64,000 nucleotides of DNA, taken from positions 28,768,001 to 28,832,000 of the forward strand of contig CM069148.1 of assembly GCA_035221665.1 (NCBI GenBank), read 5' to 3'. The translations under genes and the position numbers were made by a program. The notes beneath the pieces were generated by a model, which made no database searches, was not told the origin of the DNA, and was given only the letters and a program-made list of their open reading frames with translations. Shown one piece after another: positions 1 through 64,000 of this stretch. The DNA comes from Okamejei kenojei. Its lineage: Eukaryota. Numbering within the stretch: the first letter of the stretch is position 1; the number at the start of each line of letters is the position of its first letter.

Positions 1-745
1 TGCCATCAATAAATTACAATAATAGAGCCACATCCTGCATTTCAGTCTATTTAGCCACCTGTTCTAAATCTGTATGTCACTGACGTTTTTAGCTGTTTGA
101 AGTCACAGCAGTACCAGGAGGCTGCCAAATCTCTCTCTCTGCAGGCAAGGACAGCACTTCAATCCAGTGTTCATTTTCAAGGAAAGCTGTTCATCTTGGA
201 AATAATGAGGTGGGGGCAAAAAAGTATTTAGATTTCAAAATTATAATACCTTATTTACATTACACCTCTTGCACAAAACTGGATGGTAAAGACAAATTCT
301 TACTCCTAACCCAAAACATATGATACCAAAGTATAATTTTTTTAAAGTGTGGGGGTTAGCAGATTCATTTGCTGGTCGTAAATGTAAAATAATATTTAAA
401 ATTAATCTCCAGAGTGCCTTTTTATGGCAATGCCTTATTTTGTATGCAATGAAATAAGTGCAAATATTTGAACTAAAGATGAATGTCAGTACTAGAGAAT
501 AGAAAGTTTGTAGCATTTTCTGTGCAGTGTTAAAAACAGCTCTGTGACTTTCATGATAAGAATTACTACAGCATGAAGCTCCCCCTTGCCTTGTCGTTAT
601 GGTTTAAATGAAGATTCCATCACTCCCTGGACAAGTTTGTACAATTAAATATGTTAAAACTGCAGGGCATTTTTATGCATGATCATCAGACTCATTCCAG
701 TCAAGTACAGGATTGGGAGGTTGCAGAGTCATTCAGTATAGCAGT

Positions 746-855
746 ATGGCAGGAGAATGGGGGTTGAGGGGGAAGGATAGATCAACCATGCATGAATGGC
801 GGAGTAGACCCGATGGGCTGAATGGCCTAGTTCTGCCCATATAACATGAACTTAT
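746..855 (+). mobile_element. CR1/HER1 LINE 3' tail fragment
   Basis: GGCAGGAGAATGGGGGTTGAG...GATGGGCTGAATGGCCT matches the tails at ~3620-3716 and ~26415-26527. Confidence 0.75.
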
Positions 856-1819
856 ATCACACTCCTGGACTTACTGGAACTACGTTTTTTGGGGGAGGGT
901 GGGGGTGAAGTGGAGAAATGTCTAAGGCTTTAAATGCAAAGGAAGGACAACACAGCACCGACAATAGTGTCTCACCAGGCCTCGTTATTGGGCATTCTGT
1001 CGGCATTTCAGGAGGAGTCTACCAGAATAACACAAATGGGATCAATGTTTTTGAGACTGAAATTACACTTTTAATCTGTGTACTGGGATACATTCAGAAA
1101 CAGTTGCACATAGTGTCAGGGCTATTCCCAGCCAGAGAAGAAATGATTGTGTAATCCCACTGTCAACCTGGTGACCACACTTCTGTAAGTGACTTAGATG
1201 CACATAAACCTGTGTATAATTTTCTTCTGTTTATTGCCCTTACCTAGAAAATCACCCTGGCTTCATTGGAAAAATTGCTGTAGTTTCTGGTCACTTACAC
1301 TTGGTCCATTCTGAGCAAATGAATTGCCTGCTCTAATATAGATTGTCTGGATATAATGGCCCCATCAATAACTCATTGTTTAACACTACTGTCAATGGAC
1401 ACACATTTAAAACAAAAATTAGCCACAGTTAATGCACAAACCTTCAGTCAATGCTCAATTGTTGTTCATTGTCTCTTCAATATAATTGTGATGGCATTTT
1501 CATTGATGCTTTCCATAGTACAGTTGTTTGTTACTGTGGAAGAGAACAGGGTATGAGGGGCAGTAATATGGGGTATCAATTACACCAGAGGGAATTATAT
1601 ACCTGGGATACCAGCGATGGAAGAAGGGTATTATGATATTATGAAAAAATGTTCAGCAGTGAAGGAGAGGTTGCAAATAAAACTAGATGATGATACTTTG
1701 TTTCAGTAAATAGTTTTATTGGATAACTGGTCAATTTATTTGCTTGGAGACATGATCTGTTTGTTTAGTTGGAGGATGTGGATGATGCTTGTGGGAACAA
1801 CATTTAATAACTTTGATAA

Positions 1820-2150
1820 AGGGCTGATGGGCACTCTCCTGAACCACTGTCATTTGTCTGAAAGTGCTCCCGCAATGCTGTTAGTTAGGAAGCTTTAAAA
1901 TTGAAATCAAGTGAAGGTGAAGGGATGGTAATATATTTCCTAAATTAGTGTGGTGCGTGACTAGATAGGGATAAAGAAATGGGGGCCTACTTCCCTTGGC
2001 CCAATTGTATTGTTGATTGAAACCTTGGCTTTGGGAAGTGCAGGCTTTGGTAACTTTAGTAAGCAACTGCTATATTGATACAAACTGGGTGATGATTGAT
2101 GGAGTGAACCCTAAAGTAGATGGAGTTGATGTTTAGGGTGGTAGACAGAT
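1820..2150 (-). mobile_element. Old, degenerate CR1-clade LINE fragment
   Basis: Resembles the reverse complement of a common elasmobranch CR1 3' region, judged from memory; highly diverged. Confidence 0.4.
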
Positions 2151-2277
2151 GCTATTAATTTGATGCTAATTATTTATTGCTAATTATCTGAAAAAAAGAA
2201 GGCACCAATTTTACTGAAACAGAATGGATTCAGTGACACAGCAGCAGGAAAGCCCAAAGCAAAAAGGTTTAAGTAAA

Positions 2278-2545
2278 ACACACAAAGTGTTAAGTAACTC
2301 AGAGGGTCAGGCAGCATGTCTGCAGAATATGGATAGGAGATAGAAACAAGAAACTGCAGATACTGATTTACAAAAAATAATCTATGGATAGGGTATCGTT
2401 CAAGTCAGGTCCCTTCTTCAGACTATGAGGAAGGGTCCTAACCTAAAACATCGCTTAAACATGTACTTCAGACATGCTGCCCGACCTGCGTTACTTCAGC
2501 ATACTGTGACTTGTTTTTGGTCAACCAGCAACTGCAGTTCCTCAT
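2278..2545. mobile_element. Penelope-like pLTR-derived fold-back element (degenerate)
   Basis: Inverted copies of the ACACAAAG.GCTGGAGTAACTCAGCGGGTCAGGCAGCATCTCTG unit that recurs throughout the window. Confidence 0.7.
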
Positions 2546-2865
2546 GTCGAATGTTTAACGACGTGTGCTTATTCCATTATGGCCAGATCTCTAAAGCAAC
2601 ACAGATAGATTGTTCAAGCAAAGATCATTGTGATGAAATAGCTAATGTGAAGAAGTAATTTAATTTGGGGCTGTGCTGCAATGGGTGATTGGTCAAGCAC
2701 TGTTTAGAACATGCATCCAGATATTACCCCTTCATTATATCTCACCTAACCTAAACTGAAGCTTTATGTTGTGATTTAGAGAAGGATAGCGTGGAGCTCT
2801 TGGACACAACTACTGAGGATGTTTAGTGAAGAAATTCTGTGATTCAATGAGGGTAAACAAAGAGA

Positions 2866-3716
2866 AGGACTGATTAGGTTGGGAGAGTGGGCAGAGAAGT
2901 GGCAGATGGAATATAGTGTAGCAAAGTGTGAAGTCATGCATTTTGTTAGTAGGAATAAAGGCATAGATTATTTTCTAAATAGGGAGAGAATCTAGTAATC
3001 GGAGGTACAAAGGGACTTGGGAGTGCTGGTGCAGGATTTCCAGAAAATTACTCTGCAAGTCGAATTAAACTTGTCAAGAAAGCAAACGTAATGCTAGCCT
3101 TTATTTCGAAAGGGCTTACACACAAAAAATAGGGATATAATGCTGAGGCTCTATAAGGCGCTGGTCAAGCTGCATTTGGAATATTGTGAGCAATTTTGGG
3201 CACCATATCTGAGGAAGGATGTGCTGGCTCTGGAAAGGGTCCAGAGTAGGTTTACAAGAATGATCCCAAGAAAGAGTAGATTACCATATGATGAGCGTTT
3301 GATGGCACTGGGCCTATATTCGCTGGAGTTTAGAAGAATGAGGGGGGACCTCATTGAAACATACAGAATAGTGAAAGGCTTGGATAGAGTGGATGTGGAG
3401 AGAATGTTTCCACTAGAGGGAGCGTCTAGGGCTAGAGGTTATAGCCTCAGAATTAAAGGACATTCTTTTCGGAAGGAGATGAGGAGGAATTTCTTTAGTC
3501 AGAGGTTGGAAAATCTGTAGAATTCTTTGCTACAGAAGGCTGTGGAGGCAAAGTCGGCAGGTATATTTAAGGTAGATGGATTCTTGATTAGTACGGGTGT
3601 CAGCGGTTATGGGGCGAAGGCAGGAGAATGCGGTTAGGAGGGAGAGGTAGATCAACCATTATCTTGATGGTCCGAATGGCCTAATTCTACTCCTATCTCT
3701 TTTGATCTTATGATAA
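2866..3716 (+). mobile_element. CR1/HER1 LINE, 5'-truncated (RT C-terminus + 3' UTR)
   Basis: ORF 3140-3520 (LYKALVKLHLEYCEQFWAP...LERVQSRFTRMIP...RRMRGDLIETY) is the typical CR1 ORF2 C-terminus, with stops and frameshifts upstream. Confidence 0.92.
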
Positions 3717-4715
3717 TGAAAATGGTTCCAATACTCTTTTTACAACAGTGTAGCTGTGCATTGGATTTAGTCCCTCTCACACCCCTCCACCACACTATGT
3801 TGCTCTCTAGGAAGAAAAACATACTCTGTAATCATAGTAATCATTCCTCCATAAAAGTTCCTCCTCAAAATAGAAGTACCAGAGGTATGGAGCCATGAAA
3901 AACATCCTTTCCCGAGGAAACTTTCCAGGCATGAATCTGCAAACTCACATGAGTTCCACACAGTAAATCTTCACAGTCCATCTATTACAATAAACAGAAT
4001 AAGCTGGATTTTTTTTTAAAGAAAGGAGATTGAGTCTATTTATTTAGTCTTGAACAATTTAGTTTTTCAATTCTGCATTCATTTTGTCATGTATGTTTCA
4101 CCCCATCTAGTGTCTCTTCGTATTCCTTCATGTCATCTTCTCCTCTGCACCAATGTTTGACCAGTCAGTATGTTCTGGGCTTTTATGTCCTGAGCACGTC
4201 ACACATTTTAGTTTAAGAACTGAGCGTACATGTTTAAGTGTGAAGATTGTCCCAGGCCTCTGCTTCTTGCCTTTTTCAAATGTTTTGATTCAATCACATT
4301 CTTAAAAAAAGTTGAAACATTTAGTGGCGTATGTCTTCTAGGATCTGACTCTTGAGTATTAAGTAACTAGTGGAGACTCGCTCCCACGGAGACTGTAAAG
4401 TTTCTAAATGCTGAGTCTCAACTTGGCACTCAATAAATCCAGAAGGTCATAAAATGAGATAATACAGAAGTCAATCCTGCATAATCAATTTAGTGGCAAT
4501 CCCCTAAACATTTCCCTTTTTCCTTATAAAAAGATCCTTTACAAGTTTCATGTGTTCCCTGTGTGATATGATACTGGTGTTTAAATTTTAGATGGGCGCA
4601 TGGATATGCAGGGAATGAAGGGATGTGGATCACATGCAAGCAGAGGAGATTAGTTTCACTTGTTCAGCATGAACATTGTGGGCTGAAGGGCTTGTTCCTG
4701 CCCTGTATTGTTCCA

Positions 4716-4938
4716 CAGACACAAAATGCTGGAATAATTCAGTGGGTCAGGCAGCATCTCAAGAAAAAGATTAGGTGACGTTTTGGGTTGAAACCCTTCT
4801 TAAAACGAAATAAGTGTTCCGTTCCGAAACTTCACCGATTCTTTTTTCTCCAGGGATGCTGCCTGACCTGCTGAGTTACACCAGTAGTTTGTGTCTATCT
4901 TTCATATAAAACAGTATCTGTAGTTTCTTCCTACACAC
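4716..4938. mobile_element. Penelope-like fold-back element inserted in a CR1 tail (4588-4958)
   Basis: Inverted arms AGACACAAAATGCTGG...GGCAGCATCTC / GATGCTGCCTGACC...TTTGTGTCT. Confidence 0.75.
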
Positions 4939-5343
4939 TGTACTGCACTATGTTCTATTCGCTTTTGAAAGTTACTGTTTTAATAGATATTTCACCATCC
5001 TGTCAGACAATGCATTCTTAAATATAGCTATATTTTTTAAGGAAAATGAAAGACTCCCCTTTGCTGGAAACCTAAATTAGAAACAGAAGATGCTGCAAAC
5101 ATTTGATAAAGGCCGTTGGTAACTCAGCAGGTCAGACAACATTTGTAGAAACAAAAACAACTTACATCTCAGGTCCAAGACCTTTGTCAGAACTGGGAAA
5201 GAGGAAAGAAGCCTCCAACATTTTCTGTTTTCATTATTACTATTTTTTATAAGTTTGCTCAATGTACATAGACATAGAATATACCTACATAAAAAAGTAC
5301 AGCATAATAATAGGCCCTTCTATGCCGAACATGATGTAAAGAT

Positions 5344-6128
5344 TTGATACCACCGGGTGGCGCTTCGATGGTAGCTTCGCCTACAGTCTGTCTGTCCTTT
5401 TCATCTTTTTTCGTTATTTTTATGGTTTTTAAAAAGTATGTGTTAATGTTCTTTGGTTTGTTTTATGTGAGGGGTGGGCAGAGGGGTTGGGGGAAACTGT
5501 TTTTCAATCTCTTACCTTGCCGGAGATGCGATTGTTTTCCGGATCGTATCTCCGGTCATTCTGCGGCCTAACATCGTGGAGCTGGAGGCCTTGCTCGGGA
5601 CTGACTTTGAGCCCCACCGCAGGGGCGTGGACTTACCATCGGAGCCGATTTCTTGCTTGGGATCGATGCTCCAACCGCGGCCTGTAGACTTTAACATCAA
5701 GGGCTCGCAGTCTCGGGTTGAGACCGACGTTAGGAAGCTCCAAAAGCCGCACGACGGTCGACGAGCCCCAACCCGGGGTAGATCGCCTGGCGCGGGGGAG
5801 CTGAGATTCCCCCGCGATGCAGGAACTTGATCGCCCCAACAAGGGAGGCCCGCCGCCGGCTACGGGAGTGAGATCGTCCTGTGAACGGAAGGTTAGAGGC
5901 CCCCGACCACTGGAGGACAAAGAAAGGCGAGATTTAACGTTTCTCGCCTTCCATCATAGTGAGGAATGTGGAGGAGTCACTGTGGTGAATGTTTATGTTA
6001 AAAAGTATTTTGTGTGTTCTGTTGTTTTTTATTGGTAAGACTGTATGGCAAATCAAATTCCTTGTATGTTGCAAAACATACTTGGCTAATAAAGTATGAT
6101 TATGGTTATTAATATGATTATGATTATG
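5344..6128 (+). mobile_element. CpG-rich non-autonomous retroelement with Rex1/Babar-like 3' tail, nested in a minus-strand CR1 3' fragment (~5271-6320)
   Basis: Ends CAAATTCCTTGTATGTTGCAAAACATACTTGGCTAATAAAG(TATGAT)n; the same tail recurs at 33826-33897. CR1 sequence resumes on both sides. Confidence 0.65.
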
Positions 6129-6672
6129 AAGATATTAATCCCATCTGCCTGCAAGTGATCCATGTTTCTCCATCCCCTGCATATACATGTAACTGTATAA
6201 AAAGCTTTCAAATGCCACTATAATATCTGCCTGCAGTGCACCCACCACTTCCTCACATTTCCTTGAAACTTTACCATTCTCACCTTAAACCTATATCTTC
6301 TAGTCCTTAACATTTCTACCCTTTGTTCATTATTTTTCAATTATTTTCAAGATGTATCCTTTAACTATCAATCCTTTTTTCATAACAAACAATATTTCCT
6401 TACGGTACAAAAACTTTCAACTGATTTAACATGAACTATCTCATCCCCCGTAAATCTATGGTGCACACACGTCAACAATCTCCCAACAGCCTTTATCAAA
6501 TGTGATGCTCCAAATAGCAAAGGCTGGCACAAAATGTGCTGTCATTTTCCAGAGGTGGGAATGAAAATTTGGATTGCACTGTTGCTGCAGTAAGGAACAT
6601 TTTTCCAGGAGAAATGGAAAGTTAAGTTTAGTGGGAAGAATTGGGATAGAATGTACTCTTGGTAAGATGAAG

Positions 6673-6781
6673 GCCCAGGAACGGCAGTCTGAAGAAGGGT
6701 CTCGACCCGAAACGTCACCTTTTTCTTCGCTCCTTAGATGCTGCCTCACCCGCTGAGTTTCTCCAGCATTTTTATCTACCC
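6673..6781 (+). mobile_element. Short Penelope-derived insertion with perfect 13-bp TSD
   Basis: TGGTAAGATGAAG at 6660-6672 and 6782-6794; the body matches the pLTR at 62105-62200. Confidence 0.85.
6686..6719 (+). ncRNA. Minimal type-I hammerhead ribozyme motif (Penelope-type)
   Basis: CUGAAGA (6689-6695), extra A, stem II GGGU-CUCG-ACCC, GAAAC (6709-6713), GUC (6714-6716). Stem III is the palindrome ACGU; stem I has only ~2 bp. Confidence 0.6.
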
Positions 6782-8578
6782 TGGTAAGATGAAGATCTCT
6801 TCATGACATGAGTTGTAACAATTGACTTAAAATCATTTAAAGCTCCCATATGCTCCATATTACTAAACCACTTGCATAAACTGCTCCAAATCTGCTCTCT
6901 ACATCAGCCACGGTTTCTTGTATTGTTCCTCATATATTTGTTTCCAAAATTGTGCCTGTTATCAAACTTTGATATCGATCCTCTTGCATTTATCTCCAAG
7001 CCATTCATAAAAAAATTAATCAGTCAAGTTTCTTTGAATTCATCTTGCCACCTTGTCAAAAAACTTCCATTCTTGCAAATGCTTTCTAAGACCTATCCAT
7101 TCCCATACATTTCTTGCCAAGTTTTCATGATCTAATGTCTCATTCACATGAGACATTCAACTGCGGACAACTAGCTTTGCACTTTCTCTGCATCATGATC
7201 TTTTCAAATAGGGCAATTAAATTGCTCGAGTCTACTTGATTGGTCTACTTTGATTAGCCTAAATCATACTGTGTTATTATTTATGCCGTTAGCTTTAGAT
7301 CTGATCACACCAGCATTTGAGTCAGGAGGTGTTAGTCTAGAGAGGCAAGAGAGTCAAGGGTGTTTTATTGTCATATGTCTTGAAACAGAACTATGAAACT
7401 CTTACTTGTAGCAGCACAACAGGTTTGTAAACACAGTAGTCCATCAATAATATAATAAACAAACAAAATGTTTTAATAAATTTAACAAAAAATTCAGTTT
7501 ATCATCCCCCTGTTTCTGGAGTAGACACAAAATATATAATTCATGAAGAAAGGTTTCGACCCAAAACAACACCTATTCCTTTTTTCGAGAGATGCTGCCT
7601 GACCCACTGAGTTACTCCAGCATTTTGTGTTTATCTTCGGTGTAAACCAGCATCTGCCTTCCGACACATTTTGTCTCTTTCTGAAGTACTTCATTTATAG
7701 AACATAGAACAGTACAGCACAGGAACAGGCCCTGTGGCCCACAATGTCTGGTGCATTTCTATGATATGTTTATGAATATCCTTAAGGTTGGGAAGGTACT
7801 ATATAAATTGAAGGTGTTTGTGACTCCAGGTGGAACGGAAGAAGGAAAAGTTGTATTCCTCAAAATGTGCCGTGGGCAAATTCAGGAACCACTCTGTGCA
7901 TTCCAATATGCTGGTGCTGTACCTTATCACTGACAAGCACAAGGCAGATTTAAATTTCAGAGTTTGCCCTCAACTCAACTGGGACTGGCTGATCTCTGAT
8001 TTCCCTACTTACCCCCTTCTTCCTTCTATAGGAAACACAAAGCAACATTCAATTCTTTACCAAAATTATCCTTCCATGAATTTTTGGAAAATTACAAACT
8101 TGCACTGTTACTGCCCCACCTCCTGCCTTGTGTTATGTGATTTAAGTGATTTGTTAACCTCTCCATGCTTTGTTTTGGAATTATTTCTAATAGTTGTTTT
8201 ATCTTGAACAGTTATCTTTACCGTCGCTCTTCCATAACTTCTTCAGATGTTTTGTCAAACCATAAAAAGCTCCAGTACAGATTCAGGCCTTTAAGCCCAT
8301 CAGATCAGCATTGACTATTAATCACCTCGAGTCTCATTTTCTAAAATCTCATTTTCACTTTAATCTCTAAAGAAATGGGAATAAAATAAGAATTCCACTC
8401 ATTCCACTCTCAAGAATAAAATGACTTTCTCTGTTTCTAAGTTATCCTACCTACCATTAGAGTTACACAGCACTGAAAGAGGCCTTTCGGGCCACTGTGT
8501 CCCTTCCAACCATCAAGTGCCCATTATACTAATTCCATTCACCAAGAGCCTTATGCCTCTCCTAAGGTGCAGCAAATG

Positions 8579-8866
8579 GGGCGGCACAGTGGCACAGCAG
8601 TAGAGCTGCTGTTTACAGCACCAGAGACCCAGGTTCAATCCAGACAAAGAGTGCTGTCTGTACAAAGTTTGTACGTTCTCCCTGTGACCTGCATGAGTTT
8701 TCTCTGCGTGCTCTGTTTTCCTCCCACACTCCAAAGACGTACAGGTTTGTAGGCTTTGGTTAAATTGTAATTTGTCCCTAGTGCGTGTAGGATAGTTAGT
8801 ATGTGGGGATCGCTGGTCGGCATGGACTTGGTGGGCCGAATGGCCTGTTTCCACGCTATATCTCTA
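8579..8866 (+). mobile_element. HE1-type V-SINE
   Basis: tRNA-like head (GGCGGCACAGTGGCACAGCAGTAGAG...GGTTCAATCC), V-domain (GTTTGTACGTTCTCCCTGTGACC...TTCCTCCCACA), CR1-shared tail (TGGGCCGAATGGCCTGTTTCC). Confidence 0.9.
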
Positions 8867-9090
8867 AGTTATGCCTTGTTCTTTAGCTACCTTCAGTTCA
8901 CATACTTAAGAAGTTCTTAGGCCAAGCATTTCTATCACAAGGTGCAGCATTGTAGGCCAGTAAATGTGCTTGTGAAGGGTAGTGCAGGACTCACCATGAA
9001 AGTCCCAAGTATTCCTTCTGATGTTGAATTGAAGTGTTGGTGGGTTTCCAAATTAAATCAGATCGGCAGAAGTGGTGTTAATCACAGTAG

Positions 9091-9315
9091 TGTAGTGAGA
9101 CCAGGCAGGTGGAGCAAAATGTTCTTTATTAGCGAAACAACACTCGAAGTACACGTGTACTTGGTCATGAATAAACGATCTAAGCTCCTGTCGTCGTGAG
9201 GAGCACTAGCTACTGAACACACTGAAAAGCCCGCGAACGAACCCCCGGACACGTGACAGTCCCGACCAATGACGAGGGTTCTGATTACACAGCTTCACCA
9301 TCGGGTGCCGCTACA
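9091..9315. mobile_element. Solo LTR (Gypsy-like), 225 bp
   Basis: TG...CA termini with imperfect inverted ends (TGTAGTGAGACC / GGTGCCGCTACA); 4-bp TSD GTAG at 9087-9090 and 9316-9319; CpG-rich relative to flanks. Confidence 0.75.
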
Positions 9316-9899
9316 GTAGCATAAATATGCGGAACAAGCTGAACGTCAACATGCTTTAGGTAAAACTCATTTGGGTGATTGACCCCTGCATGCTTAAAGA
9401 AATAGATATGTCATGCATTGGGACTTAAGGCCCATAATGTATTCAAAGTACCGCAGACTTATCATGACTTCCATCAGGTATTGCTTTTACTTAATTCTCA
9501 GAAAGTTTGTGAAAGAATACTTGGAGGAAGTTGTTCCCAATTGTTCCTGACTAACAACTCCACTGCTTTGCTCCTTGCAGTACATCTATCGCTGAGAAAA
9601 AAATTCTTCTCCTGAAGTCCTACAACTAACAAACTTGTTTTCCTTTTAAGACAAATCTTGCGGGGGGAGAAAAAAAAATATTTTAACTTTCCCAAAGATT
9701 TGGGCATTAACACTTAACACTTAATTAAACTGTTGCTTCCTGTCAATCTCAGTTGTTGCATGTTGTTTCCTTTGCCAGGGAATGTGATCATCACCTGACC
9801 TGTTATTCACCCACAGTGATAAACTCCAGCTTTAACAAACATTTTTTCATATTTCAGCTTCTGTTGTCTTTTCCCTCTTTTCTCTCTCTGCTATTCTAG

Positions 9900-10031
9900 T
9901 GATCTTGACAAAGACTTTTGGAATAACAATGACAGCACAGTACAAAAGAAATGGAGTTCCTACCCTCCAAAGGAGTTCATTCTAAACATTTCGCCTTATG
10001 CACCTTATGGTGACCCTCGTCTTTCACTCAA
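9900..10031 (+). CDS. SYT7: Synaptotagmin-7 alternative linker exon (44 aa, 'beta' insert)
   Basis: Polypyrimidine tract + TAG acceptor at 9897-9899; GTGAGT donor at 10032. Length 132 nt, phase 2/2. Translates (N)DLDKDFWNNNDSTVQKKWSSYPPKEFILNISPYAPYGDPRLSL, nearly identical to the recalled mammalian Syt7 beta insert. Confidence 0.95.
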
Positions 10032-10252
10032 GTGAGTTGCTTTCAATGGTTTGGTTGTCTATCGTATGTAAAGCTTCCTTCCCCTGTCTTTTACCCATCC
10101 ACCCAATCACCCACTCACGCCCACTCCCAAACCCTTTCGCAAACCCCATGGGTCAGCTGACCACATGGGAACGAACAACCCTCCTGTCCCTGCGCCTTGC
10201 TTGAAGTTCGCAACTGCAAACCTTTCCCCACCTGATCCATCTTCCTTCCCAG

Positions 10253-10313
10253 TGTGGGAGAGCAGAGGGTTGCTCGTTGAGGCCTGTACCCATATCCTCT
10301 CAATTACACTGTG
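10253..10313 (+). other. SYT7: Candidate stop-codon-containing SYT7 cassette exon
   Basis: Acceptor CCTGAT..CTTCCTTCCCAG. Phase-2 reading gives (N)VGEQRVAR*, TGA at 10278-10280. Donor candidate GTG|GTAAAA at 10314; the 3' boundary is uncertain. Confidence 0.5.
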
Positions 10314-10510
10314 GTAAAAAAAAAATGCTGCTTATAAAAATGGCTGTCTGATGGAATTTCTTTGGCTGCTTAATCCCCTTTTTGCTGTTTTATTTTTGAG
10401 CTTTGGAAGAAAGGTGTGCACTGATGTGCTTTAGCGGCAGATCTGATTTACTCCGATCTTCTACTAGGGCTGACTCATTCTCTGTCCACTCTGCTTCCTG
10501 TCCGTACTAG

Positions 10511-10714
10511 TGGCTCTCTCATGTCCGGTAACAAAGCTCCAGTAGCTGAAAAAGAAACACGCACGGCCGAGAAGCAAACCCGCAGCAACAGCATGAAGAG
10601 CAGTGGATCTTCCAACAGTAATCGGGGTGAAGCTGCCAATGGGAAGGTTGGGAAAGGTGGGCGATGGTACACAGTGCAGAGTCTCCTAGCGTCGGGCAAG
10701 CTCAACCAAGCTAA
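10511..10714 (+). CDS. SYT7: Synaptotagmin-7 alternative linker exon (68 aa)
   Basis: CTGAC branch point at ~10470, pyrimidine tract, TAG acceptor, GTGAGT donor at 10715. Length 204 nt, phase 2/2. Translates (N)GSLMSGNKAPV...GKVGKGGRWYTVQSLLASGKLNQA; both ends match the recalled mammalian exon NGTLLSGAKV...GRGRWRMVQSHLAAGKLNLS. Confidence 0.9.
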
Positions 10715-13189
10715 GTGAGTTTAAACGAGTAGTTATGTACTTACGAGACTGTGACAGCCAAAGAAATCAGTCTTTCGATAATGATTAATGATATTTGCAG
10801 GAAATTGAAACGTGTCTTCACCACATGACTCCCTCCCCCCAGCAGCACGGGACCCCATCATTTGTCCATTACACGTACACATGCATGGGATTTAAGAGTG
10901 TTTTATACTTTCTAATTGTATCCATTCACTTGCCATCACGATCATTTGCTTTATCATGCCCACAATACCATTGAAAGTCGCACTAACACTTTACTTGGCA
11001 TGCTGTGGATCTAATACATGATGGATGTTCATTGCAGCTTTTTGGGCCTGTTTTCTCCCTGTAACCGACTGGAAGTACTTTGGTGGGAGGTAAATTGTTT
11101 TTTTTTCCCCCAATAGCAGCATGCTGAGGAGGGCAACCACAAATGACCTGTCCAACTTTGTGACCAGATTGTTAATACATTGACAAATATGACGTTTGAC
11201 ATCGAGCAGGCAGGGAAACAGTACTTTCTCTGATAATATTGTTTTACTAGCTTTGCTATCAATAGATGCAATGTGTATTATCAACAAAATTATTCCATGT
11301 ACAATGTTGTTCATAAAAAAAGTATATTCCCCACATTTATTGCTTTATTCCAATCAGGTCCTTGATTTTGTAAATGATCCTGTAGAAGAAATAAAAAATA
11401 ATCATCAAGCCAAGTTAGGAGGGAACATTTTAAAATAGCAAGTATTTTCAGTGAGATAATTATGAAAATTAAATGGATCTTGTGCCAAGCAAAAAGCATA
11501 GCTTGGACAAACTTGAGGCAAGTTTAGGATCACATGTTTTCTAAAAATAAAAGTAGGTTATGTATTTAGAGCGAACCATATCCTTTTACATGTGGATGAG
11601 GTATTTGCAATCACCACAGAACTTTATTGCCACATCATGTTCTCTTAATAGCTTGCCAAATGCTACATCATCAATGGTCTGTGACTAAATGCACTATAAC
11701 AAACAATTTTAAATAGCTCATGAAGGTCATTCATGCATATTTGCTTCTAGTGTCCTGTTCTTCTCTGGTGGAAAAAATAGTGAGAATATAGCCTTTTTTT
11801 TTCTTCTTCTGTGGTAAGCTGAGGGACAATTGTGTATACAGCAGAACTTGTAGTGTATGTAGTATTATGTTTCATTATTGAAATATTTTGTGTCAGAAAA
11901 TTTACACAAAGATTAACTTCTCGTCAAAATACTTCCTTGATATTAATTCTGAATCTTTATACTGCACATAAAACGCTATCTTAGAATTTTACCAATTTTA
12001 TTACTTGTAGTTAATTATGTACGAGAGCAATGTTATAAAACAGTATGAGTCTGCTTGTCCAAAATGTGATGATAATGGCATGCCCCTGCTGGACCTGTTA
12101 TGGGGATGACTTTATACTGACGCTGCATTTTTTAGATAGGCAGTAGATATAAGGAACTGCATATGCTGGTTTTCAAAAAAAAGACATAAAGTGCTGGAGA
12201 AAACTGTTATTCAGCAGCAGGCAGTATCTACGGAGAATAAGGATTTCACCACTGGATTTCTTTTGCCAGTCTTGTAGGTGCAGGGTTTAATATATTGGTG
12301 AATTGTTCAATTTGATTCAGTATAAAAATGCAAGAATGTGACTTGGAACAGCGGGTGGGTGTGTATGCATCTTGAAAGCACAAGTGCATCTGCATAAGGT
12401 GCCAAGAAGGTTTGGGGACACAGGGAAGGTGAAGGGTCATGGCAGGACTGCAGGTTTGCAGATTGGGGGTGTAACTAGGTACAAGATTGTTTTAACAGAC
12501 TTGGAGGAGTAACTCTAATTTTCTGGGCCAGACAAGTAACAGTGAAATTAATGCTCTGGGGTCTTGCTTCATAAGACCACAAGCTAACATTGGGGAGAGC
12601 ATGCATACCCTTTAATAATATATTCTTACATAGCGTGTACTATAATGCATGTCCTTGATTTTCACTTTAAAAAGTGTTCTAACACTTGGATCAGGTGCAA
12701 GCTTCGTTCATGCAACAACAAACCCTTGGGAAGGTTGCTACAATTGACAATCATTCCCCCCACACCTCCCCATTTCAGGGCCGCTAATTCTGCCCAGACA
12801 TCCTCAGAACCATGCCTCTTTACACAAGCTAATTGCTTATTACCATGAGCCAGCAGCACATTAAACATCATTGCAATGCATGAATTAGCAAGAAGGAGTC
12901 ATACAACGTGAGTTATTTATGAAACAAAACCACCCAGAGTGTGCTTAGCTTGACAGGGACTCTTTGCCACTGTCCACATTGCCAGGCTGTTCTCGGACCT
13001 AGGGTTTCCAAGTCCCTTTTGATTTCCCTGCCTCCTTTTGCTACAAGCTGAATAATTAACATCTGAAGTGACTCACAAACCTCCAACATTTTGTCGAATT
13101 ATTATTCCTTCCCCTTGGGTGATAATCCATTTCTGTGTTGAATAGCACTTAGAAGAAGTACTGAGGTTATCAAGAACTCAGATGGGTGG

Positions 13190-13700
13190 AGGAACTGGGT
13201 GGAGGAACTTCAGTATCCATCACTAAGTGTATCACAGCAACAACGTCACTGATCGAGCTGGTCAAGTCCTGAAGGACACAGCTGCCAGATCGAACCGGCA
13301 GCACTTGGTAAGAGAACCAACCCCAGGGGGAAAATCTACTCAGCCTTGCCCTCATCATTGTATCAGCTATCCATGACAGCAACGATAAGAGTAAACACTC
13401 AAACAATTACACTATGCCCTTTACTAGACACGTGGATAACATGATGGAATTTGTTGCACCTGACTAAATGAGTATGCTTGCAAAGGACATTAGAAAGTGC
13501 AAAGCCATCATAATCAAAACAGTTCAAGTCAAAGTCGGCCAACCTAAACTCACAGTCTCTTCCACAGGGAATGGTGGCTTCAGTCAGGGTATGCTGTCTG
13601 TTAAATGTACTGCAGCAAATTTCCCTCCCAACCGCTGTCACCCAGAGGGATAAGAGTGACAGCAACATGAGAGCAGTTCAGCTTATCAGATTCATGTCCA
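13190..13700 (+). mobile_element. Ancient CR1-clade LINE AP-endonuclease remnant
   Basis: Conceptual translation ...TDRAGQVLKDTAAR...LVREPTPG(E)NLL... resembles the APE 'VREPTRGxNxLDL' segment; many lesions. Confidence 0.6.
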
Positions 13701-15702
13701 GCCATTAAAATCATGAGGGTTGCTTTGGGCAAAAAACATGCTGGAAAAGCTAATGTAAAAATTGAAGTTTCTTGGGATATGGGATATAGTTATCATTATC
13801 AGATTGCTTAGAGTACTTATCTAGTTGATTTGTTTTACCATCATAACTTCAAAACACATTGGGAACTTAAAGGAATAAAAAATGTAATACACCTCCTGAG
13901 TAGCTCACCAAGTGTATCTTCCTCACAAATATGCTTGAGTTTGAGTAGGTAGCTTACTAGAACCTTCTCAAAAGTAATAGAGGCACTTGGCTGTCATCGG
14001 TCAAAGTATTGAGTGTTGAAGTTGGAATATGGGCCAAACCACAGGCAGGTGGAACTAGTGTAGATAGGTCATGTTGGTCGGTGTGAGCAGGTTGTGCTTG
14101 TTTCCACGCTGTCTGACTCTATAATTATGGAATGGCATTAAATGCTGCCTGTTAAAGCTTTAACACAATCAGGGAGCCTTAAGATATCAATAAGAATAGT
14201 TATTAGATTACTATCAAATGTTTCACATGACACATCTGCTAGATTTGAGCAAAGTGTTCTGTTGATTAAATACACATTTTGAGTTCCAATGCTAGGTTAT
14301 GTCTTTAAAACTGTCCAAAGAAGATTCAATGAATGATGTTGAGTCCATGATAGACCCGATTAAATGCAAACATTGTAAAGGCTGATGAAGCCAAATGATC
14401 TCCTGCTCTCTGTGTTCTTAGTGAAGCAAATATGGTTGGGAAGAGTTTGGAGCAACCTCAAAGTGATACAGTTGAGTCATATGATAGTTAAAACTATTAT
14501 CAGTGGTTTGGGTTTTTTTTTTAGTCGGATTAGAAATTTAATTTGACATGTTTTATAATGTCACTTGAAATGTTATCAAATACTGATGATGGAATGTTCT
14601 TGTTTTAGTGAAGAGAAATGTTGCAAAACGTAACTTTCCAGAGCATGTTGCAGTGTGATGAGAAGATATATGATGGAGCAGAACGTGCATGTTTAACAGA
14701 AATACACAGTGGCTCAAATTCACATTTTGTTCAAGATGAACGTATTAGAATAGCGTGATGTATTGGAATACTGACACTTTAAGCAAAACTATTCTCATAA
14801 TTCGGTAGTTTGCATTTTGCACACATTTTTATTGAAATTATCTTGTAATAGTAAAAAGATTAATCATTTCTCTAGGCAATAGAAGGGATATTGTAATTAT
14901 AAGAGTTGCTTAGGGCATAAGCATCCTGCAAAAGCTAGCATGAAGGATGAAGTTTCTTGCTGTAGTTCTCATCATCAGTTAACACTAACAACTTATCGAG
15001 TTGATTAGTTTTAAATTATGACCTGATTCTACAAAAAAAAGTAATTTGTGGATATTTAAATTCGCTCACTTTTTTGAGGGCATGACTATGAATGCTTAAT
15101 AGTATGGGGTGAGCATATTTTGCATATCAGATATCACAGTATAGCTATTTTGTTTAACCCAGTTTAAATTCCCACTTCAATTGTGCTTCACTCCTTCTTC
15201 AATGAGTATTGTTTGGTGGGAACTAAAACATTTTTACATTTGTACTGTCTAAGGATATTGCATTTAGTCATCTGAGGCTCACGGAACAAGGCAAACACTT
15301 GGCATTTACATTTAATTATGCAGTACTTTAGCCATTGTAAAAATTCCCAATTTCACTTTAATTGAAAGGAAAGGCTAATGGAGTTCAACTTCAGAGTAAA
15401 GATGACACTGTGAGTCCAGGGTGAACCACAGCTTAATTAATTACATTTTATAGGAATAAAGGTTAGCCTCACTATAAAAAAGCAGTTGAACTATTTGCTG
15501 AATAAGGCTGATTTTGGAGAAGTCAGTTTTATGAAAAATGAGGAGTGATCATAATCTCTTTATTGGGCCAGGTTATGTTAGATCTGGTTGGCCACAGATC
15601 TACCTCTGCAACCTCATCCTCCTGTGGGCCTGATAGGAAATTCAATCACAAGAACATAGGAAAGTAAGAGCAGGAATAGACTACCAGTCACCTCAACTGG
15701 AC

Positions 15703-15975
15703 AGCACTGTGCCACGGCGGTAGAGTTGCTGCCTTACATCACCAGAGACCCAGTTTCGGTCCTGACTGTAGGTGCTGTCTGTACGGAGTTTGTACGTTCT
15801 CCCTGTGACCGCAGTGGTTTTCTCCGGGTACTCTAATTTCCTCCCGCACATAGTTTGTGGGTTAATTGGCTATGGTAAAATTGCAAATTGTCCTTATTTT
15901 GTTTGGGATAGTGCTCGTGTACTGAGTAATCACTAGTCGGTACATACTGGATGGGCCTAAGGGCCTTTTTCCGCT
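15703..15975 (+). mobile_element. HE1-type V-SINE
   Basis: Same head, V-domain and tail as 8579-8866. Confidence 0.85.
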
Positions 15976-16338
15976 CTCATCCAACAAATCTTCCAATGTT
16001 ACTACAGGTATATTGCATTTCTTGGATAGCAGTGTACAGTGTCCAAGTGTGTCCTCAATTGCAGTCTCTCACTATTTAGATAATAATTCCCCTTTTGATT
16101 CCTCCTGCCTAACTCCGTGACCTCGCAATTGCCCAATTTAAAATCTATTAGCCCAATCACTCTATCTATCAATATCCCATGACAGAATTATAATGGTCTC
16201 ATCAAAACACATCCTTTACCTATTTTAATGCAGGATTTCCTCAATCTGAGTTGTATGGCGAAGTCTCAGCAACAACTAGTCCTCAGGTGGTGTAGTTAGA
16301 AGTCCTCTCTCAGAGTGCCTCCCACATGGCATTGGAGA

Positions 16339-16490
16339 GAAACATAGAAACATAGAAAATAGGTGCAGGAGTAGGTCATCCAGCTCTTCGAGCCAGCACC
16401 GCCATTCAATATGATCATGGCTGATTATCCAAAATCAGTACCGCATTCCTGCTTTCTCCCCATATCCCTTGATTCCGTTAGCCCTAAGAG
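16339..16490 (-). mobile_element. CR1/HER1 LINE 3' end
   Basis: AAACATAGAAAATAGGTGCAGG...CGAGCCAGCACC is nearly identical to 27900-28040. Confidence 0.85.
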
Positions 16491-16888
16491 TCCGAAGATG
16501 AAGTTGGTAACAGAGCTTTGACTCCTGTCAAAGATGTCGAGAAAGTTAACCTTTTTTTTAAATATTACTAAGAATAAAGTAATTAAATCAATAATGTTTC
16601 TGAAACGACTGTAGTCTGACCAGGTCTGGGGAATGATATTGGGTTCCACCATTGGGATCAATGTGAAGCCGCAGAGTGTACTGGCATTCACAGTGTTGTT
16701 CATCGGTCTAACATTCAGACTCCCATGTGACAGTCCATGCATGTACATCCAAGACGTGAGAGTGAACAGCTATAGGTCAGTGGTTCCAATTGGAACTGCA
16801 AACTGCAGTCCAGTAAGTTCCCATTCCATTATTTTTTCCAAACGTGTTATGTTAATAGTTCCTGTTCCTTTTAAACCTTAACACAACA

Positions 16889-17020
16889 ACTCTGTGAAAC
16901 TGCAAACATACTGGCAACCAAGTTCATCATCTTAATTTGGCTCTACAACAATGAATGTAACATGAATGTGCTGTCAGGAACAATCACTTGGTTGCCAGTA
17001 TGTTTACAGTTTCACAGAGT
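16889..17020. repeat. 35-bp inverted repeat (34/35 paired) with 62-bp spacer
   Basis: Arms 16889-16923 and 16986-17020 compared base by base; the single mismatch is C16903/A17006. Confidence 0.95.
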
Positions 17021-17589
17021 GTAGTTGCACTTACACTCGCGAATCGTAGACAGTTCAGAGCCTGACTTGGTTATCATTGACCTTCCAGGAACAAAATAGG
17101 TAGAAAGAAAACAAGTGATTATGATAGAACTTTATTTATCCCAGGAGGGATTATTTTATTTTATTATAGGCACTAAAGACAGCTGATGTCACTTCCTGAC
17201 AGCACAAAGCAACATTGGCTGATGTCTGTTAAGTTCTTTTAATAGTTGCTGTTCCTTTTACACCTTAACTTACAACACTATAGCACAGGAACAGGCCCAC
17301 AATGTCTGTACTGATCATGATGTTATGTTAAACTAATCAATGCCTGCACGTGATCTATGGTCCTCCATATTCATGCCATAGCAAAGGTCATGAGCTTAAA
17401 CACTCAATACCTTTCCGTGACAATTCCTTGAGTGAGCTATGGGGAGGGGGCAAAGAATTAAAAGCTGTTATACTGCATACATTCATACTAAGATATAGGA
17501 CTATCTTTAATCAAACTTTACTGGACTTGAACTCTAATCCTATATCTTTACACTGTTTGATTCTAAGGTGTAAATTAACTAAACATTTT

Positions 17590-17885
17590 GGGGAGCATAG
17601 TGATGCCCCAATAGAGCCGCAGCCTTACAGTTCCAGAGACCCAGTTTCAATCCTGACTTTGGGTGCTGTCTGTACAGAGTTTGCAAGTTCTCCTTGAGAC
17701 CACATGGGTTTTTTCCAGGTGCTTCGGTTTCCTCCCACATTCCAAAGATGTGCAGGTTCGAGGTTTCTGTAAATTGTCCATCGTGTGTAGGATGAGAAAG
17801 TGGGATAAGATACAGCCAGTGATAGATGGTCAGCAGGACTAAGTGGGCCGGAGGGCCTGTTTCCAGGCTATATCTCTAAACTATT
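17590..17885 (+). mobile_element. HE1-type V-SINE
   Basis: Head, V-domain and TATCTCTAAACT tail are recognisable. Confidence 0.85.
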
Positions 17886-18603
17886 ACACTCCATTAAAAT
17901 AAAGTTACAAAAACAAAGACTGTCCTCTTTATCAGTGAAGGTTAGCAAACTCATTCAGATGAATGGGGTTATGCTAATGATTTGTGTATCCAAATTGTAT
18001 CCGACATGTGGCTCAGTGTGTGACTGAACAAGATATTAGAGGAGCCCAAATGTGACTTCCAGCATCTTTTGTATGTATGCATCCTGATGCTCATGGTGCA
18101 GCCAGAGGTGGTTGTACAGGGAATCGCTGTTTGACTGGCTGTGCAGATGAATCCAGAGTAAAAATATTTTTAAAGGGGATATTGCCTTGTATATTATTCA
18201 TCATTTCCAGTTGCCAATTAAATTGATACTTGCAGTTTTTCATCTAGTTTATAAATTTGCTTTATTTATTTAAGAATCACCTTGCTTATCTGCAGGAACT
18301 CATTGCTGTGTTTTTTTTGCTAGTATTTTCTTCCAATCTGTGATGTGTTTGTTGTCTATATTTGATACAATCCTTTCTCTTAGAGTGTTTGCATCCACAG
18401 ACTCATGTTCTCCTGTGGTCATCTTCGAATTCTTTTCTGAGCTCTGCTTCCTCATTTGCAAATATTTCCTTCAACAACATTATCAACATGTAACAGTGTG
18501 ACAAGCTTCCTTAGGTTTGTTGATAGATCTCTCTATGTCTGCCACTGCATTAGTTTCAGGTTGCTTACCTGCAGTTGAGTTAAGTCAGGAAGGAATTAGA
18601 ATA

Positions 18604-18788
18604 TGTAGGAAGGAACTTCAGATGCTGGTTTACACCGAAGATAGACACAAAAAGCTGGAGTAACTCAGCGGGTCAGACAGCATCTCTGGAGAGAAGGAAT
18701 GGGTGACATTTCCGAAACATCACCGATTCCGTTTCTCCAGAGATGCTGTCTGACCCGCTGAGTTACACCAACTTTTTGTGTCTATCTG
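18604..18788. mobile_element. Penelope-derived fold-back element with 13-bp TSD
   Basis: AGGAATTAGAATA at 18591-18603 and 18789-18801; ~73-bp inverted arms with almost no loop. Confidence 0.85.
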
Positions 18789-19974
18789 AGGAATTAGAAT
18801 ACATTTCAGCTGAACATGTGGCTAAGGTAAAGGTACGTTTGACTTCCAAAACACCTGTAGTTTTATCCTCAACTTCGTTGTCCTGTTGTTACCTGCTTTC
18901 TAACACCTGAGTTCAACCATAAGCTGAGCTTCAAGCCTAACATTGGGTCAAGATTGCTTTCATCCAGCTCAGTTAATTGAGGTACATCCAACCTTGGTTC
19001 TGCCATTGCTCAGCTATTGACGTGTACTCTTTGTTATCTTAAGCTTCTTAATACTCTTTTGCCTCAAGCTGTTTCCTTTATAAACACTTTGTTCTCTGTC
19101 ATGGGCAGTACAGTGCTATGCACTTCTTGTCTTCCAACCCGCCTATCTCCGTCCATTTTGTTGTTTACCAATACTTCCTCGTCTTCAACAGATCCTTTCT
19201 CTTCACTCTTCTCCAGCCTTACATCCCATCTGCTCTGGTTGACTCTTCATCTTCTATCACTATATAATATAGTGGATTCATGGCCTCTGGCTGCCTTGAC
19301 TTTATTCCCAGGAAGATTTTCATTGAATCTCTCTCTTGCTACTTTCTTATACTGCTTATTGCTAAAATATGTTGTTGCAATCATCTCTTTCACTTTTTCT
19401 ATTGCTTCTCAACATCTTGTAGTGTTTTGATATTGGCATAAAATAACTTTGAGTTTATTATATATTACAGCAAAACATCAGTGCAAAGGTAGATTGAGAA
19501 TCCAATTTGAGTGATGGATTTATGCATAGCTTTTTTTTAAATTATAATGGCTGTACTCTTAAAAAATACAAAGTGTGACTCCAAAGAAAGTGAGAATCTT
19601 AAGCAGCCTATCAGTGTGGATGACTTGTTCTGAAGCTTGTGATCACAGTAAGATGGCTTTCTTTGGATAATGATTTTAGAGACATTAATAAATCTCTAAG
19701 GAATTAAGTGAAGCTCATTAGCCTTTTTTTAGTGTATTTATTTCAGACTGAAACACTATTGTGTTTTGCTGCTCAGTTGGGATGAGATTTTCTACACCTC
19801 TAACAATCTGTAAACTTATATAAACTTACAATACACCTGTATGTTCAAGTGATTTCTGATATCAAAAAAGGCCGTTTACAGTAGTGTTGGGATCTTATAC
19901 ATTTAAACATACCATTGCAACCTTAAGATCAGCTCCTGATAACTCTTGCACTCCAGAAATTGATGTTCAATATA

Positions 19975-20400
19975 CAACTGGGAGGAAAAAACTAACTGGG
20001 GGAACTCAGCAGGTCAGGTGGTATCTGTGGAGGGAAATTGACACATGATGTTTTGGGGCAGGATCCTTCTTCAGACTGCTGAAATAGAGAGGAGGTAGCT
20101 GGTAGGATAGGGGGAGTGGCAGGAGTTGGTAAGTGAAAGGTGGATCCAGGAAAGGGTGGATTGGCGCATGAGCCAAGTTGTGGAACGAAGGGTTGAGATG
20201 GTAACAAAGGTGGAGGTGATAAGTGGAGAAGACAAAAGGCTGCAAGTAATGGAATCTGATACGTTTTGAAGATGGGGAATGAAAAATGGAACCAGAGGGA
20301 TGGATGGTGGGAAGAAGAGAACAGGGGGAAGGGTTCAGTGTTTGGGTGTGTGTTCCAGTTTGTGTGTTGCTTCACTCTGGCAGTAGAGGACGAGGGCAGT
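19975..20400 (-). mobile_element. Penelope-like element 3' region/pLTR remnant
   Basis: pLTR unit followed by a purine-rich tract, same layout as 51034-51745. Confidence 0.6.
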
Positions 20401-22926
20401 CTCTTGTCCCTGAATGACTGAGAGGATCTGTATAAATTTATGTGGTCCTGGCAGCACAGGGCTTTCTGTTAACAATTTCACACATTTATTACTGCATTTA
20501 CATAAAAGGTCCAGAATGTAATGTGTGTGTCCTCCATTTTGATATTAATCTCTATGCATTCTATCCAACCCATGTGTATAATTGCCATTCAGAGCCACAT
20601 TGATCCCCCATCAAACTTAGTGCTGCTTTGTGAGTTGCTGTTTATTATCACCTCTCTCATATCTGCACTGTTTTAAGTAGTAGAGGCAACCAAGAACATG
20701 CCTGATGAATGTCACTCTGATTTACTACCAGAATTTAAAGTGCGTGCGTGTTTGCATGAAAAGTTGTTTTGGGAGTGGGTCACCGATGTTTACTTTGCCT
20801 TAAAGCTTTGGAAATTATAAAGAGCTGTGTGAACACAAAATTTAAATTTGATAATCAATATTTGGCACCCTAAAATGCAAAAACAGTACATTGTTGCAGC
20901 GGTAACTGAAATCTGACTTTATACTTCTGTCAGTTTTATAACATTTCAGAGCTGAAATGAGCTTCACATTGAGTCTCAATAGGCCCATTGCAATGTACTC
21001 CTCTAACCCACACCATTTATTGAGCAAGTAATCTTTGTTGCACGCTCTGGCTTTGTAGATTCTGCTTAATTCAGATCTTCATGAAAATTGATATTAAAAG
21101 TGTCTGTGTGTGATCTTGCAAACATTTTGAGTGTCTTCTAATACTTTTGCAGATGCTTTCAGACAGTTGAGAAGCTGTGTGGGAAATGAAATGAAAGGAA
21201 TTTCAACAATGGTGTGCCCAATTTAAAAGAAATATTAATTCAAAATCAGAATTTATGTTTGAGACAAAGTTATAAACGTTCATGTATGGGAAGCAGACAT
21301 TACAGCATTAGATAATCATCGTCTATAATTGATAACAGATTCTGCAGTTCTTAATTAATCAAATGGTGGATCGTTTCTCATTGAACATAGTAATGTGTAA
21401 CAATTCTTTGATCTTTTTAGTTTAAATATTTAATTCTATTACTTGAACATATTCACACTATTGCACTGTTTGTCCTATCCTGCACTGATAAACTCGTACA
21501 AACACAAAACCAAATCTTAAATAGAGGATAGGATAGGGTTTAAGTCATACGATGGATGGTAGCACAATTACTGCTCTGCCTTCCTGCTGTGAGACATTTT
21601 GTGATATTTACTGTAAATGAGATGCTCTTGAGCAATTGGGTTTTATTGACTGAGTTTCCCGTTCGAATGTAACAAAGTCCCACCTGAGTATGTACAATGC
21701 CTGACATGGAAGGTGTTTCATTTCTTATCACCTTTGCCCTTGACCACCGGGAGTAGAATGTGTTGGCTGGAACTTTCTGTATCCTTTTATTTATATATAA
21801 AATTCCAACAGTTATTCCTAAAATTAATATATGAGTTGTTCTCATCTTCTCAAGAAAACTGGAATTGTACGTGTATCTCTCACCACTCTGAGATGCCAAA
21901 GTAATGCGGTGTTAAAATAGGACAATCAGCATTATTCAGTTATGAATAACAGTAGAATGTTTCTGAGCTCACGTGAAAACAACCAAGCTGAAGAGAATAT
22001 ATGCAATTGAAGCTCATCGCATTAGTTATAACAAGGCAAACTTTACAGGGAGGTCGCTTCCCTTGAGTGAATATAGGTCCTTCTCTAATAAATACTTAAG
22101 TGGATCAAAGAGTCTTCAAGTTCAAACACTGACTTTCTTTTTAAACCTTATATCTTCCACAGGTATTAAAAGGCCTTTGAAAAATAAGGTATTAACACTC
22201 ATTTTCAGATACTATTTCCATTAATAGAGAAAAACCAAAGGTCAATCATCCTCTGAAAAACAGCAGTTAACTGTCTACATATATCTTTCTCTCTCTCTCT
22301 AATTTATATTCTGTTGTCATTGATCTCTTTGTACAGCCACACTAAGGATATTAAGACTGGTTCAATCTTGCCCTAATTTCACGGGTTTTCTCCCTACATG
22401 TAACATTAACACAGATGCCATTGTATTGTCCAGAAAAGCCACATGCTTGAGACGTTTAATGACATGAATGAGCAACTCTACATGCCGAATAGTAAGACTC
22501 TGGAGACGCATTGATTTCCATTTGCCTTGCCTGTGTGCAAATGTGCTCGCAACAAATCATTTCTGTAAATAAATGTTTGTGACTCCAAGGTTTAGCTGTC
22601 TGACGTCCTAACTATTTTAATCCTAATGCTGATCGCCTGCCTTCCTGAAACAGGTTTTTGTCTAGTAACCCTAAGCTCCATATACCTCAAGGTGCTTTTT
22701 TGAGGAACCTTGCTGTGTTCTAATAACCAGTGAAAACCTAATGCATTGTGTGATGAGGCAGGAGTGAGAATAAGTATAATTGAAATCAGTTGCTAATGCT
22801 GTGTTGTAATTGTGTGGTGATAAGGAAAAGATGCTTACTTGTCAGTAACTATGTGTTAATGATCTATGAGTCCAAAACCAGGCGTCCAACACACTCGAGA
22901 CGCATAGATGGACTTCACTGCAGGTT

Positions 22927-23010
22927 GGCTAACTCTGCTTTGCTTTGTGTTTTTCTCCCTTTACTCTATCTTTCCGCTCTTTCCTTCTGGCCCCCCCGCT
23001 GTTCTGTTAG
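22927..23010 (+). promoter_or_regulatory. Distant branch point and extended polypyrimidine tract of the gamma exon
   Basis: GGCTAAC with putative branch A at 22932, 78 nt from the acceptor; no AG dinucleotide in 22924-23008. Confidence 0.6.
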
Positions 23011-23373
23011 CTTGGATGAGCCATCTTTGTCAGCAGCCTCCACGCTAGAACACATATCCACTCCGCCAGGGGACCAACCGTCGAAATGCCCACGACCTCG
23101 GACGCTGCAGAGGCAGCAGAGCCTCCAGCAGCCATTGCAGCAGCATAGACCTACCCACCACCAGCCTGCCACCAGCCAGAGCCTCGGGCAGCTTCAGTTC
23201 CAGCAGCAGACAACCTCGGGCAGCCGGTCTCCCTACAGAGCCCAGCAAAGGGCGGGCTGTACAGCAAGCACGCGCAGTCGCACGGCAGGCGGACGCAGCC
23301 GTTCCAATCCCGGGAGCTGGGACTACGTCATGGGACAGCTCCGTAATCGAGGGTTAGATATGAAGTCTTTCCT
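23011..23373 (+). CDS. SYT7: Synaptotagmin-7 alternative linker exon (121 aa, 'gamma' insert)
   Basis: Long pyrimidine tract + TAG acceptor at 23008-23010; GTAAGT donor at 23374. Length 363 nt, phase 2/2. Translates LDEPSLSAASTLE...KCPRPRTLQRQQSLQQPL...GGRSRSNPGSWDYVMGQLRNRGLDMKSFL, matching the recalled Syt7 gamma insert. Confidence 0.95.
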
Positions 23374-23894
23374 GTAAGTCTCTCTTCTTTCTTCCTTCCA
23401 ACTCAAAGCAGAATTCTTCCCCCTTCTAATGAAGTTTTTTTTTAAACCTGGTCGGGACCCGTGAAACCCCTTTCAATTCCCAGCCAGGTTCTGCACTCCT
23501 TGTCCACCGCAGTATGGTTTGACATGTTTTGTGCAAAATTCATGAAACGTGGGTTTGTGCAGGAGATAATCGGAAGAAATAAGTTTTATGTTCTGAATTG
23601 CAGGACCTGCTGGATCAATCATCGTGTCTAATGAAGAGAACCACGCTGTAATGTTAACATGTTAAAATGAAGGAGAACTTCAGTTCAAGTCTAATGATTC
23701 AATGATACTTTAATGTCACATGTACCGAGGTACAATGAAATTCTTTGTGTTATACATGCAACACACAAAGTACACAAAAGAGTCGCCACATTTCAGGCAC
23801 CAACAAAGTTACTAAAACTACACATTAGAGTCATATTGGTCCCTCTTCGTTTTCTCGGGTATAAAATGCTGGTATTGCTTTTGCCAATGTCCAA

Positions 23895-24555
23895 ACATAG
23901 ACTATAGAGCAGTACAGCATAGGCAGTCTGTGCTGAACACTATGCCACGAACAACTCTATTCGGCCTGTACATAATCCATCTATCCCCATTGCCTGCATA
24001 TCCATGTGTCAGTCCAAATCACTTGAAAGTCACTATAGTATCTGCGTTCACCACCACCCCCAGCAATGCATTCCAGGCACTCACCACTCACCACCCACTA
24101 TGTAAAAAACTTGCCCTGCACATTTCCTTTAAACTTTGCCCCTCTCACTTTAAAGCTCTGCCTTCTAGTCTTTGATATTTCCACCCTGGGGAAAAAGATT
24201 CTGACTGTCCACCCTATCTATATCTCTTAAAATTTGATATACTTGTATCAGGTTTTCCCTCAACCTCCGGAGTTCCAGAGAAACCCATCTGTCCAACCCC
24301 GTACGGCTCAGACCCTCTAATCCAGGCATCATTCTGTTCGTCTGCACCCTCTCCAAATCTGCACCCTCTCCAAATCTCCAAAACTGATCGCCCCAGTTCC
24401 TGTAGTGCGGCGATCAGAACTGCACGTAATACTCTAAAAGAGGTCCAACCAGAGTCCTATAAAGCTGCATCAGGACTTCCTAACTCTGATACTTAATGCC
24501 CCAACCAATTCAAGCTTTCCATATGCCGCTTTTACTACTCTATCTATTTGTGTTG
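23895..24555 (-). mobile_element. CR1 LINE 3' fragment
   Basis: ORF 24165-24356 (MERVQ...LELRRLRENLIQVYQILRDIDRVDSQNLFP) is a CR1 ORF2 C-terminus. Confidence 0.85.
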
Positions 24556-26164
24556 AGTTGAATTCAGAGGTGCTACATTAATAGATGTCATTATTCAAGT
24601 GGTAGAAGAGTGTTTCTCAATCCACATGCCGCCTCTATCACATCATCTGTAGATCACGTGGCATCCTGTTTCAAAATGCTTCTCTTGAATGTGATAGGAA
24701 GCAGGTTTTGTGGGTATACACCAGAGTCACAAATGCAGCCCAGTATAGCTAACACATTTACAATCACTCAGACAGACATAGCATGCATGCCCGAATAATT
24801 TGCCTTGTTTCCAAGAAACCATGGACTGTGAACATTCTCCAGTTAATTTGCCAAATAAATTGCCCTTTAAAAAAAAGTTGTGCACACACAGAATTTTGAA
24901 TCTTTGGTGCTTTGAAGCATACGTTTGAACCTAAGACTTGTAACTACTGGAGTTTTTTAAAATCATTTTTAAGCGCTTACTATTTTTTTAAATTTACTAT
25001 ATAAATCACCTTTTGTTCATCAGAAGAAAAAAAGCACTGTTTGCAATGATCCAAGTGCGTTAACTATTGTTGTGTCAAATGCATCCCATTAAAAATGTTA
25101 TTTTTGCAAAGATAAGAAATGAAAAAATTATTGCTAATGTGTACACAACTCAATGAAATATGTGCACGCATCAGTCATGATCCCGCTATCATGCTCTTGT
25201 TGCACTAACTACCTGCCACATCTGTGCAGATGTGCACACCTCGAGCAGTTCAACTGGTTTCTCCAATGCAACCACCTGAATCAAATATGGAAAGACTGGA
25301 AGTTATTTGAGCTGTTTTTAAGTTTTCAAAAGTTGAAGCACGTATTTGACACAATTCTAGTAATAACATTATAACCAGACTATTAGTTTACCATCAGTGA
25401 TGCAACATGTGATGTGTATGTGTTTCAGTGAAATAATTAAAGGTGATCTTAACTGTGGTGATGCCATCTGCTGAGCTGATTTTGCCAAAATATTCAATTT
25501 TTCCAGACAATGTTACATTGACAAATTCAGTGATTGTCTTGCTTTTGCAAATTTGCCATATATATATATATGTATAAAAATCAGCACCGTCTCATTAAGA
25601 TCAAAAATACCATGTGCAGTTTCTTCAGGATAATATTAAAGACCAAAAGAATAAAAAACCCCAATTTTGCCTGGGCTCGATTGGAAATGGACTTTATTAG
25701 ATAGACATTGTGCCCAAACAGTTCAGAGTGTGTACAGATTATGAGAGGCGTTCTTGAATGGTTAGCACAGATACTTAAAGAATGAAAGAATTAAAACAAT
25801 GTTTGAACCTGTTGATATTTTTAAAGAATATTACTAAACAAACATCACCTATTCTGCCTGAAATATACCTGAAATACTTCGACTCTGTCTCCGCTGACTG
25901 GTTAGCACGCAACAAAAAGATTTTCACTGTACCTCGGTACAATGACAATGCACTTCAGTTTTGGTCTTTTGATCAGCAACTTGTGGTCAAGTCCTAACCC
26001 ATCTAAACTTCTGAAAGCATCTTGACCTGAATATTTTCAACAAATGCCATGGATTTAAAAGTGTTGGTCAGGCATCATGCTAAATCACTGAATATTCAGC
26101 ACATCTGCTGTGAACATTTTCCCTCTGTAACCATTGGAGGATTCTGAATGGAAGAAGGTCATTT

Positions 26165-26527
26165 AATGAAGGAACTGGATAGAGTGGATGTGGAGAGAAT
26201 GTTTCTAGTAGTGGGAGAATCTAGGACCAGAGTGCACAACCTCAGAATAAAAGGACGTACCTTTAGAAAGGAGATGAGAAGAAATTTCTTTAGTGAGAGG
26301 ATGGTGAATCTGAGGAACTCATTGTTACAGATGGCTGTGGAGGCTGTCATTAGGTACTTTTAAGGCAGAGATTGACAGAAACTTGATTAGTGAGGGTATC
26401 AAGGGTTACAAGGAGGGCAGGAGAATGAGATTGAGAGGGAAAGATTGGTCATACCATGATTGAGTGGCGGAGTAGACGCATTGGGCCTAATGGCCTACTT
26501 CTGCTACTATGAGTTATGAACTTATGA
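26165..26527 (+). mobile_element. CR1/HER1 LINE 3' fragment
   Basis: LDRVDVERMF...KEMRRNFFS closely matches 3380-3716. Confidence 0.9.
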
Positions 26528-27055
26528 TTTGCCAAGTATTACTTACGAGTTAATTCCCATCAAACTCAAAATGAAGGTTAGCATAAAACCTAATACAACA
26601 CTTTAGAAAGACAATTTGATCTCTTTCAGATTATATATTTTTAAAGTTATATGGATTAAAAAGCAGGAAAGCAATAACACCTCTAATGATGATAGTGCTA
26701 GTAGTGTACAGGGCGATCGCTGGTCACCACGGACTCGGTGGGCCAAAGGACCTGTTTCCGTGCTGTATTTCTAAAAGTTTAAATTCTGAAGACTCCACGT
26801 TGTGATAATTATACAGTGTCTTTTGCCATTGGCAAGTTTGGGGTAATCTGGAATTGGAACAAAGTTACCTTTCTCGTAGTTGCATGAAGAATTAGAGGGT
26901 TTGACTTTGAAGAACAAAGAAACAGTCCACAAATCCAGTTGCCTGCCTTGCCAATATCACCATAACGGGTATGAAGATTGAGTTCCTGGCAATGTGACAA
27001 TGTTAATTTCTAGATCCAGTTGTCCAAGAACTTGTCCAGGCATTCTCTGACATGA

Positions 27056-27237
27056 GTAGGAAGGAACAGTAGATGCTGGTTTAAACCGAAGACAGACACA
27101 AAAAGCTGGAGTAACTCAGCGGATCAGACAGCATCTCTGGAGAAAAGAAGTAGATGACATTTTGGGTCGAGACCCTTCTTCAGACTGAGAGTCAGGGGAA
27201 AGGGCAATGTTTGAGTTACTCAAGCTTTTTGTGTCTA
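27056..27237. mobile_element. Penelope-derived element with near-perfect TSD
   Basis: Flanked by TTCTCTGACATGA / TTCTCTAACATGA; carries a minus-strand degenerate hammerhead core at ~27155-27185. Confidence 0.8.
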
Positions 27238-27896
27238 TTCTCTAACATGACTTGTACTTGCCCAGGTAAAAAATCGTAGACAGGACTTGTGCTCAGATCA
27301 TCGCTGGGAGAAATCATAGGTGATAATGGTATGCCACTAAGCAGCTGGTGTAGACATTCACAATTGTGAATCGCACAGTATGTGATGGAATTATTCAGTG
27401 GAATAGACTGTCAGATTAAATTAACCACCTCTGATCCAAAGTTAATTCTTTCCTCTGAAGAGACCATTTGAGGTTTAATTTTAACCACAACCAAGGTCAT
27501 GATGAGACTGTGCTGGCAGCTATGCATGAATCAACGAGGATGCATTACTGTCATACTGTAAATAAACCTGACAATTTGTTTGATTTCATCCAGTTATGTC
27601 TGCAGAATGATGTATTGCATCCTAGTTAGCAAACCCTGACTGAGTTGATAGGTGAAACGGAATATTGGATTACAAAGCATATGATAGAGGCTTCCATGGC
27701 TTAATTCCTATTGGTTTTGAACACATGAACTCACTGAGGTCAAGTAAAAAAGACAGAATTTAAGTTCTGAGCAATCATAAATAATAATCAGATCATCTAG
27801 ATTCTGGTACCCTGATATTCTGTTCCTGATGGCAGTACAGGTCCGCCACTGAATTTCAGGCACCCTTGGTTCCAGAGGATTTCTGGATTATCCGTT

Positions 27897-28690
27897 TAGA
27901 AAACATAGAAAAATAGGTGCAGGTGTAGGCCATTCGGCCCTTCGAGCCAGCACCACCATTCAATATGATCATGGCTGATCATCTAAAATCAGTACCCCGT
28001 TCCTGCTTTTTCCCCATATCCATTAATTTCTTCAGCCCAAAGAGCTAAATCTAATTCTCTCTTGAAAACATCCAGTGAATTGACCTCCACTGCCCTCAGT
28101 GGCAGAGAATTCCACAGATTCACAACTCTCTGGGTGAAGAAGTTTTTCCTCATCGCAGTTCTAAATGGCCTACCCCTTATTCTTAAACTGTGACCCCTGT
28201 TTCAGGACTCTCCCAATATCGAAACAATTTTTCCTGCATCTAGCCTGTCCAATCCTTTAAGAATTGTATATCTTTCTATAAGATCCCCTCTCATCATTCT
28301 AAATTCCAGTAAATACAAGCCCAGTCGACCCATTCTTTCATCATATGTCAGTCCCGTCATCCCGGGAATTAACCTGGTAAACTTACGCTGCACTCCCTCA
28401 ATAGCAATAATGTCCATCCTCAAATTAGGACACCAAAATTGTACACAATACTCCAGGTGCAGTCTCACCAGGGCCCTGTACAACTGCAGTAGGACCTCCT
28501 TGCTCCTAAATGCAAATCCTCTCGCAATGCCATTAGCTTTATTCATTACCTGCTTTACCTGCATGCTTACTTTCAGTGACTCATATACAAGCACACCCAG
28601 GTCTCTTTGCACCTCCCCTTTTCCTAATCTGACAACATTCAGATAATAATCTGCCTATCTGTTCTTGCCACCAAAGTAGATAACCTCATG
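27897..28690 (-). mobile_element. CR1/HER1 LINE, 5'-truncated
   Basis: ORF 28202-28612 (QRDLGVLV...LYRALVRLHLEYCVQFW...RGDLIE). Confidence 0.92.
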
Positions 28691-28975
28691 TTTAGCCGGA
28701 CCAACAGAGGTTGCGGCCTCATAGAGAAGTGCAACATTAGCGGAACGGTCCGCCTCAGCCACCGAGGGGCCCGCATTGTCAGCCGCGGAAGTCGGCTATG
28801 GTAACGGATCTGCCAGCGCCGGCCAAGCTGGAGTTCTAGAGCCCCGGCCGCAGGGGGCGAATACGACCCGCCGATCGGCCGCGGACATCCTGGTGATGTT
28901 GAGATCAGCTGCCTCACCCGGCATAGGTGCTACATTTTCGGGGGGACATCCATGGGGTGGGGGGGATTTTAAGTG
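28691..28975 (+). mobile_element. Unclassified CpG-rich repeat fragment abutting the CR1 truncation point
   Basis: Abrupt GC/CpG-rich block in an AT-rich intron; no recognisable protein. Confidence 0.4.
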
Positions 28976-31900
28976 CACTCTTGTAATTTGTGCCATATTA
29001 AAGGAGGTTCCGGACCAGTTGCCACAAGCTCTCACAGAATTGCACCCTTTTCACTACCCTCCGTAGCTTAAAATCTTTTCTAAGTGTTGAAATGTTTTAT
29101 TTAATTGTGTCCACTATCTACATTGTCTATAAGCACCAAACACAGGCTGATGACACTAGAGTCGACAGGGCACCTTCGTCAGATTGGACAAGTTAGGTCG
29201 AAGGGTTTGTTTCTGTGCTGTATGACTTATGGCTATAGTTGATCATCAAGTTCAATGAATTTGTTGATGAGGCTGAGCGAGGCTGTCAAGACCATCCCTG
29301 GAGGTGTACGCTCAGGGACACAGGGAAGATTCTGAGCCAGGTGCAAATGCTGAGATCTTCCTTTGTTCTCTGGCTGTGATGACTCAATGCTGTTGACTGC
29401 CTTGAAAGTTGATAGACCCTTTTGATCAAAGCCCACTTGCCTGCCCTGTCCTGAGTACAGGACTCCAACTCTCTTGTCGGAATGCCACTGTGCTTGAAGC
29501 TATCTTTGATTAAAATCGCTTTGTCAGATGTCCCTAGTTCCAGAGCTCTGGGCTGGAAACTGGTGTGGTGTTGGGGAGCTGTCTATACGGATTACACATT
29601 CTGTCCAGCACAACAGTGCCCTCAAGGTCATGTCCCTGATGCTGACCAGGCCAGCTATGTCCATGCCGGCACTTGTGCTGCACTGTTCTATGTTCTTCAG
29701 AAGAAGTAGGGTCCCAGTCGAAAACATCACCCATCCTTTTTCTCTTGAGATGCTTCCTGAACCTCTGAGTTACACCAGCACTTAAAGGATTTCAGTATAT
29801 GGTGCCTGTGTATATCTGGTCATTCGTTATTCCCACTGGTCCTTTCTTAAAATAACTAGCTTCATTATCACCTTAACATTTTTAGAGGAAATCTACATGC
29901 TTGACAGGCATTTCATGGAATGCTTTGTTGCGAAGGTTCTTGAAGGCTTGCATCACATCTGTGAGTTTGCATCCTTCGCGTTGCCTGCTGTGTAGTTAAG
30001 TCACAGATCCTTTTGCTTTGCTGTGAAACAGAATTGAAAAAGCAGCAACAAAATGTCAAGCTTACTTCAAGATTCGCCTTCATTAAAGACTGATTTGCAA
30101 TTCCTAGTCCAGCAGCCAAGTTCCTCACTCGAAATTTCCTCCTCTGCTTCAAGCAATGCTGCTTCTAATGACTTCATGTAGCACTTTGCCAATTGTGGTA
30201 TAATTGCTGTGATTCAGTGGTATATATGTTCCACTATCTTTCCTCGTGCCAATACAATTGCCAGCTTTCTCCATTCACCTGGCTTTTTTTCATGTTCTGA
30301 ATATTTTGTGAAAGATCTCAATGATTCAAATTCCTGGAACGTTGAACATTGAACATTACAACAGAAGAACTGGCCCTTCGGCCCACAATGTCTGTGCCGA
30401 ACATGATGCCTAGACCATCTCTTATCTACCTGCACACAACACATATCCCTTCATTCCCTGCATATCTTTATCCATTTTCATCTTGAAATATGAAAAGTTA
30501 TCGGTTTCATCACTGAAATAAAAGCTCATAGGCTTCACTCTCGTTGTGAATTAGTTAGGGATTTTTGGTGAAAGACATGAGGAGCTTCTTCCCCATGGCT
30601 ATCACCAATCACCTATTTCTGACTCCTTTCCCAAGCCATGAACTCTTAACTACCACATTTGATAATCCCCATCATTGTACTTTAGTATATTTTTTTTACA
30701 CTTTTTTACATTTAATTCAGATTGCTCTGCAATCTTTGCAACATTTTGCATCCATAGTTGTATTTATTATTGTATCTATCATAATCATATACTGTTTACT
30801 CTACGAGCTTCATGCAAACAAGGAATTTCAGTGCCCCTGGTGTATATGACAATAAACTAATCTAAATCTAATCTGCTGTGAGCAATATCCAGCAGTATTT
30901 CTTCACTAGGCTATTTCAAGACAAAACAATGGACTCCAACCAGGTTCTAGATAAAATAAAAATGAGGAAGGGTCCAAAAAATGATTTAAATAATCCTAAT
31001 TTTGCCTTATTTTGTGTGTTGTGCACTAGTATCCTAATATTAATATACTGATTGCATGTTAATCCCTGAGCTGGTGATATAAGAAATTCTCATTTGGTTT
31101 AAGTATTCCACTATGGGAAAAGAGAATATAATTATATTACATTACACTTCCATCAAAGCCTTGGGGTTAATAATGACATTTTACTAATCCAAGATCAGTA
31201 ACCAATGACTTCGCCTCATTCCAACGCATAAATTAAAATATACTGCCTTGCAGAATGGCCAAAATAATTGGTCATAAGAGTCCCATACCTATCAATCAAG
31301 TCAGGGTTTATATTTGTTCCATGGCATCTAAGTCTATCATTCAGCATTTGTTAAGCTGTCTTGAAATGAATAAAGTTTGATGTTATGTTTGAGAACTCAA
31401 CAATTTTTTTTCCAGGTCTGTAATTCCATTGCTTAATAAACCCAGAAATTCAATGCGCATAATATGCGATCAGTCTGGCCTCTGTGTTATATCAACCTTC
31501 ACTGTTGTGGAATGTTATTTTGGTGAAAGCATTGTTATCTATTACCTTAAAGATAATCTGGCCCTCCAAATCTTGAGGTTTTGTCATTCCTGATTTGTGC
31601 ATTCCATTTTTGTTTTGCATGGAGGAGTGCATTTTGATATGTTAAATACAGCATATCGGGTTAATGGGAGAAAAAAAATCACGTTATTAGTAGAATAAGA
31701 ATGCTAAAAAATGAAAGGATAACAATGAACTAATGATCGTTAGAAAACCCAGAGGCAGACGTCATGGATATTTTGAGCAGAAAATGTGATCATGCCTGAT
31801 TCTGGGGGTATTATGTTACTGGCGTGTAGAAGTAATGTTTAACACATACGTTCTCACCTATTTTCAGCAACTTTTCATGGTATTTCCTCACACTCAAAAA

Positions 31901-33409
31901 ATATTTTGTATTTGCCTTAATAATTTAATTTTAAAGTCGACAGAGTTGCTAACCCGGTCTGATTATGAATCTTTTTCATGAATGTTGTGAAAGTTGCATC
32001 TCTTTCAGCGATACCTGGCGATAGCTATAATTTATAACATTTCTCTCCTGTGCTCTCAAGTGTGCAAGCAAATTTGTACAACCAGTGAACATAATGAACA
32101 GTGAATGAGTGTGCAAAAACAGTTTGTTGAATCCTTTGCCACATCAAATTTTGGTCTCTGATTTTTTTACCAAGATTAACTTCCCATGTAATAGTTCTTT
32201 GACCTGATTTCCATCTGGGCTTTGATTTTTTTTTTTAACAGAAGTTCCCTAGTAAGTTGTAAATAAATTGACTTAAGATGGGCTTCCCTGATAACTCAGT
32301 TAAAAAGACCACTACCGAGTTTTAATCTGAGTCATACAGATCAGGAGGGTCCCCCCCATTCCTTCCCCCGGCGGATCTCAGCTTTTGATCTCCAATTTGC
32401 CTCAGCACCCTTAGGCTACCAAAAGGAAAATTAATATTGGGTTCATGCTTATGAACTCTAGTGTGCTGTAAAGTGTGTGCGTGTGCAGGGACAGGATCAG
32501 ACTTAACTGCAGTGCACCCCACACCCCGAGCATTTGCCATCCACAATCACACTTGGACACTTGAATGAGGTGTATGGCAGACACCTGTGGGACGGGATGT
32601 TGTCAGCACCTGGAAGGGGAAATGAAGATAACATTAAGAGAGTTTAAGATCTGAAACTGAAGAATGGTCCACATTATGCATCCTGGTGACATTAATCAGA
32701 GGTCAAACATCAAGGTTTTTGGGAGCTGAAATTCAATAAGTTTTATTATCGATTCTGTGCATTCCAAATGTTTTATACATTGTCTTTATTTTTTAGTTGC
32801 AATCTATCTCTAACATGCAATTTATTCTTTTGCAACTTAAACAAACAAGATATATGAGACAGACAGACTTTTCGACTGTGTGGAGCATCACAGCTGAGTC
32901 CAATCCTGTCCTCGACTCACCTTGACCCAATCACACTTTCCAGCAGGAGTTATTGGATAACAACCAAGCAGGAACCTTCCTTAGCTCAAGGTACTGAGGC
33001 CTATTGTAGTGTCCTTACTAATATCCCTGCTGAGACCAGAACCCTTTTTGTTTCAAATTTGAGAGAACCTTCGTTTGCAGTCTCAGAACAAATCCATTTG
33101 AAATAACAATGAATGAGCTTTTAATTTTCTCACTTCATGCATCTGAAAATGCACTGTTCCTTTTTTTGTAACTGAATCTAAAAGGGATCTACACATTCCT
33201 TCAAACTTATTTTCATGGCATGCACACTTATCTCCAACTTCCCTCTTTCCCATATCGTCCATTTGCATTGTAACCCTAATTCCAAACTAATCCCCTTTGG
33301 TACAGTTATGTCCAAACCAGAGTTTTAGCTCTGCCTGTTGTATATTGGAATCTTTCTGTCTGACCTACCTTTCTCTCCCTGCCCTATTCCTCTGAACGGG
33401 TTTCCTCAG

Positions 33410-33532
33410 TGAAGGCCGGATGGTGGTCCTGTCCCTGGTTATGGGTCTGACAGAACAGGATGACTTTGCAAATATCCCTGATCTACACACCAGCAACAGC
33501 CAACAAATCCAAGGCACGCAGTCAGACAAAAG
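33410..33532 (+). CDS. SYT7: Synaptotagmin-7 alternative linker exon (41 aa)
   Basis: CAG acceptor at 33407-33409; AG|GTATGA donor at 33533. Length 123 nt, phase 2/2. Translates EGRMVVLSLVMGLTEQDDFANIPDLHTSNSQQIQGTQSDK(R), versus recalled mammalian EGRMVVLSLVLGLSEQDDFANIPDL. Not in the ORF track. Confidence 0.94.
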
Positions 33533-35469
33533 GTATGAATCTGACAAAAAAAGGAGAAGAAAAACTGATCGCAGTCTAAATTGAGAAGATGAGCAGGAGA
33601 ATTGAGTGTATGTTGTAGGACACAGTGTGTTGTAGTAATAGTGAATGGGTGTGAGAGCAAGCATTGGTTCAAGTAATGTGTGTATAACATGCTAGTGCCT
33701 TAAGAATGTGGAACCACTTCTGTGTGTATGTATTTTCTAATATGTGTCAATATTGCAACAACAAAAAAACTATCACAACCCATATGGTAATTCCCAAATG
33801 TGGTTACTTTGAGCTTGAATGGGTATCAAATTCCTTGTATGTTGCAAAACATATTTGGCCAATAAATTACTATTATGATTATTATTATGATTATAACTTG
33901 CCATTACAAAAGGCATGAGTTAAAAGCAGAGTTCAGTGCAGAAATATGAAATTGATTGTCAAACTATGAAATATTCATTAGTCAACCAAATTTCCAATCC
34001 TGTACTTTTTTAATTCCCAATGTCTGTGAAGTGCAAAACTACTATACTTTAAATATTGTGGAAGCTGATGTGTGTTTTTAATTTTTATTTATAAATGATT
34101 TTGAAATCCAGATTTTCCTTTCACTTTCTCTCCATTCCTCTTCTGATCCGTGACTTCATCACAGAATTGCGCTGGGATTATCTGTGCTGATTCCTGCCAT
34201 TACTCTTTTCTTATCACTTCTCACTACAATTTATCCCAACAGCTATCAGTATCTTTTCCATTTCCCATCTAACAGTTACAAGCATTTTATTTTGCCATCA
34301 TTGACTCCTCCTGCCTCAATCATCCGCTCACAATGATTCTCTCTTTCTTCTGCCCCATGACACCACTAATGTATATCGCTCCCTTGAGCAATATTGGTCT
34401 CTTCAGGTCTTCTCAATCAACGCCTAATAGATTTATTTCTGCATTGATCCATCATTTTTACATTGTCCATCTGGGTAAGACCTCTTGGCTGACATATCAT
34501 TAATAACAACTCTTTCCTCATGCATGGCTTAGCAACTTGTCATAATTCTCTAGAAAACAGTTAAAACTAGACGATGTTCCATTTTTTTAAGTAGTACAGG
34601 ATCTTATGTTCCCTTCTGAGTTATCAGATTGGCATCCTGGTTTTGATTTTCACTGAATAGCGGGCAATATCTGCTGCAGAATAAATCAGTGATTTATTTC
34701 AACACATGCTGCTCAGTGGGGTCTTTTCAATTTACAGTGTACCTTACCTATTGACTTGACCATTTCTGTTTGCAAAGCGCACTGATAGGTATTTCTTTTC
34801 GATCCATGTAATTCACCATCAGACCTGAAGTATCTGCCAAGATGATAGATTGTTCGGGTTGCTGGAGGTTTTTGTAAGTCCAGTTTAGTCACATGTGGAA
34901 AGTACATCCAACTGTACACACCGTCAAGCTCTAAACGTAAGGCTCAGCCACATCTAAATGACAAAATGAATTCTACGATGAGTCGGAATGAATAAGAGCA
35001 AGCAAAAGAAATTGGGGATATGAGAGAAAAGAAGCAGAGACTTGGCTCCTTCAAAGTATTGAACTGATAAATAGGAATCAGCGCCAATGACAACACTGGA
35101 AAAGGACAAATGTAATCACAACAACTAGTAGTATTCATGTCATCTATTCAATATATTAACACACCCCATGCCATTTAAGAATAATACCTAAAAAACTGAA
35201 TAGCAAGCCAAATTAGCAAAACACAAAGTGCTGGAGTAACTCAACGGGTCAGGTAGCAGCTGCTGAGGGAAAGAACAGGCGATCTTTTGGGTTAGGACTG
35301 TCCTTCAAGAATTATTAGGATGGACCTTCTGTATGAATAAAATGTGAATTTATAAGAAGTGTCTTAAGTTATCCCAGTCAACATCGGGATAATTGAAGTT
35401 GCACAGAGTGGCCTGTATATGTTTTAATTGTTATCATAGCAAATACGGTCCATGTATCTATAGGAATTA

Positions 35470-35811
35470 GTGTGGCACAGCTGGTAAAACCACTGTCTCA
35501 CAGCACCAGAGACCCGGGTTCGATCTTGACCTCGGGTGCTGTCTGTGTGGAGTTCGCTCATTCTCCCTGTGACCGTATGGGTTTCCGCCGGGTGTGTCGA
35601 TTTCCTCCCACATCCCAAAGATGTGCGGGTTTGTAAGTTAATTGGCTTCTGTAATATTGCCCCTAGTGTGCAAAAGTGTGTAATAATGCCCCTAGGATGC
35701 AAAAGTGGGATAACATAGAATTAGTGTGAACAAGCTATCGGTTGATAGGATGGACTCTGTGGGCCAAAGAGCCTGTATCCATGCCGTATCTCTAAACTGC
35801 ACTAAACTAAA
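35470..35811 (+). mobile_element. HE1-type V-SINE
   Basis: B-box GGTTCGATC, V-domain and (CTAAA)n tail. Confidence 0.88.
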
Positions 35812-38700
35812 AACAATATGTTTTACTAGGGTGAGATCAGGAAATTCACAACAACCGAATTTTCATTGTTGAAGCAAGAAACAAAATGAAGAGAGGGGAA
35901 TGTGAGGGCCATTTTACAGCTTTCCAAACTAGCCAGGACAGCGAGAGCAATTTGACTGGAAAATGGAACACAATTTGTGCACTGTGTACCATAAGCATGT
36001 TGTTATTTTGACTGCCCAAGTGTGAGGAACAACATCTTCGAACGTCACTGTGAAGAGGGAGGATCAGATGTTATATCGGAACACCACCTATTTTCAATTG
36101 TTTTGAATCGCAGCCTTTTAATGCCAATTTTCCATGATTTCAGCTAGCAGCACTTTAACTGAACAGACTGTAAGGCAAGAGTCAGGGATGTTAACAGCCA
36201 CTAGCTTAAACATTATATTGCCACAATTTCTTTAAGAGACAATATTGCTTGCATGAATGAACCCGAGTACCTCAAGTAACTGCCAATTGTTCCTGTGTGA
36301 CCAATCTTTTTTCTTCTGTTAAATAATCTCCCTTTTATCAGCAATAAAGCACTGACAATGCTCCATAAAATTATACTGTAAATTTGTGATCTGTATTGCA
36401 TATTTTTACATTATAGATCACAAATAGGAAAGTTATTGCTGGTACTCTGTGAAATACCGATTCTTGTACAGAAATGAGTTGAAGACCTGTATCTAAATAG
36501 TAATCAAAGGGATCCAGTGGAAATAAAAATCATAATTACTCATTAATTGCTGAGCCATATAAATATTATACATCACTTCACAATCTTCATAAAATTATAC
36601 ATTTTTAATGAGATCTATAATTTTGTGATTGCGAACTGCATAGCTTCTGGACATCAAGCAGTGAACTAATCTGGCCGTCATTTTTCACGGCCAACCCCAC
36701 TAAAAGTAACATTCAGCATTTAAAAGGGAGTGAATACGAAATATAAATTTTCATTGAAGCTTCTCAATCACATCGTCAATTTTTTGCTAATAACTGATTA
36801 ATCAAGAACCTCCAATGATTTCCCTTTCCCAGCAAACATAAAAAATACTTAAATCTCATTTCAAAACATTTTACATTGAAGATAAGGATATTATCAACCG
36901 GACTCACCTTTTTAAAAATAAGTTGTTATCGGAAATTATGTTGTGTAAATAAGGAGTATCGCCAATTCTATTAAATTGTCCATTCCCTCCACAGATGCTG
37001 CCTGACTTGCTGAGTTCCTCCTGCACTTTGTGTTATACTCATTGCCTCACTATCAGCAGCCAAAACGTAGTTGACTCAAACACATTCCCTGTCAAATGTT
37101 ACAAACAGCCCGTTGCATTTTCCTATTAAATGTAAAAGCTTATTTTTTAAAGATAAAATAATACAACTCTCAGCTGGGTTGTCATTTTAATACCTGATTG
37201 TTCTTGCATTTTGATAAATTGCCTGCTGTGCTTCCATTTTCCTTAATGGAATAGCACAGAAGTAAATTTAATGTGTTCTTTAAAAAATTGCCTCTGGCAC
37301 TCATCTTCCCAATAACAATTTTGTTTTCTTTTTCCAAAATATCATGTTAAATGTTGTGTGGGTTCAGCGAGAAATATGCGAAGACTATGTCTGTTCATCC
37401 CGCAGATTTATTTTATAAATTCTCCATAAATATTTAAAATGTGAAAATGCTTTGGTAAGCATCTCCCATAGTAAATACAACCCCCAGCCGGCAGAGTTAT
37501 TGTGGTACCCACACTGTTGAGTGCATATAATTGCAGTATGGCAAGCATGTACTGTAAATACAAATATCATTTATAAAATATGTTCAAATGAAACCAATAT
37601 AGGAATCAAATCATGCTCACACAATCTGCTCCATCCATCAATTATTTAGTGAGTTGACATGTTAAAAATGTTGTGAGTAGAAGCTCATATTTAACTATAC
37701 CGTAGAAACAAGGAACTGCAGATGCTGGTTTGCAAAGAAAGACACAAAGTGTTGGAATAATTCAGCAGGTCACTGGGGAACATGGATAGGTGACGTTTTG
37801 GTCGGGAGACTTCTATAACTATACTATTTGTTTTCTGTAACTTTTTACTTCATGTTCTTTCCAATCAACAGCCTACTGCATCTTTCCATTATATTTGAGT
37901 TTTTTTTAAATAATCCAACTCCACCCAACTCAGCCCAAGTATCTGAATGAGCCTTGAAACGTTCATGACTTGGCCACAACTTGCTGGTGTCATTCTGGGC
38001 TCCCTCGAACATTAGCCATTTCCATACACTGACCCATCTTCTTCCTTACATCTTGGCGTCTTGACTCAATTTCCTTTGCCGTACCAACCTTCGAAAAGTG
38101 TGTTCACTGTTTCCTGGGGTGGGGGGGGGGGGGATCTTTCTCTGGCGCCCACAAAGGTCCTTGACATGCTGAGCTAAGGACAATTATTAATCATTTATGT
38201 TGCATGACGTACCAACATCGTAACTGCCAGCATACAAGTAATAATTTCAGCTAAATTGTCTTGGGTAATAAAAATAATGAGAGATTTGCACTTTTGTAAA
38301 ACTTATGGAGCCTAACAAACTTCATTCTGTTTCAGTCCATTTACCCCCAAGGTATCAAGACTTGTGCACTAACACTCCAGCCAATTATTTTTCTAATTCT
38401 GCTCCTGTTCCTCTCATTCCTTCCAGACATGAAGATCAATGACCCTGTATCAATATTGTCCCTATTGCTTTCATGCACACGGCAAACGCTCCACAGCTCA
38501 GCTTGTCTCTTATCAAGGTTTACACTTGTAGTACATTTTGCATAATAGACTCTCCCCCGTGTTTCTATTCTTGAACATTATATTATCTTTGATTTAAATG
38601 CACAGAATTATTAAGTATCATGAGTGTTTAATTGTTATAAGCAGCAGAACAATGACATTCTCACTTGCTGCAGCTTTGCAAGCCCATAAACACAATAACA

Positions 38701-38703
<3 letters not shown>

Positions 38704-38749
<46 letters not shown>
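38704..38749. repeat. (TA)n microsatellite
   Basis: Directly visible. Confidence 0.98.
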
Positions 38750-38755
<6 letters not shown>

Positions 38756-38819
38756 AATATATACAATAATCAATATTCCTGGAAATAAAGTCCTAAAATT
38801 CAAGACATTTGAATTTGAA

Positions 38820-39106
38820 GGATACAGCATGGAAACAGGCCCTTCAGTCCACTGATTCTGCACCAGTCTTTGATCACCCGTTCACCTTATTTTACAGGTG
38901 CAATTTACAGAAGTCAATTAACCTACAAACCCACATTCACAGGAAGAACATTCTTTCTGATGTGGGAGGAAAGCAGAGTACGCGGAGAAAACCCACATTC
39001 ACAGGAAGAACGAGCAAACTCCACACAGACAGCACACGAGGTCAGGATTGAGCCCGGGTCTCTGGCTTTTGTGGCAGAGGCTCTACCAGCTGTGACACTG
39101 TGCTGT
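38820..39106 (-). mobile_element. HE1-type V-SINE
   Basis: Reverse complement of the SINE consensus seen at 35470-35811. Confidence 0.85.
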
Positions 39107-40169
39107 TCCTGTACACATTTGTTCACATAATTGCACTGAAAGATCTTGAAAAGGCCTGCGATCAAAGTCTAGGGTTTAGACATTAGTTTGCCTCTGCAAA
39201 TACTGTAAGATTGCAGGTATTCAAAATGCTTAGGGTAAATATTTACTCTGTGATGAATTGGGAAAAAGGGACATGATTTTTAAACCTTTAAACTGGAACA
39301 TTATGGAAACAAAATCAGGAAATACAATTTTCCCCTAAAATGGTGATTATAAATATCAGAATCATTTTAATCTGACCTCCCCTTTCCCCTAAAATATAAT
39401 TTTAACCCTAATGTAGATAGTTTATTGCTAGTTGAGAGTATTAAGGAACTTGAAATAAAGGTACAATAATGATACAAGTCAGCCGTCTCACACCTTCCCT
39501 TCTTATATCTGGCCTTTGTTCCAAACATCTGACTATCATAAAAAAAAACCTCACCCATGTTAACCTCAGCCTGCCATACTTTGTTTTGCCTCTCCCCTTT
39601 TCCAGTTTTCCTCTCCCCCTACAATTATTTTTCTCCAGAGATGCTGTCTGTCCGGCTGAGTTACTCCAGCTTTTTTGTGTCTATCTTCTGTTTAAACCAG
39701 CACCTGCAGCCTCTCCATGTTCACCAGAGATGCTGCCTGAGCAAAGTTACTCCAGCACTTTGTGTCATTTAGTGTTAACCAGCATCTGCAGATCCTTGTT
39801 TCTACAAGTCAACAGTCGTTTGAATATGAAGTAGGTTCAAGAGTCTCTGTGGAAGTGTACCAGGTGTATGAACAGAGATACTTCCCCGAACATATCCTCT
39901 GCCCTTCCTCCTTTGATGTTTATCCAAAGAGATATTCGGAATGGAGGATTGCTGACAGGTTTATGATTGTGAAATACTTTGAAATACCTATACCTTGTTT
40001 GATAAAGAATGAAATGAAACCATTCTTGAACAAGGAAGAGAACGAGATCAGGATCTGAATCTTCTGGAAGGAAAATGCTTTCCCATTTGTGGAATACGTT
40101 CAAGTGTCTGAATTGCCGACTCCAATAATTAATCCTCCTTTCCTCATGGTTTAACTTCAGAAACACATA

Positions 40170-40562
40170 GTGGTAAACCCAGTGTTCATTTTGAATTTCT
40201 CCCCACCCTGATGTGCATCTAATTCTTCCACTATCTAGTCCCTCTTAACCCCACATCCACCCCTCCATTACCCTTCCACCTATAGCCCTTCCTTTGGCTT
40301 TACATCACACTCCTCTCTTTATCTGACAAGTTTTTGTCTCCTTTTCCCCTCTAGTCTTTGTCACTTCACCCATCTGTCAATCACCCCCCCCCCCCACCTG
40401 TATCCTCCTATCACTTGCTTGTTATTGTCCCACCCCACCTCTTTTTCAGCTTTCTTCCCCCTACTATTATCAGTCTGAAGAAGGGTCCCAACCCGAAACA
40501 TCGCCGAGCCGTGTTCTCCGGGGATGCCATCCTGACGTTGAGTTGCTCCAGTACTTTGTGTT
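40170..40562 (+). mobile_element. Penelope-like element 3' end + pLTR
   Basis: Pyrimidine-rich tract, then CAGTCTGAAGAAGGGTCCCAACCCGAAACATC; same layout as 61990-62200. Confidence 0.7.
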
Positions 40563-41734
40563 TTGTCCAGTTTGAATTGTCCTGTTTTGGTGAACAGTCC
40601 ATATGCAGACTAGATAGACACCAGATAGATGTGTGTCATTATTTTACCTGAATGAGAACAGATTGGCTATTGGTGCAGGTAGTTCTGTACCACAGAGGAA
40701 TGCATCTCCTCAGTAATATTGCCAGGAACAGTGACCCAGTGCACAGTCTGAAGAAGGGTCCTGATCCGAAACATTACCCATCCATGATCTCCAGTGTTGC
40801 TGCCTGACCTGCTGAGATACTCTAGCACTTTGTGTCCAACAATGGTTTTCGCTGTGTCTATGCACTCTGCCATATCTGGATGTCAGATATATGGGTCAAA
40901 TTAGCTGATTCCAAAATCTGTGATGGTAGCGACTTGGAAAGGAGCATGGAATGAATCATCTTTACAGTGCTCCTGGTGACAAGATTGTGACAAACATTGC
41001 AACCTTGTCTTTTGCATCACAAGGACTCTGCTGCCTTTGAAAGGTGAGACCCATATTCGCCTCTTCTTGCTAGTTGCTTAATTATCCACCATCATTGAGG
41101 TCCTCATGTAGCAACCTGTTGTGTTAATGATGACGTTACTTGGCTCTATCTATAGCATTATGATGGAGCTATTTTCCATGCATGGCACCCTGGATTATTT
41201 ACAGCCAGACCTGGTGCTTCTCCTGACATGCTCTTCCACAGCTCGTACTGAACCCGAGTAGATGTTGTTGGAGAATACTTTTGGCCTGCAATCTTAAAGC
41301 AAGAAAGCAGGGAATTCAACCCAACATGCCTCTGTTAGCTCCTTAGAAGATCATTCCAGTTAGTGCCAGATTGTGATATTTCCATATTGGTATGATTTAT
41401 TTTCTTCCCTCCTTCTGGTACTTCTTTTGAAAGTTGCTGTTGAATCAACATCCACCACTTTAAAACGTTGCGTAATAACTTGCTAAGTCTTTGATTTTAC
41501 TTGTCTATGAGATGCTTAGCCATGTATTGCAGATAGAAGTGCTGTGCAATTTAGTTGTGGTTAATGGTCCACAGCTGGTTGTGGACGCTGGATATATTCT
41601 TAATCCCAGCGACTAGGCACAGCGGTTCCAATGTAGGTCATCAAATGCATCAAACCCGAGGAAAAATCCTTGTTTACGCATGGTTGTGAGTTTGTCAAAT
41701 GCTGGCTTACACAGATCTTTTGTGTAAACCAGCA

Positions 41735-42005
41735 TCAGCAGTTCTTTTTTGGCTGTCATCAGGCAACTGAACCACCCCATCAACAACTAGAGAGCAGCCC
41801 TGAGCTACTAACTACCTCATTGGAGACCCTCGGATTATCTTTAATCTGACTTTTCTGGATTTTATTTTGTGCTCAATGTTATTCCCTTTATCCTGTATCA
41901 GTACACTGTGGACGGCTCGATTGTAATCAAGGATAGTCTATCGTTAGCATGCAACAAAAAGCTTTTCACTATACCTCAGTACACGTGACAATAAACAAAA
42001 CTATA
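41735..42005 (+). mobile_element. Rex1/Babar-like LINE 3' tail
   Basis: Ends GCTTTTCACTATACCTCAGTACACGTGACAATAAAC; related tails at ~25870-25950 and ~30570-30875. Confidence 0.55.
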
Positions 42006-42757
42006 CTATATTTTGACTGCTCCACTGCAAAATCTCTTCAAGGTATGCCTACTTTGAAGAAGTTATTTTCCTCTATCCAGCAGTTTGAAGAATACCGAGC
42101 CGAAACGTCACCTATCCATGTTAGTTCCTCCCATCTGTGCCCTGCTTGACAAACGGAAGTACACCAGGTGCGTGGACACTGATACCTCACACAGCAATAA
42201 CTGTTCTAAAGAGATTAGCAGCACCCATACTCTATATTCTCTGCTAAAACATGCTTTGGTCATTTTTGTTTTCAGAATAATAATACAGCTGGCAATGGAC
42301 ATTCCTTCCTTGCAGAACCTTGGCATTATGATTACATTTTTTCCTCTTGCAGCTGAGAACTGCAAATATGTTTTGCTTCACCCTAACTCATCTCTGATTA
42401 TTTTCTATTTTAAAACTAAGATTTATTACGTTATTTCTGCCTGGATTTTTCCAAGGACCTCAAATCTCTAGGGCACCCGTCTTAACCTTCATCTATATTT
42501 CCTTTTCATTCTGTAATCTTCTGATATCCATGTTAATTTTCAACTAGCCATTGGATCACCTGACATTTTTTTATTCATGTAAAATTGGGGTGTCTGATTA
42601 CTGAAGATAGCGAGGATCATCTCCATAAGCGGTGTCTGTAGTTGGAATGCATTACACCCGTGCTCTTTCCTCAGTTAATGTTTTATTTTCTCCATGATAA
42701 CACAAGAATAAACTCCCCAGGCACCAAAGGGCCTGTTTCTGCGCTGTATCGCTAAAC

Positions 42758-42830
42758 CAGGGGTCTCCAAACTATGGCCCCCTGGCCACATCCGACCCGC
42801 CACGAGATTTTATCCGGCCCACAGCAAGCT
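42758..42830 (+). mobile_element. hAT (Charlie-like) DNA transposon end fragment
   Basis: CAGGGGTCTCCAAACTATGGCCC...GGCCACATCCGACCCGCC is a typical hAT-Charlie terminus; the other end was not found. Confidence 0.6.
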
Positions 42831-42881
42831 CTTAACACGTTCCGTGCAGCGGGCTATTTGGTGGGTTCTGTGGTAACGCAG

Positions 42882-43128
42882 CTTTAGAGATACAGCGCAG
42901 AAACCGGCCCTTCGGCCCATCGAAACGATGCCCGTACGCACTAGCACTATCCTACACACACTCGGGACAAATTCAATTAACCTGCAAACGTGGAGCGTGG
43001 GAGGAAACCAGAACAACCGGAGAAAACCCAGGCAGGTACAAATTCCATACAGACAGCACTCATAGTCAGGATGGACCCCGGGTCTCTGGCGCTGTGAGGC
43101 AGCGACTCTACCACCGCACCACCGTGCC
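42882..43128 (-). mobile_element. HE1-type V-SINE
   Basis: TTTAGAGATACAGCGC...CTCTACCACCGCACCACCGTGCC is the reverse complement of the SINE. Confidence 0.88.
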
Positions 43129-43299
43129 AATGCTCCTGTGTTGCAAAGGCAAGTTGTGTGGGGTGGTAGCATGGGGTGGAGAGTGGAGTGAGGGGGAGGG
43201 GGTGAAGGGGGAGAGCTAGTTGGCAGCAGGGTCGCTGTGTAGCAGTCTCCCCCCCCCCATGAGGGTGACCCGTGAACAGCTCCTGCTCCAGCAACGCAT

Positions 43300-43535
43300 G
43301 TCTCCCCTCCTATCTCTCTCGCTCTCTGTCCCTCCTCTCCCTCTCCCCCTCCCTCTCCCCATCCCTCTCCCTCCCTCTCTCCCTCCTTCTCTCTCCCTCT
43401 CTCTCTTCCTTTCTCCCTCCCAATCCCCCTCTCTCTTCCCTCTCCATTCTCTCTCCCCCCCCCCCTCACCCCCATCACTTTCCTCTCCTCTCTCTCCCCC
43501 TTCTCTCTCTCTCTCTCCCCATTCTCTCTCTCCTT
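43300..43535. repeat. CT-rich low-complexity tract
   Basis: Almost pure pyrimidine run; explains the spurious E/R/G-rich and P/S/L-rich ORFs. Confidence 0.95.
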
Positions 43536-45805
43536 TGGCCAAACTTGCCCACACCGGCCAACAATGTCCCAGCTACCCTAATCCCACTTGCCTGCGCTTG
43601 GTCCATAACCCCCAAACCTATCCTATCCATGTACCTGTCCAACTCTTTCTTAAATGATGGGATAGTCCCAGCCTCAACTACCTCCTCTGGCAGCTTGTTC
43701 CATTCACTAACCACCCTCTGTGTGGAAAAAGTTACCCCTCGGATTCCTATTAAATCTTTTCCCCTTCACCTTGAACCTATGTCCTCTGGTTCTCGATTCC
43801 CCTACTCTGGTTAAAAGACTCTGTGCATCTACCCGATCTATTTCTCACATGATTTTATATACCTCTATAAGATCTCCCTTCATCCTCCTGCGCTCCATGG
43901 AATAAAGACCCAGCCTACTCAACCTCTCCCCATAGCTCTAGTCCTGGCATCCTCGTAAATGTTTTCTGAACCCTTTCAAGCTTGACAATATCTTTCCTAT
44001 AACATGGTGCCCAGAACTGAACACAATGCTCTAAATGCAGTCTCAACAACATCTTATACAACTACAACATGACCTCCCAACTTCTATACTCAATACTCTG
44101 ACTGATGAAGGCCAAAGTGCCAAAAGCCTTTTTGATCATTTTATCTACCTGCGACTCGACCTTCAAGGAGCCATGCACTTGTACTCCTAGATCCCTCTGC
44201 TCTACAACACTACCCAGGGGCCTACCATTTACTGTGTAGGTCCTGCCCTTGTTCGACGTCCCAAAATGCAACACCTCCCACTTCTCTGTATGAAATTCCT
44301 CCGCCCACCTGGCCAATCGTTCCGGATCCTGCTGCAATCGTTCACAACCATCTTCACTATCTGCAAAACCACTAACTTTTGTATCATCAGTAAACCTGCT
44401 AATCTTGCCCTGTATGTTCTCATCCAAATCATTGATGTAGATGACAAACAGTAATGAGCCAGCACCGAACCCTGAGGCACACCACTAGTCGCAGTCCTCC
44501 ATTCTGAGAAGCAACCTTCCACCATCACCCTCTGCTTCCTTCCATGGAGCCAATTTGCTATCCATTCAGCTACCTCTCCTTGGATCCCATGAGATCTAAC
44601 CTTCCAGAGCAGCCTATCATGCGGCCCCTTGTCGAACGCCGTACTGAAGTCCATGTACACAAGATCTACAGATCTGCCTTCATCAATCTTTTTGCTCATG
44701 TCTTCAAAAAAATCAATCAGATTTGTGACACACGACCTCCTACGTACAAGACCATAAGATGTTGGTAAATACAGAGAGGAATTACTCATTGAGGACCTTG
44801 TCCATCTCCTGTGGCTCCACAGAGAGGTGACCGCTTTTATTCCTGAGAGGTCCCATCTCTCTCTCTAGTTACCCTTTTCCCCCTTATGTATTTATAAAAT
44901 CTTTTGGGATTGTCTTTTATGCTACCCACCAGAGCTATCTCCTGGCTCCTTTTTGCCCTTCTGATCTTTTTTAGTTTGCTCCTTAGTTCCCAAAACTCCT
45001 CTGGGGATGCACTTGATTCCAGCTGCCTATACCTGTCCCATGCATCCTTCTTGTTTTTGACTAACATCTCAAATTCCCTCGTCAGCCAAGATTCCTTACA
45101 TTTGCCTGCTTTGCCTTTCACTCTAACGGGGACGTACACATCCTGATCTCTCTTCAGTACACTTTTAAAAACATCCCACTTGGCCGATTTTCCTTTTCCC
45201 TCAGATAACCTGCTCCAGTCAACTTGAGCAAGACCTTTTCTCATACCCTCAAAGTTTGCTTTAACCCGGTTGAGCATTTTAACACGCGGACCCTCTCCGT
45301 CCCGATCCATAACTATCTTAAACCTAATCAAACTGTGGTCACTCGTCCCAAAAGGCTCCCCCACACACACTTCATTAATTTGCCCTTCCCAATTTCCCAA
45401 TACTAGATCCAGCGTTGCCCTCTCACGTGTGGGGGCCTCCACATACTGTTTAAGAAAACTCTCCTGAATACTTTTGAGGAATTGCACCCCATCTAAACCC
45501 TTCACGCTATGGTTTTCCCGGTCTATATTGGGAAAGTTGAAATCCCCTACTACAACAACCTTATTTGACCTGTAGCTGTCTGCAATCTCCCGGCACATTT
45601 TTTCTTCTAATTCTTGTTGACTATTTGGGGGTCTGTAGTACACCCCCAACAAGGTGATCATCCCTTTCTTGTTCCTCAGCTCCACCCATATAGCGTAACT
45701 AGACGAACCATCCGTAATGCCACCTCTGAACACAGCCGTGACATCCTCCTTAACCATCAATGCAACCACCTTTCTTCTTTTTTCCTCACCCCTGTCTCTC
45801 CTAAA
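43535..45805 (-). mobile_element. CR1/HER1 LINE with AP endonuclease and internally deleted RT (decayed)
   Basis: ORF 44837-45895 has APE motifs (GVYYRPP, VVGDFNFP, TRERATLDLVL, SDH). ORFs 44229-44789 and 44062-44427 have RT motifs (YMDFSTAFDK, SGVPQGSVL, FTDDTK) broken by frameshifts. Confidence 0.95.
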
Positions 45806-45809
45806 GCTC

Positions 45810-48800
45810 CTTATCCATGTTCTCCAGAGATGCTGCCTGACCCACTGAGTTACTCCAGTACTTTGTGTTCTTTTGATGAAGAGAGGAACCATCATTTGAA
45901 GGTTTAACTAGCCATTTCTTCACAGACCAGTGTTGAGTGTCTCATGTGGTGTGTTTCTATGACTTCATTATGAAATGTTGCTTCTGGCAAACTTACAAAT
46001 AATAAAAGCAGTTTGGACTATGGTGGACTATGTATGTGAGTGTTCAACTCAAGGACTGCACTTCCTGAACATTTAGTTTTGGAATGCTTTCGAAAGTTTG
46101 AGGTTGTAAAAATGCACAGTACAAATATTCATTTTTCTTCTCACTAATTTTGCAAAACTAAGAAGAAAACTTGAGAGAGACCCAATACCAAGTTTTCATT
46201 GTGACTACAAGAGTAACATAAAATATATTAGAGCAGCTTTGCCCTGTGCTGTAAGTAGGGTCTACTATTCTGTGTATGTACAATAAATCCACATATCCTT
46301 TATGTAGGACATGCTGGTTACTTCCCTGAAACATCTCAATTCCTTGCGCTGCTTTGGAATTTAAGACACCTCTAAGAAGGAGAATCACGTGTTATATTGT
46401 CGTGTTTAAAGACAATGGAAGAATGAATTTCTTAATGAGCCCGTACCAGCAATATACACGAATGAATATAACAATCCTAAACATTAAATAAACTACTTTA
46501 CATAATACTAGTACAAATAAAATGTTTATACGCTATATAACTATGACTGAATTTCTTTAGTCATTATCCATCTTGAAATGATAACAATGGATTTTGGAGT
46601 TCTCTCAACAATTTGAAAGTATAGCTTTAAGAGCCTTTATCAAAACCAAAGAATGCAAAGCAGCAAATACACGCAAATAAAATGTAATTGCTCAGATTTT
46701 GTGGATCAGACATTGGGGTTCCTGAGCCAGAGAGTAAATATTCCTGCCTGTTGTCATAAATTTTCATAGATGTCAGTGAGAGTACAATTTGCAGTATGGT
46801 AGAGTTGCACTTCACAGATATACAGTCCCACTGCAGATGATTGGACTGTTTCTTCCTTTATGGCAGACTGCCACAAAATCCATGAATCTTGGTGCATGGA
46901 ATTTACAAAATAGCTAGTACATAGAATGGAGTACGTGTCCTTAAACATTTTATGGTTTATGGCATCTTAACATCTTGTTTTATTGCCTTGTAATATTTTT
47001 TACCGTTTATATATTCCTTCATACTGCTTGAATTGTGTCCCAAGTATTTGAGCAACATATATATATTGTTTTGTATATGTTTCATATCAGAATTTTAATT
47101 AATATATTATGTAAGAATTTTTGCTTCTGGTTATCCAGAATACAATGCAAGAGTAATTGTGTGTGCCTTTGTTAGAACCATATACACTGATGATACAGAC
47201 ATTTAGTGACTCTTCGGAGGTACTGTTTCTTTCTGTGTCGACTATACAGTTGTAAATGCGGCCCGTTCTTCATTTACACAGCAAATTGATTGTCAAATAT
47301 TTATGGAGCATAGGCAGGAGAGCAATGATTTAATTCCAATATAATTTGGGCTGCTCCGATATAAGAATATTGACTATAAGCTGAGACTGATTTTACTGCT
47401 GATTCTATCTACACTTAGAGATTAACAATAAATTATGTTATTCCTCTCTCATTGCGAGGCAACACTGCACGGTGGCTTTATAATGAAGCTTAAATGAAAC
47501 AATCTGCATATACTACATGGAACGTGCTTCTGACCATCCTCACTGTTTGCTCCCAGCAGATTTATGTGATAATTTAAAAATAAGTTAAGGGACAAAGTAT
47601 CCTCTGATTAAATATCTCTGCTAATTATATAGCTTGCAAGCATTTATTTATTATTGAATGATTTCTTTCTTATAGGCTGAGTAATGCTATTAGAATTTTA
47701 AATCCTTTGAATAGCTAAAAAAATGCAGAGGTAATGTGGTGATCTGGCTCCATCCTGTATCTAAATGCAACATTTCCTCCAGGTGTCCTAGGTCAAGGAT
47801 TATGGTATCTGTTCATCCCTCAAGCTGTCTGTAAACCTATATGTTTAATTGTTTTTCAAATCCTGCAAGCAAAATCTTTCTCTCAATCCTGCCTTTTTCC
47901 TTTATTTGTAGCTTCCTCTTCCAGCTGTCCATGTTAATTGTGGTTAAACGTCAGCTGTTCCAGTACTTGCTGCTCCACCTGTCTGTGACTCTTCAGTGTC
48001 TGAAACTCTGCAATTTTGTTTCTCGCTGCAGCCTGTTTCTATTTTTGTACTTTTCTTCCACCCACTCTATCTCCCCCCACACTGTTTAAAAACACTCTGC
48101 TTTGCTTACAGACTGCTTTCTCAGACCCAGAGACTTCATCAACTTAACAGAAGCTGTACGAACCAACATTAAATCCTGTTTACAGCACTAGCCGTGAATA
48201 GTTGCTAATGATTTGATGCTAACGCCTCTTTTCAGTTGCTCTTTGGCTTGACTCTCTTGCCTTCTTTTTCCACTCTTCACTGTGTCTCATCATCATCCTC
48301 TCAATCATCAAACATTGATGAATCCTAATACTGACTAACCTCTGCCTGCCTCCTGTGTTCCCTTCTCTTGTGGCATAACAGAAGCCTGTATGTGTACCTG
48401 TGTGTGTGTGTGTGCGTGTGTGTGCGTACCTATGTGAGTCTTTGTCTGTGTTAATGCCAGAACTTGAGAGTTATTATGCTGACAAAGGATGTCCTCAATC
48501 CTCTGATGGCACGTAGCATGATAGCCACATAAAGGTTCCAAGTAGAACTGCTTCTGACGTATTGGCTGCTTTCTCTCAGAAGGGAATCTGCTAAGAATTT
48601 AACCAAAGTAAGTCGAGAACATTTAAAGGTCTGAAAGCTACATTTCATTGAGCAATTATGCCATAAATTATCTATTTAATTCAAGAAATGTTCAAAAAAT
48701 ATTAAATATAATTTCAAAAAATCCGTCAATCGATTTGTAACTTTGCCGGAAGCAAAATTTCATAATGAGGTCACAGACACACACCAAATGACAAACCCAA

Positions 48801-48921
48801 CTGGTCTGTGAAGCAATGGCTAGTTGAACCTTCAAATGATGGTTCCTCTTTTCCCCAAAAGAACACAAAGTGCTGGAGTAACTCAGCAGGTCAGGCAGCA
48901 TCTCTGGTGACCATGGATAAG
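45810..48921. repeat. ~190-bp inverted repeat pair (45810-46000 / 48733-48921)
   Basis: For example GAGGAACCATCATTTGAAGGTTTAACTAGCCATT versus AATGGCTAGTTGAACCTTCAAATGATGGTTCCTC. The homology extends well beyond the pLTR portion. Confidence 0.9.
48382..48387 (+). other. Candidate 6-nt frame-preserving microexon (AAGCCT)
   Basis: ~145-nt AG-free zone, TACTGACTAAC branch point, pyrimidine tract, CAG acceptor at 48379-48381, GTATGT donor at 48388, then (TG)n. Confidence 0.4.
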
Positions 48922-50314
48922 TGATGTTTCAGCTCGGGACCCTTCATCAGATTTCTTAAGAATTCAGAATTATTTAGTCTGTTGAAGCATCACAAAGCCC
49001 TTCATGTGATCTCACTGAAGTTTTATACTTGTATTAAGGATGTATTCAACACAGCTTGACGTGTGTGAGAAATGAACCCAATCAGGTTATTTTGTGATCA
49101 TTTCTGGGCCTCTTAAAATCCTGTGGGAAATTTGACCCCAGACTTTCTGCAACGGATTTTGTTACCAAAAATAATATTGTTTGACCATTAAACTCCTGTC
49201 AGTCGAGTGAACAAGAGAGGAATTCAAATATTAACATCCAGTATGATTTTCAAACTCAATGGCCTAATGAAAATCATCAGTTCTTGTTTATTGACAGTAC
49301 AACCAGCTTTGACCAACCTTTCCACTGCTGAAACACTCCTGTTTAAAGAACCAAAATTCCACATGCACAACCCGTCAGGGTGATCAGTGGGCTCCTTGCT
49401 CATACTTGACATGGAGCTGTGGACGGCAATAATTCACACAGAATCCGGAGTTCACTTTGAGAACAAACGCTCTTTATTAGACGTTGGCCAACTTGGGGGA
49501 CATTTATCCTTGGGCAGATGTTCATCCAAAGGTGACATTATTCATGTAGTATTTTTTATTTACCTTCCCCAACCCCGTTACCTATGTCCCATTTGCATTG
49601 TGAGAACATAGGATGAGGTAAGTTATTTTTGCCACTCTATGCTCTATCACACTGTGCTACATAAGTCGCATGCGGTTCCACTTTAAACGTGTATGTATAA
49701 TGATCAGTTCCCATCTTGGAGAACATGTACTAGTTGCTGTGCAGTATCCAGGCAGAGTTTCACTCTAGATCAAAGACACAATGTGGGTCAGGCGGCATCT
49801 CTGCAGAACATAGATAGGTGAATTTTTAGGTCGGGTGCCTTCATCAGACCGTTTTGTTCACTTGAAGCTCGGAGAGGGGAGCTGAGGGGGATACTGTCTA
49901 TTTACGACCAGCTTTCCAACTAGCCCTATCAGCCAGCGTCATGAAGTCCCACTGTCTTCCTTTACAGGAACTTTCCTTGTTCCCTCAAAGATCTGTCCTC
50001 AGTGGGCTGACTTTCTGTTTGGATCACGGCACACTCATCACTTGCTCACTGGATGGTGTGGAGGTGAACTTGGGTTCAGAAGTATTACAGGCAACCAGGG
50101 AACCATGTGAGAACTGACCTTGCCATCCATGACCTTATCCATGCAAAGTTTAGAAGGACCCATGCTGATGGCTTCAGTTCTCTCAATTTGCTTCAAATAA
50201 ATTGTCTTATTTAAGTGCCTGAACTGCTAGATGAAGGTCTAGATTGCTCTCTCTATTCTATCATTTGGAATGTTCCAGCAGAGTGATCTCGGCCTAGTTA
50301 GTTTTGCGAAGCAG

Positions 50315-50552
50315 TCTGGAAACAGGCTCTTCGGCCCACTGAGCCCATGCTGACCCCTTCACACTAGTTCCATGTTATCCCACTTTCACATCTACTTCCC
50401 ACGCACTCTGGGGCAATTTACAGAGGGCCAGTAAACCTATAAACCCGCACGCCTTTGGGATGTGGGAGGATATCGGTGAACCCAGAGGAAATCTATGCGG
50501 TCACAGGGAGAACGTGCAAACTCCCCACTGGCTTCGCTGCGGCTCTACCAAT
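50315..50552 (-). mobile_element. HE1-type V-SINE (partial)
   Basis: GGTCACAGGGAGAACGTGCAAACTCC is the reverse-complement V-domain. Confidence 0.8.
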
Positions 50553-51033
50553 GAGATTGCCCAAGATCTGTACGTGCGGAGACAGTTTGTGTCTATTTTG
50601 GACCAGAGCAGCTGATAGAGTCCCAGGGAAGCAGCCATTCATCCTGCACACGCATGCAGAATTTTTCCTTCTCAAGATTTTGCTGCCAAAAGCTCTGCTC
50701 ATTGCTCTGGTGCATCCACATCGACCTATTACATAAAGAAAATGGCCCCTGTGGGCACCGACCTCCACATGGCAGTCCAGGCTAGTCTGGGCCTTGCATA
50801 GATTCTGCTACTCCATTTCTCAATACTGCTGCATTCATTTATGAAGCAATGTGTTGGAGTGTTGTCCAAAAAGATGCCAGGTTTACCTTCTGCGAGGGTT
50901 GGAATGCAAATTTTAAATGAGCCATAACAGGAATCTGTTGGGGCAGGTGAAGTAGGTTCATATTTTTAATATAAGGAGAAGACTCCAAGTGGTTGTTGCA
51001 ACTTAATTCAGGTATGTCCATCTATTCTTATTC

Positions 51034-51745
51034 TGAAGATAGACACAAAGTGTGGGAGTAACTTAGTGGGGTCAGGCAACATCTCTGGAGAAAAAGGATG
51101 GATGGTGTTTCCGGTCAGACTGAAAATAAGGAGGGGGAGTTGGGGGGGGGGGGCGGGAGGTGAAAGGCTGGAGACAAGAAAAGACCGGGACCATTCAGGT
51201 CCAGCCACAAATGACCTCAGGCAGGACATTTCCTTGGAGGTCCATTGTTGACTAGAGGAGGTGTGGTCTTAAGAGAAACAATGTGGAGAACTGTGGAAAT
51301 GGTAAAACGACGAGGGAGGAGGAATGGGGCAAGGAGGCGGAGGGGAGGGGATGAAGTTACTGGAAATTAGAGAATTCAATGTTTATACCACTGGGTGGTA
51401 AGCTACCCAAGCAAAATATGTGGTGCCGTTCCTTCAATTTGCATGTAGCTTCACCCTGGCAAATACAGTAGGCCCAGGACAGAAAGGTCATTATGGAAAT
51501 GGGAAGGGGAGTTGAAATGATTGGCAACCGGGAGATAACATAGGCTCAGGCGGACCGAGCCTAAGTGTTCAGCAAAACGCCGCTGAATCTACGTTTGGTC
51601 TCACCCATGTACGGGACCCCCACATCAGGAACACTGGATGCAGTAGATGAGGTTAGAGGAGGTACAGATGAACCTCCGTCTAACCTGAAAGGACTGTTGG
51701 GGTCCCTGGATGGAGTGAGTGAGGAGGTATAAAGACAGGTGTTGG
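51034..51745 (-). mobile_element. Penelope-like element, GIY-YIG C-terminal region + pLTR (decayed)
   Basis: 51355-51745 is a diverged reverse complement of 61650-62011. Confidence 0.85.
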
Positions 51746-51936
51746 CTTTATTCTGAATTTTATGCGATACGATACGATAGAATATTTATCCCAGGAGGGA
51801 AATTGATCTGCCAACAGTCATAAAAACACAAAATACATGAAACATGAAATTAGTGCACAGGCACTGTTTTTGCATTTCTGTATTCCTATCACATTTTCCA
51901 GGTTCCTTCACACAAGACTAAATAAATCTCACATTA

Positions 51937-52136
51937 CAGGCACCTCGTGATGTACACATGTTTGATTGATGCGTTTTTGGAATAACGCACTTGTTTAATT
52001 AATACCAAAACTTAATTTATGTGCTCATATTATTGAAATAGCGCGTTCAAATTAATGCCTGACATACACTTGATTTACATGCTTTTGAGATACGCGTTGC
52101 TTTTCAAGAACTCCCCTATAAAATGTGAGTCGCCTG
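51937..52136. mobile_element. Tc1/mariner (Tigger-like) MITE, degenerate
   Basis: TA|CAGGCACCTC...GAGTCGCCTG|TA, i.e. short imperfect TIRs with a TA TSD. Confidence 0.45.
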
Positions 52137-52695
52137 TAAGTGGAAGATATGTTACATCACATTGTCTGAATCACCGATCTTACACAAATCTGTAAAGGAA
52201 ATTCAGGCGGCAGACATTTCCTGCAACAATAAAGGGCATGGGATATACTTATCGTTACAAATAACCTCTGAGGTCAAGGAAGATATCAATAGTATATTAT
52301 AGTATAATATAGTATAATAGCATAACAGCCACTGCTGTCATCTAAATTGTGATAAAGTCAATCTAAAAGTGTTAAAATTCTGTATGTGAAATGTTAAATG
52401 AACCAGATGGTTGAAGTTATGCAATTGGGGTGGGCGAAGAAGCTAATTTAAGCCAGTGTAGGGTGTTTTGTTTGAGCGTTTTTCAGCTATATAAAAAAAG
52501 CCCTAAAGACATCACAAATGAGAGAGGCATGAATGTGTCCCAGCCACTCTGGTCTGCCACGTGTGTTTGTGTGCACCAGACCTACCTTATCTGAAATATA
52601 TAAGTACAAAGAGAAGAAATTCAGAATAGTTGTCCCACTGCTGAAAAGACATGTTACTGCTTTTGTGGGGGTTTGATTGAAGTTGTTAATAGTAA

Positions 52696-52915
52696 AGGGC
52701 CTGGCTCTCTTGGGCGTAATTTGCGCGTCTCGCAGGCAGCGAGCGAAGATTTTGTGAATCCCAAAATCCTGGGGCGCCGTGCGTGACAGCGTGTCACTGC
52801 CTACGCCACCATGCCTCAGCACGCGCCATGCACATGTAATGCACGTCATGCGTCGTGGCGCGTAAATGATGTCACGTAAATGACGCGCAAATGACACACA
52901 AGTGGGACAGACCCT
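52696..52915. mobile_element. PIF/Harbinger-type MITE (220 bp)
   Basis: ~34-bp imperfect TIRs (AGGGCCTGGCTCTCTTGGGCGTAATTTGCGCGTC / reverse complement AGGGTCTGTCCCACTTGTGTGTCATTTGCGCGTC); TAA TSD at 52693-52695 and 52916-52918; empty site present in the paralogous copy at ~58660. Confidence 0.88.
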
Positions 52916-52939
52916 TAAGGCACAGGTTTCACATAATTT

Positions 52940-53715
52940 GGTCAGCATGGTGGCGCAGCGGTAGAATTGCTGCCTTACAATGACTTTGAAGCGGCTTTTA
53001 GGTAGGCACATGGAAGTGCAGGGAATAGAGGGATATGGATCGTGTGCAGGTAGTTGAGGTTAGTTTAACGGCATCATGTTCAGCATGGATATTGTGGGCC
53101 GAGGGCCTGTTCCTGTACCTGACAGTGGGTGCTGTCTGGATGGGTTTGTACATTCTCCCTGTGACTGAGTGGGTTTTCCGGTTTCCTTCCACACTTCAAA
53201 GACGTATAGGTTTGTAGGTTAATTGGCTTCTGTAAATTGAAAATCGTCCCTGGTGTGTAGGATGTTGCTGGTGAATGGGATGATCGCTGGTGGGCGCGGG
53301 CTCAAGGGCCTGTTTCCACGCTGTATCTCTAAAGTAAAGTCTGAAGTTTTTATGCCTTATGTGATTCTTAGACAGAGGAAATTATGTCAACCATATGGCT
53401 TGGTAAAGGACAAGTCAGTAGGGGACAGTAGAGGGTGAATCCTGAATAGCACTAACTGCCATCTTCAGATAAAATAGTCTCCGGAAAGTAGCCTAGCATT
53501 CAGTGCCAGAGACCAGGGTTCGATCCTGACTACGGACGCTGTCTGTATGGAGACTCTTAAGACGCCCAGGTTTGTAGGTTAATTGGCTTGGTAAAAATGT
53601 AAATTGGCCCTAGTGTGTGTAGGATAGTTTTAGTGTACGTGGATCGCTGGTCAGCGTGGACTTGGTGGGCCGAAGGGCACCGTTTCTGCACCGTATTGCT
53701 AAACTAAATTAAACA
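52940..53715 (+). mobile_element. Cluster of HE1 V-SINEs with a nested CR1 tail
   Basis: SINE head at 52940-52980, CR1 tail at ~52995-53115, SINE body to ~53340, second SINE at ~53495-53715. Confidence 0.8.
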
Positions 53716-53987
53716 AACAAATTACAGAGAAAATGATGTTGTCATTCAGGCCGTCTTTGTGTTTCTTGTGACGATAAAACTGTTGCACAAGAATGATGAT
53801 TAAATGCAGATTTCACAATCAGATATGGAATCTTGAAGTTTAGAAAGGTTGGAGGTTGTAAGAGTTTATCATTTTATGTTTAAAGAGACAATTGAACATT
53901 CTTACCTTTTTAATACTGTACAGTTTGGAAATAACCAAATCTTCTCCTCAATCTGTATAAATGCACCCAAAGCTATCATTAGTTTGC

Positions 53988-54231
53988 TGTGTAGGAAGGG
54001 ACTGCAGATGCTGGTTTATACCAAAGATAGACATAAAATGATGGAGTAACTCAGCAGGACAGGTAGCATCTATGGGGAACATGGATAGGTGACGCTGAGT
54101 CTGAAGAAGGGTTCCGACCCGAAACGTTACCCATTCCTACGCTCCAGAGATGCTGCCTGTCCTGCTGAGTTACTCCAGCACTTTGTGTCTATCTTCGGTG
54201 TAAACCAGCATCTGCATTTCCTTCCTACACA
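53988..54231. mobile_element. Penelope-derived fold-back element with a hammerhead core in its loop
   Basis: ~105-bp inverted arms TGTGTAGGAAGG...GGTGACG / CGTTACCC...CCTTCCTACACA enclose CTGAAGAAGGGTTCCGACCCGAAA (54101-54124). Confidence 0.85.
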
Positions 54232-56294
54232 TCCCACTGACTGGACTGATTCTATGAATTCAATTCAATGACATTTTACTTTCACGTACCTAGGTACAGT
54301 GAAATTCTTTGTTTTGCATACCATAGATAGGCAAAATCATAGACAAGTACAAAAGAGCAACAATAGTAGTGTAAGAATAGGAGACTTCACGGAGGCAGTA
54401 CACAAAGTGTCGCCACGTTTCTGGACCTAACTTGTGCCCTTTGAGTTTCAAAGTTCTTTAGAGTTCAGAGTCTTATCTTGGCCTTAAAGGCCCATTGGCC
54501 TGGCAGCGATCTGATTATTTACACAGAATGATATCCGAAAGTGTTTGTATTATATCCATTCTCTCGTCAAGACCATCGATCACCCCTTCACAACTCGTCC
54601 CATGTTATCCTGCTCTCACACCCTTTTTTCTAATTTTCTATTTAAAGTGACCACATTCAGCATGTGAAGCATGCCTCGTTCTTAAATGAAGCAGCAACAA
54701 CTTAAAATCAGAATTGGCTGATGATTAATCAGAATTGTAAAGTTGACTGTAAATCTCCCGATGTACTTTGCCTCGCAAGCAACAATTATCTGCTAACTGT
54801 ATAAAGTATTTGATATTCTTCTCTCCTCTACATATTTTAAAATGAAGGCATGACCTAACACAAATGTTTATTTGTCATTCATGCTAAAAAGCACATATTG
54901 TCCATGGCCCAACTACTTCACTTTACTATTAAGACAATTTTATATGCCAATTACTGGCACAACCTTGCTTAAACATTGATTCTAAACTTCTATGACACAC
55001 AAATGTAAAAGTCCTGCTTTATTAACTGCAATGTTTCATTCTTTCCATGTGGTATAGTTTATCATTTATTATCTGTTGTCCCCAACATCAATTTCTGAGA
55101 ATAAAATATGGATTAATGTAAGATTATTGTAAATGGATGATTAATGGCCAGCTCAGACTTGATAGGCTAAAATGCCCGTATCCATGTTTAACGATTCCAC
55201 TTTGTAAGATGCAGGATTAAAATAATTCCAGCATCATCTGCCACTACTTATTGAAGGCTGGTAACATTAAGAATAAAACGTTGTAATTGGCCAGATGTTC
55301 AAAGTAGGATTTTGAAGTTAGCGAGTTTTAAATCAGACATTTGTCAGAAATGCCATTGAATTATCTGGTGCTTTCATTAGCTGTGTTTTTGCTGTACTTG
55401 GCTTGAGAAGGTGTGGCGTTAATCATAACCATTTACCATTAATGATGCAAATTCTTCCATGGTTGTTTACCAAAGTGCAGACGGCTACAGGTAAGTTGGA
55501 ATGTGGCTTATTATTTACTCTTGGAGAGTCCCAAAGACCAGACATCCCAAATCTGACACTAGTAAAGCACAAAAGCAATTTTTAAAACTAGGAAATATAC
55601 CAGGAATACATGGATAGGACAGGTTTAGAAGGATATGGGCCAAATGCGGGCAGGTGGGACACTCGTGTAGATGGGACATGTTGGTCAGTGTGGGCTAATT
55701 GCGCCAAAGGGCCTGTTTTCACGCTGCTTTGCGCGCAAATGATGTCACGTAAGCATGAACAAATGCAATTTTAAAAAGTGGCCTAACATTCCAAATAATG
55801 GTGTGGGTTAGAAGGCTGAAGGGTTGGGGGTAAACAATTAAGTATATGTGATGTTCTGAATTGTGATGTGTAATTATCCCTCAAGATTATTATCAATGGT
55901 TGAAATCCTAATTCTATCATTACTAGTTGGAGATTATGGATGTAGCTTACTCATGTGCACAATGTTAAATAAATCTTCCATCAGTCTGTGTCCCATCTTC
56001 CTTCCTGGTCTTTAAATTTCCCAAAACAATACAACAGCTCTCACTATTTATTTGTCTTAAATGCTTTGATTTAATTAGTATTAAACGCTTAACATATAAA
56101 AATGAATGTTTAGTTCTATGAATTACATGGACCATTTGAGAAATTTGAGCTGTCCCAGCATAGAATCTTTTGCAGCTGTCAAAGACAAGTTAGGTAATGA
56201 GATCCAACCTCCTTTACTAATGGAGCAGGCCAAAATATCACCCTAGCTCTCCGAGGTTCATTGTCAGATTGTTAACTACTGTCTCCGTTTGCAG

Positions 56295-56430
56295 GTTGCC
56301 CACTGGAAATAAGCCAGTGAACACCACTCCTGTGCAAGGGCAGGTTTCTCAGGATGATTTGGACAGAAGAACAGAACCTCGCTCCTCAGTCTCAGACTTG
56401 GTTAACTCCCTTACAAGTGAGATGCTAATG
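56295..56430 (+). CDS. SYT7: Synaptotagmin-7 constitutive linker exon preceding the C2A exons
   Basis: TTTGCAG acceptor; ATG|GTGAGT donor. Length 136 nt, phase 2/0. Translates [45 protein letters not shown], versus recalled human [45 protein letters not shown]. Confidence 0.97.
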
Positions 56431-56574
56431 GTGAGTGGCCTACACGTATATAAACTTGATTTTTATTAGATATAAATTGCATGGTGCAAGGTTATTGCAC
56501 GACTAAGATGCAACAAGTACCAGAATTTGGTTTGTCATATATATTTAATCTTTGTCATGTTAAAAAAAAATTAC

Positions 56575-56995
56575 ATACACAGCATAAGCTATCTACAGCA
56601 TTACACAGTATCTGCAGTATCTACAGTATTATACCGTATCTGCAGTATATACAGTCTTATACGGTATCTGCAATATATACAGTATTATACTGTATCTGCA
56701 CTATCCACAGTATTATACAGTATCTAATTATACAGTATCTGCAGTATATACAGTCTTACACAGTATCTGCAGTATCTAAAGTATTATACAGTATCTACAA
56801 TATTTTACACTATTATACATTATCTGCAGTATATACACAGTATCTGCAGTATCTAAAGTATTATACAGCATCAACAATATTGCAGTATCTGCAGTATTTT
56901 ACACTATCTACAGTTTTGTACAGTATCTACAGTATTTTACATTACAGCATTATACAGTATCTGCAGTATTTTACACTATCTACAGTATTTTTACA
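56575..56995. repeat. Degenerate tandem repeat of 9-10-nt units (CAGTATCTG / CAGTATTATA)
   Basis: Directly visible; starts ~145 nt after the constitutive exon. Confidence 0.9.
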
Positions 56996-58696
56996 GGCTG
57001 CATTTTCTGTGATAACCATTCCTGTAGTCACAACACTTCGCAAGTTACGTGTATTCTGATTTGCCTTGACCAAAACTATAATGAAGTTATCAATACTGGG
57101 TATATAATATTTTTTTCTATCTGATCTCGAAACATTATTCAGCACATTAGTTGTAGACCTTTTGATTAGTTATGGTCACCAGTTGATTTTTCCAGTCTCT
57201 CTTTTCCACAAACAGCAATCCCTTTTGTGTACTTTTGTGTTCCACAGAGAAAGGAAAACTCATTTATACTTTGATATTTCCCCAGGATTTCTGGAGCTTT
57301 CTTGGAGAATCAGGTCTGCTTCCAGAGTTAGTGATGGCATCTGCAAAGGATGGGAGGGCATTGGTGAACTCCTACCAGTCATAGGTATCCAGATTTGGGG
57401 ACATCAAAGTTGTTAGGTTTAGAGGTTTAAGGGAACTCTTCAGTGAACTTAAGGACAGTCCCAGTGTAAGTTTATCAGTTTCATTTGACTAACATAAGTT
57501 CTGCACAGGCTTTAGAAGTTCTCTCAAGGTGAGTAATTGGGAAAGCAGATGCCGGTTTTTGATGCTTCTAACCGTAGAACATAGACAATAGAACAGTACA
57601 GCACAGGAACTGGCCAGAAGATAGACCCAGAGTGCCTGAGTAATTCAGCAGGTCAGGCAGTATCTCTGGAGAAAAAGGAACAGGCCCTTTGGTCCACAAT
57701 GTCCTGTCAAATAAACTTGAACTAAGCAGAAGGTGAAACACTTTGAGCTGAGGGGAGGGAATAGGAAAAAGCAAAGTCCACTTTGTCCACTGTCACAGGA
57801 ATTCAGTGTCTGTACATCAAGTTTTCTTTGGTCTTTTACGTAGTTGAGTATCTTTGAGAACTTGTGATATTCGGTGAGGGGGTTTAGGAGGTTGGATTGG
57901 GATCTGGTTGTGGTGATGAAGGATTAGTGATGCTACTAAATGATAATTTGAGAATTTGAAGTATTTAATTGAAAATTAGATTTTGTGTGAGCCTAACTAT
58001 ATTCTGCTAGTAACATTAACAAAGAAAAGCTGAAATTAATTTTTATAGGAAGAATAATGCATCAAATTCCATTCTTAAAATTAGGTGAGTACATTTTTAG
58101 CAAATAAAACCAAAATAATTGGACTATTTTTATTCTTAAATTAATCCTAACTATTACCTTAATTATGCTAACCTATGCTAATTCTATCAGTCTCACATCA
58201 CGTATATGTCACATTTCATTTCCAAAAACTAAAAGAATTAACCTTTCATTTTATTAGACTAGGATCAGTTATGTTTGCTTTCAGTTTTGATAATCTGCTT
58301 TGCCTTTTGCACTGTGGTGCAGCAGTAGAGTTGCTGCGTGCTAATCTGTAAGTGAAATGTTAAATAAACCAGCAGGTTGGAGCTGGTTTATTTAACATGT
58401 AGGGTGTTTTGTTTGAGAGCTTTTCAGCTAGACCCCCCCCCCCCCCCCCCCCCCCGTTCAGCTAGAACCCCCCCCCCCCCCCCCCCCCCCCGTTGAATAG
58501 GAGAGGCATGAATGTGAGTCACAGCCATTGCTACGTGTGCACCAGACCTACCTTATCTGAAATACATAAGTACAAAGAGAAGACATTCAGAATAGATGTC
58601 CCAGTGCTGAAGAGAAGTGTTTACTGCATTTGAGGGGGTTCGATTGAAGTTGTTAATAGTAATGCACAGGTTTCTGTCAGTAGTTTCATATAATTT

Positions 58697-58935
58697 GGGC
58701 GGCACGGAGACCCGGGTTAGATCGTGTGTATGGGTGCTGCCTGTGTGGAGTTTGTACATTCTCCCTGTGACCTTGTGGGTTTCGTCAGGGTTCTCCGATT
58801 TCCTCCCGCACTTCAAAACGTGGGGGTTTGCAGGTTAATTGCCTTCTGTAAATTTTCCCTAGTGCGTAGGATAGAACGGGTGATCACTGATGGGCGCAGA
58901 CTCAGTGGGGCTTCTATTCTGTATCTCTAAAACTT
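58697..58935 (+). mobile_element. HE1-type V-SINE (head appears displaced to ~58308-58337)
   Basis: V-domain TGTGTGGAGTTTGTACATTCTCCCTGTGACC and tail CTGTATCTCTAAA. Confidence 0.8.
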
Positions 58936-59384
58936 TACTCTAAATTATGTTAATTGGAACGACCTAATTCTTTTGCTTTTACCTATTTTTGAAAACTGTA
59001 TAAATCGCTATTACTCTAAAGAGAACAGATGTATTGCTGGTTACGTTACTGAACTAGCATTCAAGAAACCTGGATTATTTAACCTAAAACATCACTTCAA
59101 ATCCATGTGCAACAGAGGAACTTAAATTTGATTCATTATATAAATTATTATTAAATTGCACCAAATACAAGTAGTTACATGAAGCTAGATGCAGATTGTC
59201 TTCTGCACTGGAATGGTTACTGAATTTAGCTGGTTCTCAACCCTGGGAAATTTTAGGTTGGGGATAAACTTGAATGTATTTAAAGTAAACCAGACCATAA
59301 TCGTGCAAAAAGCAAAGTACTTAGAAATGATCACAGTAGTGCAAAGTCCACGATAGCTCGTGTTGAGGTACACTTGTGCAGCGT

Positions 59385-59680
59385 TATTCAAGAACTTGCT
59401 GGTCGATGGAAAGATGCTGCTTCTGAACCTGGAGGTAACAGTTCACAGGCTCCAGTATCTACCTCGCGAGGGAAGCAACAAGAAGAGAGTGTGGCCATGA
59501 TAAGATGATAATATGATGATATTAGCTGCCATTTTGAGCTTATGCTTCTTGTGGATCCATTCGATGGAGGGGCATTCAGTACCCGTGATGGACCAGGCAA
59601 CGTCCACCACTTTCTGCCGCCTTCTGCATTCTTGACCATTCAGACATCCAAACCAGGCCATGATGCAGCAGTCAGTATGC
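59385..59680 (-). mobile_element. Rex1/Babar-like LINE ORF C-terminal fragment
   Basis: ORF 59443-59742 (CIMAWFG...QKVVDVAWSITG...HGHTLFLLLPSRGRYWSL) resembles the Rex1 'HPxHxLFxLLPSGRRYRS' motif. Confidence 0.8.
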
Positions 59681-60629
59681 TTCAACCATGAATGCCCATC
59701 AAACGAGGCCATAGGGGTAAGAGACAAAAACCGGGTTGCCACTTTGCTGGCGGTCTAATACAGACCACTCGAAACTCAAAAGGTGATGGAAGAACAGATA
59801 TGGAGGTGAATAGCAGAAAGATGTACAGTAAACCCTTGCAATAATGGACCTCTACATAGTGGATTTTAATTATAGCAAATCAAGGTTCCCGTTGCACCCC
59901 GGCCTGTGAATTCCCACTTATTTCAGAGATAAATGACCATAACATTATTTATTTTAAAACAATTACTGGAACACAGGATTAAAATGGATGGGTACCCACT
60001 GATCAGTATGGACATGATGGGCTGAATGGCCTGTTTCTCTGCTGTATAATGCTTTGACCATAGAGTAGGGAATGGGAATAAGCAGAGTTTCGTTGTCTAT
60101 TGGCACGATATTTCAAAAAGTACTTGTCCACATGGTGAAACATTCTGATTCTATAGTAATGTATTCATGGCTGACAAACCCTCTCCAAATACCAAGTGTT
60201 TTGCAGCTAGTGTAATGTTTTTTATAATTTGTGGTCATTTGTAGTATAGAAAATCAATGTTTATTCAATTTACGCATGGCACGTAAAGGGAGTGAGATAA
60301 TGGCCAGATAATGTGATATAAATGTTAATTGAGGATTGAATGGTAGAAAAGAAAACTCACCTATTGTTCTTTGAACCAATGCCAATGTTTTTACTTGGTT
60401 TCTTGTAGCAGTTTGGAAATTGCAGCTACTCTCATCATTGGCTTCTGTGGATGACAACTATTTTGATCAGAGCAATGGCTCTTATCCTTTTGTAGATGGT
60501 CCACTAATTCTAAATGTTAACAAGTATGCAAGGAAATCCATTTAGACAATGAATGTTGATGTGAACAATTAAATGTATTGTGCAGTAAAATTATAATGTA
60601 CCAGATAATCAAGAGCTTGTGAACTTGAT

Positions 60630-60750
60630 GTTTAAGAAGGAACTGCAGATGCTGGAATGTCGAAGGTAGACGAAAATGCTGGAGAAACTTAGCGGGTGAG
60701 GCAGCGTCTATGGAGCGAAGGAAATAGGCAACGTTTCGGGTCGAAACCTA
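60630..60750 (-). mobile_element. Penelope pLTR copy inverted relative to 62105-62200
   Basis: TATGGAGCGAAGGAAATAGGCAACGTTTCGGGTCGA is the reverse complement of 62125-62160. Confidence 0.8.
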
Positions 60751-61329
60751 GTTGTTCCATTTAATTTATCAACCTCATGACAAGAAGATTGTTTCAATGT
60801 CAGTTTCTCAATGGAATATATTTCTTGGAATACATTGTCTTGCCTGCCTGGGTTATCTTATTTCTGTTGTCAAGCTGCTGTATTATTATAAGACTCTTTC
60901 ATCAAATACCCATACACATAGTTTTCCTGTTCTTATATCCGTGGATCTAGTAAATTATTACGCTTCACTCTATTCTATAATTTCAAAGAGCTGCAAATCC
61001 AAGTATAGATACATACTCAATTTAATATCCAAATGAAGTCAATGAAGAAGCTTGACGTTTTCAGGAGATGTTATGGCTGATAACAGATCCCAGCATATAT
61101 AATGGATATCACTATTACCTATTATTTTGCTCCATTTAACTCGTTTTCCATGATGGCAGACTGAATTAATTTGTGTCGGTGCAACGCTCAGTGGTAAAAG
61201 AGAATTTTGTTCAATATGTTTCAAGACTCCAAGGCTGATTGTTTTCACTGTCTCATATCTAGTGTTCACCACCTCCCAGAGATTACAAATAATCAAATTA
61301 GCTTCTGAGAAGTATTGTAGGCTTTATTG

Positions 61330-61567
61330 CACAAGTTCGTCACCTTCCACGCTACCAGCCGTCACATACAACAAATAATCCTCCGACATTTTTGCCAACT
61401 CCAACGGGATCCCACCACTGGCCACATCTTCCCATCTCCTCCCGTCTGCTTTCCGCAGAGACCGCTCCCTCTGTAACTCCCTGGTCAATTTGTCCCTTCC
61501 CACCCAAACCACCCCCTCTCCTGGCACTTTCCCTTGCAACCGCAGGAAATACTACACTTGTCATTTT

Positions 61568-61649
<82 letters not shown>

Positions 61650-62200
61650 TTGACTCCATTCAAGGACCCAAGCAGTCTTTCCAGGTTCAGCAGAGGTTCA
61701 CCTGCACCTCCTCCAACCTCATCTATTGCATCCGCTGCTCTAGGTGTCAGCTGCTCTACATCTGTGAGACCAAGCGGAGGCTTGGCGATCGCTTCGCCCC
61801 ACACCTGTGCTCGGTTCGCATTAACCTACCTGATCTCCCGGTAGCTCAGCACTTCAACTCCCCCTCCCATTCCGAATCCGACCTTTCCGTCCTGGGCCTC
61901 CTCCATGGCCAGAGTGAGTCCCACCGTAAATTGGAGGAGCAGCATCTCATATTTTGCTTGGGCAGTTTACACCCCAGCGGTATGAACATTGACTTCTCTA
62001 ATTTCAGGTAGTCCCTGCTTTCTCCTCCCCTTCTCAGCTCTCCCTCAGCCCATTGTCTCCGCCTCTTCTTTTCTTCTTCCCGTGCCCCTCCCCCCACCCT
62101 CACATCAGTCTGAAGAAGGGCCTCGACCCAAAACGTTGCCTATTTCCTTCGCTCCATAGCTGCCTCACCTGCCGAGTTCCTCCAGCATTTTGTCTCACCT
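61330..62200 (+). mobile_element. Penelope-like retroelement, 5'-truncated: Cys-rich linker + GIY-YIG endonuclease + pLTR
   Basis: ORF 61490-62011 (FTCTSSNLIYCIRCSRCQLLYICETKRRLGDRF..H...PVAQHFN...RKLEEQHLIFCLGSLHPSGMN) is a PLE GIY-YIG domain. Confidence 0.92.
61569..61649. repeat. 81-nt poly-C run
   Basis: Directly visible; its length may be a sequencing or assembly artefact. Confidence 0.9.
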
Positions 62201-62254
62201 AAGAGAAAGAGCAGTACTTTGGAAGTGTTGTTGTAACATAAGGAATATGGTGAC

Positions 62255-62545
62255 CACAACACAAGATGCTGGAGGAACTCAGCGGGTCAAGCAGCATCCT
62301 TGGAGGGAATGGACAGGCAAAGCTTTGAGCCGAAGCCCTTTGTCAGACTGGGTGGATGGGGAGTGAGAGCAGAACTGCACAAACTGAGATGACACAGTAA
62401 GGGCTCCATCCACATCAACAGTGCTCTGTAAAAGGGTTCCAATCCTAAACATTGTCCATTCCTTCCACAGATGCTGCCTGACCTTTTGAGTTCCTCCAGC
62501 ACTTTGTGTTTTGCTCAAGGTCCGACATCTGCAGTTCCTTGCGTC
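62255..62545. mobile_element. Penelope-derived fold-back element
   Basis: Inverted arms AACACAAGATGCTGGAGGAACTC / GAGTTCCTCCAGCACTTTGTGTT. Confidence 0.75.
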
Positions 62546-63229
62546 CTCGTTCTAACTCGCTTGAATTTGATGGCATTAAAAATGCTGCCTGATAAATCGG
62601 CTGCCATTTCCTTTTGACTGAGACTGGAAATGTACATTACATTGTACAGCTGAGCGAGATAAATGGAGTTGATATCAGCAGCAATTGCATTTAGATTTCT
62701 CGTCGCTGAGCAGAATATATTCTCGCGGCATGTATGGTTAATTACATCATTTCTAATTAAACCCTGTGTTGATGCAGAAGCTGTTCAGTGTTTTGCCTCA
62801 TTAAAATAAAAAAAGGGACTTGGAGTCATTCAATTGGGAATGAAGCTGTTGTGTATATGTTTGAAAAAGCAAGCACGATATTAAGAAAGTCATTGAAATT
62901 CTGTGTGAGAGCAAGTAAATTGATCCCAGTATAATTCTCAGTAGGTCACTTTATATTGGATTGGTCAAGGTTGACTAATCAGAAATAGTTTGCCCTTGCC
63001 CAGAGCTGTGCGAATTATGCAACACGTTAGGACAATGAGTTACATAAACGGATGCATTACCAAGCAGGAATAAAATATTATTACAGTAATGCAGTTTGTT
63101 CTGATGCCAAATTCAAAGGGCTTTATAAATTCATTACACATTTTTGTTTAATCTGCTAAAGCAAGTAAATATTTTTTTTGCAAACTTAACATTTAAATTT
63201 ACAGAGTGGGCAGAATAATGTGAGTTGTT

Positions 63230-63408
63230 TGGACTCACCGAGTCTGCGCCGACCATTGATCACCGATTCACACCCAGTCCTACATAACTCAACTTTCGCA
63301 TGCACTCCCGGCACCCTAGGCAATTTTAATTTTAGAGGCCAATTAACCTACTAACTCGCACGTCTTTGGGAAGTGGGAGGAAACCGGTGCACCTGGAAGA
63401 AACCCACA
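63230..63408 (-). mobile_element. HE1-type V-SINE 3' half
   Basis: GTGGGAGGAAACCGGTGCACCTGGAAGAAACCCAC is the reverse-complement V-domain. Confidence 0.75.
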
Positions 63409-63459
63409 ATATTGTCACAATATTGCACATCAAGGGATGCATCAACAGTTCTGTACTTA

Positions 63460-64000
63460 AGGGCCTGTCCCAGCAGCATGCAACTCCATGTGATGAGCGC
63501 GACCTAACGTGGTCGCTTGAGCCGTCCGGCGTCGCGGGGCCGGTCCCACTTCGATCGCCGGAGCCGTGCGGAATTGTGCGGAGTACGTCCCGATATCGCG
63601 CGGGGCTCCGAAAAACTGACCATGTTCAAAAATTCCGCGCGAAAAAGGCTTGTTGGCTCGCAGTAGCCTTGACGCATTACACACTGCCTCGACGTCGTGC
63701 CTCCATGACCCTCTCTGTAGGTGCCTCCGTGACCCTCTCTGTAGGTGCCTCCGTGACCCTCTCTGTGTGTGCCTCTGTGCCCCTCTCTGTGTGTCCCTCT
63801 CTGTCCTGGCGAACTTACCTTTAAGACTTCGCTCCAAGTTGGCCTCACTTTGCGCCGCTTTGCGCCACTCACCCCACCTCCGCGCGGCCCCCGCAGCCGG
63901 TTTGGTCGCGCTCTTCGCATGCAGGCGCATGCTGTTGGGAACGGCCCTGTACAGGGATCACCCGACCTCCGCGCGGCCCCCGCTTCTAGTTTGATCGCGC
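63460..64000. mobile_element. PIF/Harbinger-type non-autonomous DNA transposon, CpG-rich, running to the window edge
   Basis: TTA|AGGGCCTGTCCCAGCAGCATGC...GAGCGCGACC; inverted copy at 63904-63948; internal 24-bp tandem repeat at 63697-63792; same terminal motif as 52696-52915. Confidence 0.8.

Follow-up and report, generated by a model that had tools for sequence, protein, structure and literature searches.

A probably inactive minimal hammerhead in a Penelope-like element insert of a SYT7 intron in the skate Okamejei kenojei

Introduction

Minimal hammerhead ribozymes (min-HHRs) have been described in the pLTRs of metazoan Penelope-like elements (PLEs), and in fishes they are reported from Xena, Poseidon and Neptune PLEs (PMC4209133). 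They combine the hammerhead core with an extra base between positions 9 and 10.1, a G10.1-C11.1 pair and palindromic positions 15.2-16.2. They have no helix III loop, and most copies are solo and truncated. Single min-HHRs showed no cleavage and dimers a low level of it. The available portion of the main text of PMC4209133 names no shark or skate, and its supplements may list them; our literature search returned no title on hammerheads in cartilaginous-fish PLEs.

Two groups of elements are of particular use for comparison. Neptune-clade EN+ PLEs encode a reverse transcriptase (RT) followed by a GIY-YIG endonuclease with CCHH, together with an extra Zn-finger-like motif in the linker, DKG and CxC, and they occur as partial tandems with pLTRs, with 5′ truncation, inverted 5′ copies, a short optional tail and variable target-site duplications (TSDs) (bioRxiv 2021.04.23.441226). 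In the Anolis Poseidon element PAc, the hammerhead lies at the pLTR end, fixed internal 3′ ends with an optional tail follow just downstream, and the ORF begins at stem II (PMC11167929). The anole PLE hammerhead cleaved only with the PLE protein and was dispensable for insertion, and no RNA-seq reads ended at its cleavage site. The minimal RNA of the anole protein requires the first 172 nt of the ORF.

Hammerheads are also known outside intact PLEs. Those in the introns of the amniote RECK, CTCL and DTNB genes have type I topology and are canonical, full type I motifs conserved across lineages (PMC6155905). Non-LTR retrozymes are PLE-derived tandem repeats with at least two complete type I hammerheads and are present in the sole chondrichthyan sampled (bioRxiv 2026.07.22.740005).

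Here we describe an insert at 6660-6794 of a 64,000-nt stretch of Okamejei kenojei DNA (assembly GCA_035221665.1, contig CM069148.1, positions 28,768,001 to 28,832,000, forward strand), called the window below. All coordinates refer to the window unless a locus is named.

Results

Structure of the insert

On the + strand the insert is bounded by a left TSD at 6660-6672 and a right TSD at 6782-6794, direct repeats identical at 13/13 positions and separated by 109 bp. Within them lies the 5′-truncated 3′ end of a PLE pLTR (6685-6781, + strand), preceded by a 12-nt 5′ extra (6673-6684, - strand) similar to a stretch of the element's endonuclease-coding region in inverted orientation.

The hammerhead, also on the + strand, begins with the 5′ strand of stem I (6687-6688), which forms only 2 bp with 6717-6718. 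The core and one extra A before stem II occupy 6689-6696 (C3-A9 at 6689-6695, extra A at 6696). Stem II and loop 2 follow at 6697-6708, with 4 bp between strands 6697-6700 and 6705-6708 and a 4-nt loop, and 6709-6716 holds G12-A15.1 (6709-6712), the loopless palindrome ACGU (6712-6715) and C17 (6716). The formal cleavage site is 6716|6717. A preliminary description of this DNA had reported the TSDs, a minimal type I hammerhead with an extra base between A9 and G10.1, its palindrome and a site after C6716, and a stem I of about 2 bp; all of this was borne out.

The core of the PLE min-HHRs, CUGANGA ... GAAA-N-N-U-H, is matched at 6689-6716, with A6696 between positions 9 and 10.1, G6697-C6708 as the G10.1-C11.1 pair and C6713/G6714 as the palindromic 15.2-16.2. 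The core is fully intact and all three CpGs are kept. In these features, as in the loopless helix III, the pLTR location and the solo, truncated state, the insert resembles the motifs of PMC4209133. Its 2-bp stem I is shorter than the 4-5 bp of the S. mansoni min-HHRs and equal to the 2 bp of D. virilis, and its 4-bp stem II compares with 7-8 bp in S. mansoni (PMC4209133).

A strict hammerhead descriptor recognized 2 motifs in the 64-kb window and none in 60 windows simulated with matching composition. The hammerhead motif in the window exceeds chance. An Rfam scan of 5500-8000 with E up to 10 returned no hammerhead family and two unrelated matches under gathering scores.

Judged from its sequence, the insert is by motif and location a PLE minimal hammerhead. 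It shares the intronic position and type I topology with the amniote motifs but, unlike them, it is a high-copy stub without a full stem I or loop-loop contacts and without an Rfam hit. It shares PLE derivation and a type I hammerhead with the retrozymes, whereas the insert is a single TSD-flanked copy without tandem units each bearing a complete hammerhead. It is thus neither a canonical or domesticated intronic hammerhead nor a tandem retrozyme.

Element family

The segment 6685-6781 matches 23 other places within the window, and copies in the 2.76-Gb genome share 93-97% identity with it. The exact 28-nt core has 48,215 genome matches (reversed control, 0), and 13 of the 29 nearest copies likewise carry the identical core. 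This is far above the roughly 4,000 and 9,000 motifs reported, by a different counting method, for coelacanth and Xenopus, respectively (PMC4209133). That the copy is special is not supported; it is one of 48,215 with an identical core. With blastn we obtained 136 hits in 400 kb (40 spread stretches) and 104 in the 264 kb around SYT7, which extrapolates to about 0.9 million element hits genome-wide.

A longer copy of the same element at 61379-62191 (+ strand) contains the endonuclease-coding end and then the same pLTR motif at 62106, about 100 nt after the stop of its endonuclease-like frame. Among 36 ends of GIY-YIG ORFs, some of them at overlapping loci, the motif lies 96-123 nt past the stop in 24 and further off in 3, while 9 have no exact match. 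In L156 (2900-8370, - strand), a near full-length partial tandem, two 1473-bp repeats of 99.86% identity surround the ORF, and each ends in the hammerhead motif. The position of the motif at ORF ends and at both L156 repeat ends identifies the SYT7-intron insert as a 5′-truncated pLTR end, in agreement with the earlier assignment to a Penelope pLTR. L156 belongs to a sister subfamily, 91% identical to the SYT7-intron copy, and its near-identical pLTRs suggest recent activity of that subfamily.

The element encodes RT and then the GIY-YIG endonuclease within one ORF. In 3 of the 5 frames scanned, Pfam recognized RVT_1 (E 9e-7 to 7e-6) and GIY-YIG (E 1e-3 to 1e-2), with all scores just under the curated cut-offs; a fourth frame gave a weaker RT match and the fifth, an N-terminal piece, no domain. 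The longer frames also show DKG, CxC, a Cys-rich linker and CCHH, and the RT-EN linker of L141 and L142 has an extra Zn-finger-like Cys-rich motif. Partial tandems with pLTRs, 5′ truncation, inverted 5′ copies, a tail and TSDs were found as well. These features, shared with the Neptune-clade EN+ PLEs (bioRxiv 2021.04.23.441226), point to a Neptune-type PLE, the clade being placed by the linker motif alone. By that motif PAc, a Poseidon element, belongs to a different clade; the two are alike in a hammerhead at the pLTR end, fixed internal 3′ ends just downstream and an optional tail, but the long frame of L156 begins further downstream than the PAc ORF (PMC11167929).

Four frames of the window, among them the endonuclease piece, had no Pfam match, and an NCBIfam search gave one weak hit (E 0.11). 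The sole match of a PDB search with the PLE ORF was a designed repeat protein, which we discarded.

Origin and age of the insert

Copies of the family either stop at the position of 6780/6781, their common 3′ end, or continue into a short tail, which resembles the internal reverse-transcription starts demonstrated for the anole element (PMC11167929). With at most 2 edits, the 12-nt extra at 6673-6684 matches the endonuclease-coding region antisense, about 210 nt upstream of the pLTR end and at the corresponding position in 14/14 endonuclease-bearing loci checked (rough chance estimate 0.01-0.05); the match overlaps the end of the duplication by two bases. It is likely a small inversion produced during insertion. 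If this reading is right, the template RNA extended upstream of the hammerhead.

The insertion may be pictured as follows. The element's protein would nick the target, and reverse transcription would start at the usual internal start (3′ end 6780/6781) and come to a halt some 97 nt further on, where the hammerhead has its 5′ edge. The 12 inverted bases would then come from another brief priming event, and repair would duplicate 14 bp of the target.

Short TSD-bounded copies of the family tend to begin at the 5′ edge of the hammerhead (the equivalent of 6680-6698). The left TSD ended between element positions -11 and 32 in 14 copies, and 11 of these copies start at -4 to 13. The TSD search succeeded for 59 of 216 copies, and many long-range hits, likely due to chance, were left out. 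A C-rich tract precedes the preferred start site, a short palindrome built around a single T that also forms the centre of several inverted pairs.

In another individual and in each of organisms B, C, D, E and F, contigs from the unique flanks extend into the insert on either side; the flanks of these five organisms differ at 23/987, 26/987, 25/988, 26/955 and 37/990 positions, respectively (2.3-3.7%). The insert is therefore common to six related species at the same site, with the core in B-F obscured by paralogue pile-up. No empty-site allele was seen in the 7 flank-covering runs listed (6 organisms), contigs of this kind showing presence rather than absence. A C occupies 6659 in organisms D, E and F, implying that the left duplication, 13 bp in our sequence, was originally 14 bp and that one later change occurred in Okamejei kenojei.

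Two changes (6724 and 6734), about 2%, set the SYT7-intron copy apart from all 4 nearest copies compared. This divergence fits an insertion shortly before these six species split. The copy had been called young, and relative to the family median (80% identity) it is; it is not species-specific, and the term holds in the relative sense only.

Host gene and splicing signals

An exon about 7 kb beyond the window end has solved synaptotagmin-7 chains as its best match (E 6e-55; synaptotagmin-1, 2e-35). SYT7 lies on the + strand, so the insert is sense to its intron, as had been proposed. The host intron runs from an exon some 5.6 kb ahead of the window to the next SYT7 exon at 9900-10031 (+ strand), and the two exons join in frame. 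Middle SYT7 exons were located with short SYT7 peptide motifs, and their naming is in part provisional. A motif search of 140 kb upstream did not find SYT7 exon 2.

Inverted pairs of the same PLE lie at 4723-4890, 18649-18777 and 54035-54184; such pairs would make long hairpins in SYT7 pre-mRNA. Frames at 44229-45907 and 28194-28654 (- strand) we take to be fragments of LINE-type reverse transcriptase and endonuclease.

A 46-nt cryptic exon is predicted at 6738-6783 (+ strand), with its acceptor in the insert and its donor in the right duplication. Pyrimidines make up 16 of the 18 nucleotides before the TAG acceptor that ends at 6737, a tract lengthened by the copy's own two changes. The donor after 6783, in the duplicated target, agrees with 7/9 consensus positions, like real SYT7 exons. 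B, C and D, the organisms for which every listed difference is accounted for, show no change in this donor region. Inclusion of the exon would place a stop at 6754-6756. Comparison with the branch-point consensus suggests a candidate branch-point A at 6717, directly after the scissile bond. In the window, candidates of equal strength number 5 in sense (one of them a real exon) and 7 in antisense. Antisense pseudo-exons being as common as sense ones, the exon is at background level; a stricter filter that singles it out was chosen after its discovery.

Upstream of the core in other copies (62009-62108; L052-L087) we observed a donor-like site at the ORF stop, a pyrimidine-rich stretch of about 100 nt and CAG directly before the core. 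This layout is reminiscent of D. virilis, where an intron ends at helix I. Splicing at the CAG would not lengthen stem I. A search for spliced element copies gave 34 genome hits to the junction pattern; none of the 10 inspected was spliced, and they represent an older subfamily in which this sequence context is natural.

Folding and capacity to cleave

Stem I has 2 bp in the SYT7-intron copy and in 30 of 36 exact-core copies. In the predicted fold of the insert in its context, 6690-6700 pairs with 6717-6729 in a competing hairpin (6690-6729, + strand) that buries the catalytic core, and stem II has a probability of 0.01. The hammerhead-constrained fold lies about 7 kcal/mol above the minimum. 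The insert has no unusual stability (z-score -0.53). The same hairpin is predicted in most intact-core copies, with stem II probability below 0.1 in 32 of the 36 and G8 mostly paired in 35 of them. Such a family-wide hairpin could be an off fold, to be opened by the element's protein. Because folding models take no account of proteins or tertiary contacts, they overstate what the active fold costs.

We looked at possible partner copies in the same transcript. None of the 5 other element copies in the host intron has an intact core, and the nearest sense copies that do are 26, 29 and 47 kb off. Between the upstream exon and the last exon of SYT7 there are 20 sense and 14 antisense copies. The core bases are kept in 5 of the sense copies, and the CG palindrome only in the insert and in the copy at 54098. 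At 20 and 23 kb ahead of the window there are two further intact sense copies; with exon 2 not found upstream, they are only probably within the gene. With each of the 4 partners tried, the double-hammerhead fold was 23-26 kcal/mol above the best co-fold. Far stronger pairing (-110 to -147 kcal/mol) is predicted with antisense partner copies.

Selection across copies

Compensatory double changes in stem II were counted in 7 of 644 cells, against a shuffle mean of 5.2 (p 0.26; 240 hits); across dispersed copies there was no stem II covariation above chance. Absence of this covariation, along with absence of cleavage, had been named in the preliminary description as what would count against its proposal. 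Non-CpG core positions vary at 6.3%, the same as non-ribozyme positions (6.3%), and G12, which is in a CpG, varies at 31% compared with 28% for CpG outside the ribozyme.

G12 is the general base (PMC6155905). Genome-wide single-change counts are 5,922 for G12A, 4,555 for the tolerated C11.1U in the same CpG and 2,831 for a G>A change in the loop; the inactivating G12A is thus 1.3 times as frequent as the tolerated change at that CpG. This excess may reflect sequence context or subfamily spread or, alternatively, selection against active copies.

Lack of covariation, core decay rates like those outside and a G12A that is not rarer together indicate that dispersed copies decay without protection of catalysis. 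Drawn from a single lineage in which most copies are decaying, the sample has low power for selection on source elements. One-sided changes that preserve pairing are frequent (stem I U-A to U-G in 27/121, last stem II pair U-A to U-G in 14/167), which is a mild hint of selection in source elements. All these tests are class-level and silent on selection acting on one single copy. The intact core of the SYT7-intron copy and its retention in six species fit a recent age, and selection is compatible with them too.

Discussion

These results allow us to describe the insert as, very probably, the 5′-truncated end of a very high-copy Penelope-like retrotransposon that is fixed in a SYT7 intron in six species. 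It carries the standard pLTR hammerhead, likely inactive and likely without effect on SYT7. In SYT7 pre-mRNA the RNA of the insert would fold into the core-burying hairpin. A real cleavage role, if any, would belong to the full-length element RNA, with two pLTRs and the element's protein at hand. The caution in the preliminary description that this hammerhead may be a fossil appears justified.

The intact core leaves room for catalysis in two forms. As a conditionally active passenger, the insert would be cut after C6716 at a low rate whenever the element's protein or another sense copy refolds it, and the cut, being intronic, would hardly affect SYT7 mRNA. No core base is altered, the ACGU palindrome is preserved, 48,215 identical cores are potential partners, and protein-assisted cleavage is demonstrated for the anole PLE (PMC11167929). 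Yet stem I has 2 bp, the competing hairpin is predicted, the stub has no region matching the ORF part of the anole protein's minimal RNA, and even for the anole element no reads ended at the site (PMC11167929); we consider this passenger activity unlikely. The other form builds on the earlier proposal: the young copy would find a sense partner within one SYT7 pre-mRNA, the two would form a double hammerhead, and cleavage would follow as a regulatory event. Its sense orientation, the sense copy with core bases and CG palindrome at 54098, the two copies 20-23 kb before the window and the existence of domesticated intronic hammerheads in amniotes (PMC6155905) speak for it. The other copies in the intron all lack an intact core, however, the partners are 26-47 kb away, the dimer fold is disfavoured and antisense pairing is far stronger. 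Sense copies are not depleted in the SYT7 span examined, and the amniote motifs are full type I folds (PMC6155905), unlike the insert with no Rfam hit. Pairing of this kind has next to no probability in our assessment.

The insert might also act on SYT7 through splicing rather than catalysis, as a 46-nt poison cassette exon (6738-6783) that shifts the frame and triggers decay. The pyrimidine tract, the 7/9 donor, the stop on inclusion and the donor unchanged in B, C and D would agree with this, but an unaltered 9-nt donor is what 2.5% divergence would predict anyway, 5 sense and 7 antisense candidates put the pattern at background level, and the stricter filter was post hoc; such an exon is very unlikely. 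Lower still in probability is a combination in which the insert was recruited at SYT7. There, the candidate branch-point A at 6717 would serve the poison exon and ribozyme cleavage assisted by protein or a partner copy would switch the exon off, so that the level of a synaptic calcium sensor in these fishes would be tied to a transposon ribozyme.

The truncated, probably inactive pLTR end in the SYT7 intron is one ordinary copy of an already described motif and matters little as such. The family is maybe of modest use to PLE specialists. Its roughly 48,000 intact cores, which decay without a sign of selection and mostly share a 2-bp stem I and a predicted core-burying hairpin, fit ribozymes that are off until the element's protein refolds them. 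If this copy were to cleave or be spliced in, it would be a case of a transposon ribozyme recruited to the control of a neuronal gene, a step for which ancient intronic hammerheads of amniotes have so far given only inferential evidence.

What the first reader, a model, noticed from the sequence alone, without database searches (positions are those of the whole stretch)
10221..10320. Candidate poison/truncating exon inside the short 479-nt intron between two cassettes
Seen: branch-like CCTGAT, a pyrimidine tract and CAG (10250-10252). The putative exon begins with T like its neighbours, completing AAT=Asn, and reads VGEQRVAR then TGA (10278-10280). A possible donor is GTG|GTAAAA at 10314. This intron is repeat-free, unlike the rest of the locus. 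Established (from memory): rodent Syt7 has an alternatively spliced linker exon with a stop codon that gives C2-less truncated forms. Inference: this is its ancient orthologue, giving a C2-less membrane stub or an NMD target.
Basis: partly seen in the sequence, partly recalled or inferred. Interest (0 to 1): 0.7.

Follow-up and report, generated by a model that had tools for sequence, protein, structure and literature searches.

The report
Ancient RNA-gated stop exon in SYT7
In a skate-like fish's gene for the nerve calcium sensor synaptotagmin-7, a 61-base stretch with a stop codon lies in the same intron as a known mouse and human mRNA-destroying exon and shares short sequence with land vertebrates and a bony fish; it is likely the same exon, predicted to be held silent by a small RNA stem, but no transcript containing it was seen.

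Summary
The motifs are there as described. The gene is SYT7 of a skate-like fish. The candidate (10253-10313) lies between two linker cassettes, the intron where mouse and human carry an annotated 123/125-nt NMD exon. Its acceptor is the best in the intron, but its donor is weaker than all 11 real SYT7 donors; such a site pair occurs in 7-12% of control tiles. Two results lift it above chance. (1) Bat, yak and gecko gene models have Q-x-GVARFG in this intron, in frame with skate RVAR*G; 0 of 1516 control acceptors match as well. (2) That core is the 3' arm of a 13-pair RNA stem (10170-83 with 10265-78) around the branch point and acceptor; both arms recur in a teleost locus with every pair kept (0 of 1000 shuffles). 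Against: the TGA is not conserved, length and tail peptide differ from mammals, and 6 of 6 RNA-like contig sets with cover skip it. Verdict: probably the skate counterpart of a known poison exon, likely repressed by RNA structure; inclusion unproven.

The parts
9900..10031 (+). SYT7 linker cassette exon (44-codon 'beta' exon), phase-2 ends
   Evidence: 100% match to shark, ray and skate SYT7 proteins; exon ends seen in contigs
10095..10124 (+). Cluster of six YCAY words (NOVA-type motif, name recalled); role untested
   Evidence: 15 of 931 control tiles have as many within 40 nt
10145..10169 (+). Predicted local hairpin just 5' of the stem; a hairpin is also predicted at this place in teleost locus L023
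   Evidence: folds
10170..10183 (+). 5' arm of the conserved RNA stem (5 pairs, 1x1 mismatch, 8 pairs)
   Evidence: inverted repeat I2; pair probabilities 0.63-1.0; 12 of 14 letters shared with L023:2596-2609
10231..10236 (+). Branch-point-like CCTGAT, A at 10235
   Evidence: sequence; function inferred
10237..10252 (+). Pyrimidine tract and CAG acceptor; best-scoring acceptor of the intron, 44 nt free of AG upstream
   Evidence: AG unchanged but tract 4 nt shorter in a close relative
10253..10313 (+). Candidate 61-nt poison cassette exon (stop at codon 10 after the junction; length also shifts the frame)
   Evidence: gecko gene-model peptide aligns over 10261-10313 and ends at the last exon base; inclusion not observed
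10265..10278 (+). 3' arm of the RNA stem, inside the candidate exon; same letters as the core shared with amniote GVARF
   Evidence: 11 of 14 letters shared with L023:2742-2755
10278..10280 (+). In-frame TGA, 33 nt before the exon end; not conserved in amniote models (Phe)
10314..10319 (+). Weak candidate donor GTAAAA
   Evidence: 0.8 bits against 2.4-6.9 for 11 real donors; GT kept after a 2-nt deletion just upstream in a relative
10511..10714 (+). Next SYT7 linker cassette exon (68 codons)
   Evidence: 100% match to Amblyraja radiata SYT7; contigs

Best explanation
The stretch 10253-10313 is a conserved element in the SYT7 linker intron and is likely the skate counterpart of the mouse/human NMD cassette exon, predicted to be kept mostly skipped by an RNA stem and, when included, predicted to send the message to nonsense-mediated decay. 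Shown: same intron as the mammalian exon; a usable acceptor, a weak donor, a stop and a frameshift; a core shared with amniotes; two complementary arms shared with a teleost; skipping as the only splice form seen. Inferred: the 5' arm (10170-10183) is transcribed first and pairs with exon positions +13 to +26 as the exon emerges, looping out branch point, tract and AG and masking the exon's first half, so skipping is the default. Inferred: a protein binding an arm or the nearby YCAY cluster, or a change in transcription speed, opens the stem, the exon is included, and the stop, with at least five junctions downstream, triggers decay. This would tune the amount of long-linker SYT7 mRNA rather than make a new protein. 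Rough odds by step: conserved functional element 0.9; spliced in as a regulated exon in skate 0.65; stem controls inclusion, given that, 0.7-0.8.
For: Mouse cassette chr19:10422394-10422517, flagged NMD_in, between the 132-nt and 228-nt exons; human counterpart 125 nt; PSI 0.46/0.41 in mouse cortex (PMC13078869 supplement rows). Bat and yak models splice the first cassette to N-QDGVARFG, and a gecko model has QAGVARFG before the second cassette (3 of 352 stored proteins). In-frame anchored match in skate beats all 1516 control acceptors, for GVARFG (11.3 vs max 9.2) and for Q[DA]GVARFG (9.8 vs 9.2). The gecko peptide alignment ends at 10313, the candidate's last base. Stem: pair probabilities 0.63-1.0 in a 600-nt context; a duplex this strong at 13 of 500 control acceptors. 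Teleost L023 holds both arms in order, 23 of 28 letters; 0 of 423 genomic stretches and 0 of 1000 shuffles reach that. All 13 pairs hold: 1 compensatory change, 2 to G-U, mismatch at the same place; five random changes would leave them standing in 0.9-9% of trials. The G-U pairs work on the sense strand only. A close relative has no substitution in arms, AG, exon body or TGA. Precedent: breaking RNA stems raises poison-exon inclusion in BRD2/BRD3 (PMC10789245, abstract and section 17).
Against: Contigs join across the candidate (10031 to 10511) in 6 of 6 RNA-like runs with cover and none carries it; in 4 of the 6 one unbranched contig spans both cassettes; in the deepest set the skip has depth 262 of 320, unlike the roughly 40% inclusion in mouse brain (contigs drop rare forms, tissue unknown). 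Donor weaker than all 11 real ones. The relative has indels in the tract (branch A then only 14 nt from the exon) and beside the donor. TGA not conserved; length and tail differ. The amniote evidence is peptide from three computed gene models, one labelled UNVERIFIED_CONTAM; that this core lies inside the annotated 123/125-nt exon is inferred. The core was picked after seeing the skate: unanchored tests are weaker (23, 36 and 80 of 930 tiles for the cores; 74-251 of 930 for whole peptides). Only two sequences carry both arms, so the pair-shuffle control says nothing (236 of 500). In L023 the stem's probability ranges 0.01-0.67 with the context folded, and 5 of 27 control tiles fold locally as well as this intron.
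Confidence: 0.52

Rival explanations
1. The conserved thing is the RNA stem, an intronic splicing element that influences the two flanking linker cassettes; skate does not use the stretch as an exon, and the mammalian NMD exon arose later on top of it.
For: What is conserved between skate and teleost is the two arms, not the exon ends; weak donor; skip-only contigs; stop, length and tail not conserved.
Against: A same-phase AG sits 7-16 nt before the core in skate, bat and yak; the gecko alignment ends at the skate donor; the teleost also has a stop-giving acceptor between the arms (L023:2695).
Confidence: 0.27
2. The exon is included and its main product is a stable 121-residue, C2-less membrane stub that acts on vesicle recycling, as reported for a rat truncated form.
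For: Rat truncated variants exist and one enhanced recycling (review passage citing Sugita 2001 and Virmani 2003); 119-122-aa mammalian entries.
Against: Tail peptide not conserved; stop is followed by many junctions; mouse and human event flagged NMD_in; no protein with this tail among 17 hits of 38-123 aa or among the cartilaginous-fish cluster members listed.
Confidence: 0.07
3. A chance pseudo-exon in an ordinary short intron.
For: Site pairs this good occur in 7-12% of control tiles; repeat-free state is common; whole-intron alignments to the teleost loci are not significant (11-97 of 200 shuffles); whole intron folds no better than shuffles (z -0.02).
Against: Anchored amniote match (0 of 1516) and joint two-arm teleost match (0 of 1000) are independent of each other and land on the same 14 letters.
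Confidence: 0.08
4. The conserved letters are a DNA-level regulatory element (enhancer with palindromic sites), unrelated to splicing.
For: A near-palindrome at 10145-10169; short conserved blocks.
Against: The changes between skate and teleost give G-U pairs on the sense strand and mismatches on the other, which points to RNA pairing.
Confidence: 0.05

Closest known systems
Mouse/human SYT7 NMD cassette (mm10 chr19:10422394-10422517; hg38 chr11:61546534-61546659; likely source of the 122-aa entry F5GX00)
   Same: Same gene, same intron, same phase, premature stop before the C2 domains; short core shared with amniote sequence in this intron.
   Different: 61 nt vs 123/125 nt; flanking introns 221/197 vs 506/267 and 517/279 nt; tail VGEQRVAR vs PLFLRR; stop at another place; about 40% inclusion in mouse cortex vs none seen here.
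BRD2 exon 3b and BRD3 exon 5b, poison exons controlled by pairs of conserved complementary regions (PMC10789245)
   Same: A conserved pair of complementary arms beside a poison exon, predicted to repress inclusion.
   Different: In BRD2 both arms are in the flanking introns; here one arm is inside the exon and the loop holds only the 3' splice site. Tested by experiment there, only predicted here.
Human SYT7 cryptic exon released by TDP-43 loss (bioRxiv 10.1101/2025.08.28.672801; PMC10441763)
   Same: A stop-giving exon in SYT7 that lowers SYT7 levels.
   Different: Described as unannotated and disease-specific; its position was not given in the passages read, and no link to this intron was shown.

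Membership tests
Poison (NMD-inducing) cassette exon | Usable acceptor and donor | tested here: inconclusive
   Acceptor within the range of real sites, donor below all 11 real ones
Poison (NMD-inducing) cassette exon | Premature stop more than 50 nt upstream of the last exon junction | tested here: met
   TGA 10278-80; 33 nt to its own junction, but at least five further junctions follow
Poison (NMD-inducing) cassette exon | Inclusion seen in transcripts | tested here: inconclusive
   0 of 6 RNA-like contig sets with cover; all 6 skip; contigs drop rare forms; the one raw-read run had no cover
Poison (NMD-inducing) cassette exon | Inclusion rises when NMD is blocked | not testable with these tools
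   no such data set for this organism was found
Orthologue of the mammalian SYT7 NMD cassette | Same intron and phase | tested here: met
Orthologue of the mammalian SYT7 NMD cassette | Sequence homology with the annotated 123/125-nt exon itself | tested here: inconclusive
   9 of 22 letters at the exon start; Phe in place of TGA in 3 of 3 models; 61 vs 123/125 nt
Poison exon controlled by conserved complementary regions (BRD2/BRD3 type) | Two complementary arms conserved across species with pair-keeping changes | tested here: met
   Skate and one teleost locus, 13 of 13 pairs kept, 1 compensatory; only two sequences
Poison exon controlled by conserved complementary regions (BRD2/BRD3 type) | Arms in the flanking introns, looping out the whole exon (as in BRD2) | tested here: not met
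   3' arm lies at exon positions +13 to +26; so 'works like', not the same layout
Poison exon controlled by conserved complementary regions (BRD2/BRD3 type) | Breaking the stem changes inclusion, compensatory mutation restores it | not testable with these tools
   needs a minigene or antisense experiment

The most novel reading that the evidence does not exclude
SYT7 dosage in all jawed vertebrates is gated by an RNA switch older than the split of cartilaginous and bony fishes: a 13-pair stem that hides the acceptor of a poison exon in the linker region. The human exon would carry the same stem, so an antisense oligonucleotide against one arm could lower SYT7, and one that blocks the exon could raise the long-linker forms.
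Probability: 0.35. Interest if true: 0.62.

Novelty: new variant of a known kind. Interest (0 to 1): 0.42.

Why it matters
SYT7 is the high-affinity calcium sensor linked to asynchronous release and short-term plasticity, and its linker splice forms differ in behaviour (PMC12636619, search-listing abstract and passages). The stop exon in the linker is annotated in mouse and human, but nothing found here explains what controls it or how old it is. If the reading holds, the exon dates to the common ancestor of jawed vertebrates, its conserved feature is RNA pairing rather than a peptide, which favours decay over a truncated protein, and a two-mutation minigene can test the control directly. Poison exons and RNA-structure control of them are known kinds, so the gain is for one gene.

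Tried and rejected
No listed holder is on record as RNA. Of 17 RNA-like and 6 DNA-like runs listed, 7 and 1 were laid; raw-read run X21 had no cover (about 6% read), so it is no test. Missing cover of the intron in contig sets is not counted as evidence: expected contigs are visibly missing from X3 and X2, and the tool leaves records out. An 81-codon open frame through the intron (10072-10314) has no protein relative, and a relative's indels break it: not coding. No PLFLRR-like exon behind any of 2698 AG sites from 10032 to 56300, and no place in the intron fits the back-translated tail better than background (16 of 22). Whole-intron alignments to L022 and L023 are not significant; L022 lacks the arms within the 768 nt held, and neither contig reaches the second cassette, so a teleost donor could not be checked. 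Rfam: one chance-level match, E 0.97. Whole-intron fold z -0.02; the local z -3.4 was for hand-picked ends and is not exceptional. A frog-like ORF upstream of the second cassette resembles 10325-10445 by eye but is not significant (81 of 930). Lower substitution rate in the intron than in both flanks of the relative (2/471 vs 15/749, p 0.02) disappears against the downstream flank alone (p 0.44). Scans of genome contigs and viral contigs gave no vertebrate locus; 5 of 7 metagenome loci (L024-L028) were weak unrelated hits and were dropped. Earlier findings: nothing in 3 look-ups. Sugita 2001, Virmani 2003, Fukuda 2002 and two other ids were not held. No SYT7 row in the supplements of PMC11188260 (12 of 13 files) or PMC8052449 (5 files; its full list of complementary regions may not be among them); PMC10573301 supplements could not be read. 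So the stem may already sit unnamed in a catalogue that I could not see.

Full report
Setting. The window lies in a 2.76-Gb genome at G000:C18:28768001-28832000 and the stretch is single-copy. It covers the linker region of synaptotagmin-7: exons at 9900-10031, 10511-10714, 23011-23373, 33410-33532 and 56295-56430, with the transmembrane exon upstream and the C2 exons downstream on the same contig. Both exons around the finding are 100% identical to Amblyraja radiata SYT7 protein, so the organism is skate-like.

The observation. All motifs are at the stated coordinates. With a matrix built on 12 real SYT7 acceptors (tract) and recalled general frequencies (other positions, donor), the acceptor at 10253 scores 4.0 bits, the best in the intron and above the real acceptor at 10511 (1.9). 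The donor at 10314 scores 0.8, below all 11 real donors. A pair as good is found in 84 of 693 control tiles of 479 nt, 47 of 693 with a branch-like motif. The lack of repeats is not special: 37% of such stretches in the window have none.

The mammalian counterpart. A review states that rat has Syt7 variants of 122-687 aa, some lacking the C2 domains (PMC5987875, passages). Human F5GX00 and entries from chimpanzee, bats, lemur, bear, colobus and hamster end in the first cassette plus N-PLFLRR or N-PLFLHR. Supplement rows of PMC13078869 place a 123-nt NMD_in cassette in mouse between the 132-nt and 228-nt exons, 506 and 267 nt from them, with a 125-nt human counterpart and PSI 0.46 and 0.41 in cortex. 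That this cassette encodes PLFLRR is my inference. The skate candidate has 221, 61 and 197 nt. The position matches; length and tail do not, and no place in the skate intron fits the back-translated tail above background.

A shared core. Among 352 stored proteins, three computed gene models carry extra sequence from this intron: Pteropus alecto and Bos mutus continue from the first cassette with N-QDGVARFG, and a Gekko kuhli model (labelled UNVERIFIED_CONTAM) has QAGVARFG before the second cassette. The skate candidate reads EQRVAR*G in the same junction frame. Searched freely over the intron, the core's best hit ends at 10283, and 23 to 80 of 930 control tiles score as well depending on the core used; whole peptides are not significant (74-251 of 930). 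Anchored in frame behind an acceptor, 0 of 1516 control acceptors reach the skate score, for GVARFG and for Q[DA]GVARFG. The gecko peptide aligns from 10261 to 10313, ending on the candidate's last base. The core was chosen after seeing the skate sequence, so these figures flatter it somewhat. The stop is not shared: all three models have Phe there.

An RNA stem. The same letters, 10265-10278, are complementary to 10170-10183: 5 pairs, a 1x1 mismatch, 8 pairs, with probabilities 0.63-1.0 when 600 nt are folded. The loop holds the branch-like motif, the tract and the AG; an inner helix is predicted to pair the AG as well. A duplex this strong occurs at 13 of 500 control acceptors. A metagenome scan gave two teleost-like SYT7 loci among 7 hits. 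In L023 both arms are present in order about 820-980 nt after the first cassette, 23 of 28 letters; none of 423 genomic stretches or 1000 shuffles reaches that. All 13 pairs are kept: one A-U to G-C, two changes to G-U, and the mismatch stays in place. Five random changes would spare the helix in 0.9-9% of trials. An acceptor that would give a stop lies between the teleost arms (2695); the contig ends before any donor. Limits: two sequences only, the pair-shuffle control is uninformative (236 of 500), the teleost stem's probability is 0.01-0.67 by context, and L022 shows no arms in the 768 nt held.

Transcripts and a close relative. Seven of 17 RNA-like runs were laid. Six had cover; all six join 10031 to 10511 and none carries the candidate. 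In four, one contig spans both cassettes; in the deepest set the skip has depth 262 against 320 and 310 for the two exons. Contigs lose rare forms, tissues are unknown and the tool drops records, so this shows that skipping dominates, not that inclusion is absent. One DNA-like run of a close relative has no substitution from 10136 to 10502, but a 4-nt deletion in the tract, a 2-nt deletion before the donor and an insertion at 10180-10193 that leaves the 5' arm whole. Its exon would be 59 nt, still with the stop.

Mechanism. Shown: position, motifs, stop, shared core, complementary arms in two lineages, skipping. Inferred: the stem forms as the exon is transcribed, hides the acceptor and makes skipping the default; opening it lets the exon in; the stop, followed by many junctions, triggers NMD and lowers long-linker SYT7 mRNA. 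The precedent is BRD2/BRD3, where breaking such pairings raised poison-exon inclusion and compensatory mutants reversed it (PMC10789245, abstract and section 17); the layout differs, since here one arm is in the exon. The main rival is that the stem is an intronic element and skate does not use the exon.

What is in print. The mammalian exon is annotated. Nine searches of the held library (listings and abstract starts read) showed no paper on a fish SYT7 poison exon or an RNA stem there. PMC2823689 (passages, part 1 of supplement S18, 7 of 18 Syt7 places in S3) lists the coding linker exons and, in the parts read, no stop exon. PMC10947677, PMC12636619, PMC10441763 and bioRxiv 2025.08.28.672801 were read as passages and add nothing on this intron. 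The primary rat papers were not held, and catalogues of conserved complementary regions could not be read in full, so the claim of novelty is limited.

Verdict. Observation confirmed apart from the repeat argument; interpretation partly supported; a conserved RNA stem is the added finding. New variant of a known kind, interest 0.42.

Noticed in passing
window 10715-10830: One contig of run X5 goes from the end of the second cassette (10714) into sequence like window 10801 onward (about 25 of 30 letters), behind TTTGCAG. This suggests an 86-nt GT-AG intron and a second truncating exon that would read KKLKRVFTT-stop in this genome. The acceptor scores poorly (-3.6 bits); a genomic deletion in that species is not excluded.
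   Followed up: partly
window 10372-10389: TTAAT plus a long pyrimidine run is kept in run X5's intron contig, and a crocodile gene-model tail (NPFFAL) back-translates onto it at 16 of 18 letters (6 of 930 control tiles). Possibly a second conserved intronic element or distant branch point.
   Followed up: partly
window 10401-10413: Possible 13-nt microexon: poor GAG acceptor after a strong tract, then the best internal donor of the intron (AAG|GTGTGC, 4.1 bits).
   Followed up: no
window 10425-10540 and 10364-10520: Runs X1 and X5 each hold an unspliced contig over the 3' part of the intron only; pre-mRNA or intron retention. Upstream acceptors at 10435, 10441 and 10468 would all stop at the TAG of the normal acceptor.
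   Followed up: no
L022:1375-1438 and L023:1776-1838: The two teleost SYT7 copies share about 65 nt of intron after the first cassette's donor, including a second donor-like GTAAG about 20 nt downstream; the skate does not align there above chance.
   Followed up: partly
window 10095-10124: Six YCAY words within 30 nt, between the first cassette and the stem (15 of 931 control tiles); several teleost read-through ORFs are similarly rich in Pro, Thr and His codons here.
   Followed up: partly
window 10180-10193: The close relative X15 has a 27-nt insertion with a 14-nt duplication; its letters resemble a motif found 7 times in the 264-kb genome sample, probably a truncated mobile element.
   Followed up: partly
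window after 10714: Run X4 continues from the second cassette into 15 letters that match no acceptor in the window or the 30 kb downstream that was fetched.
   Followed up: partly

Follow-up and report, generated by a model that had tools for sequence, protein, structure and literature searches.

Does the skate SYT7 gene carry, in the region that encodes its linker, a further exon of only six bases? The candidate, CAG|AAGCCT|GTATGT at positions 48379-48393 (+), had been picked out from the letters alone as a neural microexon within a 64-kb stretch of DNA, which was analysed whole and is here called the window. Our preferred answer, given tentatively, is a cassette microexon of 6 nt, restricted to a lineage, that a minority of transcripts would include, probably in neurons, and that would place Ser-Leu before the exon that begins L-P-T-G. 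The likelihoods that we attach to this and to competing readings are judgements, not computed values.

Gene setting and splice-signal anatomy

An exon map drawn from tblastn and protein matches places the window in the linker region of the skate SYT7 gene, in support of the gene assignment, exons and phases of the original prediction. Among the best 120 of 576 hits for the exon at 56295-56430, the closest are skate and shark synaptotagmin-7 (96% to Amblyraja radiata). The transmembrane exon and an exon ending K-K-A-I lie 5' of the window, whereas the C2 exons are found 3' of it; phase 2 is found at every linker junction. The exons within the window, with boundaries from tblastn, are as follows.

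9900..10031, + strand: SYT7 linker cassette 1
10511..10714, + strand: SYT7 linker cassette 2
23011..23373, + strand: SYT7 linker cassette 3
33410..33532, + strand: SYT7 linker cassette 4 (upstream exon), single-copy in the genome by paralog comparison
56295..56430, + strand: SYT7 constitutive linker exon (downstream exon), starting L-P-T-G

The candidate lies on the sense strand, inside the intron of 22.8 kb that separates cassette 4 from the constitutive exon. Phase 2/2 is the rule for cassettes between the transmembrane segment and C2A, and the candidate obeys it as cassettes 1-4 do; the latter, however, measure 123-363 nt and can be found in annotated proteins of species ranging from skates to mammals, whereas the candidate is present in none. 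Two repeats were also noted in the window: a degenerate tandem array with periods of 9-99 nt just 3' of the constitutive exon (56590-56990), and a very high-copy short repeat at 48850-48950, where contig depth is extreme in each of the four runs. The elements of the candidate are listed below.

48236..48379, + strand: AG-free zone, 144 nt (sequence scan)
48270..48308, + strand: cluster of six YCAY motifs, possible NOVA site (motif scan)
48329..48339, + strand: tandem branch points CTGAC (A48334, -48) and CTAAC (A48338, -44) (motif scan)
48343..48369, + strand: two UGC (-39, -35), then a polypyrimidine tract (motif scan)
48379..48384, + strand: CAG acceptor with AAG tandem (NAGNAG) alternative (sequence)
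48382..48387, + strand: candidate microexon of 6 nt (Ser-Leu would be added), with a 3-nt form at 48385-48387; phase 2/2 (sequence only)
48388..48393, + strand: donor GTATGT (sequence)
48399..48427, + strand: (TG)n tract, possible TDP-43 site (sequence)
48434..48439, + strand: second donor GTGAGT (TAT|GTGAGT), with which the exon would be 52 nt long and frameshifting (sequence; absent from the original prediction)

A direct check recovered every predicted motif at its position. The AG-free zone ranks third longest among 3,830 AG-free gaps of the + strand. The branch-point stretch reads TACTGACTAAC and is followed at 48343 by TGCCTGCC; pyrimidine content at -45..-15 is 0.81, and the region from branch point to 3' splice site has a mean unpaired probability of 0.57, a value for this site alone. 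Farther upstream stand CTAAT (48205) and CTAAC (48219). The YCAY motifs start at 48270, 48277, 48287, 48290, 48293, and 48305, that is, six in 45 nt, a density reached by 0.1% of 45-nt windows. The (TG)n tract at 48399, 11 nt below the donor, is the sole run of (TG)6 or more in the 64 kb. The predicted phase 2/2 also holds: both the 6-nt form (Ser-Leu) and the 3-nt form (one residue) keep the frame after each of the four cassettes. The donor begins GTATG as in cassette 4, and the last exon bases are CCT as in cassette 3. Against a microexon, the GTATGT donor is embedded in a GT-rich run, where donors easily arise.

If real, the candidate belongs to a class of microexons that is already known. 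In the accessible text of PMC12871342, the neural microexon model involves a branch point moved to about 45 nt, an extended pyrimidine tract, and UGC, with median branch distances of 45 nt in human and 47 nt in chicken; the 44-48 nt of the candidate match these medians, which counts for the microexon, and its anatomy, as read from the sequence, fits the model. Like SRRM3/SRRM4 microexons (3-27 nt), it is small, flanked by AG and GT, and of 3n length, has a branch point about 45 nt upstream and a long pyrimidine tract with UGC, and is housed in a gene that acts in synaptic vesicle release. The usual position of the SRRM4 UGC is about -7 to -20 from the exon; those of the candidate (-39/-35) lie farther upstream, a point against the microexon. 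In the mechanism that we envisage, U2 would engage the branch point at -44 (or -48), and the long AG-free pyrimidine stretch with its UGC would leave room for SRRM3/4-type activation of an exon probably too small, at six bases, for ordinary exon definition. YCAY is a NOVA motif, and UG tracts are a motif of TDP-43 or CELF proteins; NOVA at the upstream cluster, and TDP-43 or CELF on the UG tract, would tune or dampen inclusion. The predicted effect on the protein is small, two residues, since linker length already varies by hundreds of residues.

Rarity of the signal combination

Controls were drawn from the same chromosome as 60 stretches of 10 kb, taken on both strands (600 kb, giving 1.17 Mb). 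They contained 4,057 sites with YAG, 3-27 nt and a donor, six of which combined an AG-free zone of at least 40 nt, pyrimidine content of at least 0.7, CTRAC, and UGC; requiring an AG-free zone of at least 100 nt as well left one, or about one per Mb. The number of such sites expected in the 22.8-kb intron is 0.12 with a zone of at least 40 nt and 0.02 with one of at least 100 nt. On either strand of the window, the candidate is the only site to pass a filter of branch point, tract, and micro-donor, which favors the microexon. Control sequence (1.2 Mb) held 50 acceptors below a near-consensus branch point; nine had a good tract, and a micro-donor was found in none of these. Similarly, just one of 14 control TG tracts (1.2 Mb) had a pyrimidine-rich acceptor above it, and a branch point as well was found in none.

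Genome-wide, the pattern CAG-N6-GTAWGT-(TG)6 gave 71 matches, with 37 distinct loci other than the candidate. All were examined: CTRAC at -15..-80 was present in 0 of the 37, and the one with a long pyrimidine-rich AG-free zone is a low-complexity repeat. The upstream half, ACTRACTAAC-N1-8-TGCCTGC, occurs 12 times with the candidate included, and none of the 11 other loci has a comparable architecture; a donor follows the next AG within 27 nt at two of them, both with AG-free zones shorter than 35 nt. Judged by the control and genome-wide counts, the architecture of the candidate is exceptional. Its combination of signals exceeds chance, and the rarity of its splice architecture is supported (one site under the strict filter in the 1.17 Mb). 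The control rates flatter the candidate, because the filters were set after the site had been seen.

A rate of about one site per Mb still allows many chance sites in a large genome. Such a site would be neutral intron in which a TG microsatellite, lying below a pyrimidine-rich stretch, furnishes GT donors, with no meaningful splicing. This we consider somewhat unlikely. In a genome of 2.76 Gb the strict rate would translate into chance sites in sense introns on the order of a thousand, and a reader who selects the best site in each window is apt to land on one of them; on the other side, no control set brought together a near-consensus branch point spaced as in microexons, an extended AG-free zone, and an adjacent TG tract.

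Other origins were considered and set aside. The segment 48150-48390 is single-copy, with no second genomic copy at E<=1, which is in keeping with a microexon and discards a transposon origin. A non-coding RNA was dismissed as well, the two Rfam matches being both far under the gathering score. A look-alike at 48146-48159 (TAACAGAAGCTGTA) was dropped, since 48% of random neighboring pairs align equally well and organism D lacks the GT of the look-alike.

Some weaker or unrelated sites were encountered in these scans. On the + strand of control stretch L058 (about 8175-8198; G000:C18:20,008,175), the branch motif CTAATACTGAC occurs as at the candidate, with a 118-nt AG-free zone, a 24-nt segment, and then a GTGATT donor; it may be a real small exon. 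In the window, 32242-32251 (10 nt, GTAAGT donor) and 37255-37261 (7 nt, 79-nt AG-free zone) are micro-exon-like but weaker, and both are frameshifting.

Close relatives and annotated isoforms

Seven runs from four other organisms cover part of the stretch, and single contigs span 47950-48398 in organisms B (two runs, one sample), C, and D (depth 3.3), which are about 97-98% identical to the window over that interval. CAG, AAG, and GTATGT show zero differences in all three. The one change within the exon, 48385 C>T, is found in organism C and would be synonymous if the 6-nt form is read. Around it, 48332 T>C, common to B and D, breaks the first branch point (the second is intact in B, C, and D), and 48344 G>T, likewise common to B and D, removes the first UGC and leaves the second. 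The AG-free zone is trimmed by 11 nt through 48245 G>A in four relatives, the YCAY motifs are altered solely at a Y (48280 C>T), and the (TG)n tract varies in length.

How much does this retention tell? In the core, 48281-48398, pooled substitutions number 4 in 118 nt versus 15 in 331 nt upstream (Fisher p 0.79), and two of the four fall on the first branch point and the first UGC, which weighs against a microexon; in organism C alone the core shows 2 substitutions versus 4.8 expected (p 0.15). When two random changes per lineage were simulated, all features survived in both lineages 39% of the time, so that retention of the AG/GT pair is uninformative. Given these counts and this result, the three relatives neither confirm nor break the exon. 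No constraint beyond background is detectable at the candidate among these three relatives of about 97% identity. In the conservation check suggested for 48200-48440, the splice-site pair is kept in B, C, and D, and extra constraint relative to background is not seen. The candidate differs here from the SRRM3/SRRM4 class, described as highly conserved in vertebrates in the accessible text of PMC12871342. The neutral-intron reading gains from the same data: over 48200-48398 the substitution rate is that of background (12 in 199 nt vs 7 in 250 nt immediately upstream), and B and D each lack one branch point and one UGC. The metagenome contigs, scanned with the constitutive-exon alignment, yielded no relative. 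The adjoining interval 47950-48199 has 4 substitutions in organism C versus 10.1 expected (p 0.03); it contains a pyrimidine-rich acceptor (CAG ending at 48031), after which the phase-2 frame stops after 17 codons.

Another check suggested at the outset was an insertion of one or two residues before LP[AT]G in fish and shark isoforms. We retrieved 374 proteins, including 47 from chondrichthyans, with 25 of the 40 members of one shark cluster left out. The start of the constitutive exon was found in 218, and in 178 it joins directly to a known upstream exon end (the other 40 are mainly genomic reading frames entering from the intron, or odd gene models). An insert of 1-4 residues appears at 0 of these 178 junctions, against the microexon, and in keeping with neutral intron. 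The same junction set contains no trace of an insert in bony-vertebrate proteins, nor does the portion consulted of the curated vertebrate Syt7 alignment of Craxton (PMC2823689, file S18) show a tetrapod insert at the junction. Standard aligners are reported to miss exons under 8-10 nt (PMC7821500); the absence of the candidate from annotations is therefore expected, and weak evidence as far as skates are concerned. The proposed fifth coding cassette has in-frame splice signals, and it gains no backing from the junctions or the substitution counts.

In the same Craxton file, syt7b of Takifugu rubripes has an extra Ser at the junction of cassette 4 and the constitutive exon relative to Tetraodon syt7b, which could reflect a tandem acceptor or a prediction choice. 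Shark isoforms of outlying length (674, 670, and 671 aa) were inspected and rejected, as they differ at the N-terminus or elsewhere and not at the candidate junction. Text searches for Syt7 in mouse and zebrafish microexon supplements (PMC7821500, 8 files; PMC12626424, 12 files; PMC12626420, 12 of 13 files) found none, a further point against the microexon, in tables that may be partial or list exons without gene names. A full-text literature search combining synaptotagmin 7 or Syt7 with microexon returned, in the text accessible to it, nothing beyond work on PTP-delta.

The UG tract, stop-containing forms, and the human SYT7 cryptic exon

The UG tract beside the donor would, by sequence, fit a repressed cryptic exon equally well as a microexon. 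Here the acceptor would be competent and silenced by TDP-43 on the UG tract, the 6-nt or the 52-nt form being spliced only when TDP-43 falls. We regard this as distinctly unlikely, notwithstanding several resemblances to TDP-43 cryptic exons: the candidate is an unannotated exon-like site in the SYT7 linker region, with a UG-rich tract (48399-48427) directly below its donor and 62% UG/GU dinucleotides in 48387-48452. Absence from annotated isoforms (0 of 178 junctions) is also a feature of cryptic exons, and a weak one, as annotation pipelines miss 6-nt exons. Human SYT7 itself contains a cryptic exon that is TDP-43-dependent and flanked by UG-rich sequence, according to the accessible part of bioRxiv 2025.08.28.672801. 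Its interval is reported as chr11:61533124-61551384 (PMC8891019), it is predicted to lead to a stop in the downstream exon (PMC9900763), and it is also recorded in PMC10441763, PMC13343711, and PMC12157639. The forward primer published for it coincides with the end of the K-K-A-I exon, which puts the human cryptic exon downstream of that exon, and the 18-kb interval probably corresponds to the SYT7 linker region. The 52-nt form of the candidate (ending at 48433) shifts the frame and stops inside the constitutive exon, as predicted for the human exon. There is, moreover, a reported precedent in G3BP1 for a small exon both activated by SRRM4 and repressed by TDP-43 (bioRxiv 2025.09.17.676845): exon 2a, a small in-frame exon, is restricted to a lineage and depends on SRRM4. 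The cryptic exon of human SYT7, on the other hand, is out of frame, whereas the 6-nt form of the candidate is in frame. Silencing by TDP-43 is further opposed by the instability of the long form across four species, 52 nt here, 46 in B, about 44 in C, where the second donor is weakened to GTGTGT, and 42 (in frame) in D; a 52/49-nt exon was also rejected as a coding cassette, its length not being frame-stable across species. TG tracts, in addition, are uncommon (14 in 1.2 Mb), so that one should seldom fall next to a strong acceptor by chance.

The stop codons allow one more reading: a poison or terminal exon that has been conserved and corresponds, in skates, to the stop exon behind the C2-less 122-aa Syt7 of mammals. 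Truncated Syt7 isoforms do exist (described in the accessible text of PMC5987875), the 122-aa form was found among the retrieved sequences of several mammals, and reading through the first donor meets a stop at 48452-48454. The peptide so obtained is, however, TG-repeat filler, and the mammalian tail N-P-L-F-L-R-R-stop, which follows cassette 1, has no match here: its phase-2 P-L-F-L-R-R-stop is absent from the candidate and from every acceptor of the window. We hold this to be the least probable of all the readings, and very improbable in itself.

A lineage-restricted microexon remains the reading that we prefer. If spliced, it would extend the cassette repertoire of a much-studied calcium sensor with one that is unannotated, and would exemplify a microexon that cartilaginous fishes either gained or alone retained, its six bases lying between activating and repressing elements. 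The functional stakes are modest, as the protein change amounts to two residues in a long variable linker; what makes it interesting is chiefly the evolution of splicing and the likeness to the human cryptic exon. A bolder conjecture, and a long shot, joins the two: an old splice switch in the SYT7 linker, activated by an SRRM4-type factor and repressed by TDP-43, would be a working microexon in skates and survive as the ALS/FTD cryptic exon in humans. The disease exon would then be what is left of a regulated exon, rather than something that arose by accident in a primate intron.

Elsewhere in the window, between cassettes 1 and 2 (10280-10420), a 117-nt AG-free zone ends in GAG and is followed by a 13-nt segment (10401-10413) and then by GTGTGC, a weak donor. 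This segment would be frameshifting if spliced and, going by its sequence, might be a counterpart of the mammalian stop exon after cassette 1.
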